From the sequence record AP018399.1: DNA of 64,000 nt. One strand, written 5' to 3'. The notes beneath the pieces were generated by a model. That model did no database searches. It was not told the origin of the DNA and saw only the letters and a list, made by a program, of their open reading frames with translations. Positions 1-64,000 of the stretch are shown one piece after another (within the stretch, counting starts at the first letter, position 1; every line of letters begins with the position of its first letter). A program made the translations under genes and the position numbers.

Positions 1-316
1 ATTCCGCTTCCGCCTTGCGGACAGTAAGGATGCGACAGGTCATGCCCGGTTCCGGGGTCACAAACATATCTTCACCTAGGAAGACAATGCTACCCTCCAC
101 ACGCGGCTTCTTGTCCGTCTGTAGCAGAACTTCCTTCTTGCCGTGGAGACTGGAACAGCCCAAGTACCACGGACCCTCATCACGGATGCGAGTATAACCC
201 ACATAGATTAGACCAGCAACCAGAATGACGGAAGCAATCTTCAACTGCTTCCACTCGGCAGAGTTCGCAGCCCGTTCGCGTTTGATTTCTTCCCGCAGCT
301 TCTTAAACCAACGCAA
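1..316 (-). CDS. hypothetical membrane-anchored protein, 3'-truncated by window edge
   Basis: TTG at 316 preceded by GGAGG; reads MRWFKKLREEIKR...IASVILVAGLIYVGY (one TM segment); frame open to base 1; not in ORF track. Confidence 0.5.
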   Translation of the reverse strand, partial: MRWFKKLREEIKRERAANSAEWKQLKIASVILVAGLIYVGYTRIRDEGPWYLGCSSLHGKKEVLLQTDKKPRVEGSIVFLGEDMFVTPEPGMTCRILTVRKAEAE

Positions 317-1052
317 CTTCGGCCTCCGGCTCTTCTTGTTTTTCTATGTGCAAGCCCACGTACTCACGCATTTGCGAGAAGACAGGGATGTGTACATCAA
401 CCTGCTTCGAAATGCTATTGTAGCACAGACCACGCTTTTTGTGAATCGCAATGTCGTTCCAGTTCACCGGAACATCCATCTGCATCAGCAAGTCCTGAAC
501 CTGCTGATTGTTCAGGCCATGACACTTCTTATGGCCTAGGTAGTGCGTAGCCACAGAGCGGATACTGTTACGCACAGCATCGTTCTGTCGCCAAATGAAA
601 TAATTTACAATCTCATCCTTCGGCAGCGAGAAGACACGCGAATCGAAGAATGCCAGCGGCTTGTCTTCGAAGGCATCAGCAGCCAGCTTGTTGAACATGC
701 CAGTCGCCAGAGACGCGGACACGCTCACCATCTTCTGGACATTGCCATCGAACCATGCATCGGTCGTCAGGTTGTCGTAGTCACGTAGCAGGATGGAGAT
801 TTCATCCGACTGGCAGTAAGCGAAAACTGCACCTTGGATATTCTCACATAGAAACTTCATGGTGTTCGCCATGATAGCGATGAACGTATCATCGTGGGGA
901 CGGTCAAGTCCCTTCGTCCATGTGTGGAATGCCTTACCGTCCAGACGGATGATTGCGGGCGTGCGTCGCATCAACTTGATACGATTCACGTCCTCATACT
1001 TCTTCATGCGGTCGCCGAGACTATCGCCGCCCTTGGGTGCAGATTTCGCCAT
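303..1052 (-). CDS. thg1: tRNA(His) guanylyltransferase / Thg1-like 3'-5' polymerase
   Basis: LGDRMKxYE, IIRLDGKAFH, AYCQSDEIS, WFDGNVQK, FDSR, YFIWRQxDAxRNS, KRG motifs. Confidence 0.92.
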   Translation of the reverse strand: MAKSAPKGGDSLGDRMKKYEDVNRIKLMRRTPAIIRLDGKAFHTWTKGLDRPHDDTFIAIMANTMKFLCENIQGAVFAYCQSDEISILLRDYDNLTTDAWFDGNVQKMVSVSASLATGMFNKLAADAFEDKPLAFFDSRVFSLPKDEIVNYFIWRQNDAVRNSIRSVATHYLGHKKCHGLNNQQVQDLLMQMDVPVNWNDIAIHKKRGLCYNSISKQVDVHIPVFSQMREYVGLHIEKQEEPEAEVALV

Positions 1053-1588
1053 TACTTTTTCTTCCGAAGTTTGATATTCAACTCTGTTTCCAGTGTATCA
1101 TAGAACGCTGGTCGAGCCAAATACTTTTTGTGTTCGCGAAGCGTAATGGCTGCACGTCGCTTGATTTGTTCGAAGATTCGGTCCCATACCGCTTCGGATA
1201 GCTCCGGAGCCATCGCAGCCTGAACCATGCGACCGCTATCCAGTGTGATGTTATGGCGACCACACCATGCACCGTCGTAGTCAAAACTGACCCGGTATTC
1301 CTTCATGGTCGGCAGCTTGTTGCGTGAGTAGGAATCGTAAGGACAGACCTTGATTTCCCAGCCCTGACCCAAGTTCAGTTCCCAGCCCTCATCCACGCTG
1401 TACTTCTTCTCCGGAATGTATTTGTAATCATTCGGAGTGAACTGCATGATATCGAAAGGCTGGCCGTACAGCTTTTCGAACAACGGCCAGCCCTTCGGGG
1501 CAAGTCTCAGGAAGTCGAACAACTGAATGGCTGCATCAGCCGCTTCAATGTTCGACATGGATGGGATAGGAGGGGAAGCGATGGTCAT
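1052..1588 (-). CDS. hypothetical protein
   Basis: 178 aa, stop/start overlap with thg1. Confidence 0.7.
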   Translation of the reverse strand: MTIASPPIPSMSNIEAADAAIQLFDFLRLAPKGWPLFEKLYGQPFDIMQFTPNDYKYIPEKKYSVDEGWELNLGQGWEIKVCPYDSYSRNKLPTMKEYRVSFDYDGAWCGRHNITLDSGRMVQAAMAPELSEAVWDRIFEQIKRRAAITLREHKKYLARPAFYDTLETELNIKLRKKK

Positions 1589-1851
1589 TAGAATTGAATA
1601 TTGTAAAGGCGTGTCAGGTGTTCCGTGATGCGCTCCCGAATGTGTGCCTTCACACGCTTCAACTCGGTAGCCTCATCTTCCGATTCAAACTTCCAGTCAG
1701 CATTGCTCCACACCAACTGGTCCATGAATGTGATATGCACATTGTAACCGTCCGTGGTCCCAAACAACATGGGGACAGTACGGCCCGGCATCCCCTCATT
1801 CACCATGAGGTTCATCTGGTCGTTCAGTTCGCGGACGATATCGAAGAGCAT
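1588..1851 (-). CDS. hypothetical protein
   Basis: 87 aa, AGGAA RBS, coupled to next gene. Confidence 0.7.
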   Translation of the reverse strand: MLFDIVRELNDQMNLMVNEGMPGRTVPMLFGTTDGYNVHITFMDQLVWSNADWKFESEDEATELKRVKAHIRERITEHLTRLYNIQF

Positions 1852-1878
1852 GACTGCATTCCTGCTTTGTGAGCCTTA

Positions 1879-1906
1879 ATTATAGCACACAAAGTCAGCT
1901 TGTCAA
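1879..1906 (-). promoter_or_regulatory. sigma70-type promoter
   Basis: TTGACA-16-TATAAT on minus strand. Confidence 0.7.
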
Positions 1907-2128
1907 CTACTTCCCACGGGAGTTCGCTATCATCTTCCCTAGGACGAAAAGAATCAGGGCAGTCGGCCAGAAGGTTCCGTAGACTATGGAGTTCGTGACA
2001 CCCTTCAAGATTAGCTCTTCCCGCTCAGGGTCAAAGTAATCCAGCTTCCGGTATTCAAGCCACGTCTCCAATCCCACCCAGCTAGCAACCAACAGGCCAC
2101 AGATTACATAAGTGAGATACGGCTCCAT
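1907..2128 (-). CDS. small membrane protein
   Basis: two hydrophobic segments, FWP motif. Confidence 0.65.
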   Translation of the reverse strand: MEPYLTYVICGLLVASWVGLETWLEYRKLDYFDPEREELILKGVTNSIVYGTFWPTALILFVLGKMIANSRGK

Positions 2129-2162
2129 ACCTTGTCCTCAATCCATTGAACGAGTTCGGCAA

Positions 2163-2510
2163 TCATTCGCGCGGGAAGTCCTTGAAATCGGACTTCTGTT
2201 CAAGCTCACCATCAATGCGAACCAGACCGAAATAATTGCCGTTAATCGGTTCCTCATTGGAGAGTTCACAGTAGGCAGCATTCACCATGCCCACATTCTC
2301 GCCAGTCTCCACCAGCCGGACACGAGGCACACCATGAGCAGCATCACAGCGCTCAACCAGTGCAGCCAGAGCATCAGCATTCATCGGACGCTCCAATCGA
2401 CGCTGTTCACGAGCATGATAGCTCAGCGGTCCACTGATAGTAGACCACATGAAAGTGAACGCCAGTGTCAGCGCACCGAGCATGACAAAAAAGGGAGCTT
2501 TGTTATTCAT
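2163..2510 (-). CDS. hypothetical exported/membrane-anchored protein
   Basis: N-terminal hydrophobic helix; 4-nt overlap with upstream gene. Confidence 0.65.
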   Translation of the reverse strand: MNNKAPFFVMLGALTLAFTFMWSTISGPLSYHAREQRRLERPMNADALAALVERCDAAHGVPRVRLVETGENVGMVNAAYCELSNEEPINGNYFGLVRIDGELEQKSDFKDFPRE

Positions 2511-2716
2511 TTACGTTTCGTCTTCCGTAGCTTGTGAGCAGGGAACATGGTGACAGCTTCACCCTGTTCGTTCTTGATGATTTTCAATTGCAATCGACGC
2601 TTGCACTTCGGACACCGGTGAAACGGTACCTTGTTCATGCGAAGCACCTTGATGTACACGTCCACAGGCTCAGGAGCCGACATACACCAGTCTTCACCTT
2701 GCCTATATCCGACCAT
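2507..2716 (-). CDS. small hypothetical protein with CxxC
   Basis: RCPKC, basic C-terminus, coupled to neighbours. Confidence 0.55.
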   Translation of the reverse strand: MVGYRQGEDWCMSAPEPVDVYIKVLRMNKVPFHRCPKCKRRLQLKIIKNEQGEAVTMFPAHKLRKTKRK

Positions 2717-3024
2717 TAGAAAGTAGACCAGCTTTCAGTGGTCCCCTCCGTCGTCACTTCATTCGAAGAATGACTGTTCGATTCCGGATGTTGTTTGAAG
2801 TCACAGTACACGTTGTACCATTGACCCATTCGCTCGCCACGGTCCTGCTGGTAACCCAACAGAGTTCCATTGAAACCCTTGCACTTCTCAATCTGGGCGT
2901 CCAATTCCTCTTGCGTGACATAGGTAAGAATCTTGCCCGTTTCCGGGTCAAAGACCTGTCCCTCTTGCAAACGAGAGCAAGCCGTCAAAGCCAGTAGTAG
3001 CGAAATCGCGAGTAGAGTCTTCAT
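2716..3024 (-). CDS. putative lipoprotein
   Basis: lipobox-like LALTAC after hydrophobic signal. Confidence 0.7.
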   Translation of the reverse strand: MKTLLAISLLLALTACSRLQEGQVFDPETGKILTYVTQEELDAQIEKCKGFNGTLLGYQQDRGERMGQWYNVYCDFKQHPESNSHSSNEVTTEGTTESWSTF

Positions 3025-3031
3025 GATGAAA

Positions 3032-3060
3032 ATTATAGACTAGCTATTAAGACTTGTCAA
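3032..3060 (-). promoter_or_regulatory. sigma70-type promoter (probably leaderless transcript)
   Basis: TTGACA-17-TATAAT; ATG 7 nt downstream. Confidence 0.8.
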
Positions 3061-3391
3061 CACTTTCAGACATGGCTTTCAGTGCAGCTTTCTCTACCTT
3101 GCGAACGTGCAACCATACACGCACCCACTTAGGCAGCAACACCACACCGACTACAGCACCAATTCCAAACAGAACAGGAATGGCACCAATCGCCAACGGC
3201 CATAGGAACGCCACCACAGCAGATAGGACGATACCCGTGACGACTCCACCCCAATGGGTACGCTCACTGTTAAACTCATGGACAAGCCAACCTGTCACCA
3301 ACAAACCAACAATGAAAAGCAACCAGTTGAACCACTCATTGGCAGTCTGGAAATTCGATGCGACAGTGAACCAAGCTTCGGGTGAAAACAT
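3047..3391 (-). CDS. membrane protein
   Basis: three hydrophobic segments, LWP motif; ATG at 3391 (MFSPEAW) with GAGG RBS preferred to 3448. Confidence 0.7.
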   Translation of the reverse strand: MFSPEAWFTVASNFQTANEWFNWLLFIVGLLVTGWLVHEFNSERTHWGGVVTGIVLSAVVAFLWPLAIGAIPVLFGIGAVVGVVLLPKWVRVWLHVRKVEKAALKAMSESVDKS

Positions 3392-3419
3392 GAAAAGGAA
3401 TCCTCTTTTGATGCTGACA

Positions 3420-3448
3420 ATTATAGGGCACAAAACCAACTCTGTCAA
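3420..3448 (-). promoter_or_regulatory. sigma70-type promoter
   Basis: TTGACA-17-TATAAT. Confidence 0.8.
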
Positions 3449-3449
3449 G

Positions 3450-4125
3450 CACGCATCCGCCAGCCAGTAGAGGGACAGTCCCCCGGCCTGCCTCCCATTT
3501 TACACGAAAAATTATAGTTGTCAACCCCTTGACAGGCAAATTCAAATGGGGTAGTCTTCTCGTGCCGAAAATTGCAACCACCAGCGCTCGGCTAAGGTGT
3601 GCTGGTGAAGTAGTACACCACTGACCTATCTCAATAGATTAAGGATGTTAAGACTATGTGAAGGATACGTTAAAATTTGGTTAACTTAACGGAAACTTAA
3701 CATTTCAGGCCGATTTGTTAAAAGTTCGTTAAAGTTAAAACCTCGTTAACTGACGCTGACGAGAGCCTACCGACTGTCGGTGATAGTTGGTCCGCACATT
3801 TGAAAGCGTAAGTTGATGATTGGTCTAGACTTTTTCAGTCTGGCGAAATTTTGGTGCGTCAGTTGGCGGCACTCTTACTAGCTCGGACTAAATCATTTAG
3901 ACCTTTAACTGACTCCATACCAAGTCCAAATCACATCTATCTCATAGTGATATCACTTTGATATCATACTGACGCTTAAATTATTAAAGTAGCTGTAACA
4001 AGGTTTCCGTGAATACTCTACCATAATTCAACAGGTTAGCAACCTATTTCATTAATTGCTCCACTTTTTCAACACCTTCCCACGAGAACAAATAAGTCCT
4101 AACGCAAGCGTTAGGCTTTGGCCCT
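3450..4125. other. largest non-coding gap, between divergent gene blocks; candidate origin or control region
   Basis: no credible ORF; nine GTTAA/TTAAC sites at 3647-3750; palindrome AGTGATATCACT 3946-3957; repeated ACTGAC; hairpin 4098-4115. Confidence 0.5.
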
Positions 4126-4446
4126 ATGAGCATTCTTACTATCCCTGAGCAAGATGAGGCTATTGCCTTGCAGCGGTTCTTGAACATTGCCAATTACATT
4201 GGCAAGAATGGTACACGTTATCTGGTTATAGGCCATAGGGAGTATGGTGCTGTTCCTAAAGATGACTGTGTGTTCATTACCTATGAGGACTTCAAGACGC
4301 GGCAACGTGATGTATGGGAGTTGGTTGTTCCTACCAGTTGGTATGGGAGCAACGGGCTTGATGAGATTAAGGGTATTGTGATTGACGAGAAGACTTTCCT
4401 GAGTGACTTCCATGAGTTCATTGATGACTACCGTGAATCTGACTGA
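4126..4446 (+). CDS. array paralogue 1 (EFxEFxxDY family)
   Basis: QRFLNIANYI near N-terminus; C-terminal DFHEFIDDY. Confidence 0.8.
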   Translation: MSILTIPEQDEAIALQRFLNIANYIGKNGTRYLVIGHREYGAVPKDDCVFITYEDFKTRQRDVWELVVPTSWYGSNGLDEIKGIVIDEKTFLSDFHEFIDDYRESD

Positions 4447-4810
4447 TACTGACCGGGAGGTCTATGCGTCTCGTTTGGGGATGGTGATAGATTCCTTCAT
4501 GGAGTTGGCTAGTAACCCGAATGATGTATTTGCTTATGAGGACCGGGGTGGTGTGGTTGGTTTGTTGCATCGTGCCAGTGGAGTTCGTATTGGGCTATGG
4601 CATCGACCGGATTACAACGAGGATTCTGGGCGTACTTCTTACAAGACGATGTTGATGTGGGAAGACGTGGTGATACAGGCTCATGGATTGCCTGCCTTTG
4701 AGGATAACCGGGAGGAAGGGCGAGGCTATGAGCCGGAGAGGATGATGGGTGAGTTCATGGAGTTCTTGGATGATTATCATCCGGGTTGGGAGGAAGGTGA
4801 ATGTTCCTGA
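4424..4810 (+). CDS. array paralogue 2
   Basis: C-terminal GEFMEFLDDY; start 4424 or 4433 (track gives 4403). Confidence 0.8.
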   Translation: MTTVNLTDTDREVYASRLGMVIDSFMELASNPNDVFAYEDRGGVVGLLHRASGVRIGLWHRPDYNEDSGRTSYKTMLMWEDVVIQAHGLPAFEDNREEGRGYEPERMMGEFMEFLDDYHPGWEEGECS

Positions 4811-5181
4811 TGACGATTCCTGATGGGGAAGGATTGGTTGCTACCCAGCGGTTCTATAACCTGTTGAAGAGCATCTATGTCTATGGGACTAACAAGCCTG
4901 CGGGTGGTACTGTCTTGCGGATAGGCGACTTCATAATGGAGTTGGCTCATACGGCCATTACTGAGCAGGTTGATGGGCTGGATGATGTAGTGACTCGGGT
5001 GAACATTACCTTTGTTCTAGGGGACGACGAGTTCTTGATTGACAAGGGTGTTCATTGCAATGATGAATGGGACAAGTGGGTGTTGGGTCAACCTGTTCGT
5101 TGTCAGGAAGTTCCTAGGGAAGAGTTTGTGGGCGAGTTCATGGAGTTCTTGCTTGACTACTACCCGGACTATGAGATATAA
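4801..5181 (+). CDS. array paralogue 3
   Basis: GGAGG RBS; TIPxxExxxAxQRF shared with paralogue 1; GEFMEFLLDY. Confidence 0.85.
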   Translation: MFLMTIPDGEGLVATQRFYNLLKSIYVYGTNKPAGGTVLRIGDFIMELAHTAITEQVDGLDDVVTRVNITFVLGDDEFLIDKGVHCNDEWDKWVLGQPVRCQEVPREEFVGEFMEFLLDYYPDYEI

Positions 5182-5182
5182 T
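5153..5182 (+). promoter_or_regulatory. sigma70-type promoter embedded in 3' end of paralogue 3
   Basis: TTGACT-18-TATAAT. Confidence 0.6.
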
Positions 5183-5212
5183 TATGGTCATGTATTTTGT
5201 GGATGACTATCT

Positions 5213-5617
5213 GTGAGCGAGCGTCGGCTATGGTGTGATAACCGGGCTGCGGAGATTCAGCAGCGTGTTGTCCGTTTGATTGGTTCCTTCAAGAAGTATG
5301 GGAAGTTGGTCAAGCACAATGAATTCAACTATGGTCGTCAGACTTCCAATCGGAGTTATGAACTGACGTTGGACGGTATTGGCGATGTGACGTTGGACCT
5401 TCGGACTTCATTGGTTCGTCGTGACAAGGAAACGGAAGACCTGTATCAAGACATTGCCGGGATTGGCTTTATCTTCCCCGGAGAAGGCGACAGGTTCATG
5501 TTCGTGATTCCGTGGGAATGGGTGGATGCCTATGCCCATAATGATGCTGTGGGTCCGTATTACCCGCTGGAAGAGCTATACAATGAAGTGATGGGGTTCC
5601 TAGAGGATTATCTGTGA
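5213..5617 (+). CDS. array paralogue 4
   Basis: C-terminal NEVMGFLEDY. Confidence 0.8.
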   Translation: MSERRLWCDNRAAEIQQRVVRLIGSFKKYGKLVKHNEFNYGRQTSNRSYELTLDGIGDVTLDLRTSLVRRDKETEDLYQDIAGIGFIFPGEGDRFMFVIPWEWVDAYAHNDAVGPYYPLEELYNEVMGFLEDYL

Positions 5618-5925
5618 TGTTCAGTGAAGAAGACTCTCCTGTTGCTAGGGACCGATACCTTCGACTGATTAAGCGCTTCGAACTGGAAGACCAGTCTGCA
5701 CAGGATGAGGAAAGTAATTGCACTTCCTACTGTGTTGAAGTTCAGGGTGGCGTGTGGTTGGGGATGGGCTATGGTTCATCCGGTGGTTTCTATATGTCCA
5801 TCAACAAGGCAGAGGTCTATCAATTCGATTTTCCGATTGATTGGACGTGGTGTGAATTGGTTCCTATCTGCCCGAAGGAAGCCCTGCTGGAAGAGTTCAT
5901 GGAGTTCATTGCAGACTACACCTGA
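5614..5925 (+). CDS. array paralogue 5
   Basis: DRYLRLIKRF; EEFMEFIADY. Confidence 0.8.
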   Translation: MMFSEEDSPVARDRYLRLIKRFELEDQSAQDEESNCTSYCVEVQGGVWLGMGYGSSGGFYMSINKAEVYQFDFPIDWTWCELVPICPKEALLEEFMEFIADYT

Positions 5926-5937
5926 TGGTGGTATAAT
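5909..5937 (+). promoter_or_regulatory. sigma70-type promoter
   Basis: TTGCAG-17-TATAAT with extended TG. Confidence 0.7.
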
Positions 5938-5963
5938 TAGCGCCTCAATTTGAGGAATTAATT

Positions 5964-6365
5964 ATGTTTTTGATTCGCAATTTGTTTAAGAAGAAGGAAC
6001 CTGTGGCTCCTGTGTTCTCTGAGGACACTATGCGACTGGCTCGCCATATTGAGTCTCATGGGTTCGATATTCGCAGTGTCAACAATGAAACCTACCATGC
6101 GGGCTGTGGCGGCGAATTGCCGACTCCGGGCTACCGCGATATCAACATTCAGTTGTCGGACACCACGAGCATCATGGCTCGCGTGTTGAGGGGTGGTAGG
6201 GAAATCCGCGTATTCGGTCGTGTCAAGTCTCCGACTGATGATTTGGTGGCCGCTAGCGTCCCGCACGAAGCCTTCTCTGCCGAGTTCGTGGGTAAGGTTG
6301 CTGATATGGTTCGTAACCGTGCATCGCTGCGTGCTGCGGCTCTGGTCAATGAAATGGCCCTCTGA
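5964..6365 (+). CDS. hypothetical protein (lacks array motif)
   Basis: GAGG RBS, 133 aa. Confidence 0.75.
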   Translation: MFLIRNLFKKKEPVAPVFSEDTMRLARHIESHGFDIRSVNNETYHAGCGGELPTPGYRDINIQLSDTTSIMARVLRGGREIRVFGRVKSPTDDLVAASVPHEAFSAEFVGKVADMVRNRASLRAAALVNEMAL

Positions 6366-6371
6366 TATAAT
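6343..6371 (+). promoter_or_regulatory. sigma70 extended -10 promoter (leaderless)
   Basis: TGaTATAAT; ATG 6 nt downstream. Confidence 0.65.
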
Positions 6372-6377
6372 TCAGTC

Positions 6378-6764
6378 ATGGAATTCATTAAAAAGCCTCT
6401 CAAAGCAGCCATTCAGTTGGTCAGCACGGTCGATTTCCATGCTGATGACGTGAAGATTGCCAATGTGCGTACCAAACGCATTCAGAGAGCGTTCCATGAG
6501 TTCGGAATGTCTTTCCCCACCAGTTACAATGGCAATGAGACTTATTGTGTCTTGCTGGGGGAAATGCCTGACCTGATTAAGCTGACCTTGAAGGTCAAAC
6601 CAATCAATCGTTACTTTGCTCTGGTTGAGAACAACCGAGAGCATCGGTTTATGGTTGTTGGCGAATGGGATTGGCGTCCTGACAAGGATACGATTCCGCT
6701 TCGCCGTGACCAGCTACACGAAGAGGTCATGGAATTCATCAATGATTATTCGGATTTGGATTAA
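6378..6764 (+). CDS. array paralogue 6
   Basis: EEVMEFINDY. Confidence 0.8.
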   Translation: MEFIKKPLKAAIQLVSTVDFHADDVKIANVRTKRIQRAFHEFGMSFPTSYNGNETYCVLLGEMPDLIKLTLKVKPINRYFALVENNREHRFMVVGEWDWRPDKDTIPLRRDQLHEEVMEFINDYSDLD

Positions 6765-7177
6765 TGTTTAATTTGCCTCCTGATGCGGACGTAACCCTTC
6801 GTTTGTTGCCCGATACTGGAATCAAGACCATGTATTACAAGAACACTCCCCGTAATACCTCGTTCGATGAGGCTGATGTTCCTGTCGCCAAGATGCGCTT
6901 CAACAAGATGCGTGGCTATTTCTACCTATTCCATGACAAGGTAGGTGGTACCCGTGCTTCCCGCGATGGTGAGCTTTATTCCTGCGTGGTCAATGACGTG
7001 CGCTTGGGTATGTTCTTCCGCAGTGATGGAACTGGATTCTACTTGCAAATTGGCGAGGAATCGTTTGATTTTGAGACGCAAGATAATTGGGTCCATAGCG
7101 ACGTTGAAGTTGTCGGTCGTAATTTTCCAATTATTGAAGAATTCATGGAGTTTATTGCAGACTACTACGAATTGTGA
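6764..7177 (+). CDS. array paralogue 7
   Basis: MRFNKMRGYF; EEFMEFIADY. Confidence 0.8.
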   Translation: MFNLPPDADVTLRLLPDTGIKTMYYKNTPRNTSFDEADVPVAKMRFNKMRGYFYLFHDKVGGTRASRDGELYSCVVNDVRLGMFFRSDGTGFYLQIGEESFDFETQDNWVHSDVEVVGRNFPIIEEFMEFIADYYEL

Positions 7178-7183
7178 TACGAT
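7155..7183 (+). promoter_or_regulatory. sigma70-type promoter embedded in 3' end of paralogue 7
   Basis: TTGCAG-17-TACGAT with extended TG. Confidence 0.6.
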
Positions 7184-7208
7184 ATCGGTCTAGTAAAGGA
7201 TTAATTCT

Positions 7209-7598
7209 GTGGCCGATTTGATTAGTAGTCGTGATAAACTAATTGATTTCGTAGAACGTCTGGAATATGACGCGGATAAGGTGTCTTGCACATTTAATCG
7301 CAATCCACCAGACCGGGATTATTACGGAAAGCTGGAATTCTATTACGACGATTTCCGAATTGAAGTGAGTTTTTACGTCAATCAGGATAAGCCTTCACAG
7401 AATAGTGCAATTGGCGTCAAGTTCAATAGCCATGATGGGCATCGGGAAGTATTTCTTTCCAGTGTGTCCGATAGTTTGGCGGTATTCTCTCCGGCATTTC
7501 ACAAGAAGGTTGCCGCATGGGCCAGCGAGGCAATGGGCCTGAATGAGCCGGATGACGACGAAGACTGGTTCGTTAGCAAAATAGGTGTTGTTTCCTGA
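7209..7598 (+). CDS. hypothetical protein (lacks array motif)
   Basis: AAGGA RBS, GTG start. Confidence 0.75.
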   Translation: MADLISSRDKLIDFVERLEYDADKVSCTFNRNPPDRDYYGKLEFYYDDFRIEVSFYVNQDKPSQNSAIGVKFNSHDGHREVFLSSVSDSLAVFSPAFHKKVAAWASEAMGLNEPDDDEDWFVSKIGVVS

Positions 7599-7616
7599 CA
7601 ATAGCGATGTTATAAT
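7588..7616 (+). promoter_or_regulatory. sigma70 extended -10 promoter (leaderless)
   Basis: TTGTTT-17-TATAAT with TG; ATG 6 nt downstream. Confidence 0.65.
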
Positions 7617-7622
7617 CATCGC

Positions 7623-8102
7623 ATGTCAAAGCAATCCAACTTCAAGGTTCGTACCGAGCAGTCTGTCCCGACTGACGCCATTGTCATTTCTGCGGAAGAC
7701 GCTCAGGTTTTCATCAATCGACTCGCCCGTATCACTGTAACGATGGACTTCCTGTTTTGGGAGTACCAGCACCAGAAGAACCGGGGCGACACTGACGTGG
7801 GTGTCATTGGCGGCAACATTCGCTTCATCAATGGGCTGGCCCATGAAGTGGATATGTACCACGTCGATGGCGAGCGCATCGGCTCATTCTCGTGGCTTTC
7901 TACTGACTACCAATACTTCCTTGGCGCTGCTATGGAGCTTGGTGATGAATACTACGAGGGCAAGTATGTCGTGGACATGCTAAAGCCCATTGAATCGTAC
8001 ACGTTCGCTCTCAAGACGCAGGAACGCTATCCGCTGGAAGAATTGTTCGGGGAGTTCATGGAATTCCTTGAAGACTACAACATGGCTCCGGTTCTCAAGT
8101 GA
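7623..8102 (+). CDS. array paralogue 8
   Basis: ERYPLEELFGEFMEFLEDY. Confidence 0.8.
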   Translation: MSKQSNFKVRTEQSVPTDAIVISAEDAQVFINRLARITVTMDFLFWEYQHQKNRGDTDVGVIGGNIRFINGLAHEVDMYHVDGERIGSFSWLSTDYQYFLGAAMELGDEYYEGKYVVDMLKPIESYTFALKTQERYPLEELFGEFMEFLEDYNMAPVLK

Positions 8103-8485
8103 ACATTTACCTGTACGACCATCTTGACCGAGAAGACTTCCACGTCATGTGGCATCGCTTCCGTCGCCTGTTGACCCACATGGGGTTCAATATGTCGTGG
8201 GCGAGTGATAGCGGGCGTCAGGTCTATGAAACCAAGACGCGGACGTTTGGTGACACGGAATACAAATTCGAAACGTGGAACGAACAGGGGTTGATGGATA
8301 TCGACACCATGAAGTTCTCTACCGGTGATTACCATTTCCATGTTTCAAACCAAGAACAGTGCGTGGACGTTGAATTGCGTCGCGAATGCCGTAACAACGA
8401 AGTGTTCCCCATCATGCCGTACCGTGACGAAGCGGAATTCATTTCCGAATTCCATGAGTTCCTAGACGACTACCTACCAGAATGA
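8099..8485 (+). CDS. array paralogue 9
   Basis: HRFRRLLTHM; SEFHEFLDDY. Confidence 0.8.
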   Translation: MNIYLYDHLDREDFHVMWHRFRRLLTHMGFNMSWASDSGRQVYETKTRTFGDTEYKFETWNEQGLMDIDTMKFSTGDYHFHVSNQEQCVDVELRRECRNNEVFPIMPYRDEAEFISEFHEFLDDYLPE

Positions 8486-8868
8486 CCACCTACTACCTTC
8501 CCAACCTGCTGTCAATCGAAGACTACCAAGTCATGGCGACTCGTTTCCATCGCATCATCAATGCGATGCCTGAGTTTGCAGAGAAGAAGACCCGTGGCGA
8601 CAGCCGTCACATGGTTCGCTACCGCAAGGACGGCCTGACGGTCATCTTCCGTCGCAAGAACGACATGCGTACCCGCTACGAAATTCAAATTGATTGCAAG
8701 GGCGGTCGGGATATCTTTTACGTCTACGACTACAACACGCCCCACGAGTTCATTCTGGCCTTCTGTAAGGCCAAGGTAGACGCCATTGATGAATCGTTGC
8801 TAAAGGGTGAAGTTCTGGATTTCATTGACGACTATTGTACGCTCAATGAAGTTGACTTGGAGAAATAG
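8482..8868 (+). CDS. array paralogue 10
   Basis: TRFHRIINAM; GEVLDFIDDY. Confidence 0.8.
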   Translation: MTTYYLPNLLSIEDYQVMATRFHRIINAMPEFAEKKTRGDSRHMVRYRKDGLTVIFRRKNDMRTRYEIQIDCKGGRDIFYVYDYNTPHEFILAFCKAKVDAIDESLLKGEVLDFIDDYCTLNEVDLEK

Positions 8869-8880
8869 GTGTTCTATAAT
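8852..8880 (+). promoter_or_regulatory. sigma70-type promoter
   Basis: TTGACT-17-TATAAT. Confidence 0.75.
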
Positions 8881-8902
8881 TGTCGGAAATTAAGGACCGA
8901 CA

Positions 8903-9340
8903 ATGACGTGTGACAGAGCCTTGGCTGAAAGATTGATTGAAATCACCAGTAAGCCGCTTCAAAATTATTCCCTAAAGCATATCGTTACGGGCCGTGACCC
9001 GTATTACGGATATCCGGATGATGAGTACAGCTTGCGCACGTTCGTCTGGGACATTTCTCCCAGAAAGCGTCTGGTGCTGAACATCAAGGATGACCCAACT
9101 CTGGCACCTAACGACCAAGATGTGTATAAGCTTGGCGTTGTTTACCATTTCCGTGGAATTCCTTTCTTCCGAAGAGCATTGGCCCATCATACTTTCCCGA
9201 AGTCTGTCCTTTCGACTCTGTGCCAGTTTGCTTATGATGGTATTACCGAGTTCGCGGTAAGGGATAAAGCCCTTGCGGCACGGTACGATGCCCAGCGTGC
9301 CCAAGAAGCCTGCCAACAAGCCCTACGACGCCTAGCCTAA
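8903..9340 (+). CDS. hypothetical protein (lacks array motif)
   Basis: AAGGA RBS, 145 aa. Confidence 0.75.
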   Translation: MTCDRALAERLIEITSKPLQNYSLKHIVTGRDPYYGYPDDEYSLRTFVWDISPRKRLVLNIKDDPTLAPNDQDVYKLGVVYHFRGIPFFRRALAHHTFPKSVLSTLCQFAYDGITEFAVRDKALAARYDAQRAQEACQQALRRLA

Positions 9341-9801
9341 TGCTCCTACGTGATATTAAATTGGATACCAGTGTGCTTAGCGATAAGCTGATGGACTACC
9401 ATGTCCAGATGCAACGCGCTGCTGGTCTATTCCATCTATGCCTGAACCAACCTATCATGCGGAAAGGGGCGCACATGGTCATGTCCAAGCGTGGCCGTAC
9501 CCTGACCATTACCACCCGTCTCTATCATTTCTTTGAAGAGGGTGACCCTGACTACGATTCATGTAGTGTGGAAATGCTGGCGACGGACGGTGTTCGCTTT
9601 TTGACGTTGAATTTGCTGGGTCAAAGTTTTGAGCTTGCTGATTTCTATCGACCAAGCCACAATATCTCGGCAAAGGATTACGAATTCATCATTGCCGCTA
9701 CGGCACTACCGACGTATGTCCGTCCGTGGTGTGAACATCGTGGCGACAAGCGACACATCATGGGCGAAATCCATGATTTTCTTGAAGATTATGCACTATG
9801 A
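9340..9801 (+). CDS. array paralogue 11
   Basis: GEIHDFLEDY. Confidence 0.8.
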   Translation: MLLRDIKLDTSVLSDKLMDYHVQMQRAAGLFHLCLNQPIMRKGAHMVMSKRGRTLTITTRLYHFFEEGDPDYDSCSVEMLATDGVRFLTLNLLGQSFELADFYRPSHNISAKDYEFIIAATALPTYVRPWCEHRGDKRHIMGEIHDFLEDYAL

Positions 9802-10493
9802 CCAGTAATGTGCCATTGTGGTATGCTCCGGCTGGATTTGTTCGTGGGCAATTTGCTCCCATTATAACTAACCGTAGTTCTGGTAAGAGCATGTATACAC
9901 AAAAGCTGTTGCTTGATTATTTCAAGAATCAGGTAACCACCACTGGAACCTCCGTAGTAACCGCAACACAGTCCCCGAATATGACCAGCACTTCTAACAA
10001 CATAGTTTTTGATTTGGAAAGTAGTGCAATTTCTACATTTCTTGATAAGATTCGTGGTGCATCAGGTTTCTCTAAAATGGAAACCGACGATTCCTATTTT
10101 GAAGATTTCGAACAATACATTATGAGGGCCAAGCGCATTTTCGATTGCCGCTCCTGCCTTCGTAAGCCCACACAGGGAGAAAGCCTTCATGGTGAAGCTG
10201 GACTGGAAAGCATACGAGTTCGTAGCACCGACACCATTTTCTACTATCGTAAGGAAATTGATGACGATGATGGTTCCGAGTATTTCGACGTTGCCTTCCT
10301 CAAAATCGGAGACGTGGTATTTCCCCTACTCACGGAACAAGCCGATTATAATGAGACGGACATTTTCCGGAACCACTTCACTCCCGGATTCGAACACCTA
10401 GACAATCTTCCTTTTCATCGACTGATGGAAGAGATTATTGAGTTTTACGAAGATTACGCAACCGATTATGGCATCCAACATGGCACTACTTAA
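9798..10493 (+). CDS. array paralogue 12 with N-terminal extension
   Basis: EEIIEFYEDY; extra ~95 aa Thr/Ser-rich N-terminus. Confidence 0.75.
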   Translation: MTSNVPLWYAPAGFVRGQFAPIITNRSSGKSMYTQKLLLDYFKNQVTTTGTSVVTATQSPNMTSTSNNIVFDLESSAISTFLDKIRGASGFSKMETDDSYFEDFEQYIMRAKRIFDCRSCLRKPTQGESLHGEAGLESIRVRSTDTIFYYRKEIDDDDGSEYFDVAFLKIGDVVFPLLTEQADYNETDIFRNHFTPGFEHLDNLPFHRLMEEIIEFYEDYATDYGIQHGTT

Positions 10494-11013
10494 TGGCAGT
10501 TCAAGCTTCACCATCAAGCAATTGATGGAAATGATGAAAAGTAATACAATTACTACCCACAATTTCGCGACTCAGATTCTTGGTGTTGATAAAGCCATGA
10601 TAGACAATTCAATTAACCTCAGTGATGCCTTGAAGGAACACGTTGAATTGGAACCAGAAATGCAAGACAAGATTACCTTTGTCGAACGTGCCCTTCGCAT
10701 CTATCACAGTTCAACCGGTGGTCGCAGTCTCAATTTGGGTATCACCGAACAGATGGTGTTCCCTGATGAAAACGACGTGTACTTCTTCATGAAGGTGCAG
10801 GAGTACGCCATTCGCGAGTTGGTGTTCGTGGTTCAGGACATTTACTTTGAAATCCCGGTCAACACCCTTCCCACTGGCATGGGCATCATCACCCAATTCA
10901 AGGGTGTTCCCCTAGTGGACAAGGCCGTGGAAAACGTCAAGGGCGAGATTGCCGACTTCATTGCCGACTACCTAGACGAGTACGGAACAGAAGACGAATT
11001 CGTTCCGAGATAA
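10480..11013 (+). CDS. array paralogue 13
   Basis: GEIADFIADY; ATG 10480 preferred to 10438. Confidence 0.75.
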   Translation: MALLNGSSSFTIKQLMEMMKSNTITTHNFATQILGVDKAMIDNSINLSDALKEHVELEPEMQDKITFVERALRIYHSSTGGRSLNLGITEQMVFPDENDVYFFMKVQEYAIRELVFVVQDIYFEIPVNTLPTGMGIITQFKGVPLVDKAVENVKGEIADFIADYLDEYGTEDEFVPR

Positions 11014-11050
11014 TTTAGCTCATGCTCCTAATTCAGTCGTAAATAGGAGC

Positions 11051-11497
11051 ATGAACCTAACAAAGACCTTCAATCATAACGAGGCCGAGTACACTCACTT
11101 CCTCAATGTACTCACAGATGCCATTCGAAACTGTCCCGAGATTCGTGGCGTTTCGGTACTAACTGGCGACACCATCATGTTAACGCCATTCCATCAGCTT
11201 TCCATTGAGCAGAATGGCGTCAATAGTTGGAGGAATGGCGGAAGCATTACCTACAAAGTCATCCTGAACCGCATTGTAGACAGCGGATTCGAATATCTGG
11301 TAGTCGATGATGGGACGAACAGGAACCATCGTCCAGAGGCCGTAGAAGAGGCTCTAGACGAGTTCTACGAAGAACTAGCCTTCCATGCTCCGGAAGAGAA
11401 CACTACGGACACAATGGATATCAGCCTTACGCTAGAGAATCTATTCCAGACGTACACTACATTCATCAATTCTGGTTACTCAAGCTCCTTCGCTTGA
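11051..11497 (+). CDS. hypothetical protein (possible degenerate array member)
   Basis: AGGAG RBS; internal EALDEFYEEL. Confidence 0.7.
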   Translation: MNLTKTFNHNEAEYTHFLNVLTDAIRNCPEIRGVSVLTGDTIMLTPFHQLSIEQNGVNSWRNGGSITYKVILNRIVDSGFEYLVVDDGTNRNHRPEAVEEALDEFYEELAFHAPEENTTDTMDISLTLENLFQTYTTFINSGYSSSFA

Positions 11498-11541
11498 CCA
11501 TAGGTTCCTTGGAAGCTATAATTGGCCTCCAAGGAATCTAC

Positions 11542-12138
11542 ATGACCAACTACAACCCTCACAATCCACTTTATAATTTCTGTGAGAAGATTCAGAATCG
11601 TTTCAGAAGCATTGGCTGGACCGACGAATCATACTCCGAAATGATTGGTCGCCTGTGCTACCTGATTGACAACGGTCAATCCATTCACCGAAGCATCATC
11701 GGTGAGCCTGTAAAGCAAGAATTCCATTACTTTGAATTTCAGGGACGCAAAATCCCTGTCCCCGGCCGAGTGGATACGAGTAATCCGGTTTGGGGTGAAA
11801 TCGAATTCCTCCCCCTTCATCACAACAGCTACCTAGTCAATATCAATTTGGCTGCGGGTGATGGTTGCTGGACATTTGCAGGCCAACGATTCTACGACCG
11901 AAGCAATGAATACAGCGAGCCGTTGCTTCTCCGCACGCCATATACACAAGACCTTGGCGAAGAGATTGACATTGCGCTTAAATTCTTTGAGCCGAAGAAG
12001 ATTGAGGACCGGGAAGACCGGGACCACCATGACGAATGCATCCAGCATTTCTTTGATGCATACAAAGGCAACGAAATTAGATTTGATGTGATGAAAGAAC
12101 TTCGTCATATACAAGACCGATATGGACAACCAGCATGA
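11542..12138 (+). CDS. hypothetical protein
   Basis: AAGGA RBS before ATG 11542 (track starts at TTG 11494). Confidence 0.7.
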   Translation: MTNYNPHNPLYNFCEKIQNRFRSIGWTDESYSEMIGRLCYLIDNGQSIHRSIIGEPVKQEFHYFEFQGRKIPVPGRVDTSNPVWGEIEFLPLHHNSYLVNINLAAGDGCWTFAGQRFYDRSNEYSEPLLLRTPYTQDLGEEIDIALKFFEPKKIEDREDRDHHDECIQHFFDAYKGNEIRFDVMKELRHIQDRYGQPA

Positions 12139-12554
12139 CCGAAATTAATTACACAGAACTGAATAGCAAGATTCTAGAAATTATCAAGCGTGAGCCTGTC
12201 AATTTCGCGTGGGTCATGAGTCCTGTCCCTGAATCAATGGGGATGCATTACGAAACTGACTACGCCTACATCGAATATCCATGTGGTTGGTTCAAGAAAT
12301 TGTACCTACGTTTCTCAGTGGTCAACCCACACGCTGCTCGTGAACACTACACCTACGTTCTGACTAACGTCAAGTTGCAGTACCTATTCCGCAGCTACGA
12401 TATTCCGCTGAACAAAATTGTCCACCATGCAATTCTGACGCATCGTGTAACTGATTACGCCACAAGTGTCCTGAACAAATACAAGCAAAAGGATGAGGCC
12501 ATTTCATTGAAATTCAATCGAATGGTCAATAAGCTGATTGAAAAGATTAGTTGA
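12135..12554 (+). CDS. hypothetical protein
   Basis: ATGA overlap, 139 aa. Confidence 0.7.
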   Translation: MTEINYTELNSKILEIIKREPVNFAWVMSPVPESMGMHYETDYAYIEYPCGWFKKLYLRFSVVNPHAAREHYTYVLTNVKLQYLFRSYDIPLNKIVHHAILTHRVTDYATSVLNKYKQKDEAISLKFNRMVNKLIEKIS

Positions 12555-12555
12555 C

Positions 12556-12584
12556 TTTACAGAAGTAAGATTACCCGGTATACT
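12556..12584 (+). promoter_or_regulatory. sigma70-type promoter (leaderless)
   Basis: TTTACA-17-TATACT; ATG 6 nt downstream. Confidence 0.65.
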
Positions 12585-12590
12585 CTATCC

Positions 12591-13346
12591 ATGCAAATTG
12601 AAACCGTTAAACCATATCCGAAGTATCCGATTTCCATGTACAAGGAACATGACCATGTTGTTCATGGCGTTCCAAGTGGCTGGGAAGCCTCTACGCTTTG
12701 GATTTGGTTGAAGACGCTGGAAAGCATGGAAGGTGTCACCGTTCTGGATATCGGGGCGTACACGGGCATCTACGGCCTTCTAGCGGCCAAGTACGGCAAG
12801 GACGTAGACGTGATTGCCTTTGAGCCGCTTAAAGCCACGTATACGCGCCTACAGGCCAACATCGGCCTCAATGCACTATCAGACACCATGAAGGCGTTCC
12901 CGGTCGCCCTGAGCGATTCTAGCGGCTCTGTGGAGCTTAACGTGACTGGCGACAATCCGTTGCCGTCCGGCTCATCGGTTGACCCGCATCCATCCAAGGC
13001 TAACGTCCGCGTTGAAACCATCCAGTTGACGACCGGTAATGACTTCTTCACGTTCAAGCATACGCTCAAGAAGAAGGTGGGCTTGATTAAGATGGACGTT
13101 GAGCGACACGAACTGCACGCTCTACGTGGTCTGACTGACATTCTAGTTTCAGATAAGCCCGTTTGCATTATCGAATTGCTGACTCCCGAAGAGGCTGTCG
13201 CAGTATTCGACTTCATGCGAGAAATCGGCTACACAAAAATTTATCAAATCAATGACGCACCAGTCATTAGCGATAAACTATACAAGGAAGTGACCGATAA
13301 TTTGGTCATTACTTCCAGTAAAACCAATTTCATGTTCAAGGAATAA
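12591..13346 (+). CDS. FkbM-family SAM-dependent methyltransferase
   Basis: VLDIGAYTG, VIAFEP, IKMDVE motifs. Confidence 0.85.
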   Translation: MQIETVKPYPKYPISMYKEHDHVVHGVPSGWEASTLWIWLKTLESMEGVTVLDIGAYTGIYGLLAAKYGKDVDVIAFEPLKATYTRLQANIGLNALSDTMKAFPVALSDSSGSVELNVTGDNPLPSGSSVDPHPSKANVRVETIQLTTGNDFFTFKHTLKKKVGLIKMDVERHELHALRGLTDILVSDKPVCIIELLTPEEAVAVFDFMREIGYTKIYQINDAPVISDKLYKEVTDNLVITSSKTNFMFKE

Positions 13347-13348
13347 CA

Positions 13349-13843
13349 GTGGGAATCAGCACTAATTACTACGTCGGCTATCACGTCAGGGTAGAAAACA
13401 AGAAATTCGAAGAATCCAACTTCTATTTGCGCAAGCATTGTTCCAATGCTGGCTGCAATAACTTCGCTGGTAGCATTTCGGGTAGTTTCTGTGCAGATTG
13501 TGGCTATACTACAATGGAGTCCATGACGGAAGCCAAGAAAACTACCACCACTGGACTCCCAGAAGCATTCCGTATTCGCAATGACGAAGATGCTTTTGCT
13601 GTGTTCTATAGCGATGATAGGACTTCCATTTTCCTAATCCCGAATTATATGCACATGGCAGCAAAATACGGTGTTCTGACCGAAGAATTTGAACGTGCTG
13701 GTATCACTTCGTTGGGTATTATCGGACCTTTCGCTGAAAAATTCGATGAATTCCGCGAATCATACGCATCGTTCCTGAAAACTCTGGACGAAGCAAGCAT
13801 CACATACCATGTCGAATACGGCATTGTAAAGTATTACTACTAA
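13349..13843 (+). CDS. hypothetical protein with Cys cluster (possible Zn ribbon)
   Basis: CSNAGC...FCADCG. Confidence 0.65.
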   Translation: MGISTNYYVGYHVRVENKKFEESNFYLRKHCSNAGCNNFAGSISGSFCADCGYTTMESMTEAKKTTTTGLPEAFRIRNDEDAFAVFYSDDRTSIFLIPNYMHMAAKYGVLTEEFERAGITSLGIIGPFAEKFDEFRESYASFLKTLDEASITYHVEYGIVKYYY

Positions 13844-13851
13844 GAGGAAAC

Positions 13852-14034
13852 ATGGGTAACGCATTTCCAACGGTTCAAGAAAGAACCTTTTACTATTTCA
13901 CCAGCGGCGACAAGAAATTTGAAAGTAGCAACTACAGCACTGTAGTTCGTGAACGTCTAGCAGCTATCGACCGTGGTGAAGACGTTTCAATTATCGGGGT
14001 TGTTCTAAACCCTATCCGACTAGCGGTATCCTAA
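13852..14034 (+). CDS. hypothetical protein
   Basis: GAGG RBS, coupled to next gene. Confidence 0.65.
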   Translation: MGNAFPTVQERTFYYFTSGDKKFESSNYSTVVRERLAAIDRGEDVSIIGVVLNPIRLAVS

Positions 14035-14285
14035 TGGCTGGCTATCACCTACGCGAAATTCCGAGAGGAACCTACGGCGAACTCTCCAAGATTAAGGAAG
14101 AGATTGAGGAAATCGAAGACTCAATCGCACAGGGCTGTAAGGTGATGGAACTAGTTGAATTGTCCGACCTATATGGAGCTATCGAAGGCTACCTTGGCAA
14201 GTATCATCCGACCGTGACAATGGAAGACCTACGGGTTATGTCTTCCATTACGAAGCGTGCATTCAAGAGTGGTGCCCGAGGATGA
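14034..14285 (+). CDS. MazG/PRA-PH-like all-alpha NTP pyrophosphohydrolase
   Basis: KIKEEIEEIED...ELSDL acidic ExxE/ExxD pattern. Confidence 0.5.
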   Translation: MAGYHLREIPRGTYGELSKIKEEIEEIEDSIAQGCKVMELVELSDLYGAIEGYLGKYHPTVTMEDLRVMSSITKRAFKSGARG

Positions 14286-14872
14286 GTATGCTAATCGACT
14301 ACAACCTAATCGGCAAAGCCGTTGACTTCTACGTGGCTAAGGGCTACGAGCATATCAACGTGGATTGGATGGTGGCTCCACGCTTTTCCTTCATGACGTA
14401 TGGAAAGGAAGGGGCACAATTCCGTACCTTGAGTTCTACCGGGTATGCCCAGCATTTGGTTGGGTCTGCCGAACAGGGATTCATCCAAGCAGTAAATAAG
14501 AAGGAAGTCGAATTTGACCGCCGCTACGTCAGTGTGACCCCGTGTTTCCGTCGTGGCGATATTGGGCCAGTGAACCAAGAATGGTTTATGAAGGTCGAGC
14601 TAAGCGCTGTGTCCAAGGACAATACCGTCTGGTTTGAAGAAATGCTGGAAGACGCTTGGCAGTGCTTCGATTACCTTGGGGCACAACAGGGCAAAATGCG
14701 GCTCTGGCTAGACGATAACGGCCAAAAGGATATCATGCATGAATACATGGATGGGTATCTAGAACTTGGCTCCTACGGTTATAGAAGCCTAGACGGCTTG
14801 ACAAATGGCAATTGTTTGATACACTATGCAACGGGATTAGCACTCCCGAGATTCCAACTCATCCTTCCATGA
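14282..14872 (+). CDS. stand-alone class II aminoacyl-tRNA synthetase-like catalytic core
   Basis: motif-1-like FYVAKGYEHI, GSAEQ, motif 2 PCFR...FMKVEL, ELGSYG, motif-3-like TGLALPRF; no anticodon domain. Confidence 0.75.
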   Translation: MSMLIDYNLIGKAVDFYVAKGYEHINVDWMVAPRFSFMTYGKEGAQFRTLSSTGYAQHLVGSAEQGFIQAVNKKEVEFDRRYVSVTPCFRRGDIGPVNQEWFMKVELSAVSKDNTVWFEEMLEDAWQCFDYLGAQQGKMRLWLDDNGQKDIMHEYMDGYLELGSYGYRSLDGLTNGNCLIHYATGLALPRFQLILP

Positions 14873-15189
14873 CAATCCTGAACAACAATATGAACCACGC
14901 TTCCGCTGCTGCTCTGGTTATGAACGCCTTCAAGAAGACCGCCAAGGTCAACTTCAAGCCGTATCACTGGACGTTCACCACGAAGGATGGGACCGAAACC
15001 GTCGAGTTCATCGCCGGTAAGCTTGAGTCGCAGTACGTCTACACCCGCGTGAAGAAGTTCCTGTGCTTCAAGCTGGGCGTCGAGCGTGTGTACCTGTCCA
15101 GCAGCGATGCAGAAATGGATATGGCCCTGTGGCACCAGATGGGCGACGTGATGCACAACACCGTGGCTCGCTTCGGAGTTAACGCATGA
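14869..15189 (+). CDS. hypothetical protein
   Basis: ATGA overlap at 14869 (track starts 14812). Confidence 0.7.
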   Translation: MTILNNNMNHASAAALVMNAFKKTAKVNFKPYHWTFTTKDGTETVEFIAGKLESQYVYTRVKKFLCFKLGVERVYLSSSDAEMDMALWHQMGDVMHNTVARFGVNA

Positions 15190-15509
15190 CCCAGATTGAA
15201 AAGCTAGTCTCATTCATTGAGGACGTATTCCGTCACTCCCCATCCGACCGCTTTGAAGTTAAAGAATTGGAGACTGGTACTCCAATTCTTTTTGACAAGG
15301 TGAACCGTATCCGCGTGGTTCTTCACGTTCAGGATATCATGGTCACCAAGTACCACAGCGAATCGGGCGACCTACAGGATGAGATTGTCGTATCGTGGCA
15401 TAATCTAACTAAGTCTCAGCGTGAGCGTATCACCGACCTAGTTGACGTTCCGGATGACCTAGACCCGGAAATTGAAGAGACACTATCAGAAATGCTAAAG
15501 GGCGTCTAA
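15186..15509 (+). CDS. hypothetical protein
   Basis: ATGA overlap, ends in terminator. Confidence 0.7.
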   Translation: MTQIEKLVSFIEDVFRHSPSDRFEVKELETGTPILFDKVNRIRVVLHVQDIMVTKYHSESGDLQDEIVVSWHNLTKSQRERITDLVDVPDDLDPEIEETLSEMLKGV

Positions 15510-15525
15510 GACGCCCTTTTCTTTT
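15497..15525. terminator. intrinsic terminator between convergent genes
   Basis: AAAGGGCGTC-taa-GACGCCCTTT plus T tract. Confidence 0.8.
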
Positions 15526-15697
15526 ACCTTCGTGGATGGGTTCTCAAGGCTTCGGCCAGTCCTGCTATTGCCATGAAGAGAATCATGAAGGCGATGATAC
15601 CGACCTTCAAGTCTGTGGCTCCTGCAATCTCTCTGACTGCGAAGACACCAAGGGCTACAGCAAGTAGCCCCATGATGAATCTTCCTAGCAGATGCAT
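15524..15697 (-). CDS. 57-aa membrane protein (below ORF-track cut-off)
   Basis: TAATG-coupled to upstream gene; MHLLGRFIMGLLAVALGVFAV...VGIIAFMILFMAIAGL, two TM segments. Confidence 0.65.
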   Translation of the reverse strand: MHLLGRFIMGLLAVALGVFAVREIAGATDLKVGIIAFMILFMAIAGLAEALRTHPRR

Positions 15698-16347
15698 TAC
15701 GCAGCGTCCAGAATTGCTTCGAACGCTGCACTGTCACCTGACGCAAACGCATCGTAGATGGCTCGGTGAGTCTTCACCACGCGATGGTCTAGGCGAGGCA
15801 TCAGCAGATATAGTAGATAGTCATGACGAGTCACAATATCGGACATGGGTGTGTTGACCTTACCCTGTGTTCCGTCAATCTCTGCCAACATCGCACGAAT
15901 CATTTCATCGAAATCGTTGGTGTCCGTTTCCATTTCGAAATCCATGAGTTGGCTACGACGGGCCAGAATGGCGAACGTCGCACCGTCCACAATGGACACG
16001 TCCTTGACCGACTTCATGTAGAGAACCGCCGCGTAATCGAACGCGGTCTGGAATGCTGCGTGGTAGTCCACCACACCGTTACGCACGTCTAGGAACGTAT
16101 CGTAGACGTTGTAGTGGGCACATGCGTCTTCTAGAGATACGACGAACTTGCCCTTCTTAAAAGATTGACGAGCAGCGTTCAGAATGGATTGGATTTCTTC
16201 AACTGCCGTTGCGCGGCCATTGTCCCTGTCCGAATCCAAGAAGCGGTCAACGTGGTCGCTGACAGTGTAAGCCCCTGTCGGGAGCTTGCTGAACAGGCTG
16301 ACCAGTCGATGCTTCCTCAAGTCGGTTTGTGCAATGCGGTATGTCAT
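15697..16347 (-). CDS. hypothetical protein
   Basis: 216 aa, AAGGA RBS, TTTACA-17-TATAAT promoter with -10 at 16370-16375. Confidence 0.75.
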   Translation of the reverse strand: MTYRIAQTDLRKHRLVSLFSKLPTGAYTVSDHVDRFLDSDRDNGRATAVEEIQSILNAARQSFKKGKFVVSLEDACAHYNVYDTFLDVRNGVVDYHAAFQTAFDYAAVLYMKSVKDVSIVDGATFAILARRSQLMDFEMETDTNDFDEMIRAMLAEIDGTQGKVNTPMSDIVTRHDYLLYLLMPRLDHRVVKTHRAIYDAFASGDSAAFEAILDAA

Positions 16348-16455
16348 ATGGTTCCTTTGATTTCCTGAAATTATAACTCATCTTGAAGGGCTTGTAAAGC
16401 ACCTTGTTTATTATTTGAATTCAGGTTAATATATACAATCAACAGGAACCATACC

Positions 16456-16752
16456 ATGAGCGATAAATTGTTTAAGGACCGAATCAACCTAAAGGATTTT
16501 GACCAATATGTCAAATTCATTGAGGACACGACCAAGCCTATCGGATTCGGCGAAAAGGGCGATGAGGTATTCGAACGCACCAAGGCGTACCTATTCCTCT
16601 CATTGTACCATCTTGTGAAGGACAATGGGCCGTCATTTGACGCCGAGATTTACTTCACCAGCATCATCAGCGATTTGAACGAGACGTTTGATAACGTCGG
16701 TCCGTCGCTATTGCAGTTGCAGCGTGATAAGGAAGCCGGAAGCCATGAATAA
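16456..16752 (+). CDS. hypothetical protein
   Basis: AGGA RBS. Confidence 0.7.
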   Translation: MSDKLFKDRINLKDFDQYVKFIEDTTKPIGFGEKGDEVFERTKAYLFLSLYHLVKDNGPSFDAEIYFTSIISDLNETFDNVGPSLLQLQRDKEAGSHE

Positions 16753-17011
16753 GCTACTCTCCATTGCCCTAGTGGCACTACTGGCTGCGTGTTCGGTTCC
16801 GACCAAGCCGCAGCTACCACCGGATGCTATTACCTGCCATAACAAGCAGGACAGCAGCCTAGACTTCACCTACTTGCCACAGAATGCAAAGCAGTGGCAC
16901 AGCCTAGACTACAACGTGAATATCTACTTGATTGACACCGTTGACGGTCAGCAGATTGCAATCAACTCACTAGAGCTTGAGAACTACAACTGCGCAAAGG
17001 TTGCCCCGTAA
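16745..17011 (+). CDS. putative lipoprotein
   Basis: MNKLLSIALVALLAAC lipobox; ATG 16745. Confidence 0.75.
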   Translation: MNKLLSIALVALLAACSVPTKPQLPPDAITCHNKQDSSLDFTYLPQNAKQWHSLDYNVNIYLIDTVDGQQIAINSLELENYNCAKVAP

Positions 17012-17023
17012 GTCCCCGGTTGA

Positions 17024-17031
17024 CATAAATA
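17024..17031 (+). promoter_or_regulatory. T4-like late promoter
   Basis: CATAAATA. Confidence 0.6.
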
Positions 17032-17060
17032 GACTTACATCCACTTTTCAAAGGACACAC

Positions 17061-17381
17061 ATGAAACTCTCAGAAATCCGTACCGATATCGTTCTTGAGT
17101 CAGACGACGAAAACAAGGACGTTAGCAAGGCTCCGGCTCCCGGCAAGCTAGGTGAATTCATCACCACTAAGCAGGCAGCTAAGATTCTTAAGGTGTCACC
17201 AAGCCGCGTTCGTCAGTTCATTCAGGACGGCCGTCTAAAGACCTACTCACCAGAAGTTGGTCGTCGTGACAACATGCTAAAGCTATCGGCCGTTGAGAAG
17301 CTAGCTGACAAGGAACGTCCAATCACTGGCCGTCCAGATGAAGGCAAGGGCTTCGCAAAAGACGACAAGAAAGAAGACTAA
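17061..17381 (+). CDS. Xis/MerR-type helix-turn-helix DNA-binding protein
   Basis: FITTKQAAKILKVSPSRVRQFIQDGRL; start MKLSEI at 17061 after AAGGA. Confidence 0.8.
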   Translation: MKLSEIRTDIVLESDDENKDVSKAPAPGKLGEFITTKQAAKILKVSPSRVRQFIQDGRLKTYSPEVGRRDNMLKLSAVEKLADKERPITGRPDEGKGFAKDDKKED

Positions 17382-17500
17382 GTTCTAAAATACGGTGCCC
17401 CAATAGTCGTAGGGATTGTCATGTTTCCCTATTGCCTATTGGGGTATTTTATTTGGAATGAAGTTGTAGTAGAATAGACCCGCTTTAACAGGAGTAGAAA

Positions 17501-17740
17501 ATGAGCAAAGCAGTAGTTTACAGTAAGGACCATTGCCCGTGGTGCGTCAAGGCCAAGCAGCTTTTGACTGAAAAGGGTGTGCAGTTTGAAGAGCTAACTT
17601 ACGGTACCCCGCGTGCTGCCAGTAAGGAAATGATTAGCGAAGCGGTTGGCCGCGACGTTAATACCCTACCGCAGATTATCCTTGATGGCGTTTACATCGG
17701 TGGTTACACCGACCTAGCCCGTCACTACGGAGTGCAGTAA
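17501..17740 (+). CDS. grx: glutaredoxin
   Basis: CPWC, TLPQI, IGGY. Confidence 0.9.
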   Translation: MSKAVVYSKDHCPWCVKAKQLLTEKGVQFEELTYGTPRAASKEMISEAVGRDVNTLPQIILDGVYIGGYTDLARHYGVQ

Positions 17741-17744
17741 GACC

Positions 17745-17972
17745 ATGACCGCCGAAATCTATTCAACCCCGGCATGTGGTCAGTGCGTCATGGCGAAGAA
17801 TATCCTCAAGTCTAAGGAAATTCCGTTCACCGAATACACCGTAGGCAAGGACGTGCAGAAAGCGGAGCTAGAAGAGCGAGTCGGTAACCCGGTCCGTTCG
17901 GTGCCGCAAATCTTCATGGACAATGAGTACATCGGCGGTCTTGACCAACTTCGTGCCAAGGTAGCGGCCTAA
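17745..17972 (+). CDS. grx: glutaredoxin/NrdH-like
   Basis: CGQC, SVPQIF, IGG. Confidence 0.9.
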   Translation: MTAEIYSTPACGQCVMAKNILKSKEIPFTEYTVGKDVQKAELEERVGNPVRSVPQIFMDNEYIGGLDQLRAKVAA

Positions 17973-17988
17973 ACCTACCGTTCGTCGG

Positions 17989-18015
17989 AAAGGGCACCTT
18001 CGGGTGCCCTTTTTT
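17989..18015 (+). terminator. intrinsic terminator
   Basis: AAAGGGCACC-ttcg-GGTGCCCTTT plus T tract. Confidence 0.9.
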
Positions 18016-18023
18016 ATTATAGC

Positions 18024-18052
18024 TAGACAAGTGTCCCGACTTAAGGTATACT
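18024..18052 (+). promoter_or_regulatory. sigma70-type promoter
   Basis: TAGACA-17-TATACT. Confidence 0.7.
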
Positions 18053-18082
18053 TCACCAACAATTAACAAGGCTAAAACATTT

Positions 18083-18529
18083 ATGGAATACATCCAAGGC
18101 GATATCACCCACGAAACGTCGGGCCTCATCATCCACGGGGTCAACTGTCAGGGTAAGATGGGGAGCGGCGTGGCTCTAGCCATCAAGATGAAGTGGCCGG
18201 TGGTCTACACCCGCTACATGGAACACGTACAGGGCCGGGAAGCTTTGGGCAAGGTCCAGTTTATCCCGATTGAGGACGGCCTGTACATTGGCAACTGCTG
18301 GACGCAGGAGTTCTTCGGGAACGATGGCAAGATTTATGCCGACCGTGGCGCTCTCCGTCGCTGCCTGTTCCAAGCTCTCGCCTTCTGCGAAACCCACGGC
18401 CTTGAGTTGAAGACGCCGAAGATTGCGTCTGGTCTGGCCGGGTTGAATTGGGACTCGGACGTGGTTCCTATCTTCGAACTGGCCCGCGCAGTGTATCCCA
18501 CGGTTCCCGTGAAAGTGTACGTAATCTGA
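18083..18529 (+). CDS. macro domain ADP-ribosyl hydrolase (DarG/TARG1-like)
   Basis: GDI, HGVNCxGxMGSGVA, PKIxSGLAGLxW. Confidence 0.88.
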   Translation: MEYIQGDITHETSGLIIHGVNCQGKMGSGVALAIKMKWPVVYTRYMEHVQGREALGKVQFIPIEDGLYIGNCWTQEFFGNDGKIYADRGALRRCLFQALAFCETHGLELKTPKIASGLAGLNWDSDVVPIFELARAVYPTVPVKVYVI

Positions 18530-18586
18530 AAAATCAAACATTTTCAGACTAGTTGCACTATATACTTTCAAACAAGGAATTACTTT

Positions 18587-18769
18587 ATGACCCATCCACT
18601 AGATTCAACCCCCACGAAGTACCAAGTGAAGGTAGCAGGCCGAGTAGTCGGTGAAGCTTTCTCACGCGCACAAGCCGACCTTATCGTCAGCCAGCTATCG
18701 GAAAGCGAGAAGACCCAAGCGGTCGTCGTCCCGGTCGCCAGCAACGGCAATCAGGTTCTACTAGGATAA
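18587..18769 (+). CDS. hypothetical protein
   Basis: AAGGA RBS, 60 aa. Confidence 0.65.
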   Translation: MTHPLDSTPTKYQVKVAGRVVGEAFSRAQADLIVSQLSESEKTQAVVVPVASNGNQVLLG

Positions 18770-18779
18770 TACGACAGCC

Positions 18780-18977
18780 ATGAAAAGTCTTGAACGTGCT
18801 GCCATGTATGAAGCCCTTACCGGGGCTATCGAAGAGATTGATGCGATTTTCGAAGAACACGGCTTTAAGCCAGAAGACTTCGACCCGGACAATCTAGAGT
18901 TCGCTGATATCCCCGACCTAGAAATCGCTAAAGTGTACAGCCATGTACACGGGTTAAAAGAAGCAGTAGAAGGATGA
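18780..18977 (+). CDS. hypothetical acidic protein
   Basis: 65 aa, ends at terminator. Confidence 0.65.
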   Translation: MKSLERAAMYEALTGAIEEIDAIFEEHGFKPEDFDPDNLEFADIPDLEIAKVYSHVHGLKEAVEG

Positions 18978-19006
18978 AAAAAGCCCGCTTTCGCGGGCTT
19001 TTTCTT
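18977..19006. terminator. bidirectional intrinsic terminator
   Basis: A6-GCCCGC-tttc-GCGGGC-T5. Confidence 0.9.
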
Positions 19007-19653
19007 TACCATCTTGCTGCGGTTTGTTTCGGGTAGTACAAGCTCTGTACGTCGTCGTTGTAACCCGCGTCGATAATGACCGGGCTACCGTTGTAGATAC
19101 CCCAATTCTTGATGTTGCTGTAGTCGGCAATGTTCGGGTCATAGCTGCCGACATAATCCATCATGGCTTCGGCCAATTCTGATTCGCCATTTACCTTCTT
19201 GGCATCACCACGAGGATAGCGCTTTCCGTGGTATTCACTTGCATAAGCCAATAGGTCGTTTAGCTGTCCACCACATGCCTTGACGAAATCGGCTTCTGTG
19301 GCCTTCTTTGCTAGTTCGGTATGAATCCAAGTAGGTGTTTCATTCTTGGTATCATAGTCGATTAGGGGAATGAACAGTCCAAGCGTGTTCGCATAGTGGT
19401 CGTTAAGCATCTGGGCTTCCACTTCGTTCTGTGCCATACCCTTGCGGTTCTTGGCAACCTTAAGAACAGTGTCACGGCCCTGATACGGAATCACAAATGC
19501 GATTCGTGAACTGCCAGTACCTAGACGCTTAGCGCGTTCCTTGGCGTATGCTACGCGACGAGCGAATGGCACACGGTCGTTGTACATAGCATCGTCCCAA
19601 TCGTCTGGGAGCGGTGCTTCCGATAGGAATTGAGATAGGCGTACTTGCTTCAT
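19006..19653 (-). CDS. protein kinase-like fold protein
   Basis: LGTGSSRIAF (Gly loop), VLKVA, NEVE, DxxxxxNWG, PVIIDAG; start MKQVRL at 19653 (TAATG). Confidence 0.75.
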   Translation of the reverse strand: MKQVRLSQFLSEAPLPDDWDDAMYNDRVPFARRVAYAKERAKRLGTGSSRIAFVIPYQGRDTVLKVAKNRKGMAQNEVEAQMLNDHYANTLGLFIPLIDYDTKNETPTWIHTELAKKATEADFVKACGGQLNDLLAYASEYHGKRYPRGDAKKVNGESELAEAMMDYVGSYDPNIADYSNIKNWGIYNGSPVIIDAGYNDDVQSLYYPKQTAARW

Positions 19654-20057
19654 TATTCGTCGTCTCGGTCTAGGTGACGTGGAGTACGCTGTTCCCAACG
19701 TGCCCAACGGTTCTTCATACGGTTCTCGTGGTGCTTACCGTGATGGATTGATTCTGGATTCAAGTAAGAACCCATGTCATCAAGGTAGGAGTCCACTTCA
19801 TCCACAACAGCCGATAGCTTGTCACGCTGCTTACGTAGCGCTTGACCTAGCTCATGAATACCATTTTCGATATTGCGCGGGTCGTTGTGCATCTGCTTGA
19901 AGGTTTCAGTGAACGGACCATTCAAGAACTCATAGAATTCCTTGGTTGCGCGCTTCACTTCCTGTAGAGCCTGAGCGGCCTGACCAATCTGGAAGTCTTC
20001 CTTTAGGTTGCGCTGGCGGGCTTCATCAAACAATTGGTTCAATTTCTTCTTCGACAC
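19653..20057 (-). CDS. hypothetical coiled-coil late protein
   Basis: GTG 20057 after GAGG; late promoter GATAAATA at 20080-20087. Confidence 0.7.
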   Translation of the reverse strand: MSKKKLNQLFDEARQRNLKEDFQIGQAAQALQEVKRATKEFYEFLNGPFTETFKQMHNDPRNIENGIHELGQALRKQRDKLSAVVDEVDSYLDDMGSYLNPESIHHGKHHENRMKNRWARWEQRTPRHLDRDDE

Positions 20058-20099
20058 GGTAAAATTCCTCAGTTCAACGTATTTATCAGTCCAAGGCCA

Positions 20100-20128
20100 T
20101 TGACATACCCTTAACACCCTGCTATAAT
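20100..20128 (+). promoter_or_regulatory. sigma70 consensus promoter
   Basis: TTGACA-17-TATAAT. Confidence 0.85.
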
Positions 20129-20158
20129 TTCTGGCATAATTTCTTTAAGGACCAATCA

Positions 20159-20662
20159 ATGCATCGTTTTGAGATTTTTGTAGACAGTGACGGCGTTATC
20201 GCAGACTTCGACGGATACGTTCGTCAGAAGTTCGGTAAGCGCGTCTCGGATTTCCAGCCGAAGGGAACCTTCTGGCAAGCATTGACCCATCATGACACCC
20301 ACGTCGAGAAGTTCTTCCGCAACCTGCCGAAGATGAGCGATGCGGATGCTCTGATGACGTTCCTGCTGGCCGGTAGCTTCAAGTCGGTGAAGATTCTGAC
20401 TGCCTGCGGCTACACCCCGAAGGACGCGAAGGAACAGAAGGTCGAATGGTACGCCGAGCATTATCCGGGCGTTGAGTGCATTGTGGTGTCGAAGTCGCCT
20501 GACAAGGCGGAATACGCTCACCCGTACTCCATCCTGATTGATGACCGCGACAAGTCGATTGACCCGTGGCGTGCCAAGGGCGGCATTGGTATCCTGCACA
20601 CCAGCGCCGAAGACACCATCGCTCAGTTGCGGGCCATCGTGGAATCAATGCAGGCTGCGTAA
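20159..20662 (+). CDS. HAD-superfamily 5'(3')-deoxyribonucleotidase-like
   Basis: FVDSDGVIADF, K, LIDD motifs. Confidence 0.85.
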   Translation: MHRFEIFVDSDGVIADFDGYVRQKFGKRVSDFQPKGTFWQALTHHDTHVEKFFRNLPKMSDADALMTFLLAGSFKSVKILTACGYTPKDAKEQKVEWYAEHYPGVECIVVSKSPDKAEYAHPYSILIDDRDKSIDPWRAKGGIGILHTSAEDTIAQLRAIVESMQAA

Positions 20663-21066
20663 TGCATATCTGGACCGCTCCACTCACGGATTACATGGAC
20701 TACTACCACCTTCTGATTAAGAATGTGGAGTACCTTGATTTTCCGTGGGTGAAGACGGCAACCAAAGATGCCATCGAACGCTACGTCAAGAAAGGAAATA
20801 TGTTCAAGATTATCCACGAGAACCAGTTCGTGGGTACTCTGAGCTTCAAGGCTGTTCCGGATGGGCTTGAATTGGGTTACTGGCTTGACCATGATTTCCG
20901 TAACATGGGCATCATGACGCAGCTATTGCGACAACTCAAGCGTAATGGTCAACCGTACATCATCGTGACTGAACTGTCCAATCGTGCCAATCAACGAGCT
21001 TGCGAGAAAGCCGGATTTATCGAATCTCGGCGTGATGAGAAATTCATCACCTACATTTCCCACTAA
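20662..21066 (+). CDS. GNAT (RimJ/RimL-like) acetyltransferase
   Basis: ELGYWLxxDFRNMGIMT, NxAxQRACEKAGF; TAATG start 20662. Confidence 0.85.
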   Translation: MHIWTAPLTDYMDYYHLLIKNVEYLDFPWVKTATKDAIERYVKKGNMFKIIHENQFVGTLSFKAVPDGLELGYWLDHDFRNMGIMTQLLRQLKRNGQPYIIVTELSNRANQRACEKAGFIESRRDEKFITYISH

Positions 21067-21068
21067 TG

Positions 21069-21104
21069 AAAAAGGAAAAGGGGCCAATGGCCCCTTTTCT
21101 CTTT
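21069..21104. terminator. bidirectional intrinsic terminator
   Basis: AAAAGGGGCC-aat-GGCCCCTTTT. Confidence 0.9.
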
Positions 21105-22863
21105 AGTCAAGTACGCATTCATTGACGAAGTAGCCAACTGCGTTACCCGGTTCACACCAGTCATATTGCTGTTGCTCACCCAAACGTTCTGCGTTACATG
21201 GATTTGCGGTTTCATATGCTGCGGCCTGTTGTTGCGCACCGTTCAACGTCGGGATACTACCACATGGCTGCTGCTCATTGAAGCCTTGGTTCACCACTGT
21301 ACGCCATACATAAGCGCCAGCCGATGGTGACGGAGTTACCGAAGGTGCCGGTGTTGGTGTAGGCGTTACGGTACGTGTCGGAGAAACGGCTGGCGTTGGT
21401 GACACTGTAGCAGTTACGGTCGGCGTGACAGTCTGTGTAACAGCCGGAGTAATCGACGGAGTTACCGAAGGCGTCGGCGTCATTGTACGTGTGACTGTCG
21501 GTGTGACTGTAGACGTTACCGAAGGTGTTACAGACGGAGTAACCGAAGCAGTCATCGTGATGGTCACTGTCGGTGTAATCGTCGGTGTCGGAGTTGTGGT
21601 CAACGTCGGTGTTGGTGTAACCGTCTGCGTTACCGTTGGAGTTACGGTCGGTGTCACTGTCGCAGTCGGAGTGAATGTCGGAGTTACCGATGGGGTCGGT
21701 GTGTTTGACGATGTTGGTGTAGGCGTAATCGTCGGTCCCGGCAAATCGAAGATGGTAATGGTCAAACGTTCGCTGATAGCAGCATTGATGTTGAACGGCT
21801 TTGGTTCCGAACATTCATTCAATCCATCGAAGCCAGCGCCAGTTTCGTAACCGTAGATATTGATTGTCGTCTCTGATGCAGACGAATCTTCCAATGTACC
21901 GTCAACCACAAGCACGGTAGCCTGCTGTGCAGTATCGTACCAAGCCTGTGTAATCTTCCACTCACCGTTGTTGGTGTCGGAATCTCCTTCAATCCACACC
22001 TTGCGGTTCGGAATGAAGCCTGTGCGAAGCTGGATAGCACCATGTACGCCGTCCACTTCTGAATCGGTTAGGCGAGCCTGCGTGTCTGGTGTAAGCTGTA
22101 GAACGGTATCACCACCAACGATACTGAATCCGTCAATCTGGTAGACACCATTGTTCTTGTTGTCCGCATCCACAAGGATACTGCCAAGCGTGGTAGCAGG
22201 TAGGGTGCGGTTCAAAGTAATTGTCGTGATGCCACCAGCAAAGGTAGCGGCCAGTACACCGTAGTGACCATCATTGGCTCCGGCATTCTGGATTTCAAGG
22301 TTAATCTTGGCAAGGAACTGAGCCGCGTGGTCACCGGAGATAGTCACAGTGGTTCCGCTGGCCGTCAGCATTTGATATGAATTCTTACGGACCACCCAGA
22401 ACATTTCGTGGTTAGCGAAGTACGCACTCTGGTCACCAGCAACGACGATGCTCCCTAGGTTGGGAATCGACTTGATGTTGAGGTAGGTGTCGTACAGGTG
22501 GGAGCCGGGGACAACAATCTGGCCGGATGCTCCGGCAATGCTGTCAACTGGAAGCGTGACTAGAAGGTCGCTATTGTCGAAGATAAGGCCGAAACCGCCG
22601 ATACATTCGAACAGGTCACAGCAATCAAGAGCATCGAAGCCGCAATCGTCATCGAAGTTCAAGCCGAAGCCAACACCCTTACACAATGGGTCGTTAGCCA
22701 AAGTGATTTCGAAACTAGGCGTTTCTTCGAATTCTACACTGATTTCTTCGCGGAAGACGTACTGCTCAACGATTTCAAGGATTTTGGTGTGGTACGGTTT
22801 AATGTCACCAAAATACTTGATGAAGGAGTCAATAGGTCGGACGATTGATGAGTCGCAAGCCAT
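21103..22863 (-). CDS. virion structural protein with long Pro/Thr/Val tract
   Basis: late promoter CATAAATA 22889-22896; N-terminal KPYHTK; ~140-aa (V/T)TP(S/T) tract; Cys-containing C-terminal cap. Confidence 0.7.
   Translation of the reverse strand: MACDSSIVRPIDSFIKYFGDIKPYHTKILEIVEQYVFREEISVEFEETPSFEITLANDPLCKGVGFGLNFDDDCGFDALDCCDLFECIGGFGLIFDNSDLLVTLPVDSIAGASGQIVVPGSHLYDTYLNIKSIPNLGSIVVAGDQSAYFANHEMFWVVRKNSYQMLTASGTTVTISGDHAAQFLAKINLEIQNAGANDGHYGVLAATFAGGITTITLNRTLPATTLGSILVDADNKNNGVYQIDGFSIVGGDTVLQLTPDTQARLTDSEVDGVHGAIQLRTGFIPNRKVWIEGDSDTNNGEWKITQAWYDTAQQATVLVVDGTLEDSSASETTINIYGYETGAGFDGLNECSEPKPFNINAAISERLTITIFDLPGPTITPTPTSSNTPTPSVTPTFTPTATVTPTVTPTVTQTVTPTPTLTTTPTPTITPTVTITMTASVTPSVTPSVTSTVTPTVTRTMTPTPSVTPSITPAVTQTVTPTVTATVSPTPAVSPTRTVTPTPTPAPSVTPSPSAGAYVWRTVVNQGFNEQQPCGSIPTLNGAQQQAAAYETANPCNAERLGEQQQYDWCEPGNAVGYFVNECVLD
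21315..21740 (-). repeat. low-complexity VTP(S/T) coding repeat
   Basis: imperfect 12-nt units (gtcggtgtcact-like). Confidence 0.85.
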
Positions 22864-22909
22864 TCAAGGGTTCCATAAGAGCTTGCTTTATTTATGGGAT
22901 GGTAAAACG

Positions 22910-23116
22910 TTAGGAAATAATCTTTTTGACTTCGGTGAAGAACTTTTCAGAGAAGTTCTTACCGTCGAGTTCAAGCTTGTTGTGACGGGCAGCGTCTACC
23001 ATTTCTGTAAGACGAGCCAACTCAATCTGTGAATTCAACATGGCCTTCAAATCCGATGCTGAAATGTCACGAGCACTAATCTTGATAAACGACTTCTGCA
23101 TAGACTTGTTCCTCAC
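22910..23116 (-). CDS. hypothetical late protein
   Basis: perfect TATAAATA at 23134-23141, GAGGA RBS. Confidence 0.65.
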   Translation of the reverse strand: MRNKSMQKSFIKISARDISASDLKAMLNSQIELARLTEMVDAARHNKLELDGKNFSEKFFTEVKKIIS

Positions 23117-23220
23117 AATTAATCTATGTAGAATATTTATACCTGACCTTTGATTATAGGGTAAGTAATTGATATCGTTGAACTTAAAAGTGTGACGTAG
23201 TTCCCTACTTTTCGCCTAAT

Positions 23221-24255
23221 TCAGACAAATGATGCCCTTAGACGTGCTTCCTGACCGGTGTAAGTCTTCTTCACAAGTGAGTTTAGAACATGCAATTTCC
23301 CGAAGCGTAGAATGCCTTCGCACAAGTCTTTGCAGCCTGAGCCAATTTCTGGAATCGCCACACCCCATCCCTGTTCCAAGCCAGCCTGTACCAGTTTCTT
23401 ACTATCGGATTTGCGGTCGGGGACGATGATTTTCTGACGGGGAGAACGGTTCAAAAGCTCAATCTGATTGCTGGTCAGGTTGTTCTCCATAACAGCAACA
23501 CCATCGACGTGGATGGCATCGAATACACCTTCGAATACGTACAACGGACGGTCGAAATGACGATAGAGAGCGTCCATGTTGAAGATGATATTCGTCTTCG
23601 GGACTTCCATATTCAAGTATTTCTTCGCCGGGTTCTTCTCCATCGAACGGCCTTGGTAGTAAACCAACCGGCCATGCTTGAAGAACGGAATGATGATACG
23701 GCCAGCTAGAGCCTTTGCATGTGCAACGTCACGGATATCCGCATCCTTCGCCACTTTGCCAGTAGACAAGTAGAATGGGTAAGAGTCCTGAGTCAGTGCA
23801 TACTTCTCACGTAGAAACTTGCGGGCATCGTTGGCAACCTGATTGGTCAACGGAGCATCGGCAAGCGGGTAGAAGTGTTCAGGGATTTCGTGCGTCTGCA
23901 CGGATAGATGGCGATGCTCAGGCTTCTTCGTCTCGCCGCTATTGCGGTTGGACAGTTTGTTAGCAAAGGCAATAGCATTGTATTCGTTCTTGGGGATACC
24001 GAACGAATCAAAGATTCTCCGCATTTCTTTGGAGAATGGATGTTCACGGTTGGGGTCGAAGTTACCATCTACACCGCAGTTGAAACAGTGATAGAATGCC
24101 ATTTCTCCGTCAAACGCCCAGCCGCCCCGTGGTCCTTTCTTACGGGAACCATCGCCACAGACTTCGCAGTAACAACGGCTCCAACCCTTGGAGTTGAGGC
24201 CGTAGTTAAAATTAATGTAAGATGAAACTAAATCGGAGACTGACTTACCTAGCAT
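23221..24255 (-). CDS. DNA primase (T4 gp61-like)
   Basis: CEVCGD...CFNC zinc finger; RIIIPF, YQGR; TOPRIM VFEGVFDA, PDRxxD, KD. Confidence 0.88.
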   Translation of the reverse strand: MLGKSVSDLVSSYINFNYGLNSKGWSRCYCEVCGDGSRKKGPRGGWAFDGEMAFYHCFNCGVDGNFDPNREHPFSKEMRRIFDSFGIPKNEYNAIAFANKLSNRNSGETKKPEHRHLSVQTHEIPEHFYPLADAPLTNQVANDARKFLREKYALTQDSYPFYLSTGKVAKDADIRDVAHAKALAGRIIIPFFKHGRLVYYQGRSMEKNPAKKYLNMEVPKTNIIFNMDALYRHFDRPLYVFEGVFDAIHVDGVAVMENNLTSNQIELLNRSPRQKIIVPDRKSDSKKLVQAGLEQGWGVAIPEIGSGCKDLCEGILRFGKLHVLNSLVKKTYTGQEARLRASFV

Positions 24256-24287
24256 TCTCCGATTATAGCATGAATCCTACTTGCGAA

Positions 24288-25001
24288 TCAACGCTTCTTC
24301 TTGCGAGAAGTGAGTTCCGCCTTAGCCTTACGTGGGTGCTTGGCTGGGGCTTCTTCAACTTCCGTGGCTTCTTCGACTGTGCTTTCGCCAGCCATCGGAA
24401 GAGCGTCACTTTCAGAGCCTAGGATTTCACGATTGCCAGACTTCATGAGACGGTCTAGGACTTCATCTGAACTGAACCAGAAATCCTTCCCATCAAGCAT
24501 AGCAGCAATTTCTTCCTTGGTCATGAGGTCGGCGTACAGAGCGTAGGCAATGTGGTCGAAATAGCGTTCGGTGAACTTCACCTGTTCGCGAACATCCGAA
24601 CCCTTTCCTTCAACGCCGTGGCTGTACTTGTGAACCATGAACGCACCGAACGGATTGATGATGTGCTTATGGCCCGCTAGGAAGATGATGGTAGCCGCTG
24701 AACAGGCTTCGCCTTCTAGGCAGGTAATCACAGTACCATTACAGTTCTGGATGGCGTTGATAATCTGAATCGTGGTGTATAGGCTACCACCGACGCTGTT
24801 GATGTAGATGAAAACGGTGTCGTGTTCTTCGACGGTCTTCAAGGTCTGCACCAAATCCAGATACTTTTCTGGCCCTTCAATGACCCCAAGGATATAAAAG
24901 TGATGGAGGGTCACTTGGACAACTTGCTTATAATTCGGAATCTTCTCCGAACCAATCTGAGGCAACAGTAGTAGCTCTGTATCTTCACTCGTGTTCTTCA
25001 T
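24288..25001 (-). CDS. clpP: ClpP-like serine protease
   Basis: INSVGG, GEACSAATIIFLAG, FMVH, DFWFS; late promoter GATAAATA 25040-25047. Confidence 0.8.
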   Translation of the reverse strand: MKNTSEDTELLLLPQIGSEKIPNYKQVVQVTLHHFYILGVIEGPEKYLDLVQTLKTVEEHDTVFIYINSVGGSLYTTIQIINAIQNCNGTVITCLEGEACSAATIIFLAGHKHIINPFGAFMVHKYSHGVEGKGSDVREQVKFTERYFDHIAYALYADLMTKEEIAAMLDGKDFWFSSDEVLDRLMKSGNREILGSESDALPMAGESTVEEATEVEEAPAKHPRKAKAELTSRKKKR

Positions 25002-25165
25002 TAAATTGTCCTGTTGGTTGTAGAATTTCTTCTACCCAATATTTATCGGACGATTCAACGGTTTAAAGAAACAGAGGCGTACCAATGACTTGGCTTAATT
25101 TAATTATAACTTATTGATATCCCTGCAAGTTCTATTCCAAACTTGCAGGGGTAACCGGTTGACAA

Positions 25166-27079
25166 TTATAGGTTGTACTTGTCCTTGAATTCGTCCGGAG
25201 TCATGACGGTCACGCCAAGGTCACGGGCCTTCTTGGACTTACCTGAATTGCTCTTGGCGTCGTGGGTCAGCAGATATGTCGTCTTCTTGGAGACACCCGA
25301 ACCAATCTTGCCACCACGCTTCTCAATCTCGGCCGCAAGGTCAGCATCACGGAAGCCCGTCATCACCACCTGTACGTCCTTCAACTCATCCGTCTTGGTC
25401 ACAGTGACCAAAGTCACGTAGCCAGAGGACAAGAGATTGCTGATGAATTTGTGGCTAAGAGCCAGCCCGTTCGAAATCTGGCGAGCGGTCTTGCTGTCAA
25501 AACCTTCCATCAGAGCGATATCGGCTGTAGTCAGACCCCACACGTTGCCATTGTCCGCACCGGAAATCAGAGCCTTTGCCTTTCGGATACCGAAGCCCAC
25601 GCCCATGAACTTGGACGCACCCAGCAGGGTTGCCAGTTCGACGTTCTGCAAGCGGCGATGCAGGCTCAGGTAGCTCTTGACGCCATTGGAGCCAATCGCC
25701 TTCTCCCACTCGTTCTGCTTGAGGTCGATGATGGTGTAGATGATGTTCTCGTAGCTCTCGCTCCACAGGTCGAACGCATCGAACAGCTTGGTCAAGCTGG
25801 ATTCCTTGAGCAGTTCGACGTTCAACTTCTCAACGAAGTCAAGAACCTGCTTCAACTTAACCTGTGGGTTGTTGTCAGCATTTTCAAGTACAATCTCTAC
25901 TTCGGTTTCGTTCCAGCCCCACTTGCCGAACACGGCTTCGTCCGGCAGCATCGTGCGAAGAGCCTTGGAGGTCACTTCGGTGATGTACGGGATAACGGTA
26001 CCGGACTTGGTGATGCGAATCTTTGCACCCGTACCAATGCCGTTGTCACGGATGAACTTGCCGTTGAAGCCGGTGGCATAGGTCACGGTCGTACCGAACA
26101 AGTCAACCGGCATGATTTCCACACGCGGCTTGAGATAGCCCGACTTGGAAATTTCCCAGATGACACGGGTAACTTCGGCTGGGACGATGTTGCTTTCATC
26201 GTTGACCTTGTACTTGCACGAATGTTCCGGGTTCAGAGACACGCTGTTGCGCTGACCCTGAGCCGCTTCGATTTCGTCGGCAGTGATTACGATGCCGTCC
26301 AGTTCATACGGACTGGTGGAACGAACTTCACGCAGGAAGTTCTTGAGGTAGGTATCGTCCACCTTCGGGCCAGCAGTGACGACTTCATACGGCACAACAT
26401 CGAAGCCATTCATTTCAAGGCGCTGAATTTGCTTGACCTTAGAACGGTCCATCGTGGCCGACGTGGCAACGATTTCGTAAGCCACGAAGTCAATGTCGGC
26501 AATCTGTTCCTTGATGGAATCGCTACGGTTCATGGTACCAGCGACCATGACGCGAGGATTCTTGAACTTGGTCGCCCACTTCTGCTTGAACGTGTCGTTC
26601 TTCATGATGATTTCGCCACGGATTACCGTATAGCTGTCATCACCAAGCTTCGGGGGAACGCTCTTGATGAGCTTGACGTGGCGGGTAATGTCAGCACCTT
26701 CGGTACCGTTACCACGGCTGTATGCGATTTCCAGTTCACCGTTGCGGTAGACGAGCATACAACTGATGCCGTCCAGCTTGTCAGTGATGACGATGCGCTT
26801 GCCGTTTAGGCGGTACTTAGAAAGCCATCCCTGAATTTCACCCTCATACACTTGGTCGAGAGAACCCATCGTGTACGGCAGCTTGATTTTGCCACCACGA
26901 ATGTCCGAACCAATGCGGGAGAAGTACGAATGTGAAGGGTTTTGCGCGAAAGCGCGCTTCTTCAAACGGTCGTACTCCGAATCTGTCATCAGGTCCGGAG
27001 CGGTGGAGTTGAAGTAGGCATCGTCAGCCTTCACCAGAAGGTCGATAATGTCGTCAAAGTCGAGGTCGTTGGTACTCAT
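25166..27079 (-). CDS. ligA: NAD-dependent DNA ligase
   Basis: DSEYD, MGSL, KLDG, SRG, RGE, DG; OB fold; C-terminal BRCT (GSGVSKKTxYL..KSKKARDLGV). Confidence 0.93.
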   Translation of the reverse strand: MSTNDLDFDDIIDLLVKADDAYFNSTAPDLMTDSEYDRLKKRAFAQNPSHSYFSRIGSDIRGGKIKLPYTMGSLDQVYEGEIQGWLSKYRLNGKRIVITDKLDGISCMLVYRNGELEIAYSRGNGTEGADITRHVKLIKSVPPKLGDDSYTVIRGEIIMKNDTFKQKWATKFKNPRVMVAGTMNRSDSIKEQIADIDFVAYEIVATSATMDRSKVKQIQRLEMNGFDVVPYEVVTAGPKVDDTYLKNFLREVRSTSPYELDGIVITADEIEAAQGQRNSVSLNPEHSCKYKVNDESNIVPAEVTRVIWEISKSGYLKPRVEIMPVDLFGTTVTYATGFNGKFIRDNGIGTGAKIRITKSGTVIPYITEVTSKALRTMLPDEAVFGKWGWNETEVEIVLENADNNPQVKLKQVLDFVEKLNVELLKESSLTKLFDAFDLWSESYENIIYTIIDLKQNEWEKAIGSNGVKSYLSLHRRLQNVELATLLGASKFMGVGFGIRKAKALISGADNGNVWGLTTADIALMEGFDSKTARQISNGLALSHKFISNLLSSGYVTLVTVTKTDELKDVQVVMTGFRDADLAAEIEKRGGKIGSGVSKKTTYLLTHDAKSNSGKSKKARDLGVTVMTPDEFKDKYNL

Positions 27080-27101
27080 GGGTGTCCTTAAAGTTTCCGC
27101 A

Positions 27102-27130
27102 ATTATACCAGATTAGGTCGGGGATGGCAA
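27102..27130 (-). promoter_or_regulatory. sigma70-type promoter
   Basis: TTGCCA-17-TATAAT. Confidence 0.75.
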
Positions 27131-27139
27131 GGAAAGGTT

Positions 27140-27147
27140 AATAAATA
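27140..27147 (+). promoter_or_regulatory. T4-like late promoter
   Basis: AATAAATA. Confidence 0.6.
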
Positions 27148-27171
27148 AGAAAACAACCTTGAGAACCCTAG

Positions 27172-27435
27172 ATGCACACCGCTGAGTACAAGTACCAAGT
27201 CGGCCAAACGGTCTACGAAGTGGACTACGACAATAAAGAAATTAGAACAGCCACAGTCTTGCAGGTTAGCATAGACCTGTATTCAGATTCAAGGGGTGAT
27301 GTTGCTCAAGAAAATACCTACACAATTCAGCTACTTACGGGCATGGATTGTTCCGAGAACGTAGAGTGTGATGAGTCTCAATTGTTTGAAACTGCTGCGG
27401 AAGCAGCGGATGCATTGGAACAGGTGCTAAACTAA
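27172..27435 (+). CDS. small late protein, paralogue of the N-terminal domain of the next gene
   Basis: YKYQVGQTVY...ESQLFETAAEA vs YKFNPGETAY...ESDVFETFDEA. Confidence 0.75.
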   Translation: MHTAEYKYQVGQTVYEVDYDNKEIRTATVLQVSIDLYSDSRGDVAQENTYTIQLLTGMDCSENVECDESQLFETAAEAADALEQVLN

Positions 27436-30400
27436 TGGCTTTCGAAATCGACTACAAGTTCAATCCCGGTGAAACCGCCTACGTTGTAAACCGTGGAACA
27501 TTTTCGGTCCACAAGGGCAAGGTCTACAGCGTCCAGATTAAATCTTTTAAGGATGACGACGGGCTAGGAACCACCATTTGGTATTCGTTGAGCCTTGAAG
27601 ATGGTACCGGCGTAGATGCCGTTGAATCGGACGTGTTCGAAACGTTTGACGAAGCCACAGCTTCGCTACTTGCGACACCGACACCGACAGCAACCCGTAC
27701 AGTCACACCGACACCGACACTAACTCGTACTCCTACACCTACGGCGTCACGTACACCAACTCCGTCTCCAACTTTGACACAGACGGTGACTCCGACTGTG
27801 ACTGCATCAATTGCTGCATCACCAACTGCTACGCCGACACGTACACCAGTTGCAACACGTAGCCCAACACCAAGCGTAACTGCAACAATTACCCCGACAG
27901 TGACCCGTACTACAACGGCTTCTGCAACTCCAACTCCTACCGTTACAGGAACCCCAGCTACAACAGCAACGGCAACTCCAACGGTGACTCCGACTGGAAC
28001 GAATTCCGTTTCACCGACCCCTTCGATTACCCCAACTATTACACCATCACCGACACCTATTGATGCTGTAGTCAGCCTAATTAATGTGCCAACAACTGTT
28101 ACAGGTCAACAGGCATTTGCTCCTACTGACGTAGCATTCTCACCAGTCAGTGGTGTATTGGTTGCCGTATACAATGATACCTCACGACCAGTACCAAAGT
28201 ATTCTACGACACAAGGCCAAACATGGCAAGATGCTATCGTAACTGGCTCACCTTCTAAGGCGGCATTCGTTGTTTGGTGTGATGCCCCATTGAACTACTT
28301 CGTTGCTGGTATTGACGAAGAACAACAGAAGCTTATGAAGTCGTATGATGGTATCACTTGGGAAGTGATTTCAACTTCTATCCCAAGCAATACCAATCAG
28401 TTCAATTCTCAGCAAGGCGTTGACGCTTATTGGATTCAAGAAACTCGTTCTATCGTCGCCAAGAGTGGTGCATACATCACTGTATCTCACGACGGTGGTT
28501 TGACGTGGGATATCCTTGACCAGTTCAACGGCTCATTCCCCGGTCCGGGCACAATGGCTTATGCCCCATCAGCCAGATTGCTTGTATCCTCAATGTATGG
28601 TCAGACCAATTGGCTAGTTTCGGACTTCTCTGGAACAGTCATGGTTCTATTGCCTCGTTTCTTCCGTAACGTTGTGTGGAACGACGTAGAAAATCTCTTC
28701 TATGCCGTCTCTGATAACAACAACGAAACTTATACGATTTACTCGTCACCGGACGGCTTTGACTGGACTGAATACGGTGTCATGAGTGTGCCGTGGTCAC
28801 TAGGTCAGCCGACAGTGTTGGCGTGGTCGTCAACACTAGGGGTGTACCTATTCAAATTTGCATTTGAAGGCACATATCAGTCTGAGGATTTGTTGACTTG
28901 GACATTGGTACCTGAAACTGGAAGCCGCGTCGGTGTGGGTGGATATAACATCCATATCATCGACTCCATCCGTAAGGCGTTCATTACTGGTGTAACGTCA
29001 ACCGTTGCTTCAAATAACTTGGGTGTCGTCTATGACGTTAACCATCCGCTACCGAGCGTGATGGCAACCAGCACACCAACTCCAACCCCAGCGTCGTCTA
29101 ACCAGCCAACTCCAACCCCAACTAGCACCCCTGCGGTTCTATCCAACTTCACATTCACCACGACACGTCTAGACAACGAGACAGATGCGTTTGATATGTC
29201 CGTGAACTCAGTTGCATACTCGCCAACGTTGGGTATCTCGGTAGCCGTGGGTGAAAGTATTTCTGGTAATCCGGTAAACATCGCCTACACAGCAGATGGT
29301 ATCAACTGGAATAAGGCAAATGTCACATGGACTACAACGAGCATTCCAGCCATTACATGGGATAAGGACCATGAGCTATTCTATGCTGTGTCGTTCGACA
29401 ACAAGACTTTGATTTCAGATGATGGCATCAATTGGGATGAAAGCGATAATGACCTTGCCGGAACGATTTCTACTTCGGTGGGTCGCTTCGAATACTATAG
29501 CTCTGTGCAGAAGTACATTGCGGTAGGTTACCCGCAGAGCCGAGCATACGTGTCGGATAATGCGGTGGACTGGAACCAAATTTCAACCGGATTCACCGTG
29601 TTCGGTTCCACAAGTTCTGATACTGCTGTCATCCTATTTGGTACCGGTCAGGCCAATTATGCCTACTCTACTGACGGCGAGAGCTACGCTCAGTTGTGGC
29701 TACAAGGAAAGAACATCACAGCTATCGGTTACAATCCAGTAGCCAAAACCTTCAATGGTATTGTAACTGACCAAATGACCGGTGACCTTGAATGGGTTAC
29801 AAGTAATGATGGTCTAGTTTGGTCATCTACTCCGATTAATTCATGGCCGGGGTCCATTAACTCATTCATGGGACCACAGAATCAACTATCATGGAGCAAC
29901 ATCCTAGGCGGCTTCATCTTTAGCAGCCCGCCAAATGCTTCTGTAGCGGTTTCTCGCAACGGTGTTGATTGGTTCGATGCGAATATTTCAAATAACGAAG
30001 CGTCCACCAACATCGGTCGCGTGGCCGACCACGAAGCTAGCAATGTAATTCTAATGGCATCGTGCTGTGGTCAGTACAATAACGTGTTGGTTGGCTACAA
30101 CGTAAGCAATCCTCCAATTTTCCAGACTACACCTACTCCGACTCCTACGCCTTCGGTTACCCCAAGTGCAGTAGTATCGGAACGCTATCTGGCCCTAACC
30201 AGCATCAACGATAATGGTCAGTTGTACGTAACTGACATGGATTCCGTATCTGGTTTGGGTTCACTGGACCAGTTGATTCCCGACATTCTACCTGACAACG
30301 CAAATCCAATTGGTGTTGCCGTTGGCGGTCGTATTCACATGGTCGTGTATAATGAAGACTACACCGCTCGCACTATATCCAGTATGACATACAGTGATGG

Positions 30401-31214
30401 TGGTCTTGACACCAGCAGTGCGTACACTACTGCTCTTGTCGGTGATTTGAATTCCGTAACGTTGTATGAATACAATGGAAAACTACTAGTCATGCGCAGT
30501 TTGACCAACGGTGACATGAACTTCGATGTATACACTGTAGGTGCAACCGAATTGACTTTGGATTACACGACTCTATTCACTCGCGGATTCCTATCACGCG
30601 AATTTGTACTTGAACAGGTTGCAGGTAAGTTGATTACTGCCGTCGTCAACGAATCGGCAGCTAAAACTATCTTTACTGAATATTCTGACACCGGTACGGA
30701 GTTCTTGGTCGGCAACACGTATGAATACAATGCGTTCACCGGAGTATATCCAAATACGTACACCGGAACGAACCTCATGTTCGTTGATGGAAACAAGATT
30801 TACGCATTGCCATACGATTCATCGACCGGATTTGGTACTCCGGTTGAAACATTCGACCCACAGACCTATTATCCGGGTATCACAGTTGGATGGTCACTGG
30901 ACGCAATTGACGGTGCCAATGGATTCTTGTATTCTTCATACGCTGACCTTGACGATGATGAAAAGCACATCAATGTCTTCTCATGGGACAACGATTGGAA
31001 CTTGACTCTTGAGAATGATATCACCGATACGGATGTTACATCAAGTGCTTCTGGTGGTAAAATGGCAACCGTTAACAACAGTGTAGGCTTTGGCTATACA
31101 CAGATTCCGTTCAATGGACTCATCTACAATGGAACCACCATTGTCATCGCGGGTGAACGCAACATTGACGGATTCTTTAGCATTGCTGGTAGCAATCTGA
31201 TTAAGCTTAATTAA
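27435..31214 (+). CDS. large virion fibre/adhesin-like protein: Pro/Thr linkers and Asp-box beta-propellers
   Basis: three PT tracts (~27675-28060, 29065-29130, 30125-30170); ~11 SxDGxxW Asp-box motifs. Confidence 0.75.
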   Translation: MAFEIDYKFNPGETAYVVNRGTFSVHKGKVYSVQIKSFKDDDGLGTTIWYSLSLEDGTGVDAVESDVFETFDEATASLLATPTPTATRTVTPTPTLTRTPTPTASRTPTPSPTLTQTVTPTVTASIAASPTATPTRTPVATRSPTPSVTATITPTVTRTTTASATPTPTVTGTPATTATATPTVTPTGTNSVSPTPSITPTITPSPTPIDAVVSLINVPTTVTGQQAFAPTDVAFSPVSGVLVAVYNDTSRPVPKYSTTQGQTWQDAIVTGSPSKAAFVVWCDAPLNYFVAGIDEEQQKLMKSYDGITWEVISTSIPSNTNQFNSQQGVDAYWIQETRSIVAKSGAYITVSHDGGLTWDILDQFNGSFPGPGTMAYAPSARLLVSSMYGQTNWLVSDFSGTVMVLLPRFFRNVVWNDVENLFYAVSDNNNETYTIYSSPDGFDWTEYGVMSVPWSLGQPTVLAWSSTLGVYLFKFAFEGTYQSEDLLTWTLVPETGSRVGVGGYNIHIIDSIRKAFITGVTSTVASNNLGVVYDVNHPLPSVMATSTPTPTPASSNQPTPTPTSTPAVLSNFTFTTTRLDNETDAFDMSVNSVAYSPTLGISVAVGESISGNPVNIAYTADGINWNKANVTWTTTSIPAITWDKDHELFYAVSFDNKTLISDDGINWDESDNDLAGTISTSVGRFEYYSSVQKYIAVGYPQSRAYVSDNAVDWNQISTGFTVFGSTSSDTAVILFGTGQANYAYSTDGESYAQLWLQGKNITAIGYNPVAKTFNGIVTDQMTGDLEWVTSNDGLVWSSTPINSWPGSINSFMGPQNQLSWSNILGGFIFSSPPNASVAVSRNGVDWFDANISNNEASTNIGRVADHEASNVILMASCCGQYNNVLVGYNVSNPPIFQTTPTPTPTPSVTPSAVVSERYLALTSINDNGQLYVTDMDSVSGLGSLDQLIPDILPDNANPIGVAVGGRIHMVVYNEDYTARTISSMTYSDGGLDTSSAYTTALVGDLNSVTLYEYNGKLLVMRSLTNGDMNFDVYTVGATELTLDYTTLFTRGFLSREFVLEQVAGKLITAVVNESAAKTIFTEYSDTGTEFLVGNTYEYNAFTGVYPNTYTGTNLMFVDGNKIYALPYDSSTGFGTPVETFDPQTYYPGITVGWSLDAIDGANGFLYSSYADLDDDEKHINVFSWDNDWNLTLENDITDTDVTSSASGGKMATVNNSVGFGYTQIPFNGLIYNGTTIVIAGERNIDGFFSIAGSNLIKLN

Positions 31215-31222
31215 ATAAAAAT

Positions 31223-31251
31223 TTGCTTTGCCAATTCAGTTGATATATACT
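31223..31251 (+). promoter_or_regulatory. sigma70-type promoter
   Basis: TTGCTT-17-TATACT. Confidence 0.65.
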
Positions 31252-31281
31252 TCCGTACCGAAGGACTGTATCAAATAAATT

Positions 31282-33153
31282 ATGACAAAGAAAATTGAAG
31301 ACCGTTTTAAGAAGCTGACAGAAGTCGAACACGTACTGGCCCGTCCGGGCCGGTACATCGGTGTGACCGACCCAAAGGCAATCGAAACCCACGTCATCAA
31401 GGACGGGAAGGTAGAGTGGCGTGAGGTAACTTATAGCCCAGCCTTCCTTAAACTATTTGACGAAATCATTTCGAATTCCGCCGACTTCTCCAAGACCGCA
31501 GAAGGTAAGCATGTCAATAAGATTGAAGTGACCATCGACCCAGCCAAAGGTTCGATTTCAGTCTTTGACAATGGTGGTATCCCTGTTGTGAAGCATCCGG
31601 AGTACGACCAGTACGTTCCGGACATGATTTTCGGTGAGCTACGTTCAGGCTCCAACTTCGATGACGAAGCTGATTCCGTTACCACGGGTCAGAATGGTGA
31701 AGGCTCAACCCTTACCAACATCTTCTCAACTGAGTTCATCGTGGACACCGCAGACGGTAAGAACCGCTTCCTGTGTGGCTACTACGACAACTTGCACCGC
31801 AAGGACACCCCGAAGGTCACCAAGACCTCCAAGAATTACACACAGATTACCTACACGCCCGACTACAAGCGTCTTGGCATCACGCTAGATGCTGACCATA
31901 TGGCGATGCTTGAACGTCGTGTGTACGAGATTGCAGCTACCAATACGCACCTGAAAGTGTACTTGAATGGCAAGCTCATCAACTTCAAGGGCTTCAAGGA
32001 CTACGTAGCTCTGTTCAGCGACAATGCCATCAATTTCGGCACTGACCGCTTCCAAGCTGCTGTCTTCCACAGCAAGAACGGATTCCAGCAAATCAACTTC
32101 GTCAACAGTACGAACGTCTTCCAAGGCGGTACGCACATTGACGCATTGATGAACACCATTGTGGCTGGTATCCGTGAGCATGTGAAGAAGAAAACCAAGC
32201 AGGATATCAAGCCGTCCGATATCAAGAACCACTTCTTCCTGATGGGTACGTTCACCATCAACAACCCTCGTTACAACTCACAGACAAAGGAATTCCTACA
32301 GACTGCGGTCAAGGACTTCGGTATGTCTCTGGACGTTCCGGACAAGGTGATTCAGCAAATCATCAAGTCAGAAATCGTACAGGAAATCATTGAGTGGGCC
32401 GAGAACAAGAAGGCTCTTGAGGACTTGGCTGCACTCAAGAAGAAGAACAAGGATATCGACAAGAGCGGTACTGCTGCTCTACGTGCGATTACTAAGTACG
32501 AACCGGCTACGTCGAAGCTACGCCACAAGTGTACGCTCTTCATCGCCGAAGGTGACTCTGCGGCCAAGGCTCTACAGTCGGCTCGTGACCCTGAATTCCA
32601 CGGTGTATTCCCGTTGAAGGGTAAGCCAGTGAACGTTCGTGGCATGAAGATTAAGCAGCTACTTGAGAACAAGGAACTGGAATCTTTGATGACCATCCTT
32701 GGCCTACAGTTCGGCAAAGACCACAAGCTGTCCGAATTGCGCTATAATGAACTGGTGGTCGCTACCGACCAAGACCTTGACGGATTCCACCTGTGTGGCC
32801 TGCTGTTCAATATGTTCCATGAACTGTGGCCCGGTCTGTTGAAGCAAGGCTTCCTGTTCAAGCTACAGACTCCGATTGTTCGCGTCACTCAGAACAAGAA
32901 GGAAATCGAATTCATTTACTTGGAAGATTTCCAGAAGTGGGAAGAGAAGCAGACCAAGAACAACTACTCGGCTTCGTACTTGAAGGGTCTGGGTAGCAAC
33001 GATACCAAATACTTTAAGGAATATATGTTCAAGCCGGAATACAAGGTACCGATTCTGTTCAAGGGTAATGCCGACAAGCAGGCTCTTGATATCGCGTTCG
33101 ACAAGGCCAAGGCCGACGACCGCAAGAAGTTCATCTACGGAGACGTAGCATGA
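31282..33153 (+). CDS. DNA topoisomerase II large subunit (T4 gp39+60-like)
   Basis: EHVLARPGRYIG, EIISNSAD, GQNGEG, EGDSA, PLKGK, DQDLDG, KGLGS. Confidence 0.95.
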   Translation: MTKKIEDRFKKLTEVEHVLARPGRYIGVTDPKAIETHVIKDGKVEWREVTYSPAFLKLFDEIISNSADFSKTAEGKHVNKIEVTIDPAKGSISVFDNGGIPVVKHPEYDQYVPDMIFGELRSGSNFDDEADSVTTGQNGEGSTLTNIFSTEFIVDTADGKNRFLCGYYDNLHRKDTPKVTKTSKNYTQITYTPDYKRLGITLDADHMAMLERRVYEIAATNTHLKVYLNGKLINFKGFKDYVALFSDNAINFGTDRFQAAVFHSKNGFQQINFVNSTNVFQGGTHIDALMNTIVAGIREHVKKKTKQDIKPSDIKNHFFLMGTFTINNPRYNSQTKEFLQTAVKDFGMSLDVPDKVIQQIIKSEIVQEIIEWAENKKALEDLAALKKKNKDIDKSGTAALRAITKYEPATSKLRHKCTLFIAEGDSAAKALQSARDPEFHGVFPLKGKPVNVRGMKIKQLLENKELESLMTILGLQFGKDHKLSELRYNELVVATDQDLDGFHLCGLLFNMFHELWPGLLKQGFLFKLQTPIVRVTQNKKEIEFIYLEDFQKWEEKQTKNNYSASYLKGLGSNDTKYFKEYMFKPEYKVPILFKGNADKQALDIAFDKAKADDRKKFIYGDVA

Positions 33154-34475
33154 GCCAGCAACCAATCAGAGTCCTAGACTTCATCGCAAATGAGTGGGCA
33201 CAGTACGCGGACTACGACAATCGCCGTTCGCTACCGCACATCATGGACGGCTTGAAGATTACGCAGCGTAAGGCCATGTACACGGCCACGTTGCTACCGA
33301 AGGGAGACAAGCCTACCCGCGTCAGCCAGTTCTCGTCAGAGGCCGCTAAGGTCACTGCATATCACCACGGCGAGTCATCAATGATTTCGACGGTGGTTGG
33401 TCTGGCACAAGACTATCCGGGCAGCAACAACTATCCGTGGCTTGAAAAGCATGGTCAGTTTGGTTCGCGTCTGTCCAACGACTCGGCGGCTCCACGTTAC
33501 ATTCACACCAAGCTCCACAAGAATTGGGACACTTTCTTCAAGAAGGAAGACCAAGAGATTGTCGAACACCTGTACGACGATGGTGACAAGATTGAACCCA
33601 AGTATTTTATTCCGGTGGTTCCGACTGTCCTACTGAACGGTGCAGACGGCGTAGGTAACGGCTACAAGGCCAAGATTCTTACTTACGATGTTGCAGCGGT
33701 CGCCAAGGCTCTCCGCGAGATTGTGAAGGGTGGCAAGGTCAAGACGCCTCTCATCCCGCATATCGTTGGCTGGAAGGGTAAGATTGAGAAGCAGGAACGT
33801 CAGGTCATCCTAACCGGTGTCATGGAAGTGGTTCACTCCACCAAGATTCGTATCACCGAACTTCCACCGAACTACGACAATGAGAAGTACAAGAAGCTCC
33901 TGAATCAGCTAATCGAAGACGGTACGGTCAAGGACTACGAGAACAAGTCCACAGAAGAGAAGTGGGATTGGATTATCCACGTTCCTCGCACGACGACCAG
34001 CCTGACCGAAGACAAGCTCATGGATATGTTCGGCTTGGTCGAGAAGACCACTGAGAACTTCGTGTGCTGGGGTATGGATGCCAAGGCTCCCATGACCTTC
34101 GACGGCCCAGAAGCGTTGATTGAGCATTGGTACGTTGAGCGCATCAAGCTGTACGAGAAGTCCATTGCACATCAGATTGCCAAGTGCCGTGAAGAAATCG
34201 TCCGTGCAGACTTGAAGCAGCGTTTCATCAAGTGGTGTTTGAAGAATGACTTCCGCAAGCTGACTCGCAAGGAATTCATCGAACAGTCGGTAGCCGGTGT
34301 CAAGAACCTGACCGAAGCTGTTGCGGGTGACTTCGTGGCGATGCCTATGTACCGCATCACGACTGACGAAGTGGAGAAGCTACTTGCCGAGATTGATGCT
34401 CTCATGGACAAGCTGGAAGAACTGGAACAGTTGACACCAGTCATCCTAATGGAACGAAACATAAAGGGGCTATAA
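33150..34475 (+). CDS. DNA topoisomerase II medium subunit (T4 gp52-like)
   Basis: DGLKxxQRK, YHHGESS, GQFGSR, AAPRYI (active Tyr). Confidence 0.95.
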   Translation: MSQQPIRVLDFIANEWAQYADYDNRRSLPHIMDGLKITQRKAMYTATLLPKGDKPTRVSQFSSEAAKVTAYHHGESSMISTVVGLAQDYPGSNNYPWLEKHGQFGSRLSNDSAAPRYIHTKLHKNWDTFFKKEDQEIVEHLYDDGDKIEPKYFIPVVPTVLLNGADGVGNGYKAKILTYDVAAVAKALREIVKGGKVKTPLIPHIVGWKGKIEKQERQVILTGVMEVVHSTKIRITELPPNYDNEKYKKLLNQLIEDGTVKDYENKSTEEKWDWIIHVPRTTTSLTEDKLMDMFGLVEKTTENFVCWGMDAKAPMTFDGPEALIEHWYVERIKLYEKSIAHQIAKCREEIVRADLKQRFIKWCLKNDFRKLTRKEFIEQSVAGVKNLTEAVAGDFVAMPMYRITTDEVEKLLAEIDALMDKLEELEQLTPVILMERNIKGL

Positions 34476-34488
34476 GCCCCTTTTGTTT
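34463..34488. terminator. bidirectional intrinsic terminator
   Basis: AAAGGGGCT-ata-AGCCCCTTTT. Confidence 0.85.
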
Positions 34489-34684
34489 ATCTGAATTTCT
34501 TCGGCCATCGTATTGTACAGCCCGGTTCGATTGGAATCATGATGGGCATCGGCTCATGTGGATTCTTCCGATACTCTTCAATCTCCGCTGCACGTCGCTC
34601 TTGGTCGAACGCCCATAGCGAAACAGACGGTTGCTTGCGCTTCCGTCTGTCCTTATTGGGGATTTCCTGATTACAGTAGGTCAC
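34487..34684 (-). CDS. hypothetical protein
   Basis: 65 aa, ends at terminator. Confidence 0.5.
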   Translation of the reverse strand: MTYCNQEIPNKDRRKRKQPSVSLWAFDQERRAAEIEEYRKNPHEPMPIMIPIEPGCTIRWPKKFR

Positions 34685-34823
34685 CTAGGCTGTCCAATCC
34701 GTGTTGCATGAGTTCCTTGTTCTTCTCTTCACTCAGCTTCTTGGTCGTGTCCATCCCACAAGTGTCCGACTCTAGCGGACAACCTTCCTCTTCTTCCTGC
34801 TTCTTATCTGTATCCGTAACCAC
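34671..34823 (-). CDS. 50-aa hypothetical protein (below track cut-off)
   Basis: GTG after GGAA; MVTDTDKKQEEEEGCPLESDTCG...; fills the gap between neighbours. Confidence 0.45.
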   Translation of the reverse strand: MVTDTDKKQEEEEGCPLESDTCGMDTTKKLSEEKNKELMQHGLDSLGDLL

Positions 34824-35001
34824 TGTCTAGTTCCTGTCTGATTTTCTTAATTGATTTACCATTCTTGGTCAGTTCGACCGAAATGGTGATGGTACTGCTA
34901 TTGTCCGAAGACTGCAACAGGGTGATACGACCCTGTTGCATGAGTTCCTTCACAGTACGATACATTTCCAATTGCTTTGAATCGTCGTCTGAAAGAGCCA
35001 T
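34804..35001 (-). CDS. hypothetical protein
   Basis: TAATG-coupled to acb1-like gene. Confidence 0.65.
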   Translation of the reverse strand: MALSDDDSKQLEMYRTVKELMQQGRITLLQSSDNSSTITISVELTKNGKSIKKIRQELDSGYGYR

Positions 35002-35573
35002 TATTTATCGTCCTCTTTCTTCTCGTCGTCCTTGTCATCGCTGGCATCCTTGGCCCAATCAAGGTTGAGGGGTTCGTAATACTCTTCGGCGATTTCAATC
35101 TTGTCGATGTGTTCCTTAATGTCGAAGTCCTTTGGAATCTGCCAGTCTTCGCCCACGTCGTAACACAGGGTTGCATGAATCTTGTATTCATCGTAGTCGT
35201 ACTGTGCCCCGTATTCCTTGTTGAAATACTCGTGACGTTCCTTCATTTCCGGACAGTCGAAGCGCAGCACTAGAGCGCGACTACCAGACTGCGTAGGGAA
35301 GATTTCAAGCTTGGTTGGAGTACCAATCCAAGGCTCTTTCATCTTACCGTGGATGGTGAAGTCCTTGAACGGCTTGCGACTGTACACGATGGTGCAGTGC
35401 ATCTTCTTACGTTCGACACGGTTTTCCTTCGAAATACCCAGAGTTTCCGCTAGCTTGGCTAGCTTGTTCTGAGTGGCCTTTGAAAAGTGTACCGCAATGT
35501 ATGTTCCGTCTTTGCCGAGTTCGGTGATTCGTGTTTCCTTCTCAAGCAAAATTTCTGCCAAATGTCTACCCAT
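35001..35573 (-). CDS. acb1: 2H phosphodiesterase, Acb1/T4 57B-like anti-CBASS nuclease
   Basis: GxYxAxxFS, HCTIVYSR, GAxxDxDxYxxHATLCYDVG, EYYEPLNLDWA match T4 57B as I recall it. Confidence 0.82.
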   Translation of the reverse strand: MGRHLAEILLEKETRITELGKDGTYIAVHFSKATQNKLAKLAETLGISKENRVERKKMHCTIVYSRKPFKDFTIHGKMKEPWIGTPTKLEIFPTQSGSRALVLRFDCPEMKERHEYFNKEYGAQYDYDEYKIHATLCYDVGEDWQIPKDFDIKEHIDKIEIAEEYYEPLNLDWAKDASDDKDDEKKEDDK

Positions 35574-35582
35574 TATGAATCC

Positions 35583-36152
35583 TTAGTTGTGCGGGTTTTT
35601 GCTTCCAAATATATTATGGACGTAAGTGTGGAAGACAAGACCGTCACCACCCTCTCGCTTGTTATATATCTGATAACTATTGCGTAGTTTCTCATGTGGG
35701 AAGAACCGGTCGCAGCCATGCTTGCCCGGAATCATTGTGAGATACACGCAATCGGCCATGTTCAAGCCTGACGCGAAGATGCGTTCGCCACCGATGAAGA
35801 ACACGTCACCGGGCATGTTGCGGGAAATATTCAACGCATCGCTGACAGTCGTAACCTCATGTACGTTGTTGTATTTCCACTCTTCCATTTCACGAATGGA
35901 CATTGCATTGGGCCGCTCCCCAAGCTCTAGAGGGGTGCTGGTAACCACAATGCATTGACGACCGGGCAGAACAGGCTTGCCCTTTGCGTAAGTCAACAGG
36001 TCATCAAATGTTTTACGGCCCATGACGCAGACATGGCCCTTGGTCTTTTCCTTAAAGAATTTAAAGTCTTCCGGATAGTGCCACGGAATCTTGCCGTCCT
36101 TGCCGAAGCCGAATTCTTCATCGACGGCCGCAATCAAATTAATCGTTCTCAC
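35583..36152 (-). CDS. frd: dihydrofolate reductase
   Basis: IAAV, GxDGKIPW, DFKFFK, MGRKTF, LPGR, IGG, DxFFP. Confidence 0.93.
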   Translation of the reverse strand: MRTINLIAAVDEEFGFGKDGKIPWHYPEDFKFFKEKTKGHVCVMGRKTFDDLLTYAKGKPVLPGRQCIVVTSTPLELGERPNAMSIREMEEWKYNNVHEVTTVSDALNISRNMPGDVFFIGGERIFASGLNMADCVYLTMIPGKHGCDRFFPHEKLRNSYQIYNKREGGDGLVFHTYVHNIFGSKNPHN

Positions 36153-36420
36153 GGGATGCCTCGTCGTTGCTTTTCTTTAAGCTTTCCACATCAAGGTTCT
36201 TGACTTCGCTGATGTAGAACAGTTCGCGAGGGTCTACCCACTTGTGGAACGTCGGGTCACCGCCTGCAATGCCCGTGGGTGCAATCTCCACGACCGTCAT
36301 GCTGCCAACGACCTCATTCACTCTGCGCTTGTGGAACACCGGCTTGGCGGCTTTACGTCCGGTCAGCGTCCACTCTTTGCCTTCATAAACAAACGTCTTT
36401 TCGTCTGTTGTATCAACCAT
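36139..36420 (-). CDS. hypothetical protein
   Basis: AAGGA RBS, 93 aa. Confidence 0.7.
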   Translation of the reverse strand: MVDTTDEKTFVYEGKEWTLTGRKAAKPVFHKRRVNEVVGSMTVVEIAPTGIAGGDPTFHKWVDPRELFYISEVKNLDVESLKKSNDEASREND

Positions 36421-36453
36421 TTAGAAATTCCTTAAAGTCCAATCATAAATACT

Positions 36454-36665
36454 ATCAGAATCAGACGAAATTTTCAAGAGAGCGTCTGGTTTGAAAGATT
36501 TGCAACCTACTATTTACTGACAGTTTGGACTAATGCGAAGCATAACAACTCCTGCTCTCCCTTTACAATCCACTTATCTACCCCTAAGACAATCTTTGCA
36601 CACGGGCGCTCTCGTCTCTGATTTCACGAAGGAGAGTAATTGACTTAAACTTGAATCTCAATTAC
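36454..36665 (+). ncRNA. candidate structured RNA or leader upstream of phoH
   Basis: CATAAATA at 36444; long-range complementarity 36459-36500 with 36591-36623. Confidence 0.3.
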
Positions 36666-36732
36666 AATCGACCTGTACCTCGCGCTTGTTAAACCCCCAA
36701 ATAAATTTTACACGAAACTTAGGAGTTGTCCA

Positions 36733-37512
36733 ATGGCCCGTAAAAGCCAAGCACGCAAAGCACGCAAGAACACGACGTTTGATGACCAGTGGCTAGCCGA
36801 AAGTCTGAATCAGACTGCTATCAAGGAAGGCCCACGTCGTAAGAAGTGGTCACTACATGACCTAAAGAACATCCAGCCGAAGTCGGAGGCTCAGCGCGAG
36901 CTATTCGAATCGTACCTTGGCTATGACAATCACGTCGTCGCTAATGGTTTCCCCGGCACAGGTAAGACCTATCTGTCCTTCTGGTTGGCTCTAAACAGCG
37001 TGCTATCGCCGGAACACGAACAAGACCACATCATCGTTGTTCGTAGCGCAGTACCATCACGAGATATCGGCTTCCTACCGGGTACCGAGAAGGAAAAGAT
37101 GGCCCCGTTCGAAGTCGCTTACAAGGATATCGTTGCTGACCTAATCGGCAAGCCATCCTCATACGACGATATGTGCGAAGCTGGTAAGATTAAGTTCATG
37201 CCAACCTCGTTCCTACGTGGTCTAACTTGGGATAACGCCGTCATCATCATTGACGAAATCCAGAACCTAACGTGGCAGGAAATCCACACGGTTATGACCC
37301 GTGTTGGTAAGAACTCTCGCGTTCTAGTCTGCGGTGACGTTTCACAGAACGACCTTCTAAACAAGCGTAGCGAAGAAACTGGTATCGGTAACTTCCTAAA
37401 GGTCGCCGAGAAGATGCGTAAGTTTGACGTGGTTCAGTTCCATAAGGAAGACGTGGTACGAAGCGGCTTCGTGAAGGATTGGATTATCGCCAAGGAAGAT
37501 TTGGCACTATAA
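36733..37512 (+). CDS. phoH: PhoH-family ATPase
   Basis: GFPGTGKT, IGFLPG, FLRGLT, IIDEIQN, TRVG, GDVSQ, VVRS. Confidence 0.93.
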   Translation: MARKSQARKARKNTTFDDQWLAESLNQTAIKEGPRRKKWSLHDLKNIQPKSEAQRELFESYLGYDNHVVANGFPGTGKTYLSFWLALNSVLSPEHEQDHIIVVRSAVPSRDIGFLPGTEKEKMAPFEVAYKDIVADLIGKPSSYDDMCEAGKIKFMPTSFLRGLTWDNAVIIIDEIQNLTWQEIHTVMTRVGKNSRVLVCGDVSQNDLLNKRSEETGIGNFLKVAEKMRKFDVVQFHKEDVVRSGFVKDWIIAKEDLAL

Positions 37513-37513
37513 G

Positions 37514-37542
37514 GAAAGGGGCTTCGGCCCCTTTCTTCTTTT
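37514..37542 (+). terminator. intrinsic terminator
   Basis: GAAAGGGGC-ttcg-GCCCCTTTC plus T tract. Confidence 0.9.
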
Positions 37543-37600
37543 GACTTAAAATTAAGACCTATAGCCATAAATACTAGGAAACCATTCCCAAGGAAAATCA

Positions 37601-37912
37601 ATGGCAACCAGCATTCTAACTCCCGGACAGACAGCCGAAGACTCAGCTACATTCACTGTTGCTGACGGTGCTTCGCTACTCGTGTCCATCTACACGGACA
37701 ATGGCAACGACATGCCTTCCGGTCCTGTTCTATCGTTGAAGCGTGCCGATATCAACGGCAACTTCATCAACGTTGCCACGGCTGGCTTTGGACGTATCAC
37801 ATTCACTTGGGGTTGCCAACAGGTGGTAATCACAAGTCCGGGTACCTACATGGTTTCGCGCCCAGATATTTCGGTATGGGGAGCTAACATCGGCGTTCAA
37901 ACTGGTGCTTAA
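37601..37912 (+). CDS. late (probable virion) beta-rich protein
   Basis: CATAAATA at 37566-37573, AAGGA RBS. Confidence 0.7.
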   Translation: MATSILTPGQTAEDSATFTVADGASLLVSIYTDNGNDMPSGPVLSLKRADINGNFINVATAGFGRITFTWGCQQVVITSPGTYMVSRPDISVWGANIGVQTGA

Positions 37913-37914
37913 TT

Positions 37915-38556
37915 GTGATTATTCAGCCGATTGTTAATGCTATCGTTAATCTAGAAGAAGCTGGTCCCGGACCGGCTCCTTCGCCGTTTCCGACTCCCTC
38001 GGTAACACGTAGCATTGCAGCGACACCATCACCTTCTGTCACTCCTACGCCATCGGCTAGCAAACCTGCATCGTCTCGTACTCCAACCCCGACCGTTTCC
38101 GTGACGGCAACACCAGCGGTTACAACCAGCCGCACTCCAACACCGACTCCAACCCATACAGTGACGGTTTCATTGACCAGCACTCCATTGGTTTCGGCAA
38201 CTCGTACTCCAACCCCAACACCCAACGTAGCGTCTCCTACGCCGACTCCTACGTTGACTGCTACAGTTACCCCATCGGTAACTCCTTCGGCCTCTGCAAC
38301 GCAGCCACAAATCAATGTGAGTGGCGTGCCTACGACCGGTAGTGTTGGCGTTGAGTATAACGGCGTTCTAAGCGCAACTGGCGGCAACGGTCTGTACCAT
38401 TACAGTGAGTGGCTAAACAACCTTCCTATCGGCCTAAGCATCGTTGGGAATACCATTACTGGATTCCCAAGCACACCGGGAACATTCGAAGTAGGATTGC
38501 AAGTAGAATCTGCTGGAATGACCGACCAAGAAATTGTCACCATCATAATCTCCTAA
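37915..38556 (+). CDS. Pro/Thr-tract protein with C-terminal Ig-like (He_PIG-type) domain
   Basis: ~110-aa PT tract then GSVGVEY...ATGG...LPIGLSI...ITGFPSTPGTF. Confidence 0.75.
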   Translation: MIIQPIVNAIVNLEEAGPGPAPSPFPTPSVTRSIAATPSPSVTPTPSASKPASSRTPTPTVSVTATPAVTTSRTPTPTPTHTVTVSLTSTPLVSATRTPTPTPNVASPTPTPTLTATVTPSVTPSASATQPQINVSGVPTTGSVGVEYNGVLSATGGNGLYHYSEWLNNLPIGLSIVGNTITGFPSTPGTFEVGLQVESAGMTDQEIVTIIIS

Positions 38557-38557
38557 T

Positions 38558-38588
38558 AAGAAACCCGCCTCTCGGCGGGTTTTCTCTT
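38558..38588. terminator. bidirectional intrinsic terminator
   Basis: AAACCCGCC-tctc-GGCGGGTTT. Confidence 0.9.
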
Positions 38589-38871
38589 ATCGGAGTGTGG
38601 TGTAGTCCGTGACGTGGACATTGGAGAAGCCTAGCTGCTCCGAATACTTAAATCCATGTACAACGTCTTCATCCCCGGTTGTAACGCCGTAGATGATGAA
38701 TGCCTTCTTTCTGTCCGGTGTTGCCATCAACAGGTTGGTGAATTTCTTTAGAGGAAGATTCACGGCTCCGTCAATGTGGCCGTCGCGGAACGAGACAGGA
38801 CTACGCATATCGACAACGATAGCTCCCTTGTCAATCAATTTCTTCGCTTTGTCTTTTGTAATTGTTTTCAT
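38587..38871 (-). CDS. rhodanese-like domain protein lacking the catalytic Cys
   Basis: VVDMRSPxxFxDGHIDGAVNLP, LGF; IIYG where YC is expected; ATG 38871. Confidence 0.8.
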   Translation of the reverse strand: MKTITKDKAKKLIDKGAIVVDMRSPVSFRDGHIDGAVNLPLKKFTNLLMATPDRKKAFIIYGVTTGDEDVVHGFKYSEQLGFSNVHVTDYTTLR

Positions 38872-38891
38872 TTTTCTTTCCTCAAATAAAG

Positions 38892-38928
38892 CACCCCGTA
38901 TGTTAGTCATACGGGGTGTCATTGTCAA
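38892..38928 (-). promoter_or_regulatory. sigma70 promoter overlapped by 11-bp inverted repeat
   Basis: TTGACA-17-TAACAT; CACCCCGTATG/CATACGGGGTG. Confidence 0.65.
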
Positions 38929-38943
38929 TCAATGAATTGTTAT

Positions 38944-39384
38944 TTAGATGGCTGGCGGGCCGTCTGGTTTCGGATTTGTTATCATACCCCAAGCTTTCCG
39001 GAAGGTTGGAAATGCATCCGTCCCCTTATCCTTGATGATTTCAACAAACAAAGCCGTTCCCAATTTCATTGTTTCAAACTTATTCTTCCGTACTTCATCC
39101 GTTCCAATGTAGTCTTCCAGTTGGTTCGGAGTCTTGGTGATGTTGTAAAGGTGAATCATTACGTTGGAACACCTTACGTCTACTGCTTTTACGATGTGCG
39201 CTTGAATGTAAGGGTCCGGGACTGGAACCGTACTACCAAACTTGATATCACCTACACAGAATTGAGCTTGCTCATACGCTGATTCGAACTCTGTGTGAAA
39301 CTCATCATCAGTTAGGCGTGCTGCTGTTGCCGAACCTAGAACCCCAAACATCAAAACCAACGCTAGTAGCAGTCTCATTGTCAC
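38944..39384 (-). CDS. exported hypothetical protein
   Basis: signal peptide ending ATA-A. Confidence 0.7.
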   Translation of the reverse strand: MTMRLLLALVLMFGVLGSATAARLTDDEFHTEFESAYEQAQFCVGDIKFGSTVPVPDPYIQAHIVKAVDVRCSNVMIHLYNITKTPNQLEDYIGTDEVRKNKFETMKLGTALFVEIIKDKGTDAFPTFRKAWGMITNPKPDGPPAI

Positions 39385-39962
39385 TCCGGTAGATAATTCA
39401 GTACATCATAAAGATTATCTATCACGTCGAAATTCGGGGTGAGCGCATTGTGCCAAACCTTGTTCCAAGGCTGAGAGTACAGCAGCGTGTGCTTGACTCG
39501 GCCCGAACCCATCATGGCTGTACAGTGGTCGTAACGGTCGTCCACGAACAGGGCAATGTTCTCAATGTGGCGAGTCACCCGTTCCTTGCATTCGAACAGA
39601 GGGACGATGTTGATACGGTCGTAGGACACGTAATGGTCGTCCAGCCACTTCTTGGTAATGTCGTAGGCACCCGGACACCAACCACGGGCCGTCACAAATT
39701 CAACGTTGTATCCGCGAGCTTTGAGGATGGCAGTGACTTCAATCAGACCATCATGAGGCTTCATCAATGCAAGTGAATTGTCTGCGATGAATAGTTCACT
39801 CAACTGGTCGCTGGTGATGCCGTAGCGGTCCTTGGCATTGTAGTCCGTCCAGTCATTCCAACTGATTTCGGGGTTGCCTGTCTCTCTACGGTAGATTTCC
39901 TGTAGGCGACTTTTCAGGTCGCCCACAGTATCATCAATGTCAAAAATTACAGTCTGTGTCAT
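39381..39962 (-). CDS. HAD-superfamily phosphatase/nucleotidase
   Basis: IFDIDDTV, VTAR, FVDD, PWN. Confidence 0.85.
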   Translation of the reverse strand: MTQTVIFDIDDTVGDLKSRLQEIYRRETGNPEISWNDWTDYNAKDRYGITSDQLSELFIADNSLALMKPHDGLIEVTAILKARGYNVEFVTARGWCPGAYDITKKWLDDHYVSYDRINIVPLFECKERVTRHIENIALFVDDRYDHCTAMMGSGRVKHTLLYSQPWNKVWHNALTPNFDVIDNLYDVLNYLPE

Positions 39963-40222
39963 AGTGGTCCGTGAATGGCCTCATACTGACGACGCTGTTC
40001 AGCGAAGTAAGCGATGGTGGCCGGGTTGTCTGAATCGCCGATACCGAAGCACGGCTTCGTCTTACCATCTAGCATGGCTTCGATGAAGTCAGCAGCATCG
40101 GAAGCAACCTTGTCCGCAGACGGGTTGCCACTCTTATCCACATGGAATTTTACGTCTACGACTCCACGTTCCTTGAGTCGTTCGCTCAGGGCGTCCAGTC
40201 GTGCTTTCAGTTCGGTATTCAT
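39959..40222 (-). CDS. hypothetical protein
   Basis: AAGGA RBS, ATGA overlap. Confidence 0.7.
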   Translation of the reverse strand: MNTELKARLDALSERLKERGVVDVKFHVDKSGNPSADKVASDAADFIEAMLDGKTKPCFGIGDSDNPATIAYFAEQRRQYEAIHGPL

Positions 40223-40231
40223 ATAAGTTCC

Positions 40232-40834
40232 TTAAACTAGACCGCGTTCTAGCTGCTCGCGTTCGGCATCTAGGTCACGGTTGTCTGCGAAGTAGCTGCT
40301 GAACTTGTCTGGATAGCGGACAATCAGCTTGTTCACCACGTTGGTCAAACCGGTGTAGTAGTCCAGCTTCAATTCGTCGTTGATGATGGCGACGTACCAA
40401 GCGGCGTCCGACACTTCTTCCTGAATGTTCACGGCGTCAATTGCCTCGCCAGCAACACCCTTGTTCAGTACCGCAGCCAGTTCGCCAGCTTCGGTCACGA
40501 AGCCAAGCAGGCCGTGTAGAACACGCGGGTTCATGCTGATGCTATCGGTCAACGATTCGGCCGTAACGCCCTCACTTAGAATTGCAGTGGCTTCCTGTAG
40601 GATGCCATTGAAATGGGCGAGCTTGGTGGTCAGCTTTTCACTCTTGCCGTAGAACAACTGCTTCTTGAAGCCGTCTAGGATTTCAGCCGTTGCGATTGCA
40701 GCCGAGATAGCCGCCACGAATGCACGAGCATTGGTGCGTAGTGCTGGCGGTAGCGATTCCGTTCTTAGGGCGAGCGGAATGAACTTCTCAAATGAATCTG
40801 CATCGGCTCTGGTAATTAGTTTTGTATCTGTCAT
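40232..40834 (-). CDS. MazG-like NTP pyrophosphohydrolase
   Basis: LHGLLGxxTEAGEL...EEVSDxxWY...NKLxxRYP. Confidence 0.75.
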   Translation of the reverse strand: MTDTKLITRADADSFEKFIPLALRTESLPPALRTNARAFVAAISAAIATAEILDGFKKQLFYGKSEKLTTKLAHFNGILQEATAILSEGVTAESLTDSISMNPRVLHGLLGFVTEAGELAAVLNKGVAGEAIDAVNIQEEVSDAAWYVAIINDELKLDYYTGLTNVVNKLIVRYPDKFSSYFADNRDLDAEREQLERGLV

Positions 40835-40835
40835 T

Positions 40836-41021
40836 TTAGTCCTTAAGGTCGAAGTTCTTGAGTTTGTCAGTTGAATTTATGGTTCCACACTTCGGGCACT
40901 TACCCTGTGACCCGACTAGCTTGGCGTCACACCCACCGCACCAGAACTTGTCCTTGTCGGACACAGAATGGCTCTTGATGCGATTCTCTTTCTTGATGCG
41001 GTAGGTGTATTCGTCGGTCAT
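40836..41021 (-). CDS. small zinc-ribbon protein
   Basis: WCGGCD...KCPKCG. Confidence 0.7.
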   Translation of the reverse strand: MTDEYTYRIKKENRIKSHSVSDKDKFWCGGCDAKLVGSQGKCPKCGTINSTDKLKNFDLKD

Positions 41022-42232
41022 AGGCGAGTATCTAGCGTGTTCTCTTCTTCAATCTCAAACAGCAAGTTCTTCGCAATTGTATCATATTTGGTTTCGAAGT
41101 CAACGTCGTTCCAGTTCAGCTTGAGCATTTCCTTGCCCAGCTTGTATTCGTGGTGCGACAGCTTGCGCTTCTTGCCAACACGCTTCTTGCGGACCAATTC
41201 TTTAAGCTTCTCTTCACGCTGGTAGTCGTAGCCGTAAATGATTCGCAGGTAGTCCTTGTTGCGAACCTTCATGCAGTGAACGGCATCCGTCGCAGCCGGG
41301 TCCACCGGCTTAATCATGATGCCTTCGTAGCCATTGACGACCAGCATGTCAAGGAACTCAGCCACTTCAACAACCTGTTCCGGCGTCACCAGAAGACCGG
41401 TACGCTCAATTGGAACGGGATTCTTGTAGTTGACCGTCGTGTACTTCAAGTAAGTATTCGCCAGCCAACCATCGTCAACGTTGAACGTACCGTCTTCGAA
41501 GTCGATGCGCAGAATGTCGAATGCCTTGAACTCAATCTGACCATCACGAGCGTACAAGCGAAGCTGCTGCTCGTACAGTTCCAAGTCGTTGCGTTCCTGC
41601 TGAATGCTGTACTTCTCTACGGCGTCGAAATTGACGTAGGTTTCGTAGCGAGGGTACTTCTTCTGCAAGTCCTTCTTCGACATACCGGCCTGAGAGTCGG
41701 TGATGAAGTCGATAGCGTTCTGGCTGTTCTGGACAGCCTTGCGGGCTTCGTCCAGACCATACTTCTCAAGGAAGTCCACTTCCGCGTTGACACAGGTCAA
41801 CAGACCTTCGAACTCGCGGTCAATCAGACTTCCACCGATGGCCTTCCACGGTAGCAGTTCGCCGTCAAGGATGATAGCGTTCGCGCGAGATTCCACTTCG
41901 GTTTCGATACCGTCGAAGATGAACATCCAGTCGGCGAAGACGTGGCTCAAGTCCAGCTTAATCTTGTAACCGTTACGCGACACGGCGAAGCACTTCTCCG
42001 GCTCATCGCGGAACAAGTACAACTGGCAACGCGAACCCATCCACTTCGGCTGAATGTGGAGTGCAGGAACACCCTTCTCGGCGAAGTAGGCCATCGCCTT
42101 CTCAAGCGATTCGATATCGTCGTAATCATGATTACTCTCGGCAGGCGACACCGTACCTGACACGTACTTGATGCCGTCGTTCTTGAGCCACTTGATGCGG
42201 CGATTGATTTTGTTCTGTAGTGCGAAATCCAT
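41018..42232 (-). CDS. stand-alone Pnkp-type RNA ligase (adenylyltransferase) module
   Basis: TVSP, KWMGSR (motif I), LDGELLPW, FDIL, EGIMIKP, KVRxxDYLRIIYG, LDTRL; ATG 42232. Confidence 0.85.
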   Translation of the reverse strand: MDFALQNKINRRIKWLKNDGIKYVSGTVSPAESNHDYDDIESLEKAMAYFAEKGVPALHIQPKWMGSRCQLYLFRDEPEKCFAVSRNGYKIKLDLSHVFADWMFIFDGIETEVESRANAIILDGELLPWKAIGGSLIDREFEGLLTCVNAEVDFLEKYGLDEARKAVQNSQNAIDFITDSQAGMSKKDLQKKYPRYETYVNFDAVEKYSIQQERNDLELYEQQLRLYARDGQIEFKAFDILRIDFEDGTFNVDDGWLANTYLKYTTVNYKNPVPIERTGLLVTPEQVVEVAEFLDMLVVNGYEGIMIKPVDPAATDAVHCMKVRNKDYLRIIYGYDYQREEKLKELVRKKRVGKKRKLSHHEYKLGKEMLKLNWNDVDFETKYDTIAKNLLFEIEEENTLDTRL

Positions 42233-42234
42233 GT

Positions 42235-43524
42235 TTAATCCTTGGTGATGATGCAGCCCTGAGCCATCGAAATGTCGTTCACTTGGTCGCCAACACCGAA
42301 GTCGCGCACCGTGAACTGACCGCCGACTTCTGCTAGGCATTCAGCGATGAACGTCTGGAATTCCTGACGGTCAAGCTCAAAGTGGTGGTCGTCGTGACGG
42401 AACGGTCCACCCATCGTTGTGTAGAACTGGTTGAACGTGACATTCGGCGTGCTGATAAGCAGCTTGCGGAAGTTACGCTTTGCCAGCTTGATAACCAATT
42501 CCTTGGCATCGGCCAGCGGCATGTGTTCAATGACTTCAATACAAATGATATCGTGCAGACCATCCATCTGTACTTCGTCAATGTGGTTCACCACAGCCGC
42601 ATTGTGCTGATGACGTTCCACCAGCTTGTAGCCAAGCTTGTCGGTGATTTCCTTGTCAATGTCAACACCCACAATGTTGTGACCCTTGTCCTTTAGCTTC
42701 TTGGCGTAAGGCAACACGTAGTCACCGCCACCGCAGCCAACGTCCAGAATGTCACAGTCGAATGCCCCGATGTGCTTGTCTACCCATGCCTTACGCTGCT
42801 GCTGGGTGTTACCAAATTCCAAGTACATTTTGCCGTCGCTGCTGTTCTTGCCTAGCTCCTGCTCCAAGTCCTTGTAGAACGACTGCTTGATAAGCACGTT
42901 CTTCTTGAACCAGTACCACAGGAAGTATGGGCTACGAAGTTCCTGCATGATGCCGACAACCTTACCAATCATACCTTCCATGAACACAATGTCCGACGCA
43001 TACAGGTCAGCGTGCATGAGGTAGAACAGCAGGTAGACCTTCATCATGAATTCGTTGAAGGTACCATCGCTGTGAATGTGGATATCGTACAGCGCCATGC
43101 TGTTCGTTTCCGACTTCTTGGTCAGCGTGTACAATCCCGGCTGGATGAACTCGCACAGGTGATGGAACGTCTTCTCAGTGCGAAGCTGGACGTTCGGAAT
43201 GCGGATTTGATGGACGACACCGCTGTACGGCTGATTCTCGTCCAGCTTCAACACCTGATTGAACAGGGTCGTCATCGCCTGAAACACGAAGTACGTACTT
43301 GCATACTGTGTCAGGTCGAGATAGTTCTTGCCGTCTTCGTTGGAGAAGCTATTCTCGCTTGAAGTTTCACGGAACCACAGTGCGTACTTCTGGGCATCGC
43401 CATTCGGGTACCAACCCGACAGGACACCAGAACGCATTGATTTGATGGTCATTCCACCGGCCGGATTCTTCTTCAAGTAGTGCGAGAAGTTCGGGTCGGT
43501 CGATTCGATAAGCATTACTGCCAT
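42235..43524 (-). CDS. hen1: Hen1 RNA 3'-terminal 2'-O-methyltransferase
   Basis: N-terminal YLKKNP (cf. YLLHKHP), QQR, LDVGCGGG, EVIEHM, STPNxxFN, FRHDDHHFE, GVG. Confidence 0.88.
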   Translation of the reverse strand: MAVMLIESTDPNFSHYLKKNPAGGMTIKSMRSGVLSGWYPNGDAQKYALWFRETSSENSFSNEDGKNYLDLTQYASTYFVFQAMTTLFNQVLKLDENQPYSGVVHQIRIPNVQLRTEKTFHHLCEFIQPGLYTLTKKSETNSMALYDIHIHSDGTFNEFMMKVYLLFYLMHADLYASDIVFMEGMIGKVVGIMQELRSPYFLWYWFKKNVLIKQSFYKDLEQELGKNSSDGKMYLEFGNTQQQRKAWVDKHIGAFDCDILDVGCGGGDYVLPYAKKLKDKGHNIVGVDIDKEITDKLGYKLVERHQHNAAVVNHIDEVQMDGLHDIICIEVIEHMPLADAKELVIKLAKRNFRKLLISTPNVTFNQFYTTMGGPFRHDDHHFELDRQEFQTFIAECLAEVGGQFTVRDFGVGDQVNDISMAQGCIITKD

Positions 43525-43542
43525 TGTTTTAGTCCTAATGAA

Positions 43543-43580
43543 AACGCCGATAGTGTATCAGACTACCGGCGTCAAAGCAA
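43543..43580 (-). promoter_or_regulatory. sigma70 promoter within a hairpin, upstream of hen1
   Basis: TTGCTT-17-TACACT; ACGCCG(A)TAG/CTACCGGCGT arms. Confidence 0.55.
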
Positions 43581-43597
43581 GCTATAATTTTTACAGC

Positions 43598-44092
43598 TTA
43601 GGTGTTATCGACGTGGATAATCTCGTCAAAGCCTTCCTCGCGGGTCGGCTCCACATAGTTATCACGCATCGACTTGATGACGTGGCCGGGGATGCTCTTG
43701 CCAGTCGTGTCCGCACGATTCTTCAAGCGATAGCGATGCACGTCCGGGTCGGCCGTAACAACGACCGCCTTCTTGATGTATTCCTTCGGGAAACGGGACA
43801 GGATGCTCTTGCGCTTGCCCGGAGCCATGTTCGTCTGATTCCAGATGATGTTCTCGCGGTTCTTGATGGCTTCGGTCACTTCCGAATCCATGCGCTTCAT
43901 AGCAAGCTTCGAAGCAGAATCGAACACATCCGAATAGGTCTTACCCTGCTCAGCCGCGATGGCTTCAATGATGGCGTCCGACGAAGCGACGTGCCACTTC
44001 TGGCCCGGATTCTGCTTCATGAACTGGTCAATCCAGTAGTCCTTGCCGGAACCCGGCAGGCCCACCATGACAATAAGTTGAGGCTGGTTCAT
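43598..44092 (-). CDS. polynucleotide kinase-like P-loop kinase (AAA_33)
   Basis: LIVMVGLPGSGK, SSD, QTN, RxxxR. Confidence 0.85.
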   Translation of the reverse strand: MNQPQLIVMVGLPGSGKDYWIDQFMKQNPGQKWHVASSDAIIEAIAAEQGKTYSDVFDSASKLAMKRMDSEVTEAIKNRENIIWNQTNMAPGKRKSILSRFPKEYIKKAVVVTADPDVHRYRLKNRADTTGKSIPGHVIKSMRDNYVEPTREEGFDEIIHVDNT

Positions 44093-44107
44093 ATGTCTTC
44101 CAATAAA

Positions 44108-44146
44108 ATGAGCCGGTATTATAACCGGCTCATCTTAGTGCGTCAA
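44108..44146 (-). promoter_or_regulatory. sigma70 promoter with -10 forming the loop of a terminator hairpin
   Basis: TTGACG-17-TATAAT; ATGAGCCGGT/ACCGGCTCAT then T tract. Confidence 0.75.
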
Positions 44147-44153
44147 GTTGAAC

Positions 44154-44708
44154 TTACGCTTTGAAAGCGCGATAGGTCAACGAGATACGAGGACCGCAAG
44201 GACGGTCGTGCTTCGGAATCCTGTGCCAGTGGGTGTGCTGCATCCCGGCTTCCATGATGAACAAGGAACCATTACCCAACATCACCTTCTCCACGTCATC
44301 AGCGGTGCCACCGAAAGGCTTGCACCAAATCTCACGTTCGGCACCGACCGACACAACCGCAATCGGACGGGTGTGGTCGATGGATTCTGCATCGTCGGCG
44401 TGCCAGCCCAAAGCCTGACGTTCGCCTTCGTAGTAGTTCATGAAGCACAGTTCGTATGTATCGAACCCTTCCATCGCAGCAATGCGGTCACCGATTTCCT
44501 TGACATACGCATCCATCGGAGTCGGCGTGTAGGTACGCGCAAACTCGCCCGAACCGTAGGTGTACGGGTCAGTTACCGTGGCGAAGAACAGTTCGCGACG
44601 TGCGCTTGTCCTGTCCAGCCAATCCATGTTGCTAAAGTATTTGAAGTCTTCCTCCGGCGACGCCAAGAAATTGGCGTAATACTTCACCGGACTTTTAAAC
44701 GTATTCAT
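44154..44708 (-). CDS. alkB: AlkB-family 2OG-Fe(II) dioxygenase
   Basis: NYY, GWHADD (HxD), VSVGAER, GSLFIM, HRIPK, RISLTYR. Confidence 0.9.
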   Translation of the reverse strand: MNTFKSPVKYYANFLASPEEDFKYFSNMDWLDRTSARRELFFATVTDPYTYGSGEFARTYTPTPMDAYVKEIGDRIAAMEGFDTYELCFMNYYEGERQALGWHADDAESIDHTRPIAVVSVGAEREIWCKPFGGTADDVEKVMLGNGSLFIMEAGMQHTHWHRIPKHDRPCGPRISLTYRAFKA

Positions 44709-44980
44709 AAATCGTCTACACTCCACAGTGTAATTTCGTCGTCATCCCCACTGTTAGGTTTTGCAGGGTCAACGAGCGTCAATGTAATTTTGTAGCCTCG
44801 CTCATCGCGATATCCGTTGGGCATGGTCGGGGAGAATTCAACTTTCACCTTCGACACAAGGTTCGGCCCTTCGGGGTTCAGAGCAACCGTATTTTTGTAC
44901 TTGTACCGCAGTTCGATACGTTGGTTCAGGTACTTCTTTTCGATTGCCTGCTTGACTACCTTGGCTATTTCGTCTCGCAT
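44705..44980 (-). CDS. hypothetical protein
   Basis: AGGAG RBS, ATGA overlap. Confidence 0.7.
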   Translation of the reverse strand: MRDEIAKVVKQAIEKKYLNQRIELRYKYKNTVALNPEGPNLVSKVKVEFSPTMPNGYRDERGYKITLTLVDPAKPNSGDDDEITLWSVDDL

Positions 44981-45495
44981 AACTTGCTCCTGTAGATAGT
45001 CATCTTTGCCTTCCCGACCTTCTTCCGGTATTCCAGTTCCAAGAACGGGAAGTCCAGAAGGTGGGAGTTGGGTCGGATGACGACCAGCCTATTTGTTTGA
45101 GCCGCCACGTTCCAAAAGAAATTGTGACGGTACGATTCGGGAATGATATCCACCATGTAGGAACAGATGACCGTATCGAAATGTTCGTCGGTCGGCAGTC
45201 CCTTCATGGCAACGTCTTCGAAGCTGGCTTCGTAACAGAGGAAGCCGGTTTCGTCCCGGTAGCGCTGGGCCATGTACTTATCCAATCCAGTTAGATAGTA
45301 CGGGCCTCGCTGCTTGAGAATCTTGGTTATCAGACCATCGCCACAGCCAAGGTCAAGAATGCTTTCACCGCTCTGGAAGGAGCAAAAGTTTAAGCACTGC
45401 TCAACGTACAAAGCATGAGGGTTGGCGTACTCCTGAGAATGATTCTCATAGAACTTGCCAACCCCTTCGCTTCGATAGCCGTCCGATATGCCCAT
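44965..45495 (-). CDS. class I SAM-dependent methyltransferase
   Basis: ILDLGCGDG, GLD, FDTVICSY; TTGACA-17-TATAAT at 45503-45531. Confidence 0.85.
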   Translation of the reverse strand: MGISDGYRSEGVGKFYENHSQEYANPHALYVEQCLNFCSFQSGESILDLGCGDGLITKILKQRGPYYLTGLDKYMAQRYRDETGFLCYEASFEDVAMKGLPTDEHFDTVICSYMVDIIPESYRHNFFWNVAAQTNRLVVIRPNSHLLDFPFLELEYRKKVGKAKMTIYRSKLCETK

Positions 45496-45527
45496 TGTTT
45501 TAATTATAGGGCATCCGGTTCAGTTTG

Positions 45528-46118
45528 TCAACGATGTAGTGCTTCGCGTGCCCAACTTTCGCCATTGGAGTTGAGGTAGTCAACTCGGCCGGAGACGGTG
45601 ATGTTGGTACGGGACGTGATTTCGATGGCCTTGACCAGCGCTTCACGGACGCCTAGGTGGGAGACTAGGCCAAACTCAAGCATGGTTTCAAACGCCGTGT
45701 TCGAAGCGATGAAACCGGAACCGCATGAATCGAAGTTGCGTGGACGTTCGAACACTGAGAAGTCGTCCTGTAGCGCAAACAGCTTACCGCGATAGATGAT
45801 TAGGAATGTACCACCATCCTTGTCTTCCTTGGTCATGTAGTTGCCTTCCACGAATGCCTTGCGAATGGCTGGAACTACTTGCTTTACCATGTACTGATAG
45901 TCGGTTAGACCATCATTGCGTTCCGGAGCCGTAAAAACGTGTTCCAGAATTTGTCCCATGCGGAACGAGGATGTGTAGCCAATCAGCATTTCACCGTTAC
46001 GGAACACCTTGGCGTGAACATTGTCCACGCGGTAGTGTCCGTCAACTGATGTTCCTGCTGTATCGCCAGCCATGTGGCCGACGCCCTTCTCATCAATGTA
46101 ACCAATAATACAAGTCAT
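45528..46118 (-). CDS. HslV/proteasome-beta-like Ntn hydrolase
   Basis: MTCIIG (N-terminal Thr), AGD, K, GxTxSFRxGQ, GSG. Confidence 0.7.
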   Translation of the reverse strand: MTCIIGYIDEKGVGHMAGDTAGTSVDGHYRVDNVHAKVFRNGEMLIGYTSSFRMGQILEHVFTAPERNDGLTDYQYMVKQVVPAIRKAFVEGNYMTKEDKDGGTFLIIYRGKLFALQDDFSVFERPRNFDSCGSGFIASNTAFETMLEFGLVSHLGVREALVKAIEITSRTNITVSGRVDYLNSNGESWAREALHR

Positions 46119-46167
46119 TTATCACCTTTTGAACTTATGCGTATTCTACATAAGTTCGGTGACAAAA

Positions 46168-46902
46168 TCAATCCTTATTCAAGTCGATTACGACCAATTC
46201 GACGCCAGCTTCCGCAAACATTTCCTTGGACAGTTCAACCGAATCCTTCCAGCGGCTTAGGAAGTCCGCGTTCGGCTCCTGTACCACGACCTTCTTGATA
46301 CCAGCGCCAATCATCAGGCCAGCGCAAGTGCTGCAAGGGAAGTGCGTCACGGCCATCGTGGTCCCTTCCGTGGAGATACCCAGCTTGGAACAGGTTGCGA
46401 TAGCATTGGCTTCCGCGTGCTGCACCAGTTTGTACTTGAGTTCTCGGTTGTTCAAGCGTTCGTATGTGTCTTCGATGCCCGGTGGGAAACCGTTGTACGA
46501 AGCTGCAATCGGATACTTGCCACGGAAGATGGTAGCCGACACCTTGGTTGAAGGGTCTTTGCTCCACGTATTGATTTCTCCCGCAGCCATCTTGAGAAAG
46601 CGACGGTCCCAATCAATCTCCGGTGGAAATTCCTTGGCAATGAATCCGTTGAGACGGTCGATAAACTCTTCATTCTCTCCCACACAATCCACATCAAATG
46701 GGAATTCGCTGTAGTCGTCAATGATTAGCTTGGCATCGTCAGGCGTTACCAGCTTCAACGAACGGTGGTCCGAAGGCTCTGGTCGGCCAACATACTTAAC
46801 TTTGGTGATATCCACCTTGTAGTAGTCTGGACGCTTGGCTTCCAGTGCAACAGCCGCTTCCATAATCTGTAGGAAGGGAGCGTTGTAGGGCAATGGCTTC
46901 AT
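46168..46902 (-). CDS. dCMP deaminase with N-terminal extension
   Basis: SKDPSTKV, YNGFP, HAEANAI, PCSTC; ATG 46902. Confidence 0.9.
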   Translation of the reverse strand: MKPLPYNAPFLQIMEAAVALEAKRPDYYKVDITKVKYVGRPEPSDHRSLKLVTPDDAKLIIDDYSEFPFDVDCVGENEEFIDRLNGFIAKEFPPEIDWDRRFLKMAAGEINTWSKDPSTKVSATIFRGKYPIAASYNGFPPGIEDTYERLNNRELKYKLVQHAEANAIATCSKLGISTEGTTMAVTHFPCSTCAGLMIGAGIKKVVVQEPNADFLSRWKDSVELSKEMFAEAGVELVVIDLNKD

Positions 46903-47249
46903 TAGGATACGGCCTGCTCGCCCGGTGAATCCGTAGAGCATTCGCCAGTGTAGACCGGTTCACGGACGTGTGGCGGAACTGCCTTCTCGGTGACCTTCCA
47001 TGTACGGTTCTGTAGTTCTGGGATTGCTGCACGCTGTTCCTTGGCCTTCGCCAAAATGTATTCCAGCGCGTCAATAACGTTGTCGTCCAGCCACATTTTG
47101 GTTTCGTGCGGCAGGCCGAAGGCATGGAGCGACGTGGTTAGGTACTGCACAGAGTAGTCGTCTGCGACTTTCTCGACTTCTACCCCGATGGTGAAGCCGC
47201 TGTTCCCCGTATGTACGTAAGAACTGTATCTGGTGTTTACTTCTGACAT
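46902..47249 (-). CDS. hypothetical protein
   Basis: GGAG RBS before ATG 47249 (track start 47549 is a shadow extension). Confidence 0.7.
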   Translation of the reverse strand: MSEVNTRYSSYVHTGNSGFTIGVEVEKVADDYSVQYLTTSLHAFGLPHETKMWLDDNVIDALEYILAKAKEQRAAIPELQNRTWKVTEKAVPPHVREPVYTGECSTDSPGEQAVS

Positions 47250-47259
47250 TTGATGCTCC

Positions 47260-47290
47260 AAAAAGAAAGGGAGGCTATGAGCCTCCCTTT
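47260..47290 (-). terminator. intrinsic terminator after nadV
   Basis: AAAGGGAGGCT-cat-AGCCTCCCTTT plus T tract. Confidence 0.85.
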
Positions 47291-47316
47291 CAATATACAT
47301 CAGGTTGTTATAACTA

Positions 47317-48729
47317 TCAAGCGAAGCTTGCGTCCACGCGGGCACGAACTTCGGCAAGGGTCGGAACGTTGAACAGTTCGCCGTTGCGGTAGACAACCTG
47401 CAACACTTCTTCCTGTTCGTCCGTCTTGTCGGCGATGCGGATGGTCTTGTACTCGCCGTTCTCACGAACCAGAGTGATGCGACCGCGCTTCGAATTCTTC
47501 TTGGCGTCCGTCTTCGGCTGCTTGAACACGTCGATTTCGCGACCATCAACCGTAGTCGAACTGCACTTCATCGCCGCCTGTAGCGTATCGCGGTCGATAT
47601 CGGCCTGTAGCAGCTTGCCGCCCATGCCGAACACGATGTTGGTTGCGCTAATCTTGCGAGCTTCCAGATTCGCAAGAATCTGGTGGATGCTGCGCTCATT
47701 CACACCATCGCCCTGAATCACACGGACATACGGAGGAAGAACCTTGTAGCCCTTGCTGTTAACGGTGACTTCATCAGCCAGACCTTCCATCAGCATTTCA
47801 ATTACTTCAACCGGAACCTTGGTCGGGTCGCCACTGTCCGGACGGAGAACCACGCGGGCACCCGAAGCCTTGACCTTGGCAAGCAGACCACCTTCCAACC
47901 AAATGTTCTTGACTGCGCCGTAGGTATCGTAGCTGTCGATGACGCAAGCGAAGATTCCATTCTTGGCGTAGGTGTTAATCATGTTGTCGAACGAATCCTT
48001 CTCGCCATCAACTTCCCACGAGGTCACAGTGCTGTGTTCCATCGCTGGAATCGAAAAGCCAGCCATCGGCTCGCTGTAGTAGCGACGTGCGGCCAGAATG
48101 CCCGGAACGTTGTCGGTACCCTTGAAGACGGCCAGATGAGCCAGACCACCAATCGCAGCCGATTCGGTGCTGCTGACGCCACGGAAACCGAAGTCGTTCA
48201 GCATGAAGCCGATATCAGCTTCCGGAGTATCCGAAGTCAGGTTCAGGTAGTGCGTGCAGATTTCGCGGATGGTGTACGAAATGGTACCCACAGTCGCCGG
48301 ATACCACACGGCCGGAAGGATGACGGTTTCCATGAAGCTGGTCAGCCAGTAGCATTCCGGGTCAGTGTTCTCGACAGTGACGAGAGCGTTCTGAATCGGG
48401 ATGACCAGACCTTCCGGAGCGGCCTTGATTTCCAGCGGCAGGTAGCCGTTGTGCTTGTCCAGAATGTAATCCCAGCCAGCGCGATTGAACGGCTCGCCAT
48501 GCGCAGTGATGATGGCTTCCATTTCGTCAACCATTTCGACGGTGACGGGCTTGGACAGGATGTTCTGTAGAATGATGGTGAAACCGACGTTCAACGTCTT
48601 GGTGAACTTGTCGCTTCCACGGAATTCGACGTAAGAGAAGATGCTTTCGGTGCCCGGACGGTACTGCGCGAACTGGCTGTACTTGTAGCTGTCGGCGAGC
48701 AAAGCTGTGAGAAAAATGTTGTTGTTCAT
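47317..48729 (-). CDS. nadV: nicotinamide phosphoribosyltransferase
   Basis: ADSYKxSQ, DFGxRG, GTD, EHS, DSYD, RPDSG, QGDG, FGMGG, KSxRG. Confidence 0.93.
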   Translation of the reverse strand: MNNNIFLTALLADSYKYSQFAQYRPGTESIFSYVEFRGSDKFTKTLNVGFTIILQNILSKPVTVEMVDEMEAIITAHGEPFNRAGWDYILDKHNGYLPLEIKAAPEGLVIPIQNALVTVENTDPECYWLTSFMETVILPAVWYPATVGTISYTIREICTHYLNLTSDTPEADIGFMLNDFGFRGVSSTESAAIGGLAHLAVFKGTDNVPGILAARRYYSEPMAGFSIPAMEHSTVTSWEVDGEKDSFDNMINTYAKNGIFACVIDSYDTYGAVKNIWLEGGLLAKVKASGARVVLRPDSGDPTKVPVEVIEMLMEGLADEVTVNSKGYKVLPPYVRVIQGDGVNERSIHQILANLEARKISATNIVFGMGGKLLQADIDRDTLQAAMKCSSTTVDGREIDVFKQPKTDAKKNSKRGRITLVRENGEYKTIRIADKTDEQEEVLQVVYRNGELFNVPTLAEVRARVDASFA

Positions 48730-48786
48730 ACTGTATAACTCCTATATCAGTCTGTATGTTTTAAGTTGTGTGTTGCTATGGGGGAT

Positions 48787-48815
48787 ATTATAGGTATCCC
48801 GTCCTCTAATGTCAA
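48787..48815 (-). promoter_or_regulatory. sigma70 consensus promoter
   Basis: TTGACA-17-TATAAT. Confidence 0.85.
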
Positions 48816-48871
48816 GACCTATTCATCATGGGACTCCCCCGAACAGGTCTTACATCCTTATTTAGTGCTGG

Positions 48872-49369
48872 TCACTTCAACCTGTTCAGCAAACGCTTGA
48901 AGAAACCGTTAGCTGACTTGTAGACCCACACGTCCAGCCATTCCTTACCGTCGTGGCTGATATCCACGAAGTCGTGAGTGAAGCCATTGGCTTCAAGAAC
49001 CTTCTGTGAAGCGACATTGTTCTTACGAACATGGGCTTCAACGAAATGGTTCTTGGGGACGGTCAACAGAATTTGTTTGACTGCCTGAGTCATGATGCCC
49101 TGACGACGAACGTCATGGGCCAGCCAGTAGCCGATTGATTGGAAACGATGCTGTTCCTTGCGCAGCGTAATCATGCCGACAATACGACCATCCAGCAGGA
49201 TTACTTTAAGTGTTTCCGTTGACGGAACACTGGCAAGGAACTTTTCGGTAGACACTCGCGTCGCCGACTTGGCCCAGACCAAATTCGTCAGGTGTTCGCG
49301 ATTGGCGTCGATGACTGCGTACAGTTCATCACGGTCACTTACTGCGGCGGTACGGAGCGTAATGTTCAT
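48872..49369 (-). CDS. GNAT (RimJ/RimL-like) acetyltransferase
   Basis: IGYWLxxxxRRQGIMT, NVASQKVLEANGF. Confidence 0.88.
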   Translation of the reverse strand: MNITLRTAAVSDRDELYAVIDANREHLTNLVWAKSATRVSTEKFLASVPSTETLKVILLDGRIVGMITLRKEQHRFQSIGYWLAHDVRRQGIMTQAVKQILLTVPKNHFVEAHVRKNNVASQKVLEANGFTHDFVDISHDGKEWLDVWVYKSANGFFKRLLNRLK

Positions 49370-49980
49370 CAGACCTTCTCGGCGTGCTTACGGAATTCGC
49401 TCATCAGCGCGTTGTGACGCGGCTGATACTCTTCCTTCAATTCATCCCACGTTGCGTCGTGGCGGTCACGCAGTTCATCCCAAATGGAATTTGCTGCGGC
49501 GAAGTCAACCACCTTGCCGTGTTCGGCAATCTGGATACCGAACATCGGGATGCGGAACGAATGGAACAGGCTCTTGATGCCAATGTAGTATTCGTTCTCT
49601 TCGACGGTAAGCTTCTTCTTGCACTTGACCCAACTGTTGCTCGCCTTCGAACTGATTTCCTTGCGCAGCGAAGGCTTGTCCAAGATGAACTTGAACTGGT
49701 CCAGCGGCATCAGGGAATGACATTCGACGGCGAAAATCTTGTGGTCAAACAAATGACGCTGCCATGAGTCGGCATGGTAGGTGTGGACCGACAAATCCTT
49801 GGTACGACTGTCGTACTGCTGGGCATCATTGCTGGACGCACCATCGTGAACCACGATGAAATCGTAGTCACTCTGCGGACCAGCCGTACCATAGACGCGG
49901 CTACCGTATGGGTATACGGCCACGATTTCCTTTTCGGACAGGCCGGACAGGTCAAGAATGCGGGAAATAGGCGGTTGCAT
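49369..49980 (-). CDS. Pol-beta-superfamily nucleotidyltransferase with helical C-terminal domain
   Basis: YGSRVYG, SDYDF; C-terminal KSLFHSFR. Confidence 0.8.
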   Translation of the reverse strand: MQPPISRILDLSGLSEKEIVAVYPYGSRVYGTAGPQSDYDFIVVHDGASSNDAQQYDSRTKDLSVHTYHADSWQRHLFDHKIFAVECHSLMPLDQFKFILDKPSLRKEISSKASNSWVKCKKKLTVEENEYYIGIKSLFHSFRIPMFGIQIAEHGKVVDFAAANSIWDELRDRHDATWDELKEEYQPRHNALMSEFRKHAEKV

Positions 49981-49982
49981 AA

Positions 49983-50189
49983 TCAGGAGTAAGAGCGTTC
50001 TGCGTCAGAAATGTTTTCGTCAATGCGCTTGCGAAGCTTTTCAGCTTGGCGGTGTAGGTCTTCACGATTAGATTCTTCCCAGCGATTGTCGCCAGTACCT
50101 TCAAGAGCCATCACGCAGTCATGCAGCGCGATATACTTCTTGCATTCTTTTACAATCTCGTCGTGGTCACCCGGTCGTAGAAGTGCCAT
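49983..50189 (-). CDS. hypothetical protein
   Basis: AGGA RBS; TTGACA-16-TATAAT at 50219-50246. Confidence 0.7.
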   Translation of the reverse strand: MALLRPGDHDEIVKECKKYIALHDCVMALEGTGDNRWEESNREDLHRQAEKLRKRIDENISDAERSYS

Positions 50190-50287
50190 GTTCAGGTTCC
50201 TTGTTGTCTTCGGCCTTAATTATATCATCTTCCACGGGATTGTCAACTGCCTTAACAGAATCCATCCAATGGGTGGCTTCGAATTGT

Positions 50288-50845
50288 TTAAGAAAGTCCT
50301 TCATACTTGTTTCGTTCCTCATTCAAATCCGCAGGCTTGTACGTGTCATCAAAGACACCGCGTTCAATACGGTAGACTTCACCAGCAATGGCCTCTTCCG
50401 GGTCCGTGACCGGACAGGCTAGAAAGTCACCTTCCTTGCATAGCATGTCTTCATCCCAACTGGCTCTGAACTTGAAGGTCGGACCCTTGTATTCGTAGGC
50501 ATAGATTAGACCCTTCGCCTTGTAGTCTTGGAATTCGTCAGTCAGTTCCTTGTCCACTTCGTAGCGGTCATTGAACTTCTTGGTTGAAACGACATACATT
50601 TCGCCCTTCGGACCCTTGATGACGACTTCACCATCCTTCACGGTCTTCTCGGTTTCCTTCTCTCCGTCAATCTCGGTGACAACGTGTTCACCGGGCTTGC
50701 CGTTTCTGGCCTTGAATGTTCCGGACTTCTTGTACAGCTTCACGTCTTCATCGTGAGCGGCCAGCTTCTTGTTCATTTCACCAATCATGGTGTCCTGTGA
50801 CTTTACCGGTCTGGTACCTTCGGTGATAATGTCATGGAGTTTCAT
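50288..50845 (-). CDS. PGDYG-like protein
   Basis: YKK..AR..GE...G...V..GPKGExY...KFxxRYE; SW..GDFL..YRIERxxFxxTY. Confidence 0.6.
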   Translation of the reverse strand: MKLHDIITEGTRPVKSQDTMIGEMNKKLAAHDEDVKLYKKSGTFKARNGKPGEHVVTEIDGEKETEKTVKDGEVVIKGPKGEMYVVSTKKFNDRYEVDKELTDEFQDYKAKGLIYAYEYKGPTFKFRASWDEDMLCKEGDFLACPVTDPEEAIAGEVYRIERGVFDDTYKPADLNEERNKYEGLS

Positions 50846-51012
50846 TAGTCTAGAATCCCTGAAATGATATCACCAGCCAAATCGACAATGCTGTCAATGA
50901 TGATGAAATCTGCGGCAGCATCGGCGACTTCACCAACAACGCTACCAGCGGTTGTCTTGCTTGCAGCTTCTTGCTGCTTCCTTTTCTTTTCGGCTTCAAC
51001 TTGTGCGTTCAT
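50845..51012 (-). CDS. small hypothetical protein
   Basis: ATG 51012; TAATG-coupled downstream. Confidence 0.55.
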   Translation of the reverse strand: MNAQVEAEKKRKQQEAASKTTAGSVVGEVADAAADFIIIDSIVDLAGDIISGILD

Positions 51013-51583
51013 CTTCTTTCCTAATTGCGTCACGGACGCGCATCAAACATTTGCCGAGTAGGTTCTGCCCCTTCCAGTTGTTCGGGTCCAGAATCGCCGG
51101 ATGCTTATCGACACCCATTGCGATACCCCATACCTTGTCGTAAGGCGATGCCTCAACAATGGTGCGGTCGCCAGTGTCCAGAAGAATCTTCTTGAGTTCG
51201 GCATCCTGCGTGAACTTCTGGTAGAGAATCTTGTCTACTACCCACTCGCGTTCGGCGACCCACTCTTCTTCGTTGTAGTTACGAACGCCACGGCCTAGCG
51301 CCTTCTGTTCACCCGGCTTCTTCGACTTGAGAATCTTGTCGGCAGCTTCATGGTCACCAAACAGACGAGCCTTGCAGAACATCATAGCCTGCTCGGAACA
51401 GTTGAACTCGTGGCGCTTACGAAGTTCACCTTCGTTGTAGCCCATCGTGAACTTGGCCGGATGCCAGTTGGAGAACGGACCAGCCCAGAAGAACACGTAG
51501 TCGTCCGTGGCAAAATGGCCCGGAACTGACTGGTCGTAGATATGCCGTAGGTCGGCGAATTCAAGTGCAGCGTGCTTGCTCAT
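50996..51583 (-). CDS. NADAR (YbiA-like) ADP-ribosyl/N-glycosidase
   Basis: FSNW, SEQxMMxxKAxLFGD, KALGR, KFxQ, LLxTG, EASPYDxxWGI, GQNLLG. Confidence 0.92.
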   Translation of the reverse strand: MSKHAALEFADLRHIYDQSVPGHFATDDYVFFWAGPFSNWHPAKFTMGYNEGELRKRHEFNCSEQAMMFCKARLFGDHEAADKILKSKKPGEQKALGRGVRNYNEEEWVAEREWVVDKILYQKFTQDAELKKILLDTGDRTIVEASPYDKVWGIAMGVDKHPAILDPNNWKGQNLLGKCLMRVRDAIRKEDERTS

Positions 51584-51987
51584 TTTCCATGCCATAGGTA
51601 TGCGGGAGTGACCGCGATAATGCTTCCGGAGTGTCCACCGACGTGTCCCCAACCACCGACGTATGCACGCCATCCAAGCGAGTTGCTACCATCATGGTCT
51701 TCATCACGGAACCAGCCTTCCAGTTCGACGGTCTTTGCGTCGTCGGAAGACGTGAGCCATTGCCATGCAAGGTCAGCCGCAGCTTCGGCTTCCAGCGGAA
51801 CCGGTAGAGCATTGGCTTTGGCAGGGTCAGAGACGTACCAATGCAGCACCAGACCGTTCTTCTTGTCGAACGTCCAATACTTTGCTTTGGTGTTGCGGCC
51901 TTCTTGGGCGAAAGCCAGCTTGAACGCCATACGCAGTTGTTCTTGCGTCTCGCCGTTCATATCAAATACGCGATTGTCGAAGCTCAT
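51580..51987 (-). CDS. hypothetical protein
   Basis: AAGGA RBS, ATGA overlap with NADAR. Confidence 0.75.
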   Translation of the reverse strand: MSFDNRVFDMNGETQEQLRMAFKLAFAQEGRNTKAKYWTFDKKNGLVLHWYVSDPAKANALPVPLEAEAAADLAWQWLTSSDDAKTVELEGWFRDEDHDGSNSLGWRAYVGGWGHVGGHSGSIIAVTPAYLWHGK

Positions 51988-52044
51988 AATGTTCCTTTAA
52001 GTGTCCTATAATAACAAAGGCTCGCCAAAATGGCAAGCCCTTGT

Positions 52045-52311
52045 TCATTTTTCAAAGTTCATCTTGGCTGTGTAGTACGGTGTCCAAGACTCAAAGTTTT
52101 CTTTGTCAAATGGTATCGGTTGGAAGTTCGGAACTTCCTGATACTTGGCAACGAACTCCTGAATTTCTTCAAGATTGGTGAACCACAAGCGACACTTAAT
52201 CCATTTCCAGTTAATGTCCCCTTGCGGATTTCGCCAATTCTTGATGAAGCTCATCAGGAGCATCGGGCCATCACCGGGAGTGGCCCCGGTGTAGCCTAGT
52301 CCTATACTCAT
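52045..52311 (-). CDS. hypothetical protein
   Basis: 88 aa downstream of NMNAT-Nudix. Confidence 0.6.
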   Translation of the reverse strand: MSIGLGYTGATPGDGPMLLMSFIKNWRNPQGDINWKWIKCRLWFTNLEEIQEFVAKYQEVPNFQPIPFDKENFESWTPYYTAKMNFEK

Positions 52312-52320
52312 GTGAGTTCC

Positions 52321-53424
52321 TTATAGGCGGTTGGCAAACCACTTGATGATATGCCAATGGTCCTCAAACAATTCCGAACGCATTTCGTTCAGAACCACGT
52401 CGATAGGAATCCAACGTGCCAGTGCAGCATCGTCCTGCCCCGTGACACGCGGAAGCTTTTCCTTGTCGTCCAACTTGAAGCCGAAGGCCATTGTTACCGT
52501 GCGACCCTTGCGAGCCTTGATGCGGCAACGTAGCGACCGGTTCGGATGGTCGAATACGTTCTCGGCGAAGACGCTACCACGAAGAACCTTTTCAGGAACC
52601 TTCAAGCCAGTCTCTTCACGCAGTTCGCGAATCGCACCTTCAAGGAAGCGTTCGTTGTTGTTCAGGTGACCACCCGGAACGGCCCACAGCCCCTTACCCG
52701 GAGAATGACCACGCTGTACCAACAGAACGTGACCCGACTGGAACACCACAGCATCCGAAGTGAGGAAGTTGGTGTTGCCGTATGGAGCGTTTTCGAACTG
52801 CTTGTCGTACTTGATGCCTTCATCGTATTCGAAGCGAAGGGCAGCGTATTCCGGCGTCTTCATGAACTTCACGAGGAAGTCGTAGGTACCCGGAGTCACA
52901 GCCGGTTCGATGAACTTGACGTAGCCTTCCAGATACAGTTCGCGAATCTTGGTAGCCGACAGAGCGTGCGAATGGTCATCGCCCACCTTGATTTCATGCA
53001 TCGGCAGGATATCGAACGATTCCTTGAAGTAATCAAGGTAGTAGGTCGATTCGTCCTTGTTCAATGCCATGATGGCGACAGACTCATCCGAGTCGAAGTT
53101 GGCAAACGCCACTTCGCGAATCAGGCGGCTCACGTTGGTGAACCAGTCCGAATCGGAGTAGAGGTAGTCTTCTGCACCCACGAAGACGATGCGCTGCTGC
53201 AAATCAAGCGGCAGAGACGCAAGCACCATTTCCATACGCTCTTGCGTAGTGAAAGGATTCTTAATCGTGCGGGGTTCATTGTGGCTTCCGAGGACCATCA
53301 GAACCTTGCGGCCGTGGTTGAAAGCGTTGAGAAGTGTTTCGATATGACCCACATGAGGCGGCTCAAGACGGCCGAGGAAGGTCACCAAATCGTACTGCGG
53401 TGTGTTATTAGTTTTAGCGTTCAT
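52321..53424 (-). CDS. nadM: bifunctional NMN adenylyltransferase / Nudix ADP-ribose pyrophosphatase
   Basis: GRxxPPHxGH, NPFTxxER, SATxIR; Nudix PGGx5ExxxxGAxRELxEETG, DD. Confidence 0.93.
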   Translation of the reverse strand: MNAKTNNTPQYDLVTFLGRLEPPHVGHIETLLNAFNHGRKVLMVLGSHNEPRTIKNPFTTQERMEMVLASLPLDLQQRIVFVGAEDYLYSDSDWFTNVSRLIREVAFANFDSDESVAIMALNKDESTYYLDYFKESFDILPMHEIKVGDDHSHALSATKIRELYLEGYVKFIEPAVTPGTYDFLVKFMKTPEYAALRFEYDEGIKYDKQFENAPYGNTNFLTSDAVVFQSGHVLLVQRGHSPGKGLWAVPGGHLNNNERFLEGAIRELREETGLKVPEKVLRGSVFAENVFDHPNRSLRCRIKARKGRTVTMAFGFKLDDKEKLPRVTGQDDAALARWIPIDVVLNEMRSELFEDHWHIIKWFANRL

Positions 53425-53512
53425 ATGTTCGACTCCCGAATCAATGGTTGAAGCTTACTCTTATATAGGGCTGTTGTCAAGTACCTAAACTGTGGTACAA
53501 TAAATATCGGGT

Positions 53513-53839
53513 ATGAATATCATGGAAATCGTCAACCAGCCACAGATTAAGGTCGAAGCTGTCCGCAAGGGCGGTGATAAGGGCCGTACCCTATTGCTTG
53601 CAGACCTGAACGGCCAGAATCCGGTCGGTCACATCAAAGCAGTCCTTCAAAAGATTAAGGACAAGTTCGTTGATGGAGAGGTCACAAAGATTCGGTTGGA
53701 AGAGCGTAGCCCGGTCATATTCACTGTCGTTCCTCAGTTCGGAACCGACGTGTACCGATTCACCATCAGCTTCCCGGAAGGAATGGAGGACATTCAGAAG
53801 TCCTTGATGACCGGGATATCCAACTTCGTGAACGCCTGA
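53513..53839 (+). CDS. hypothetical late protein
   Basis: AATAAATA at 53499-53506. Confidence 0.7.
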   Translation: MNIMEIVNQPQIKVEAVRKGGDKGRTLLLADLNGQNPVGHIKAVLQKIKDKFVDGEVTKIRLEERSPVIFTVVPQFGTDVYRFTISFPEGMEDIQKSLMTGISNFVNA

Positions 53840-54009
53840 TAGCCGCACTTGTTGGCTTCAATCACGATACGTTCCACGTCTGGTAGACACATCGAACACC
53901 CCAGCGAAGCTCCTGTTTCATACATGAGTTTCGTAAGCGTGTTGTGACCATCCGCGATGGCCTTCTTCAAGTCGTCTTCCGTCAACCCTGCACAAATACA
54001 CACAAACAT
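53794..54009 (-). CDS. bfd: bacterioferritin-associated ferredoxin-like [2Fe-2S] protein
   Basis: VCICxG...GCxxC; TTGACA-17-TACTAT promoter. Confidence 0.85.
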   Translation of the reverse strand: MFVCICAGLTEDDLKKAIADGHNTLTKLMYETGASLGCSMCLPDVERIVIEANKCGYQAFTKLDIPVIKDF

Positions 54010-54038
54010 AAAAAGAAAGCCCTGATTACTCAGGGCTT
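54010..54038 (-). terminator. intrinsic terminator
   Basis: AAGCCCTGA-gtaa-TCAGGGCTT plus T tract. Confidence 0.8.
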
Positions 54039-54063
54039 ATAGTATTAAGAATTGTTCTTATTG

Positions 54064-55320
54064 TCAAGCGCTTTCGTCACCGACGTATGGATTCACCGCG
54101 TTGGCTAGCCAGTTGATTAGCTTCGGCGGGAAGAAGTCGGTTAGTGGTGACATTAGGGTTTCGAAATAAATCTGAGCCTTCTTCACACCTTCCAAATCGT
54201 TTGTCGATAGGTCTTGTAGAATCTGGTTCAAGCAATCTACGGCCTGCTGCTTAATGCTCTTGTCGTCATAACCCTTGTCATCGTAGCGTAGGATGGCCTG
54301 ATTTAGCTCGGCGATACGCTGCTTGACTTCTGCCTTCACGGCAGCAGGTAGACGAATCTTCGTTCCCTGTTCGAACTTCACGCCTGAGTTCTCAGTCGGT
54401 CCATTCTGGTAATCGACTTCTACTTCTGTCGGGGTCAAATCCTTCTCAAGAATACGGGCTACGATATCTTCAACAGACTCTTCGACTGCTCCTGCCTTCT
54501 TAGCAACCCATTCTTGGGCCTTTGATACCGGCATAGCAAACCATGCTCCCGGACCATTATGCCATGTATTCTTATCGTATGCACGGCTTTCTGCTTCTTC
54601 CTTTGAAGAATAGCGAATGGCATCTTCCAAGTTTCCGCCACGTTCTAGGCCAAGGAATGACCAAATCTGTCCATCGCCGCCAACGGCAACAACGTACTCT
54701 TCACCAACGGCTTCTTCAACCTTCACTTCTACTTTAACGGTCTTCTCGTCGCCTTCCTTGTCCTTCTTTTCAGAGTCGTCCTTCTTGTCTTCCTTCTTAT
54801 CGTCAGAATCCTTGTCGTCCTTCTCTTCCTTATCGTCATCCTTCTTCTCGGACTTCTTTTCGTCCTTGTCGTCTTCCTTATCGTCCTTCTTGTCCTTTAG
54901 GAAAGCAGGCTTGTCGTCATCCTTGTCGGAATCCTTTTTGTCTTCCTTGTCGTCGTCCTTCTTGGAATCCTTGTCATCGTCCTTTTCGTCCGAATCCTTT
55001 TTGTCTTCCTTGTCGTCGTCCTTCTTGTCGTCGTCCTTGGCTTCTAGCACAGGCTCGACGGCACAAGCTTCTTCGGATTCCTTGACTTCCGACTTCTCGG
55101 CGTCTTCTAGCTTCTTTAGGCATTCGTTGACTAGCTTCAACTCTTCTGCTGCATTCTTGTACTTGAAAGATGCACGAGCGGCAGTAGCCATGATGCCTTG
55201 AAGTTCTTTCTTCACGGCCTGTAGGCCAGCTTTGTCGCGGTCAGCATACTTCTTCTCACCGAAGGCTTCGGTAAGCGTGTGGATGCCAGATAGTTTGGTT
55301 AGACGTTCGATGCTATTCAT
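54064..55320 (-). CDS. highly charged probable prohead core/scaffold or internal head protein
   Basis: several [LV]xE-[AS] sites; ~100-aa Asp/Lys tract; KPAFL. Confidence 0.6.
   Translation of the reverse strand: MNSIERLTKLSGIHTLTEAFGEKKYADRDKAGLQAVKKELQGIMATAARASFKYKNAAEELKLVNECLKKLEDAEKSEVKESEEACAVEPVLEAKDDDKKDDDKEDKKDSDEKDDDKDSKKDDDKEDKKDSDKDDDKPAFLKDKKDDKEDDKDEKKSEKKDDDKEEKDDKDSDDKKEDKKDDSEKKDKEGDEKTVKVEVKVEEAVGEEYVVAVGGDGQIWSFLGLERGGNLEDAIRYSSKEEAESRAYDKNTWHNGPGAWFAMPVSKAQEWVAKKAGAVEESVEDIVARILEKDLTPTEVEVDYQNGPTENSGVKFEQGTKIRLPAAVKAEVKQRIAELNQAILRYDDKGYDDKSIKQQAVDCLNQILQDLSTNDLEGVKKAQIYFETLMSPLTDFFPPKLINWLANAVNPYVGDESA
54740..55040 (-). repeat. low-complexity D/K coding repeat
   Basis: repeated DDDKEDKKDSD units. 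Confidence 0.85.
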
Positions 55321-55329
55321 TAGTTTCCC

Positions 55330-55659
55330 TTAAACGGTTTGTGTCCAGTGTGCTTTCATACCACGGGAATCTCTCAAAGAAGTCACGGCATCAGCAATCA
55401 ATTCATTGTACTGTGCCCAACGGTCTTTCAGGTATGCCAGTGGCTTTGGAACTTCAAGTTCGGCAAATGCAAAATCGACAAGTTCGACTGCACTACGCCA
55501 TTGCTTTTCCAAATCTTTAGCTTGTTTATTTATCTCTTTTTGAAGCGCAGACATGGTATCCGCTGGGAAAGCTTCCTGCGGGTCAGTCTCTACGAAGACA
55601 ATCTTCTTCTTTTCGGGCTTCTTTTCCTTAGCCTCAATCAATGATTGAAGGAATTTCAC
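55330..55659 (-). CDS. hypothetical late protein
   Basis: starts MKFLQSLIEA. Confidence 0.7.
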   Translation of the reverse strand: MKFLQSLIEAKEKKPEKKKIVFVETDPQEAFPADTMSALQKEINKQAKDLEKQWRSAVELVDFAFAELEVPKPLAYLKDRWAQYNELIADAVTSLRDSRGMKAHWTQTV

Positions 55660-56036
55660 TTCTTCTGTTCCTTTGCCTTGGCTTCTGCTTCGGCCTTCTT
55701 CTTGGCACGGTAGTCATCTACCGACTTCTGCCAGTATTGGTTCGTCTCAATTGACTTGGCGAACACGTCCGAGATATCGGATAGGTTGTCAAGCAATGCA
55801 CCTAGCTGGTCTTGAGTCAGAACGAAGAACACCTTGTCCTTATTCTCGGCCTTGGCTGCTTCCTCGGCTAGACGCTTCTGATTCCATGCCTGCCACTCAA
55901 CGTCCTGTAGGTTTAGCTCAGGAGTGCGGTCAGGGTCAACAACAACGTATTCCTGCGTTGGCGGAACTTCCTTGCAGAACTTGGAACAAGAGGCTAGGGT
56001 TAGAGTTAGGAAAATGGCGGCTAGTAGCTTTTTCAC
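55656..56036 (-). CDS. o-spanin (Rz1-like lipoprotein)
   Basis: lipobox LASC, Pro-rich start, follows TM-coiled-coil gene. Confidence 0.7.
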   Translation of the reverse strand: MKKLLAAIFLTLTLASCSKFCKEVPPTQEYVVVDPDRTPELNLQDVEWQAWNQKRLAEEAAKAENKDKVFFVLTQDQLGALLDNLSDISDVFAKSIETNQYWQKSVDDYRAKKKAEAEAKAKEQKK

Positions 56037-56455
56037 TTTGTTTTACCTCGTGATGCGTCTTCGAAGCGCTGGAACACTTGCTTGGTAATCTGGTTAGCTT
56101 CGGCTTCCAACTGTGCGGAATTAGCACCACCCGGAGCAACCGGAGTGTTCTTCAAGCCGTTGACCTTGGCCTGTAGGGCGGCAGTCTGAGTGCTGATTTC
56201 GCCAAGACTGGTACGTAGCTCGGCTAGGTCTGCCAGAGCCTTGTCAGTGCTGGCCTTGTATTCGGTGAATTGCTTGTTGGTGTTGTCCAACTTGGTGGAT
56301 AGTGCCGTATTCTGAGTCTTAAGTTCGTCGGTCTTGGTTTCCAACATCGACGCACGATGATACTGCCAGCCCAAACCTAGGGCTAGAAGACCAATCAAAG
56401 AAATGATGATAATCCACTTGTATGCAGCGATTTGTGCTTTAATGGTAGTGAACAT
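56033..56455 (-). CDS. i-spanin (Rz-like)
   Basis: one N-terminal TM then long coiled coil. Confidence 0.7.
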   Translation of the reverse strand: MFTTIKAQIAAYKWIIIISLIGLLALGLGWQYHRASMLETKTDELKTQNTALSTKLDNTNKQFTEYKASTDKALADLAELRTSLGEISTQTAALQAKVNGLKNTPVAPGGANSAQLEAEANQITKQVFQRFEDASRGKTK

Positions 56456-56459
56456 AAGA

Positions 56460-56496
56460 AAACCCGTCTATCATGTTATTTATAATAGACGGGTTT
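56460..56496 (-). promoter_or_regulatory. late promoter TATAAATA inside a 12-bp inverted repeat next to the spanin start
   Basis: AAACCCGTCTAT-tataaataacatg-ATAGACGGGTTT-tcttATG. Confidence 0.75.
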
Positions 56497-56501
56497 GGGG
56501 T

Positions 56502-56786
56502 TTACTTCTTACGGGATAGTTGAGCGACTTCTGAGTCCAAATCGTTCAGCTTTTGTCGGTCGATGACCTGAGTTCGTCGCAATGCCGCAAATTTGGTTTG
56601 AATTAGGTTGTCTGCCTTCTTCATCAAGTTGTTGACGTAGGTTGTCAACTTCTTGTCTGCCTCACGCAGTTCCTTGTTTTCATCCTGCAACTTACGAATA
56701 GCCTTGGCTTGGGCTTCGATTTCTTTCGTAGCCATCTTCTTAAATTTTTCGAATTCGTCGCGCAAGGCTTTTACGTCATCACTCAC
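56502..56786 (-). CDS. coiled-coil hypothetical protein
   Basis: GATAAATA at 56811-56818; heptad pattern. Confidence 0.7.
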   Translation of the reverse strand: MSDDVKALRDEFEKFKKMATKEIEAQAKAIRKLQDENKELREADKKLTTYVNNLMKKADNLIQTKFAALRRTQVIDRQKLNDLDSEVAQLSRKK

Positions 56787-57372
56787 TTTCTAGGCACCGT
56801 TTAACGAGCTTATTTATCATCCTAATGGACTTAAGCGTGTACTCAATGTCCTCTAGAGCGTTGTGCATACGGCGTGGAGCTAGCTCCATCTTGGAGAACA
56901 GTTCGTCCGAATCGAACGCCTGAACTGCCACTAGGCCGATGGTGAACGAGTCGATGACACGGTGGGAGAACTTGAGTTCAATATCGAACTTACGTAGAAG
57001 AGCCTTGAGGAAGAACTTGTCAAAGCTGGCCGCATTGTGACCACAAAGGGTGATGCCCTTGGTTGTGTCAAAGTGACGCATGATGAGTTCAAGGATTTGG
57101 GCCGCAGCCTCTTCCTCATCCACACCATTCTCTTCCAAGTATTCCTTAGACAGACCGTGAATCTTGTAAGCGAAGTCGCTCCATTCCGATTCGCCGTTCC
57201 ACTTAATTTCAAGGTACAGCTTTTCGATTTCCTTGAAGGTCTTCGGGTCTGAAACAATTAGACCAATCGACACCATCTGGTAGTTCACCGAAGGGTCATC
57301 GCCCTTGGTGTTCATACCGGACGTTTCACAGTCGATGGCTAGGAACTTGTGGAATTCACTACCCTTGCTCAT
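56779..57372 (-). CDS. DEDDh 3'-5' exonuclease
   Basis: IDCETSG, GHNxxFD, HNALED. Confidence 0.88.
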   Translation of the reverse strand: MSKGSEFHKFLAIDCETSGMNTKGDDPSVNYQMVSIGLIVSDPKTFKEIEKLYLEIKWNGESEWSDFAYKIHGLSKEYLEENGVDEEEAAAQILELIMRHFDTTKGITLCGHNAASFDKFFLKALLRKFDIELKFSHRVIDSFTIGLVAVQAFDSDELFSKMELAPRRMHNALEDIEYTLKSIRMINKLVKRCLESE

Positions 57373-57977
57373 GATGCATCCTTTAGATTGCGTAGAGTAC
57401 GCAGTACGATAGTCTGTAGTTCTGCCGCAGCAACGAACGCATTACCTTCCACGTTGTTGATTGTGTAGGTGATGTTCTCTGGCTTTAGCGGTTGTTCGGA
57501 AGCATGGTTTGAGGTTGCGATGGTCTTCTGACCTTCACGGACCACGCGAATCACTAGCCCTGCATCCTGACCCTTAATGAATTCGGCTTCGTTATCAAAG
57601 CGAGCATCGGTGATGAACGCGATATCGACGCCAGAGGTTAGGATGGTTGATTCAAGTGACTTAATCCAGATATCATCGCGGATGCCCTTACGGCAAGCTT
57701 CGGTACCCAATTGCTGGGCCATCTGGCGGGGTGACAGGTTCCAGTACGGAATCGTCTCTTCCTTCTTGTTACGGTCGAAGAACCATTCAAGAGGAACGTC
57801 GAAGATGACTGATGCAGCCTTCTTCAAGTTGTCGGCGAATGCAAAACATTTGACATTCAGGCCGTGGTCTTTCTGTAGGGATAGGAGTACCATGTTCGCC
57901 ACGGTGTCCTTTCCGGCTCCCGCTAGACCATTGATACCAATGATTAGAGGGACTTTTGCTAGATTTGTTTCAGACAT
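57369..57977 (-). CDS. deoxynucleoside monophosphate kinase (T4 gp1-like)
   Basis: GLAGAGKDTVA, RxxxQxLGTE, DARFxNE, HASE. Confidence 0.88.
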   Translation of the reverse strand: MSETNLAKVPLIIGINGLAGAGKDTVANMVLLSLQKDHGLNVKCFAFADNLKKAASVIFDVPLEWFFDRNKKEETIPYWNLSPRQMAQQLGTEACRKGIRDDIWIKSLESTILTSGVDIAFITDARFDNEAEFIKGQDAGLVIRVVREGQKTIATSNHASEQPLKPENITYTINNVEGNAFVAAAELQTIVLRTLRNLKDAS

Positions 57978-58040
57978 TAAACGTTTCCTTGATGTTGCAA
58001 CCCACATTGTAAGTGAATTGCAACATCAAGTCAAGTACGT

Positions 58041-58745
58041 TTACTGTGGTAGGCCGACGATGTGTAGGAACTGCACGTTGCCAGTGGTTGAAGTATCGGC
58101 ACGCTGCTGGCCGTCCTTCGAATCTTGAGTGCCGGGGTCAATGTCTGTACCGGCTAGGATAGCACGGCGAATCTGTGTTTCACGCTTAATGTCGTTGCCG
58201 ACATTGTAAATCCAAAGCTCTTCGAAGTTGCCGTCGTCCATCTTACGCTTGAACACTAGGTTCGCACCACGGACTGTACGGATTTCACCTTGGAAGTCTG
58301 GGTTGCTGTCAGCAGCATCCGGGTCGTTTGTGGCAATGTCGTCAGCCTGATTCTGCGACATATCATCAAAGTCCTGCTCTTCTTCATCAGAGTTTAGAAC
58401 TTCGTCGCCAACATCGAAGGCGAAGTCATCAGCGGATTCGCCACCTTCTTCACCACCACCAAGCTCATATCCGCCACCGTCGCCAATGGCTTCGTCACCA
58501 AGGGCACCTAGTTCAAGCGATTCATCACCGAACTCAAATGGTTCGTCATCAAGAGCTAGGTTCGCTAGGTCTGAGAAATCCAACCCACCGACAACATCGC
58601 TGTCGTCATCCTGATACTCGCCACCTAGTAGCGAATCAAGGTCTAGGTCCGCCAGAGCGTCTAGGTCAAGTTCCTCGTCAGTGTCGAGGTTAAAGGCACG
58701 CACATCTTCAAGGAGGGCTTTCAAAGTTTTCATGTTAGATTCCAT
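58041..58745 (-). CDS. acidic late (probable virion) protein
   Basis: GATAAATA at 58760-58767; MKTLKALLED; Asp/Glu-rich linker then globular C-terminus. Confidence 0.7.
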   Translation of the reverse strand: MESNMKTLKALLEDVRAFNLDTDEELDLDALADLDLDSLLGGEYQDDDSDVVGGLDFSDLANLALDDEPFEFGDESLELGALGDEAIGDGGGYELGGGEEGGESADDFAFDVGDEVLNSDEEEQDFDDMSQNQADDIATNDPDAADSNPDFQGEIRTVRGANLVFKRKMDDGNFEELWIYNVGNDIKRETQIRRAILAGTDIDPGTQDSKDGQQRADTSTTGNVQFLHIVGLPQ

Positions 58746-58841
58746 TAGTTCTTAAGTAATATTTATCAGGATTTTGATTTATTACAGCCGAATTTATGGA
58801 ATCCTAAATATTGTAAGCTGAAACAACAAGTTAAGAACACC

Positions 58842-59279
58842 ATGAAAAAGCACCCAGCAATTCCACTGATTACTGAACCGCATCCGGATGGGTACACAGG
58901 CTACCCGTTCCTAACTCTGATTCGCTACAACGATGAGAACTACCTGAACATCATCGACAACGTAGTGAACAAGCAGATTGTGGGCTACAACCTAGACCTA
59001 TGTGCGGCGTCTAACATTGACGAACTTGTCGTTGTCAGCATCGCCGAAGACTGGTTCTACAGTGAACGTCACAAGAAGTACCCACTATCGGTGGAGTTCT
59101 CCAAGCTTGGCTATGCAAGCAAGCTACGCCCAATCCTACGCTGCTATCCAGTTGAATTCGTGACTCGCGTCATCGGACCACTACCAGAGTACAAGATGGG
59201 CGGTGTCTTCAAGTCCAAGAAGAAAAAGAAGAAGTCGATTCCACCGGAAATCGAATTCCAAGACAAGCGCTTTAAATAA
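58842..59279 (+). CDS. hypothetical protein
   Basis: 145 aa, basic C-terminus. Confidence 0.75.
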   Translation: MKKHPAIPLITEPHPDGYTGYPFLTLIRYNDENYLNIIDNVVNKQIVGYNLDLCAASNIDELVVVSIAEDWFYSERHKKYPLSVEFSKLGYASKLRPILRCYPVEFVTRVIGPLPEYKMGGVFKSKKKKKKSIPPEIEFQDKRFK

Positions 59280-59676
59280 GCGTCTTTAGAACAGGATACG
59301 CTACGGCTTCCGTGGCGTCCTGAAACTCATCCTTGACGGCGTTCTGCTGGTCAAGAACTTCCTGTCCCTCTTCCGTTACCTGTCCAGTATCGTCAACTAG
59401 ATTGTTGTTGGCGAGAGCTTCCTGTCCAGCGTCCGTCACACCAGCACGGGCACCGTTGGTATCAATGTTGATTAGACCCATGCTACGAAGCTGCTGTGCG
59501 GCCTGTGACACGTTCTCTGAGCCTGTGGTGGCCTCGTATGCCAATTCCGGTGTGGGAGCCGCGTAGATGCTTAGAAGCACGCTCTTCTGCGTGTCAGTTA
59601 GGCGAACGGTTGATGCAGCGTTACCACCCATTGGCGGCATTGTGGAGAAAGCGGTTAGCTCTTGTAGAAACTTCAT
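59272..59676 (-). CDS. hypothetical protein
   Basis: starts MKFLQEL; ATGA overlap. Confidence 0.7.
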   Translation of the reverse strand: MKFLQELTAFSTMPPMGGNAASTVRLTDTQKSVLLSIYAAPTPELAYEATTGSENVSQAAQQLRSMGLINIDTNGARAGVTDAGQEALANNNLVDDTGQVTEEGQEVLDQQNAVKDEFQDATEAVAYPVLKTLI

Positions 59677-60239
59677 AGTCGGTCGGCCTTGAATAGATGG
59701 AGTTGAAGTACAATCAGCAAGGCGTAAGGAATAGCGTGGGACTTTCTCAAGTCACTTGGGTCGCGCTTCGTATACAGTTCCTTGAGAACTGCCTTCTTGT
59801 TCTTGACGTATTTATCAATCAAATGGGTTTTATTGGGACGGATAATCGCCAGACAGTCAGCCAAATCCGACACAGAGCGGGGCTTTAGCTTCTGTAGCGT
59901 GTCATAGTGCTTGGCTAGGTGGAATAGATTGGCGACGACCTCTTCGTCTTCCAGAAGGGTCCAGTCAGGCTCAATCTTAAGTAGTTGGCGAATTTCATCC
60001 TTGCTTTCGAAGTTCTCAAGGATGTTCAAGTTCAGCATGTCAATCTTGAAGAAGCCATGCTCTTGCGCTTCCTTGTACGGAATCGCGGCGTAGCCAGTGA
60101 CGGCATCCTTGGGGATGTTCTGGAAGTAGACGCCAACGTTGTGCTTCTTCAAGTCTCCCTTCTCCACGATGGAAGCATGGGTCAGCTTGAACAGAGTGTC
60201 CGGCTTGAACTTGGGGGTAATGTCGATATCAATATCCAT
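59673..60239 (-). CDS. miniature DNA polymerase III alpha (DnaE)-like palm/fingers fragment
   Basis: DIDID, HxxGV, FKIDMLxL, KPxSxxDL...AIIRP, KSHAxxYA. Confidence 0.7.
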   Translation of the reverse strand: MDIDIDITPKFKPDTLFKLTHASIVEKGDLKKHNVGVYFQNIPKDAVTGYAAIPYKEAQEHGFFKIDMLNLNILENFESKDEIRQLLKIEPDWTLLEDEEVVANLFHLAKHYDTLQKLKPRSVSDLADCLAIIRPNKTHLIDKYVKNKKAVLKELYTKRDPSDLRKSHAIPYALLIVLQLHLFKADRL

Positions 60240-60270
60240 TGGCCTAGTTTACCAGACCAATGAATCCAAA

Positions 60271-60951
60271 TCAATACCCGTGCATGTTCTTGACGATTTC
60301 AATTACTTCGTCAATTGTTTTAGCGTCGTTGAGCTTGGCGGTGAACTTGTGGCGGTGCTGTTCGATACTCACTAGCGTTTCATTGGCTAGTCGCTTCAAG
60401 TTCATGACCTCTTCCATAACCTCACTACGGCTACGGCCAGTCAGCTTTCGCATTGTATCAAGCAATGGATAATCACTCAAGGACTTCGGCTTAGGCTTGG
60501 CCGCATAATAGCGAAGCATTTCCGCTTCCTTGGCGTAAATCAAATGAATACTTTCAGGAAGTAGATTGACCATCCAGTCGTTGTGCAGGGTCTTGAGGAT
60601 GTTGTGAGCATCCGACTTGGCCTGACCCAAATCATTTAAGTCCAGATGATACTTCTTCTGGCGGGCCGTTCGGCTCTTAATGAATTCACGCTCCGGAAGG
60701 GAATTCTCCAATTGAATTAGAATCTGTTCGGCAGCTTCCGGGCTGTCGTACACACGACGACGAACCTCACGAACCTGATTACGCCAGTGGTTCCAGCGTA
60801 CTCGGGATTCGAAAGTAAGTTCGTTGTCTTCAAGTTGGGTCCAGTCGGTAGTTCCCAGAAGGTGTAGACGCTTGCCTAGTACGGTCGCCCATTCACGGTC
60901 GATGTACTCTGGGGTCTTCTCTAGCGAAAGGATGGTAATCTTTTCAGCCAT
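60271..60951 (-). CDS. tail-fibre assembly chaperone-like protein
   Basis: DWTQLxDxxL...WxxWRxQxR pattern. Confidence 0.6.
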   Translation of the reverse strand: MAEKITILSLEKTPEYIDREWATVLGKRLHLLGTTDWTQLEDNELTFESRVRWNHWRNQVREVRRRVYDSPEAAEQILIQLENSLPEREFIKSRTARQKKYHLDLNDLGQAKSDAHNILKTLHNDWMVNLLPESIHLIYAKEAEMLRYYAAKPKPKSLSDYPLLDTMRKLTGRSRSEVMEEVMNLKRLANETLVSIEQHRHKFTAKLNDAKTIDEVIEIVKNMHGY

Positions 60952-61118
60952 TAGACCGTCTTGAAGTCTTGTAGTTTCTGACCAATCATCTTGTAGTCAA
61001 ATTCGCTGTCGGCAACTTCATACACCTTATTGCCTTGGCGTGACATATCTTCTTTGTTTACTGGCTTAACTGAGCAGCCTACGATTACGTTGTCTGTAGC
61101 TCTTACAAAAATGAACAT
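60951..61118 (-). CDS. 55-aa late protein (below track cut-off)
   Basis: GAGG RBS, MFIFVRATDNVIVGC..., TAATG-coupled to the chaperone gene. Confidence 0.7.
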   Translation of the reverse strand: MFIFVRATDNVIVGCSVKPVNKEDMSRQGNKVYEVADSEFDYKMIGQKLQDFKTV

Positions 61119-61175
61119 AAAAATACCCTCGTCATGGTGACGAAGGTATTTAGGTACCCAAATTTGGGATAGTTA

Positions 61176-62033
61176 TTACATCTTCTGGTCGGCGACGTTG
61201 TGGGTGTAGATGTAAGCGCCAGCAGTTTCACCAGCAGCGTATGAGTAACCGCCGATGTTTAGAACCTGCACTTCGACCATACCTACTTCGTCAACGGCAG
61301 CAACGGTATCCCAGAATGGTTCTTCCGAGAATTCAGAATGACCTTCGTAACGAACTGGTAGTTCGATGCCCGGTGTTAGGTCGGCTACCATCATCAAACC
61401 ACCATCGCGTAGGGTTAGCGGTGTTGACTTCGACACAACCAGCGTAGCACCGGTTGTCATAGTGACACGTACCGAGTCCTGATACTCTGGACGGTTGCTG
61501 CGGACTGCCATTGGCTGGAAGACCAAGGCATCGTCCATACCGAACAGGATATCACCAACAACGGCTTCGCCAGCGGTCTTGGTAGCAGTTACGTAAGAAG
61601 TTGCGGCAACACAGCCACCACCACCGCCGCCACTGAATGTAACGTAGCGCGAGATAGAAACCGGGAAGGTTAGGCTACCGGTTACAACCTGACCTGAATT
61701 GTCAGTTACCGTGTAGTTGACCTGTAGGTTACCAGTGATGCTTAGCGAACACATATTGCTGCCGGTGAAGCTGTAACCAAACTGCGGAGCCGAGCCTGAA
61801 CCACCGGGGAACGCCGACATATTCAAAGTACAATTGCTTGCGGTCGGAATTACCGGATACGAGAATGTCGTATTGTACGGAGCCACACCACCAGAAATTG
61901 AAAGGGCACACGAGTCCGTAGCTGTACCCGAGCCGCAAGCTGCGCTATACGACTGGCTTTCGCTGAACTGTGCGCAGCTACCCGGTGTGGATACGACTAG
62001 CTGCGGAATGATGTTGTTACATACGGTTGGCAT
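61176..62033 (-). CDS. virion/tail protein with C-terminal Hint (intein-like) domain
   Basis: Gly6-CV start of Hint at 61613; block B SKSTP; ends THN-VADQKM. Confidence 0.75.
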   Translation of the reverse strand: MPTVCNNIIPQLVVSTPGSCAQFSESQSYSAACGSGTATDSCALSISGGVAPYNTTFSYPVIPTASNCTLNMSAFPGGSGSAPQFGYSFTGSNMCSLSITGNLQVNYTVTDNSGQVVTGSLTFPVSISRYVTFSGGGGGGCVAATSYVTATKTAGEAVVGDILFGMDDALVFQPMAVRSNRPEYQDSVRVTMTTGATLVVSKSTPLTLRDGGLMMVADLTPGIELPVRYEGHSEFSEEPFWDTVAAVDEVGMVEVQVLNIGGYSYAAGETAGAYIYTHNVADQKM

Positions 62034-62047
62034 ATTATTCCTTAGTA

Positions 62048-63634
62048 TTAGCAGAAGCTTAGTTGAGTTCCGCGTTCATTATCAACAACAATGTAGTCGG
62101 ACACAATCTGCCATGTACGGTTGCTACCGCTGCTGGCAACTAGCGTTGGGGTCATGTGCATTGTGATAGTAAATGCACGGCTACCAACGTAAATTGTATC
62201 GGTCACTGTTTGTGCAGTCGTACCATACACCGTGCGGCTGTAGTTCGTAGAACCAACACCCGCGATGTTCACACGAATGTTGAAGTGATTAGCCGGGGTC
62301 GCATTGTAGTATTGCGTGTTGTTTCGAACCGGATTGATAGCAATGGTCTGAGTCGATGTAAAGCTTTGAGCAGTATTACATGCACAGTACGTAGTACACT
62401 GGTTATAGTTACCACTACCGCCAGATGAGTTAGTGAAGTATACAAGTGCGCCACCCGGAGAAGTTGCACACATAAATCCAGAACAGTAGCCGCCGTTGAA
62501 TCCGTTGTCCGGAGTTACACCCGGAACAATCAAACAAGCTGTTCGTGGTGTAGCTGTAGGTGTCGGAGTTGGTGTAGCTGGCATCGGAGCGTTCTTACAA
62601 ATCTGGACGCTTGACTGGTTCGGCGGAATGAATCCCGCAGTCTGGTCTAGTAGCGGACCAACTAGCGTACCATCAGTGCTTGCACACACGCCGTTGTAGT
62701 CACCCGAACGTGTTAGGGTGAACGAGTAACCCGCAGGCGGTGCCGGGTTGTTCAGCGTAATGGTGTAGCAAACCTGAGCGCCCGGTAGGATGTTGCCTGA
62801 TGGGCTGGCAGAAATGCTTAGTGCGTAGTTGATTTTGCTTGGCGTCGGAGTCGCGGACGGAGCCGGAGTGCTTGTGCGAGTGACAGTAGGCGTCGGAGTC
62901 GCAGACACACCCGGAGTCGGAGTGACAGACGGCGTTGGTGACACGACCGGCGTACTTGTACGAGTCGGTGTCGGTGTAGGGGTTGGCGATGGAGCCGGAG
63001 TTGCAGACGGAATCGGCAACTGAGTACCCAAGTTGACATTACCTTTAATGCCGACAATCAGGTAGTTCGCACAACCATAGGTTGGTGTTCCACTTCCTTC
63101 CGGATTGTAGAACATAGTTACATTGGCGTTTTCGTCTGTCAAACACTGCATGTAAGTGAATGTGCTGTCGAATACGAATGGCGAGACAATCCACGAACAT
63201 TCCGAGTAATCGAAAATGTAACCGTGCTGATTGACCGGACGAGGTAGCTGGCTACCGTGGGCGATTACGCCCCAATTGGCGGCAATGTCACCGACCATAC
63301 CCAGAGCAACCCATGAACCGCCGTTGAAAACGAATAGCGATTCCTGAGTGGTGTTGTACCAAAGTTGACCTTCAACCGGCGTCGATAGTAGACGCTTGGT
63401 TGTGTCAGCAATGAATGAGGTCTTGGTTAGGTCCGGAGCGCCGGGTAGTAGTGGGTTTTCTTCACAAGCGAAGTTCTCCAAAATGTGGAGGAAGTTCGCA
63501 TTCATGTCACGACCGTACTCTAGACGCTTTCTACCGAATAGCGAAATGTCAGTGCTTGAGTTGTTGACATTGGACTCTGAAATGGTAATCGGAGTCTTGT
63601 TCTTATTGGTAAATTTAACGTTGTAGTCAGTCAT
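62048..63634 (-). CDS. tail fibre/baseplate-type virion protein with PT tracts
   Basis: LFGRxxxEYG..NxNFLHILENFA, PVEGQLWYN; CATAAATA at 63657-63664. Confidence 0.75.
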   Translation of the reverse strand: MTDYNVKFTNKNKTPITISESNVNNSSTDISLFGRKRLEYGRDMNANFLHILENFACEENPLLPGAPDLTKTSFIADTTKRLLSTPVEGQLWYNTTQESLFVFNGGSWVALGMVGDIAANWGVIAHGSQLPRPVNQHGYIFDYSECSWIVSPFVFDSTFTYMQCLTDENANVTMFYNPEGSGTPTYGCANYLIVGIKGNVNLGTQLPIPSATPAPSPTPTPTPTRTSTPVVSPTPSVTPTPGVSATPTPTVTRTSTPAPSATPTPSKINYALSISASPSGNILPGAQVCYTITLNNPAPPAGYSFTLTRSGDYNGVCASTDGTLVGPLLDQTAGFIPPNQSSVQICKNAPMPATPTPTPTATPRTACLIVPGVTPDNGFNGGYCSGFMCATSPGGALVYFTNSSGGSGNYNQCTTYCACNTAQSFTSTQTIAINPVRNNTQYYNATPANHFNIRVNIAGVGSTNYSRTVYGTTAQTVTDTIYVGSRAFTITMHMTPTLVASSGSNRTWQIVSDYIVVDNERGTQLSFC

Positions 63635-63681
63635 TATGGTGTCTTATCAATAAGTCTATTTATGCGGTGAATCTTTACCGT

Positions 63682-64000
63682 TTATAGGCACTCGTTGTTT
63701 AGGCTTAGCTGTACCGTACCAACCGATGCCGTCGAGAATACTACCCCGGTAGATGCTCTACGCATCTGGAATGTACCTGAAATCATTCTCGTTGCTGGCG
63801 TACTTGGTGATGATGCCGTAGTTGTCCAAATGTAATTACGGCCTGTGCCTAGGTTGTACCACACTCCTGCTGTTAGGGAGTTTGGTGGCGAACCAGTGAA
63901 CATGATTTCGAAGTCGCCCGGATTCGGGGCGGAACCCAGCCAGTTACCAGCGTTACCCGGTGGAGCAACGGCCAAGCTTGAGCCTTCGGTAACCTGTCCA
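63682..64000 (-). CDS. C-terminal part of a virion protein, 5'-truncated by window edge
   Basis: frame stays open from 63975 to the window end (GQVTEGSSLAVAPP...). Confidence 0.65.
   Translation of the reverse strand, partial: GQVTEGSSLAVAPPGNAGNWLGSAPNPGDFEIMFTGSPPNSLTAGVWYNLGTGRNYIWTTTASSPSTPATRMISGTFQMRRASTGVVFSTASVGTVQLSLNNECL

Follow-up and report, generated by a model that had tools for sequence, protein, structure and literature searches.

The gene-free gap studied here almost certainly spans the inner (right-hand) border of the direct terminal repeat (DTR) of XacN1, a Xanthomonas jumbo phage in which this repeat measures 65,875 bp. The window, i.e., the whole 64,000-nucleotide stretch that was analysed, corresponds to positions 62,001-126,000 of record AP018399.1 with 100% identity, and window positions are obtained by subtracting 62,000 from those of the record. 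The coordinate of the DTR border has been published previously, and what is new is the anatomy of the border region. The setting, cutting and duplication of very long phage repeats is a poorly understood process, and the published right end can now be tied to compact, conserved cis-elements, namely an array of GTTAA sites 166 bp inside the end and a twin palindrome ~80 bp outside it.

Yoshikawa et al. (PMC5852040) placed the two copies of the XacN1 repeat at record 1-65,875 and 318,796-384,670, based on the discrepancy between a 318,795-bp assembly and a 390-kb band in pulsed-field gels (PFGE), a twofold read depth over ~70 kb, and restriction mapping in combination with direct sequencing of both virion DNA ends. 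The right end was mapped by such direct sequencing of virion DNA (PMC5852040), and the primer used for it maps to window 3210-3239. During replication, XacN1 concatemers are cut at window 3875|3876, which yields the right end of the packaged DNA. Window 1-3875 is identical to the last 3,875 bases of the record, which stops there; since this identity reflects how the record was constructed, the independent evidence for the border is that of PMC5852040. A genome-end or terminal-repeat site had been among the readings offered for 3450-4125 in the original prediction, and it proved right in place, as the published DTR end lies within the gap. When XacN1 was reported in 2018, its direct terminal repeat was the longest among sequenced viruses. 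The run-based evidence used here consists of assembled Logan contigs; breaks in the contigs from public runs fall at repeated promoter and terminator elements and not at the terminus.

Of the gap, 484 bp lie within the DTR and 250 bp in unique DNA. No other annotated gap in window 1-56,000 is as large, and transcription diverges from it, as first described. Neither of the two flanking genes matches a Pfam family or has a homologue in the related phage Xoo-sp13. The elements of the region are the following (L112 is a metagenome contig from a close relative).

3047..3391, minus strand: ORF133, last gene of the DTR
3392..4125: non-coding hub of 734 bp, flanked by ORF133 on the minus strand and by ORF134 on the plus strand
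3420..3448, minus strand: leftward promoter P1, a perfect sigma-70 consensus (TTGACA, 17 nt, TATAAT; score 12/12), placed for ORF133
3476..3534, minus strand: leftward early-promoter module P2 (TTGACA at 3524-3519, TAAAAT at 3502-3497, conserved transcript start)
3529..3557, plus strand: candidate promoter P3, back-to-back with P2 (TTGACA, 17 nt, TAGTCT)
3647..3750: GTTAA array of nine sites, 33% G+C, candidate protein-binding platform with its centre 166 bp inside the DTR end
3875..3876 (record 65,875): inner border of the left DTR copy, which in the right-hand copy is the physical right end of virion DNA (PMC5852040)
3888..3900: 13-bp palindrome CTAAATcATTTAG, which begins 13 bp beyond the end of the DTR, present in L112 and absent from Xoo-sp13
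3946..3966: twin TGATATCA palindromes with a spacing of 11 bp, some 73-91 bp beyond the end of the DTR
3976..4009: conserved block after the twin palindromes, with no second copy in XacN1 or Xoo-sp13
4088..4115, minus strand: repeated terminator-like hairpin with a 7-bp stem and a U-rich tail on the minus strand
4126..4446, plus strand: ORF134, first gene of the unique region

Each of the nine GTTAA/TTAAC sites of the array was recovered at its predicted coordinate. With both strands counted, 12 of the 53 GTTAA hits of the window lie in 3647-3750, and the pentamer is rare across the window as a whole (53 observed against 113 +/- 12 expected). Active avoidance of GTTAA by XacN1 was considered and rejected, as the deficit is mostly a matter of low TTAA content (observed/expected 0.78 under a maximal-order Markov model). 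Genome-wide counts, for which the XacN1 and Xoo-sp13 genomes were rebuilt from record stretches, gave 232 matches in the 318,795-bp XacN1 genome unit, with 11 in the densest 120-bp window and 3 in the next best; the density of the array has a Poisson probability of 5e-20, or 2e-14 after correction for all positions. Exact 11-bp spacing between GTTAA sites occurs in XacN1 only within the array, and in Xoo-sp13 only within the homologous array. Four pairs are spaced in this way, and eight of the sites mirror one another about position 3709, with their centres at +/-10, 21, 27 and 38. Of the helical phasing originally proposed, the four 11-bp pairs were retained, whereas a single phase common to all sites was not found, the sites instead being mirrored. 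The possibility of a cruciform or hairpin in the array was rejected because its DNA folds no better than shuffled sequences (z of -1.1 in XacN1 and +0.25 in Xoo-sp13); symmetry in the placement of the sites together with the lack of a stable hairpin suggests protein binding rather than a DNA structure.

Only Xoo-sp13 (MN047793.1) within the phage collection has DNA similarity to the region. Its own gap of ~900 bp between divergent genes (record 71,049-71,948; L005:2923-3822) aligns with the XacN1 hub block by block, with the following identities.

3472-3511: promoter block (P2), 80% identity to Xoo-sp13
3672-3751: array, 65-75% identity
4072-4111: hairpin, 85% identity
stretches between the conserved blocks: 22-52% identity

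Identity reaches 72% over 3952-3991, which comprises the twin palindromes and part of the next block, and the bases at the cut itself (3860-3890) are only about 45% conserved. As ORF133 and ORF134 lack homologues in Xoo-sp13, the DNA of the hub is more conserved than its flanking genes. Conservation of motif spacing had been suggested as a check on the array, and in Xoo-sp13, a phage that lacks both flanking genes, the site positions are indeed preserved base pair for base pair: measured from the symmetry centre, its sites lie at -59.5, -48.5, -26.5, -20.5, -9.5 and +9.5, and those of XacN1 match within half a base. Between the two phages, 38/47 bases in the sites are identical (81%) compared to 37/69 between the sites (54%; p=0.003), and the genome-wide GTTAA maximum of Xoo-sp13 is also found at the homologous hub (11 against at most 5 elsewhere). 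The array shows no listed differences in contigs from three metagenome runs, in which ~1% of the bases differ over 3503-4008 vs ~7% over 2800-3200, and it is unchanged in L112, which is 93% identical. Its size ranges from 9 to 13 sites over 100-160 bp. These statements on conservation draw on only two independent relatives.

A pattern search with the core of the array returned 0 viral contigs and 12 metagenome contigs, one of which (L112) is a true relative, and a search with the 17-nt promoter palindrome returned 99 viral contigs, all unrelated. No GTTAA cluster is present at 24 loci found via a neighbouring Thg1-like gene. Close relatives of XacN1 (95-99% identical over window 2800-5000; runs X1, X2, X4, X18) occur in soil, surface and wastewater metagenomes, one of them with a 24-nt insertion directly before the hairpin at 4090. 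A hidden protein gene in the gap was rejected, since none of the reading frames contains an ORF that is also found in Xoo-sp13; translated similarity appears in several frames on both strands over the same DNA blocks, which places the conservation at the nucleotide level. Xoo-sp13 itself carries an unannotated open frame (L005:3640-3822) with its ATG about 11 nt past the hairpin, which has the start position of XacN1 ORF134 and encodes an unrelated protein.

By sequence, the repeat is filled with host-type early promoters, and the last two of them lie on the DTR side of the hub. Both hexamers of P1 are kept in Xoo-sp13. P2 belongs to an early-promoter module with at least 12 copies in XacN1, all of them within the DTR, and each consists of TTGACA, about 16-17 nt, TAAAAT and the conserved transcript start GGATGGCAGGCCGGG.

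XacN1 record 3.2, 5.2, 11.3, 12.8, 13.5, 15.0, 16.9, 17.4, 22.5, 54.8, 61.6 and 65.5 kb: early-promoter modules, the last being 3476-3534

Many copies are followed 20-40 nt downstream by a G+C-rich hairpin, which could be a leader or attenuator signal. P3, in which the second hexamer is replaced by TAGGCT in L112 and by TATGCT in Xoo-sp13, is a weak candidate because part of its palindrome belongs to the repeated promoter module. Of the strongest sigma-70-like promoters in XacN1, 55/82 lie in the DTR, which makes up 21% of the genome unit, and their density falls to the right of the hub; in Xoo-sp13, 63/96 of the strongest matches lie to the left of its hub. This concentration suggests that the repeat is the region read by host RNA polymerase, with the hub as its right edge.

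On the unique side, the palindromes predicted at 3946, 3959 and 3888 are all present. The twin TGATATCA palindromes, which from their sequence look like an operator, are the only such pair in XacN1, and the only pair in Xoo-sp13 occupies the homologous place with the same spacing. No second copy of the GTTAA array, the twin TGATATCA or the 3976-4009 block was found in either genome. The arrangement TGATATCA-N3-TGATATCA also occurs in at least 120 viral contigs (IMG/VR loci L177-L296) in unrelated contexts, none of them with a GTTAA cluster; many of these copies share one conserved context adjoining (AGAGAC)n repeats. The hairpin that had been noticed 10 nt before the first gene to the right was confirmed at 4098-4115, with the ATG at 4126. 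The terminator-like element to which it belongs is present in 4 copies in XacN1 and 6 in Xoo-sp13.

XacN1 record 19,100, 22,960 and 26,819: other copies of the terminator-like element
Xoo-sp13 record 19,016, 21,753, 26,371, 71,743, 78,513 and 97,150: copies of the terminator-like element

The hairpin at 4088-4115 has the G+C-rich stem and following U-rich tail of a predicted intrinsic terminator, and in four copies per phage conservation extends to this minus-strand tail and not to the plus-strand side; the hairpin therefore looks like a leftward terminator. The core of the element, an inverted TAACGC / GCGTTA, is letter-identical in the two phages, which differ by 9% in G+C, and its conservation appears to exceed the need of a generic terminator.

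Tentatively, the GTTAA array is interpreted as a protein-binding platform that serves the recognition or processing of the genome end. Several copies of a phage DNA-binding protein would assemble on it, the most likely candidate being the small terminase subunit (none is annotated in XacN1) or another end-recognition factor, and the array would mark one place per genome unit for setting up end processing or packaging. This reading is preferred because the array is unique, lies 166 bp from the cut, has no counterpart at the left border and is conserved in its geometry. The twin palindromes would be an operator in their own right, bound by a dimeric regulator that controls transcription into the unique region. 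Known terminase sites adjoin their cuts, as exemplified by lambda cosB with its R sites and by SPP1 pacL/pacR, and the T7 concatemer junction contains pacB, the phiOR promoter and short repeat arrays. Likened to cosB or pac sites, the XacN1 array shares with them its occurrence once per genome unit and the presence of several short phased repeats no more than a few hundred bp from a defined cut, and the hub shares with the T7 right end a promoter that points toward the end. The array is, however, without sequence similarity to the lambda, SPP1 and T7 sites, and unlike the cosB and pac systems, XacN1 must also duplicate or spare 66 kb per cut. The binding hub of the original prediction receives indirect support, from an array that is unique in the genome and keeps its site spacing in a relative. 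If the array is a terminase or end-recognition site, it would offer a handle on packaging in this clade of jumbo phages.

A purely transcriptional role would fit equally well with the location of the array downstream of a candidate rightward promoter, where it overlaps a weak promoter-like match at 3648-3676 that has a counterpart in Xoo-sp13. It is possible, though rather doubtful, that the hub serves transcription control only, the array and the twin palindromes being operators for phage or host regulators such as an H-NS-like silencer, which would adjust the activity of the divergent early promoters and control whether transcription continues past the DTR into the first genes of the unique region; the DTR end would then share the gap by chance. 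Such control is in keeping with the two consensus leftward promoters and the candidate rightward one in the hub, as well as with the 11-bp twin palindromes, a classic layout for the operator of a dimeric repressor (in the viral contigs L268 and L203 the motif lies just 3' of sigma-70-like promoters, in the fashion of an operator). It also agrees with the absence of any sigma-70-like promoter between 3876 and ORF134, which suggests that ORF134-136 may depend on transcription initiated inside the DTR. Operators, however, usually recur at several promoters, and each of the two motifs is present only once per genome; no GTTAA array lies near the ~55 other strong promoter-like sites of the DTR, among them 11 further copies of the early-promoter module, and 9 to 13 sites over 100-160 bp would be large for an operator. 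A start of replication at the hub is unlikely. T4 origins of the oriF/oriG type consist of a promoter and a downstream AT-rich unwinding element, and the XacN1 clade is a distant relative of T4. The hub resembles these origins in that an AT-rich stretch, the array with only 33% G+C, lies downstream of the candidate promoter P3, and differs from them in that this promoter is weak, the stretch is an ordered site array and not just easily melted DNA, and neither a skew nor a depth signal accompanies it. An iteron-type origin would be another version, and in a third, the hub would be the fixed point at which the right DNA end invades the other copy of the repeat and thereby primes recombination-dependent replication that proceeds into unique DNA; since the ends are fixed and the repeat is 66 kb long, right-end strand invasion, by extension from T4 biology, would have to land exactly here. 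The replication origin of the original prediction was not supported by the further analysis, which revealed no global turning point in GC skew, DnaA-box cluster, IHF site or long iterons. A local change in the sign of the skew, from -0.10 to +0.24, does occur at the hub, but it coincides with the switch in coding strand, and the dip in cumulative skew is small and local in XacN1 as in Xoo-sp13, in line with the divergent transcription. Neither phage has a global extreme at its hub: those of XacN1 are located at 265 kb and at the unit junction, those of Xoo-sp13 at 55 kb and at the record end. Only two one-mismatch DnaA boxes, unpaired, and no IHF site are found in the 734 bp; the repeated units are 5-6 bp cores in mirrored 11-bp pairs and not direct repeats of 17-22 bp, and no initiator-like neighbour was detected, the flanking ORFs being without a Pfam match. 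Read depth over the whole repeat forms a twofold plateau and not a peak (PMC5852040).

By analogy, the closest described system is Repeat Region 3 of T5, the region of the injection stop signal, an untranslated stretch that closes the left terminal repeat on its inner side (Davison, bioRxiv 10.1101/866236). Both this region and the XacN1 hub are long and untranslated, sit at the inner border of a long direct terminal repeat and run over into unique DNA (by 270 bp in T5 and 250 bp in XacN1); both are dense in palindromes and in short direct repeats, one of which is present in nine copies, and both are better conserved among relatives than the ORFs of the repeat itself. In either phage the repeat contains first-expressed genes and strong host-type promoters, with which that of XacN1 is packed. 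In contrast, the paired DnaA boxes which mark the T5 signal, situated inside 131-bp inverted repeats, are absent from the XacN1 hub, whose motif is a GTTAA mirror array unlike that of T5, and the repeat measures 66 kb in XacN1 vs about 10 kb in T5. Two-step injection is known from T5, and for XacN1 the comparison is made from sequence only. It is decidedly unlikely that the hub is a T5-like stop signal, where the 66-kb repeat, carrying early genes and all the tRNAs, would enter first, transfer would pause at the inner end and early proteins would release it; the DnaA boxes are lacking, and such a first step would be six to seven times that of T5. That XacN1-type jumbo phages deliver their DNA in two steps with the GTTAA array as a new, DnaA-independent injection stop signal is very improbable. 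The least credible alternative is that the hub encodes a structured non-coding RNA, transcribed from a candidate promoter near 3565 toward or off the repeat end. The plus-strand RNA 3562-3875 has a predicted fold of -109 kcal/mol (z = -5.85, compared to only -2.35 on the minus strand), in which the first six bases are paired with bases 3867-3872, close to the end of the repeat. The homologous segment of Xoo-sp13, however, folds no better than chance (z = -0.79), no Rfam 15 family matches at E <= 1 over 3000-4600 on both strands, and conservation resides in short site-like blocks and not in paired arms. Contigs from one RNA run cover 3394-3554 and 3915-4086 with none across 3555-3914, which is weak evidence. 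A conserved structured RNA was rejected given that, of the two phages, only XacN1 has the strong fold and that no Rfam family matches; beyond XacN1, the fold is confined to its close relative L112.

Some of the smaller motifs noted originally are present without being conserved. AACTGACGC at 3748 does have an inverted copy at 3856, but the pair is not kept in Xoo-sp13, and in 734 bp chance alone would produce about one inverted pair of 9 bp. Copies of ACTGAC were found at 3620 and 3908 as described, and the third is at 3968, not 3969; they are not conserved in Xoo-sp13, and two are already lost in the 93%-identical metagenome relative.

The comparison also bears on the genome ends of Xoo-sp13. 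Its record starts at the exact nucleotide homologous to the left terminus of XacN1, and joining the end of the record to its start recreates the conserved unique|repeat junction. Together with the position of its hub at ~71.5 kb, this indicates that the 309-kb record very likely represents a single genome unit with an unreported, collapsed repeat of ~71.5 kb. The true genome is then predicted to be ~380 kb, and the repeat, if real, would be longer than that of XacN1. Whether the array keeps its distance to an end can be judged from one phage, XacN1, in which the right end has been mapped.

The left junction has conserved elements of its own and no GTTAA array. A cut-site motif common to both borders was suggested by a 14/20 match by eye just before the two cuts and was rejected: an unbiased scan of the window with the left border did not rank the right border, shared k-mers were at the shuffled expectation, and the best local alignment fell on the GTTAA array (p about 0.03 in XacN1 and 0.2 in Xoo-sp13). 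The left cut of XacN1 is flanked by a direct repeat, CCAAACTTGTTT, at about -70 and +55 (L004:1929-1945 and 2055-2071), of which the -70 copy is not conserved in Xoo-sp13 and the +55 copy is.

Follow-up and report, generated by a model that had tools for sequence, protein, structure and literature searches.

Large lytic phages carry hyperplastic early or accessory regions, among them the T4-type plastic periphery and the SPO1 and T5 terminal-repeat host-takeover modules. The internal proteins of T4 are late-made, packaged proteins that share an N-terminal capsid-targeting sequence, which is cleaved. The ASFV MGF and poxvirus terminal host-range families are made of tandem diverged paralogues lying by terminal repeats; these are non-essential host-interaction genes whose copy number varies between isolates. 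SUKH / SMI1-KNR4 immunity proteins, small and of alpha+beta type, are found as diverged tandem arrays and carry a hydrophobic-acidic helix at the C-terminus. The point on the SPO1 terminal-repeat host-takeover module is also made in PMC5852040. The head paralogue families A and B of SPN3US and phiKZ are lineage-specific, have 2-20 members between related giant phages and encode late virion or ejection proteins, many of which have an N-terminal propeptide that the prohead protease cleaves (PMC5694885).

The window, i.e. the whole stretch of 64 000 nt analysed here, comes from the Xanthomonas jumbo phage XacN1 (AP018399.1; window position = record position - 62000). Thirteen co-oriented family genes were located at 4126-11013 on the + strand (XacN1 ORF134-149), starting 251 bp past the end of the 66-kb terminal repeat. 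The array is laid out as follows.

3581..4125, no strand: non-coding gap between the divergent genes of the direct terminal repeat (DTR) and the array; the left DTR ends at 3875
4126..4446, + strand: g01 (ORF134), member, 106 aa, ending DFHEFIDDY+4 (ORF list, motif scan, family HMM)
4403..4810, + strand: g02 (ORF135), member, longest ORF 135 aa, true start probably ATG 4412 or 4424; the orthologue P0049 retains the N-terminal helix, which is missing from the deposited start 4481
4801..5181, + strand: g03 (ORF136), member, 126 aa (motif scan, family HMM)
5213..5617, + strand: g04 (ORF137), member, 134 aa from GTG 5213; deposited start 5276 truncated (orthologue P0024)
5614..5925, + strand: g05 (ORF138), member, 102-103 aa, minimal domain (pairwise alignment, family HMM)
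5964..6365, + strand: x06 (ORF139), interspersed non-member, basic, pI 8.9 (HMM non-match)
6378..6764, + strand: g07 (ORF140), member, 128 aa (family HMM)
6764..7177, + strand: g08 (ORF141), member, 137 aa (pairwise alignment, family HMM)
7209..7598, + strand: x09 (ORF142), interspersed non-member (HMM non-match)
7623..8102, + strand: g10 (ORF143), member, 159 aa (family HMM)
8099..8485, + strand: g11 (ORF144), member, 128 aa, structure modelled (AlphaFold2)
8482..8868, + strand: g12 (ORF145), member, 128 aa (family HMM); its BFVD model superposes on g11
8903..9340, + strand: x13 (ORF146), interspersed non-member, basic, pI 9.0 (HMM non-match)
9340..9801, + strand: g14 (ORF147), member, 153 aa, modelled; deposited start 9475 truncated
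9798..10493, + strand: g15 (ORF148), member, 231 aa, with an N-terminal extension of ~100 aa (family HMM)
10438..11013, + strand: g16 (ORF149), member, with an N-terminal extension of ~70 aa, start probably ATG 10480/10481 (family HMM; P0052)

The sequence-only reading had reported 13 co-oriented genes sharing one C-terminal motif, and the 13 matches of our scan are the peptides it named. It had presented them as one array of genes of mostly 100-180 aa; the members are real, but the run is broken by the three unrelated genes x06, x09 and x13, and member lengths are 103-231 aa. Members are mostly acidic (pI 4.1-6.0), and many 4-nt overlaps occur between array genes. In the deposited annotation, ORF135, 137, 147, 148 and 149 begin downstream of the starts used here, and the deposited starts of ORF135, ORF137 and ORF147 remove the conserved N-terminal helix.

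Like the T4, SPO1 and T5 regions, which are clusters of small, mostly acidic ORFans at or near terminal repeats, the locus has host-type promoters and genes that appear dispensable one by one and differ among close relatives. Those regions hold mostly unrelated genes, whereas the XacN1-like array comprises 13-17 genes of one family with conserved terminal helices. The SPN3US and phiKZ families are likewise lineage-specific and widely variable in copy number among relatives; the XacN1 family differs from them in its sigma70-type promoters and C-terminal conserved helix, and matches them in neither sequence nor fold. Assignment to the capsid-targeted internal or ejection proteins is not supported: instead of an N-terminal propeptide, the conserved peptide is C-terminal and the N-terminal element is predicted to be one of the helices of the fold. 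By analogy, the T4 internal proteins are the closest phage precedent for the idea of a constant signal on a variable body, as they combine a constant short peptide with otherwise very different small proteins at a polymorphic phage locus. The XacN1 element is set apart from them, by description, in being C-terminal, part of the predicted fold and paired with a conserved N-terminal helix. The ASFV and poxvirus families resemble the array in layout, which is an analogy only, the proteins and hosts being unrelated. Unlike a gene 'accordion', XacN1-like phages give no sign of recent amplification, since no paralogue pair exceeds 39% identity.

Family HMMs recovered the 13 genes and no others among 1662 XacN1 ORFs. 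The family was limited to XacN1-like phages, with 25 representatives among 1.84 billion proteins. The earlier statement that no described family is recognizable held in Pfam, PHROGs, PADLOC and PDB. PHROGs gave no significant match (one member against one family, E 0.0036), nor did PADLOC (six different single-member matches, E >= 2.8e-4, none common to members). Foldseek against PDB gave a best E of 0.049 with TM <= 0.30. Identity with SUKH / SMI1-KNR4 proteins was rejected: none of the 13 matched SMI1_KNR4 / SUKH in Pfam (E <= 1 for 10 members, E <= 0.1 for three), no SUKH entry was among the 50 Foldseek matches listed, and no toxin partner was found nearby. On the sequence evidence, these genes are best read as a new lineage-specific multigene family encoding early accessory proteins.

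The motif E-[FVI]-x-[ED]-F-[LI]-x-D-Y ends all 13 genes. A six-frame scan of the 64 kb with the regular expression [ED][FVIL].[EDG]F[LIYFM].[DA]Y gave exactly 13 matches, all on the + strand between 4405 and 10971 and each 1-13 residues before a stop codon; 30 shuffles gave none. The longer form L-x2-E-[FVI]-x-[ED]-F-[LIV]-x-D-Y lies within ~13 residues of the C-terminus in 13/13 window members, and family-wide the F is kept in 68/70, the D in 71/72 and the Y in 69/72 sequences. Codons at the conserved residues vary synonymously (E: GAG 7, GAA 5; F: TTC 10, TTT 3; D: GAC 8, GAT 5; Y: TAC 8, TAT 5), and the longest nucleotide word common to two different genes is 18 nt. Conservation thus acts on the peptide, as had been proposed, and not on a DNA repeat. 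The helix is amphipathic, with a heptad-like hydrophobic stripe (L-x3-F-x2-F-L-x2-Y) and an acidic one (E-x2-E-x3-D).

An N-terminal R-helix had also been noticed; it is real and stronger than described, being conserved equally with the C-terminal motif. Its pattern is [ED]-D-x2-V-x3-R-[FVAY]-x-R-[LI]-x3-F, in which the Arg is invariant (72/72 family sequences) and followed by F/V/A/Y, by R/N/K two residues on and by L/I; D/E is found in 68/72 and L/I in 66/72. Covariation between the N- and C-terminal helices was not detected in an underpowered test. The near-invariant R, E and D, at ~17% mean identity, could reflect a functional surface common to the members and not a structural salt bridge. 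Predicted structures were obtained with AlphaFold2 for two members (H, helix; E, strand; residue numbers).

g11: H11-28, E42-50, E53-61, E70-75, E78-83, H91-98, H111-125
g14 (low confidence): H15-32, four strands, H137-151

The g11 model is of moderate confidence (pLDDT 75, pTM 0.69), and its C-terminal helix block is the most confident part (pLDDT 92). Both models, built from the same family alignment, agree in the succession of elements, an N-helix followed by four β-strands and a C-helix. The g11 model superposed full length, helix included, on the BFVD model of g11 itself (TM 0.87, 128 columns) and on that of g12 (TM 0.60, 132 columns, 17% identity). When the g14 model was used as BFVD query, other paralogues were not retrieved. 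The fold evidence covers 3/13 members, i.e. the g11 and g14 models and the BFVD model of g12. On these models, the C-terminal motif is most likely part of the common fold and not a separate docking tag.

The cores had been described as looking unrelated, which did not hold. The pair g05-g08 aligned end to end (34% over 102 aa, E 1e-11), and the pairs g05-g07, g03-g10, g11-g12, g14-g15 and g01-g16 are also related over their full length. Nearly all of the 25 database representatives match the family profile over positions ~1-132, its full length. When the helix and eight upstream residues were removed and each core was compared with a profile of the others, 10/13 ranked first among 270 ORFs. 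Core-only hhalign joined eight members in one network (probabilities: g05-g08 96, g01-g03 84, g05-g07 83, g03-g05 77, g11-g12 69); g02, g04, g14, g15 and g16 had no such link to the rest. Together with the element order common to g11 and g14, this makes the 13 genes look, judging by the models, like paralogues of a single fold in which the terminal helices are conserved; the middle is hypervariable, as the sequence-only reading had it. That reading had set its proposal against a simple family of paralogues in which the helix is an ordinary fold element. Our results come close to such a family in the relatedness of the cores and the predicted place of the helix, and fall short of it in the five unlinked members and the g14 search.

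Sigma70-type elements were found along the block.

5153..5182, + strand: sigma70-type promoter TTGACT-18-TATAAT, before g04; TATAAT kept in the relatives L002 and L009
5929..5937, + strand: extended -10 TGgTATAAT, before x06; conserved in L002, L005 and L009
6343..6371, + strand: promoter TGGTCA-17-TGaTATAAT; the -10 ends 6 nt before the g07 ATG
7608..7616, + strand: extended -10 TGtTATAAT, ending 6 nt before the g10 ATG; TATAAT conserved in L002, L005 and L009
8852..8880, + strand: promoter TTGACT-17-TATAAT, before x13

The 287 nt of intergenic DNA contain six of the eight + strand TATAAT hexamers; these precede starts by 6-30 nt and are kept in relatives. The -35 of the g04 promoter coincides with the L-D-Y codons of the g03 motif. 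Host-type promoters, claimed earlier for the genes at large, are thus present, but not one per gene: about six serve the whole block. Their conservation supports early expression, and the array is, by its promoter sequences, probably expressed early. The T4-type late motif TATAAATA was not found near the array (3-13 kb searched); the XacN1 annotation includes a gp55-like late sigma factor at another place in the genome. Late expression of the family is not supported by these motifs, i.e. the conserved sigma70-type -10/-35 elements and the absence of the late motif from 3-13 kb.

Relatives carry 11-17 members or have lost most of the array. L002 has 17, L009 has 13 including a g10::g11 hybrid, and L005 has a different member set; in L007 a deletion of ~8.8 kb, seen in four samples, removed most of the block. 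In the hybrid genes, the junction lies at the motif codons. dN/dS was 0.06-0.5 in every orthologue pair, with dS up to >1, which indicates purifying selection on all copies, and dN in the array was several-fold higher than in downstream genes. Four long arrays showed no pseudogene. With dN/dS well below 1 and the low identity between paralogues, this indicates that the copies are old and maintained.

Several other explanations were weighed. The N- and C-terminal helices might together offer an unvarying surface of charged and aromatic residues (R, E, E, D, Y) to one common partner, either a host hub or a phage effector, while the variable sheet binds targets, so that the array would be an adaptor library. 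We consider this unlikely. The invariant Arg and the D and Y kept in at least 96% of sequences despite ~17% mean identity, the hypervariability of the whole stretch between the helices, and the 13-17 specificities maintained under purifying selection would suit it, and natural hybrids swap helix tails between paralogues, as expected of an interchangeable module. Against this, the conserved positions fit a helix packed on its own domain, no other part of the compact predicted fold is as well defined as the helix, which takes the same position in independent models of two paralogues, and a linker-like low-complexity spacer is not consistently present. The version of the sequence-only reading, with an autonomous docking peptide appended to unrelated bodies, is not supported, as the bodies are related in sequence and have, in the models, a common topology; its notion of a panel of binders remains plausible on a constant scaffold. 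Oligomerization through the amphipathic terminal helices, giving homo- or hetero-oligomers and mixed paralogue complexes, is rather improbable: the monomer model (pTM 0.69) already satisfies the hydrophobic stripes, and membership varies freely between phages, contrary to an obligate hetero-complex. It would account for the heptad-like hydrophobic spacing with flanking charges in both helices, for co-transcribed and translationally coupled genes with their many 4-nt overlaps, and for a weak topological likeness to acidic oligomeric alpha-beta-alpha proteins (non-significant Foldseek matches).

A sorting or packaging signal, which would send the proteins to the capsid (as for T4-type internal proteins) or to another compartment for injection with the DNA, is unlikely and is given very little weight. 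XacN1 does encode a T4-like prohead protease and a scaffold, giant phages have virion paralogue families with copy numbers of 2-20 (PMC5694885), and the proteins are small and acidic; but the promoters are sigma70-type with no T4-type late motif near the array, and the motif, at the C-terminal end and within the predicted fold, is unlike the known capsid-targeting propeptides, which sit at the N-terminus and are cleaved off. In the supplement of the XacN1 paper, ORF134-149 appear solely as 'Predicted ORF' in the ORF table; the proteomics of that paper used gel bands and could miss small proteins. Just as little weight goes to a selfish or neutral expansion, with decaying duplicates devoid of individual function and a motif kept for folding alone. 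The loss of most of the block in L007 and the absence of homologues outside the lineage agree with it, but not the dN/dS values at dS up to >1, the intact long arrays or the low identity of all pairs.

The best overall explanation, to which we give a probability of roughly 55%, is one lineage-specific family on a common fold, expressed early and serving as a putative panel of binders or inhibitors. These small, mostly acidic proteins, predicted to be alpha+beta, form 13 tandem paralogues in XacN1 and 11-17 in relatives. The C-terminal motif would be the amphipathic last helix of the fold and, with the N-helix, would make up the constant scaffold on both sides of an antiparallel sheet of four strands; hypervariability would lie in the strands, loops and insertions. 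Host RNA polymerase would transcribe the block early, from the six or so conserved promoters. Each paralogue is kept by purifying selection, yet would be individually dispensable, and these old copies have been gained, lost and recombined between phage lineages, with the conserved helix codons as possible crossover points. We infer the binding function and the targets: the family may supply stand-alone early binding or inhibitor proteins directed at different host targets on one scaffold. Promoter type, position and turnover suggest that its role is probably in host takeover or counter-defence.

The C-terminal motif read by eye in 13 genes was recovered in full. A six-frame scan of the 64 kb with the pattern [ED][FVIL].[EDG]F[LIYFM].[DA]Y gave exactly 13 matches, all on the plus strand between 4405 and 10971 and each followed by a stop codon 1-13 residues beyond; 30 shuffled sequences gave none. 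The 13 array genes (g01-g05, g07, g08, g10-g12 and g14-g16) thus keep their membership. They do not form the whole block: three genes lying inside it (x06, x09 and x13; 5964-6365, 7209-7598 and 8903-9340) lack the motif and are undetected by the family HMM, and the array is therefore described here as 13 members among 16 genes. Within the motif, codons vary synonymously (GAG/GAA 7:5, TTC/TTT 10:3, GAC/GAT 8:5, TAC/TAT 8:5) and the longest word common to two genes is 18 nt. This rules out a DNA repeat or gene conversion as the origin of the motif and upholds the proposal that selection acts on the peptide. The N-terminal R-[FLY]-x-x-[LI] element proved stronger than had been claimed, its Arg being invariant in a 72-sequence family alignment in the context [ED]-D-x2-V-x3-R-[FVAY]-x-R-[LI]-x3-F.

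Both helices carry a hydrophobic stripe. In g11 numbering, the C-terminal stripe is heptad-like (114/118/121/122/125, flanked by E117/E120/D124) and the N-terminal one lies at 17/21/24/25/28, with R23 and the invariant R20 beside it. Such a pattern would be expected if both helices packed on one sheet face. Covariation between the two helices was not enriched in an underpowered set of 42 sequences (three pairs vs four expected). In the same underpowered set, the pairing of the post-Arg with the post-Glu residue, striking by eye among the 13 genes, ranked 926 of 2,832. The family proteins are mostly acidic (pI 4.1-6.0).

The sequence-only reading had taken the cores to be unrelated, and this was not borne out. 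The cores are extremely diverged, with a mean column identity of 17-19%. Nevertheless, BLASTP aligned g05 and g08 end to end (34% over 102 aa, E 1e-11), as well as g05-g07, g03-g10, g11-g12, g14-g15 and g01-g16. In an exhaustive profile search, nearly all matches covered profile positions ~1-132, well beyond the tail alone. The C-terminal helix and eight upstream residues were then cut from every member, and leave-one-out HMMs were run against 270 window ORFs; 10 of the 13 held-out cores ranked first. Core-only profiles built on orthologue alignments were also compared with hhalign. Links were found for g01-g03 (84%), g03-g05 (77%), g05-g07 (83%), g05-g08 (96%) and g11-g12 (69%), and weaker ones for g07-g12 and g10-g12 (both about 40%). 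In this profile-profile comparison g02, g04, g14, g15 and g16 had no core-only link once the helix was removed, and the x-genes were linked to nothing. Neither the HMMs nor core-only hhalign supported x06, x09, x13 or the downstream genes x17-x19 as degenerate members.

Structures were predicted for g11 and g14 using AlphaFold2 with the family alignment. The g11 model is a compact alpha+beta domain (pLDDT 75, pTM 0.69) in which an N-terminal helix (11-28) is followed by four strands, a short helix and the C-terminal helix (111-125), the segment of highest confidence (about 92). For g14, the member hardest to recognise by sequence, the model is less confident (pLDDT 63, pTM 0.63) and has the same element order. 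A Foldseek search of BFVD with g11 retrieved the independent model of g11 itself (128 columns, TM 0.87) and that of the paralogue g12 (17% identity; 132 columns, TM 0.60). Since both BFVD models superpose on the g11 model, the placement of the helix against the core is reproduced in g11 and g12. With g14, the search retrieved solely its own entry, which had been built on the N-terminally truncated 108-aa annotation of ORF147. No match was found in the PDB by fold (Foldseek; best E 0.049, TM ≤ 0.30) or by profile (E ≥ 0.5). Weak matches to NTF2-like, SRP14, dsRBD and p32 proteins were all non-significant and were set aside. Identity with SUKH/SMI1-KNR4 immunity arrays was rejected, there being neither a Pfam nor a fold match.

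Several starts in the deposited annotation are truncated and were corrected in the present analysis. The longer ORFs are favoured by the orthologues P0049, P0024 and P0050 and by the family alignment.

Deposited starts of array genes lying downstream of the start used here (window coordinates, plus strand)
4481, plus strand: ORF135; the conserved N-terminal helix with its Arg is lost
5276, plus strand: ORF137; the conserved N-terminal helix with its Arg is lost
9475, plus strand: ORF147; the conserved N-terminal helix with its Arg is lost
9891, plus strand: ORF148
10480, plus strand: ORF149

The window corresponds, at 100% identity, to positions 62,001-126,000 of record AP018399.1, the 384,670-bp genome of the jumbo phage XacN1 of Xanthomonas citri. 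The left direct terminal repeat (DTR) of this phage spans 65,875 bp (record 1-65,875; PMC5852040). It therefore ends at window position 3875, and the genes of the unique region begin with g01 (4126). The array is on the plus strand and the last DTR genes are on the minus strand, with a 546-nt non-coding gap between them (window 3581-4125) that contains the DTR/unique junction (3875). Four of the 18 CGTTAA sites in the window are packed within 82 nt of this gap (3668-3749), amid many GTTAA-like repeats; lying close to the end of the DTR, they could form a candidate protein-binding cluster. A hairpin is found at 4098-4115, immediately 5' of g01. Two perfect 12/12 sigma70 consensus promoters (TTGACA-17-TATAAT) on the minus strand, at 3420-3448 and 3032-3060, serve the last DTR genes and are divergent from the array. 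ORF134-149 are deposited throughout as 'predicted ORF'.

Sigma70 promoters had been proposed for the array. A generic consensus scan showed no overall enrichment (19 found vs 14.5 ± 3.1 expected), and the signal emerged only once perfect TATAAT boxes had been located with respect to gene starts. Between 3.9 and 12.6 kb, six of the eight perfect plus-strand TATAAT hexamers fall within the 287 nt of intergenic DNA, which make up 3.3% of this stretch. They precede the starts of g04, x06, g07, g10, x13 and x18 by 6-30 nt; a TGn extension is present in three and a good -35 in three. The boxes are kept in relatives even where the flanks have diverged. XacN1 encodes a gp55-like late sigma factor; T4-type late promoters were rejected for the array, no copy of the late motif (TATAAATA) being found within 10 kb of it. 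Transcription by the host RNA polymerase appears well supported by these promoter sequences, and would imply early timing. The block is divided into short operons, about six or seven of them, and many of its genes overlap by 4 nt.

The perfect TGnTATAAT boxes of g07 and g10 (6366-6377 and 7611-7622) leave only 6 nt to the ATG, or 6-7 nt in relatives, so transcripts should begin at or beside the start codon and are possibly leaderless. Both genes lack a Shine-Dalgarno sequence. The -35 of the g04 promoter (TTGACT) is formed by the L-D-Y codons of the g03 motif (CTT GAC TAC; 5146-5182), so that the promoter overlaps the coding motif. At the x17 end (window 11494-11545), a strong promoter (TTGACC-17-TATAAT) supports the deposited ORF151 start at 11542 over a longer TTG ORF from 11494.

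Copy-number variation was looked for and found. The syntenic locus is present on contigs from five sequencing projects, and its membership differs among four relatives (L002, L009, L005 and L007). L002 gives 17 family-HMM matches; it has extra g03-like and g04-like genes and a new 110-aa member, and lacks g02. The 13 members of L009 include this new member and a g10::g11 hybrid, g11 itself being absent. L005 has no g07 and carries a g01-like gene bearing a g02-like tail (L005:769-1122). In L007, a contig found in four samples, a 51-aa fragment of g05 runs directly into the interior of a gene that lies 8.8 kb further downstream, and most of the array is lost. Comparison of L007:1099-1400 with window ~5673-14463 indicates a natural deletion of ~8.8 kb from part of g05 to part of ORF157, with loss of nine family members, x06-x19 and an FkbM-type methyltransferase gene. 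The whole block is therefore dispensable in at least one lineage. The L009 hybrid (L009:9965-10468) has a g10 body and a g11 tail, with the crossover within the motif codons. Two further hybrid proteins, P0061 and P0064, join a g04-like N-terminus to the g12 C-terminus and the g10 N-terminus to the g14 C-terminus. The hybrids are either genuine products of unequal recombination at conserved segments or, in the single-contig cases, chimeras of assembly. Recent tandem amplification ('accordion') was ruled out: no within-genome pair exceeds 39% identity in the four arrays, and the differences therefore represent loss, retention and exchange of old paralogues.

The x09 slot (7209-7598) is variable. 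L002:6652-7786 carries three unrelated ORFans there: the x09 orthologue (51% identity), a gene shared with L009 and L005 that XacN1 lacks, and one unique gene. In L005, the N-terminal extension of the g15 orthologue contains a Walker-A-like AxxxxGKS (P0011 residues 12-20), and the XacN1 extension (window 9798-10100) has the degenerate string TNRSSGKS. This extension may be left over from a P-loop protein that became fused to the family domain.

As had been suspected, no described family was recovered: Pfam, PHROGs and PADLOC gave no consistent match. Among 1,662 XacN1 ORFs (all those ≥ 50 aa between positions 1 and 320,000; the right DTR is a duplicate of the left), the family HMMs matched just the 13 array genes, which excludes further members in that set. 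The HMM search retrieved 25 of 1.84 billion representative proteins at E ≤ 1e-3, and those examined came from XacN1-like contigs. Beyond such contigs, the family was absent from other deposited phages and from IMG/VR contigs. Neither the protein family nor its apparent fold has been described. The phenomenon is of a known kind: small early phage proteins encoded near a terminal repeat and forming a lineage-specific family that is reshuffled rapidly.

The best-supported reading is that the array genes are all paralogues of one family with one fold, whose constant scaffold is provided by the two terminal helices, the stretch between them being free to vary. The genes would be expressed early from host-type promoters and be individually dispensable. 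As a panel, these small proteins would then bind or inhibit different host targets. This role is likely, by analogy with the early accessory regions of other large phages and the terminal multigene families of large DNA viruses.

The proposal of a docking helix appended to unrelated cores did not stand. A weaker form did, in which the two helices jointly present an invariant surface to one partner, and we consider it doubtful. Its fuller version, in which the helices dock one hub (a host machine or a phage effector) and each variable sheet captures a different host protein, is unlikely. The array would then be a combinatorial library of phage-encoded adaptors, with members swapped between phages by recombination at the helix codons; to our knowledge, no library of this sort has been described for phages. 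Oligomerisation via the terminal helices is less likely than docking and would be rather surprising. A packaging signal is very improbable, and neutral decay equally so, both ranking below docking. For every member, dN/dS in orthologue comparisons is 0.06-0.5, with dN several-fold above that of conserved downstream genes; these values mark the array genes as functional, maintained and fast-evolving.

Returning to the single paralogous family, the array is a solid, cleanly defined ORFan family with good experimental handles. Unannotated early genes are abundant in jumbo phages, and here 13-17 of them reduce to one undescribed family. Its signature is clear: the first helix is marked by an invariant Arg, the last by E-F-x-E-F-L-x-D-Y. 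The apparent fold is the family's own, without PDB match, and its diversity is clearly maintained yet rapidly reshuffled. The array offers a natural experiment on how far a small scaffold can diverge while retaining two helices, and a tractable handle on the first minutes of a large phage in Xanthomonas, a genus targeted for phage biocontrol. If members inhibit different host defences or housekeeping targets, the array would supply a ready set of inhibitors with new specificities; docking of the helices to a common partner would make it a new kind of viral adaptor system.

Follow-up and report, generated by a model that had tools for sequence, protein, structure and literature searches.

What is the role of a gene pair in which a small MazG-like protein is encoded next to a putative class II aminoacyl-tRNA synthetase core that has no tRNA-binding domain? 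The question is raised by two genes of the Xanthomonas jumbo phage XacN1 (AP018399.1), found in a 64,000-nucleotide stretch of that record (hereafter, the window) and located at record coordinates 76034-76872. Both genes, ORF156 (BBA65304.1) and ORF157 (BBA65305.1), carry the GenBank label "hypothetical protein." An earlier note on this DNA described an 83-aa acidic ORF overlapping a 196-aa class II ORF, and both ORFs are present as described. In window coordinates, the features of the locus are the following.

12591..15509, + strand: same-strand operon of ORF153, ORF154, ORF155, ORF156-ORF157, ORF158 and ORF159, abutting or overlapping (ORF list and GenBank)
14034..14285, + strand: ORF156, 83 aa, predicted all-alpha NTP pyrophosphohydrolase of the HisE/MazG superfamily (phrog_6408), putative Atd1-family orthologue
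14278..14290, + strand: coupling junction as read from the sequence, with the ribosome-binding site GAGGA lying within the 3′ end of ORF156, TGA at 14283-14285, and ATGs at 14282 and 14288
14282..14872, + strand: ORF157, 196 aa, putative minimal SerRS-derived class II catalytic core (phrog_4806) without tRNA-binding domain
15497..15519, + strand: strong intrinsic terminator at the operon end, with a 10-bp stem (6 G-C pairs) and a T-run

The ATG at 14282 overlaps the stop codon of ORF156, but the Shine-Dalgarno sequence GAGGA at 14278-14282 is a better fit to the ATG at 14288, which is the likelier start of ORF157. Because of this preference, the overlap may really be a 2-nt gap, with the coupling still tight. 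ORF155/156 and ORF157/158 are also joined by ATGA/TAATG overlaps, and the ORF156/157 overlap by itself is therefore not special in XacN1. Within the operon, ORF153 encodes an FkbM methyltransferase (Methyltransf_21, E 5e−15); the members other than ORF153 and the pair had no family match in Pfam and PHROG searches.

Family assignment of the two proteins needed profiles, not single sequences. Single-sequence searches of the PDB gave nothing meaningful, and those of Pfam and NCBIfam gave sub-threshold matches only. ORF157 matches phrog_4806 (E 1e−55), and the profile of its family finds SerRS structures as its best sequence matches in the PDB (SerRS 2dq0, E 1e−10). In an hhalign comparison with genuine SerRS (probability 97%), ORF157 residues 18-194 are aligned, starting at SerRS residue 214. 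The AF2 model of ORF157 (pLDDT 95) has the antiparallel beta-sheet class II catalytic fold. Foldseek returned at least 500 PDB matches to it at E ≤ 1e−3; among the matches listed, all are class II cores (TMq 0.66-0.78), with the SerRS, SepRS and PylRS cores at 0.72-0.78. The numbers of homologues at E ≤ 1e−3 (775 for the ligase and 178 for the small protein), together with pLDDT values of 95 and 92, indicate that ORF157 and ORF156 are not chance ORFs.

The catalytic motifs of the ligase are well preserved. Canonical and without variation are motif 2 (P87-C-F-R90 and F102-x-K104-x-E106) and motif 3 (T184-G-L-A-L-P-R190); motif 1, the dimer-interface motif, is recognizable as well, with its usual Pro replaced by Asp28 in XacN1 and kept in the ligase-family consensus (G-Y-x-x-I-E-V-P-W). 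Across 46 ligase sequences, the invariant residues are the TxE-like S62/E64, R90, F102, K104, E106, D150, E161, T184 and R190. In profile alignments they line up with the corresponding blocks of real SerRS, and an acidic residue follows 2-3 positions past R90 in most of the members shown. Among them, E64, E106 and T184 correspond to the Glu of TxE, the Glu of F-x-K-x-E and the Thr/Ser before G-L-A, which we take to be the serine pocket of SerRS as seen in the T. thermophilus structures. Judged by sequence, ORF157 is specifically a SerRS catalytic domain, cut down, in which the predicted ATP, Mg and serine-pocket positions are invariant. Its active site looks live, and the alignment with the SerRS pocket suggests that its amino acid is most likely serine.

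Could ORF157 simply be a seryl-tRNA synthetase of reduced size that lends support to translation, as names in GenBank and PHROG would suggest? Database entries do call its relatives "seryl-tRNA synthetase" and "histidyl tRNA synthetase," the phages are tRNA-rich, and the core shares with class IIa SerRS the fold, the TxE loop, motif 2, F-x-K-x-E, the E-(I/L) metal block and the motif 3 signature G-L-A-x-x-R. Unlike SerRS, however, ORF157 begins at the catalytic core, without the N-terminal coiled-coil arm that binds tRNA(Ser) and without an anticodon or other RNA-binding domain. Within the core it is about 100 residues shorter, its motif 2 loop is short and the insertion is trimmed, and it scores 14.3 bits against the SerRS family model TIGR00414, far below the cut-off of 301.65. 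Moreover, the ligase type is virus-restricted (ESM Atlas structural list) and is paired with a pyrophosphatase in nearly all loci. We find a translational synthetase hardly credible here. A tie of the ligase to tRNAs with long variable arms, the arm read by SerRS, was considered and discarded, as the arm-binding coiled coil is absent and phages with few tRNAs also carry the module. The stand-alone class II core without tRNA-binding parts that had been supposed at the outset is borne out by the profile, Foldseek and hhalign results.

The pairing itself is widespread. In 80 loci found through the small gene (IMG/VR), the ligase is present in every one (80/80), on the same strand and nearly always abutting, in both gene orders. 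Conversely, at loci found through the ligase, the small gene is present in 76 of 78 informative viral loci and in 8 of 10 informative genome loci. The next commonest neighbor occurs in only 13/80 loci, so the pair has no conserved third companion. We also found nine distinct fusions, with the ligase N-terminal, MazG C-terminal and linkers of at most 5 residues. On a ligase tree of 232 sequences the fusions occupy four positions, and starred branches of the tree require that the fusion arose at least twice. Given such short linkers, the N-terminus of the small protein, with its invariant G-Y-H, would lie beside motif 3 of the ligase. The earlier note had supposed a two-gene module, and ORF156 and ORF157 are an obligate one; the two genes are conserved together and have been fused independently. 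We infer that their products also form a physical complex.

The module occurs in hundreds of large phages of very different lineages (at least 269 sequenced phage records), including phi92, phAPEC8-like, rV5-like/Certrevirus, T4-like and CbK-like phages, Ma-LMM01 and phage G. The Acj61 and L136 lineages keep the ligase without a recognizable small partner. Replacement of the partner by another gene in these two lineages was considered and set aside, as the flanking ORFs have no pyrophosphatase signature. Our literature search found no description of a class II synthetase paired with MazG in phages, and the pairing seems to have gone unnoticed so far.

The small protein is the better conserved half. 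Across phages of Alpha- and Gammaproteobacteria its identity is 55-63%, while that of the ligase is only 27-41%, as would be expected if the small protein binds a universal metabolite. ORF156 (pI 5.35) is modeled as three helices (AF2, pLDDT 92) and matches phrog_6408 (E 8e−41); its match to Pfam PRA-PH (E 0.048) is under the Pfam cut-off. In an alignment of 40 homologues, K19, E22, E23, E26, D29, E42 and D45 are invariant, and the pattern E22-E23-x-x-E26-x-x-D29 followed by E42-x-x-D45 is of the all-alpha NTP-PPase type. Foldseek ranks HisE first (1yvw and 2a7w, prob 0.96 and 0.91, with E only 0.5-0.7), followed by MazG entries. VIA-align gives HisE a Z of 6.1 (63 residues, rmsd 2.1) and MazG a Z of 5.2-5.4, with many generic helical matches equal in Z; HisE and MazG are the structural matches that recur. 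On the strength of the motif and the model, ORF156 is predicted to be a HisE/MazG-type all-alpha pyrophosphohydrolase, in keeping with the MazG-like partner first proposed, and its active site, with the acidic motif and K19 invariant, looks live.

This identification bears on the possibility that the ligase aminoacylates a protein, either the small partner or a host protein, in the style of EpmA and EF-P or of amino acid:carrier-protein ligases. Protein modification by truncated class II cores has precedents, and the small-protein family has an invariant E-L-S-D-L that superficially resembles the D-S-L site of ACP, along with invariant Y4, H5 and K19. As a carrier site, E-L-S-D-L is rejected on the predicted HisE/MazG fold and the acidic motif of the partner, which, in the case of Atd1, also has an enzymatic activity of its own (bioRxiv 10.1101/2022.06.09.495361). 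EpmA/PoxA, AsnA and the carrier-protein ligases are likewise stand-alone class II cores, and they use an aminoacyl-adenylate on a non-tRNA acceptor; unlike ORF157, they derive from LysRS, from AsnRS/AspRS and from methanogen-type SerRS with zinc, respectively. Their partners are EF-P, ammonia and ACP-like carriers, none of them tied to an NTP pyrophosphohydrolase, and no phosphopantetheinyl transferase travels with the phage pair. We regard protein aminoacylation as very unlikely, and the EpmA-like or carrier-protein role named in the earlier note is a misfit for a SerRS-type core with this partner.

A lead to the substrate comes from Pectobacterium phage PcCB7V. Its Atd1 (anti-TIR defence 1) was described as a MazG-like (p)ppGpp pyrophosphatase, which hydrolyzed ppGpp (Km about 50 µM) and did not cut NTPs or c-di-GMP, protected against TIR-STING toxicity, rescued T5 10-fold on retron-TIR, and worked alone both in cells and in vitro (Ho et al., bioRxiv 10.1101/2022.06.09.495361). 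The ligase is therefore not needed for ppGpp hydrolysis as such. The assay kit detects Pi and PPi alike, and the candidates for the screen were genes within four genes of a phage NTase (bioRxiv 10.1101/2022.06.09.495361). The preprint does not give an accession for Atd1, and QQG33500 appeared in no paper found by our literature search. Among the genes up to 4 away from the PcCB7V NTase, QQG33500.1 alone is MazG-like, and the canonical MazG is 30 kb away. By its genome position, QQG33500.1 is probably the published Atd1. ORF156 is 54% identical to it over 81/83 residues (E 3e−31).

The two proteins also share their length class, their twin acidic motifs and their genomic partner, as the gene downstream of QQG33500.1 encodes the same ligase that accompanies ORF156. 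Atd1, in contrast, was studied alone, without the synthetase partner; the PcCB7V ligase lies outside the four-gene screen window, and the word "synthetase" occurs 0 times in the preprint (bioRxiv 10.1101/2022.06.09.495361). By sequence comparison, ORF156 would be an Atd1-family orthologue, with ppGpp hydrolysis and anti-TIR protection being data of the orthologue rather than of ORF156 itself. Of the functions listed in the earlier note, neutralization of alarmones gains support from this relationship. The idea that the MazG partner trims or clears nucleotides, in turn, proves too generic because the tested orthologue left ordinary NTPs uncut.

We tentatively propose, at a probability of roughly 45%, that ORF156 and ORF157 form a two-enzyme complex acting on alarmone-type small nucleotides, for counter-defense or host takeover. 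The proposal builds on what is observed of the pair, namely, its modeled folds and conserved catalytic residues, its obligate pairing and its recurrent fusion. The two proteins would be subunits of one complex, with small alarmone-type nucleotides rather than tRNA or DNA as the substrate. ORF156 would take pyrophosphate or phosphate off (p)ppGpp-like, 3′-substituted purine nucleotides, and ORF157 would bind ATP, Mg and most likely L-serine to make seryl-adenylate. In place of a tRNA, which it has no elements to hold, ORF157 would hand AMP or serine to a nucleotide held where it meets the pyrophosphatase. Transfer of AMP would be Ap(n)N-type chemistry, for instance onto the 5′-polyphosphate of ppGpp or an NTP. 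Overall, alarmones would be removed or converted irreversibly at the expense of ATP, which may blunt the stringent response and abortive-infection death pathways. Both the acceptor of ORF157 and the physiological role of the pair as proposed here are what we infer.

The activity of Atd1 on its own also fits another arrangement, in which the SerRS-like subunit has no acceptor and senses serine, ATP or seryl-AMP, allosterically switching the alarmone hydrolase. There is precedent for a class II paralogue as a regulatory subunit in HisZ-HisG, HisE proteins are the nearest structural relatives of the small partner, and a short HisZ-family cluster is among the structural matches from the ESM Atlas. 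As in the HisZ-HisG/HisE case, a nucleotide enzyme has as its partner a class II paralogue that does not serve tRNA. The phage ligase, however, is SerRS-derived rather than HisRS-derived, its partner is a hydrolase and not a transferase, and it keeps the residues for adenylate chemistry invariant (the arginines of motifs 2 and 3 and the metal ligand E161), not just those for binding; a catalytically dead core of the HisZ type is not what we found. No HisG was found among the conserved neighbors of the pair. We consider a purely regulatory role for ORF157 quite improbable.

The features that argue against a nucleic-acid substrate are the missing arm and anticodon domain, the shortened motif 2 loop and the acidity of both families (median pI 5.0 and 5.1). 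Several genomic contexts point instead to tRNA or RNA 3′ ends. The genes next to the pair in Vequintavirinae include a CCA-adding enzyme and the 3′-end-repair nucleotidyltransferase RlaP, joined in PcCB7V by Pth, and RNA ligase is a neighbor in 9 loci. In CbK-like phages the ligase carries a fused helix-hairpin-helix domain resembling the RNAP alpha-CTD, and in one contig (L060) the small protein has a degenerate RF-1-like domain fused to it, a hint at most. XacN1 itself has 56 tRNAs and RNA-repair genes. The pair might on this evidence rescue tRNA 3′ ends, stripping a 3′-pyrophosphate from CCA ends or otherwise cleaning the end, after which the SerRS core would dock the terminal adenosine and re-esterify or shield it. 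The source of the 3′-pyrophosphate would be toxic RelA/SpoT-type defense enzymes such as CapRel. Substrate preference agrees, given that ppGpp has the 3′-pyrophosphate that Atd1 needs and GTP is not a substrate (bioRxiv 10.1101/2022.06.09.495361). Yet every tRNA-binding element of SerRS is deleted, and serylating tRNAs indiscriminately would cause mistranslation. The RNA-repair neighbors are lineage-specific, in at most 13/80 loci, and the RF-1-like match is under the Pfam threshold and has no GGQ. Rescue of tRNA ends is in our view unlikely.

A 2022 survey described an rV5-type neighborhood with a sirtuin, a tRNA ligase and MazG. At the UPEC06 locus, the CCA-adding enzyme and RlaP adjoin the pair, and no annotated sirtuin or tRNA ligase is nearby. 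In two Aravind-lab surveys, MazG is mentioned only generically.

Elsewhere the pair sits among genes of nucleotide metabolism. In a T4-like phage it is flanked by frd and td and in Phapecoctavirus by helicase and RNR genes, and RNR, dNMP kinase and glutaredoxin are repeated neighbors. These surroundings would suit modification of the nucleotide pool or of DNA in the manner of MazZ-PurZ or T4 gp56-gp42, with a (d)NTP first converted to the (d)NMP and the ligase then adding an amino acid. In the dZ (2-aminoadenine) phages, a ligase that uses ATP and an amino acid is likewise encoded next to a MazG-type pyrophosphohydrolase, and both enzymes act on nucleotides. PurZ, however, has the adenylosuccinate synthetase fold rather than a class II one, and MazZ cuts dGTP, whereas Atd1 cut no NTPs (dNTPs were not reported; bioRxiv 10.1101/2022.06.09.495361). 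Kinase, polymerase and exclusion genes are not conserved alongside the pair, and the module is spread over more than 260 phage genomes of diverse lineages. To our knowledge, phages with the module have not been reported to have amino-acid-modified DNA. This pathway is, we judge, quite unlikely, and the DNA base modification raised in the earlier note finds no support in the conserved neighbors, since no third gene is common to the loci.

A more specific form of the alarmone proposal is that the mini-SerRS is the first synthetase paralogue to perform alarmone chemistry, with (p)ppGpp or a related 3′-substituted nucleotide being adenylylated or serylated from seryl-adenylate at a composite site shared with the Atd1-type pyrophosphatase. 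We hold this to be doubtful. If true, a nucleotide conjugate (ApppGpp-type or seryl-nucleotide) would be made or destroyed as a new kind of counter-defense metabolite, and the published activity of Atd1 alone would be only half of the native reaction. More generally, if Atd1 is natively half of an obligate and sometimes fused complex with a stripped SerRS, its mechanism and real substrate need revisiting. The question is directly testable because the module is present in tractable model phages.

New here are the identity of the ligase as a cut-down SerRS, its obligate pairing and the link of the small protein to the probable Atd1. The few synthetase paralogues whose chemistry lies outside translation (HisZ, EpmA, AsnA and the carrier-protein ligases) would be joined by a virus-specific one. 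The assignment also corrects a widespread mis-annotation, as the name "histidyl tRNA synthetase" of phrog_4806 has spread into RefSeq phage records. Finally, in favor of the alarmone proposal, XacN1 has alarmone genes of its own, as two GTP pyrophosphokinases are listed in the paper on this phage, along with a MazG that is separate from the pair.

The window matches the sequence of Xanthomonas citri jumbo phage XacN1 at 100% (AP018399.1; record coordinates equal window coordinates plus 62000). The two ORFs that the earlier note had placed at 14034-14872 are real (83 aa and 196 aa), and according to the ORF list and GenBank annotation they lie in a packed operon running from ORF153 to ORF159 on the same strand (+):

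14034-14285, + strand: ORF156, the small MazG-like protein, 83 aa, deposited as 'hypothetical protein'
14282-14872, + strand: ORF157, the ligase, 196 aa, deposited as 'hypothetical protein'
15497-15519: strong terminator that closes the operon

As the sequence reads, the stop of ORF156 overlaps ATG 14282 of ORF157. Because the spacing of a GAGGA at 14278-14282 better suits the second ATG (14288), the two genes either overlap by 4 nt or lie 2 nt apart. ORF155/156 and ORF157/158 are joined by overlaps of a similar kind, so the overlap alone is no proof of a special tie in XacN1. Three genes upstream of the pair, ORF153 (12591-13346) encodes an FkbM-family methyltransferase (PF05050, E 5e-15; phrog_8156); a methyltransferase and two glycosyltransferases also lie upstream of the pair in CcrColossus, but the arrangement is not general. 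In ORF154 (13349-13843, 164 aa), a Cys-rich stretch gives faint zinc-finger matches (E 0.2-0.3), and the protein has no family in Pfam or PHROGs.

Comparison across phages bears out the expectation that the two genes are conserved together. By tblastn, 269 phage records have the small protein (39-63% identity) and 69 the ligase (E ≤ 1e-5), a difference due to sensitivity, since Phapecoctavirus, for one, has a ligase next to the small gene that escaped the XacN1 query. When profiles were used on IMG/VR, a ligase lay on the same strand in 80/80 small-protein loci, mostly abutting or overlapping the small gene, which precedes it in most loci and follows it in about a dozen. In the reverse direction, the small gene was present at 76 of 79 viral loci found with the ligase; one of the remaining three is a contig end, and two (Acj61 and contig L136) are real exceptions. 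Among GTDB genomes, 8 of 11 ligase loci have the small gene, and one of the three exceptions is again a contig end. The other two are contigs from two bacterial phyla, Planctomycetota (L177 1686-3428, a Pirellulaceae MAG) and Verrucomicrobiota (L180 2609-4198, a Verrucomicrobiia MAG, with a tryptophan-halogenase-type gene close by), where the ligase, lacking a MazG-like partner, lies directly 3′ of a sulfotransferase gene (PF13469). Here cells may be employing the same ligase together with a different nucleotide-using partner.

The two proteins are also found as ligase(N)-MazG-like(C) fusions, in nine distinct proteins with linkers of at most 5 residues. The fusions fall at four places on a 232-sequence tree, whose well-supported branches force at least two origins. 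Independent fusion, permuted gene order, and near-perfect co-occurrence are strong evidence that the two proteins form one functional unit, and we infer that they are in direct contact. We found no paper describing that the two genes are obligately paired and have fused repeatedly.

The pair has no conserved third companion, the commonest neighbour cluster being present at 13 of the 80 loci. Which genes flank it depends on the lineage (Dda-like helicase, dNMP kinase, RNR subunits, glutaredoxin, a second MazG, RNA ligase, RlaP, Dam). A route of nucleotide or DNA modification resembling MazZ-PurZ would fit the frd/td and RNR contexts, but it has no conserved downstream enzyme, and we consider it quite improbable.

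The small protein belongs to phrog_6408 (E 8e-41; function unknown), and its match to Pfam PRA-PH (HisE) is sub-threshold (E 0.048). In an alignment of 40 homologues (63% mean column identity), K19, E22, E23, E26, D29, E42, and D45 are invariant and form the E-x-x-E ... E-x-x-D metal-binding pattern of all-alpha NTP pyrophosphohydrolases; an unusual N-terminal G-Y-H is invariant as well. The AF2 model (pLDDT 92) has an ordered N-terminal segment followed by three helices. Structural matches to it were weak, which is to be expected of 83 helical residues. Foldseek ranked 1yvw and 2a7w first, then HISN2 and a number of MazG entries. In VIA-align, HisE (Z 6.1) and MazG (Z 5.2-5.4) stood among generic helical matches of comparable Z; HisE and MazG are nevertheless, across the structural searches, the recurring families with the longest alignments. 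We accept membership in the all-alpha NTP pyrophosphohydrolase superfamily chiefly on the motif; the earlier description of an acidic, pyrophosphatase-like ORF is confirmed.

The small protein almost certainly belongs to a family already in print. Ho et al. screened uncharacterised ORFs of <200 aa within four genes of phage nucleotidyltransferases (bioRxiv 10.1101/2022.06.09.495361). Atd1, their anti-TIR protein from Pectobacterium phage PcCB7V, hydrolysed ppGpp (Km about 50 µM) and not rNTPs or c-di-GMP, lowered cellular (p)ppGpp, protected from TIR-STING toxicity, and rescued T5 tenfold on retron-TIR; the assay kit sees Pi as well as PPi and so does not fix the bond cleaved (10.1101/2022.06.09.495361). 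Given that ppGpp is cut and GTP is not, Atd1 needs a 3′-substituent, unlike classical MazG and reminiscent of HisE, which takes only modified ATP. The nucleotidyltransferase listed for PcCB7V is QQG33502.1, and the second gene downstream encodes QQG33500.1 (86 aa, 'phosphoribosyl-ATP pyrophosphatase'), which is 54% identical to ORF156; the only other MazG of that genome is 30 kb away. The preprint gives no accession, and by position Atd1 almost certainly belongs to the ORF156 family. In PcCB7V the ligase gene (encoding QQG33497.1, 29% identical to ORF157) comes fifth, outside the four-gene window, because about 1 kb is inserted between the partners; the published screen therefore missed it, and the word 'synthetase' is absent from the preprint's text. 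The insert (L088 7948-8953) is probably mobile: it is missing from the near-identical phiTE and CB7, and of its two ORFs one runs on the opposite strand and the other, 208 aa long, has no Pfam match.

ORF157 has no Pfam domain above threshold and belongs to phrog_4806 (E 1e-55), labelled 'histidyl tRNA synthetase'. Against the PDB, however, a profile of 46 sequences ranked SerRS first (2dq0, E 1e-10), the top 17 matches were all SerRS, and PylRS and AspRS ranked far below. The AF2 model (pLDDT 95) superposes on class II cores (TMq 0.66-0.78). In a profile-profile alignment with three genuine bacterial SerRS (probability 97%, E 4e-11), ligase residues 18-194 cover SerRS 214-420: LVGSAEQ aligns with the TxE loop, TPCFR with motif 2, F-x-K-x-E with the same-named block, D150 with D-L-E, E161 with E-I-S-S, and T-G-L-A-L-P-R with motif 3 (S-G-L-A-V-G-R). 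All these positions are invariant in the ligase family, and we take them to include those that, in T. thermophilus SerRS complexes, bind ATP, Mg, and the amino and hydroxyl groups of serine. This invariance speaks against a HisZ-like sensor role, which we regard as very unlikely. The ligase has no N-terminal coiled-coil arm, its motif 2 loop is about six residues shorter, and little is left of the insertion that separates motifs 2 and 3; judged from the alignment, it lacks everything by which SerRS holds tRNA. The suggested class II core without tRNA-binding parts is thus confirmed, with SerRS rather than HisRS as its closest relative, and a normal synthetase role seemingly cannot be performed; service as a genuine SerRS is extremely improbable. 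The score against TIGR00414 (14 bits; cut-off 302) and the lost tRNA-holding parts make the names 'histidyl' and 'seryl tRNA synthetase' misleading. The family is nearly all viral, and the ligase is a virus-specific paralogue of SerRS, so far uncharacterised.

A small-nucleotide substrate is favoured by what was measured for Atd1, by the absence of every tRNA-binding part, and by the acidic character of the two families (median pI 5.0 and 5.1; basic members only 2-4%). The small subunit keeps 55-63% identity between phages of Alpha- and Gammaproteobacteria, against 27-41% for the ligase, a pattern that supports two presumably live active sites cooperating on something universal. We propose, at a probability of roughly 0.45, that ORF156 and ORF157 form an alarmone-processing complex. 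The ligase would make seryl-adenylate and, with no tRNA to take the serine, would move AMP or serine onto a nucleotide acceptor presented by the pyrophosphatase or handed to it. Class II synthetases carry out tRNA-independent Ap(n)N synthesis, including that of ApppGpp from ppGpp. The chief weakness of this model is that Atd1 works alone, which leaves the contribution of the ligase unexplained. Of the earlier interpretation, a module aminoacylating a nucleotide, protein, or signalling molecule, the two-gene unit stands, while the whole is only partly supported; protein aminoacylation is highly unlikely. We would see in the pair, as in HisZ, a synthetase paralogue that nucleotide metabolism has taken into service.

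Action at the tRNA 3′ end, an unlikely alternative, would draw on a Vequintavirinae island with a CCA-adding enzyme, RlaP, and Pth, on the RNA ligase among the pair's neighbours, and on two domain fusions. In CbK-like Caulobacter phages, the ligase has an N-terminal extension of ~80 aa (L003 3230-4084; P0071, P0086, P0119), which in CcrColossus gp133 and P0071 is an RNA polymerase alpha-CTD-like helix-hairpin-helix (PF03118, E 3e-6 and 4e-7) and in P0086 and P0119, at similar length, has no Pfam match. On one metagenomic phage contig (L060 5998-6681), the MazG-like domain is followed by a degenerate C-terminal RF-1 (peptidyl-tRNA hydrolase domain) match that is sub-threshold (E 9e-5) and lacks the GGQ motif.

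Other variants were seen. T4-like phages of Acinetobacter encode the small protein as the first 80 residues of a longer protein of 207 aa (L086 2501-3124, phage Lazarus gp119), whose remaining 125 aa have no Pfam match. Viral contig L050 carries tandem ligase genes (6243-6830 and 6843-7493) behind the small gene. Members of the largest fusion clade are found on contigs assigned to giant-virus (L058, L074, and L075, labelled GVMAG), DPANN (L173, Woesearchaeota MAG), or CPR (L179, Woesebacteria MAG) genomes, which may be phage or prophage DNA in the bins or may show that the module extends beyond classical phages. Many RefSeq phage records have taken over the name 'histidyl tRNA synthetase' for this ligase from phrog_4806 (for example, L002 3249-3803, L003 3230-4084, and L004 3236-3793).
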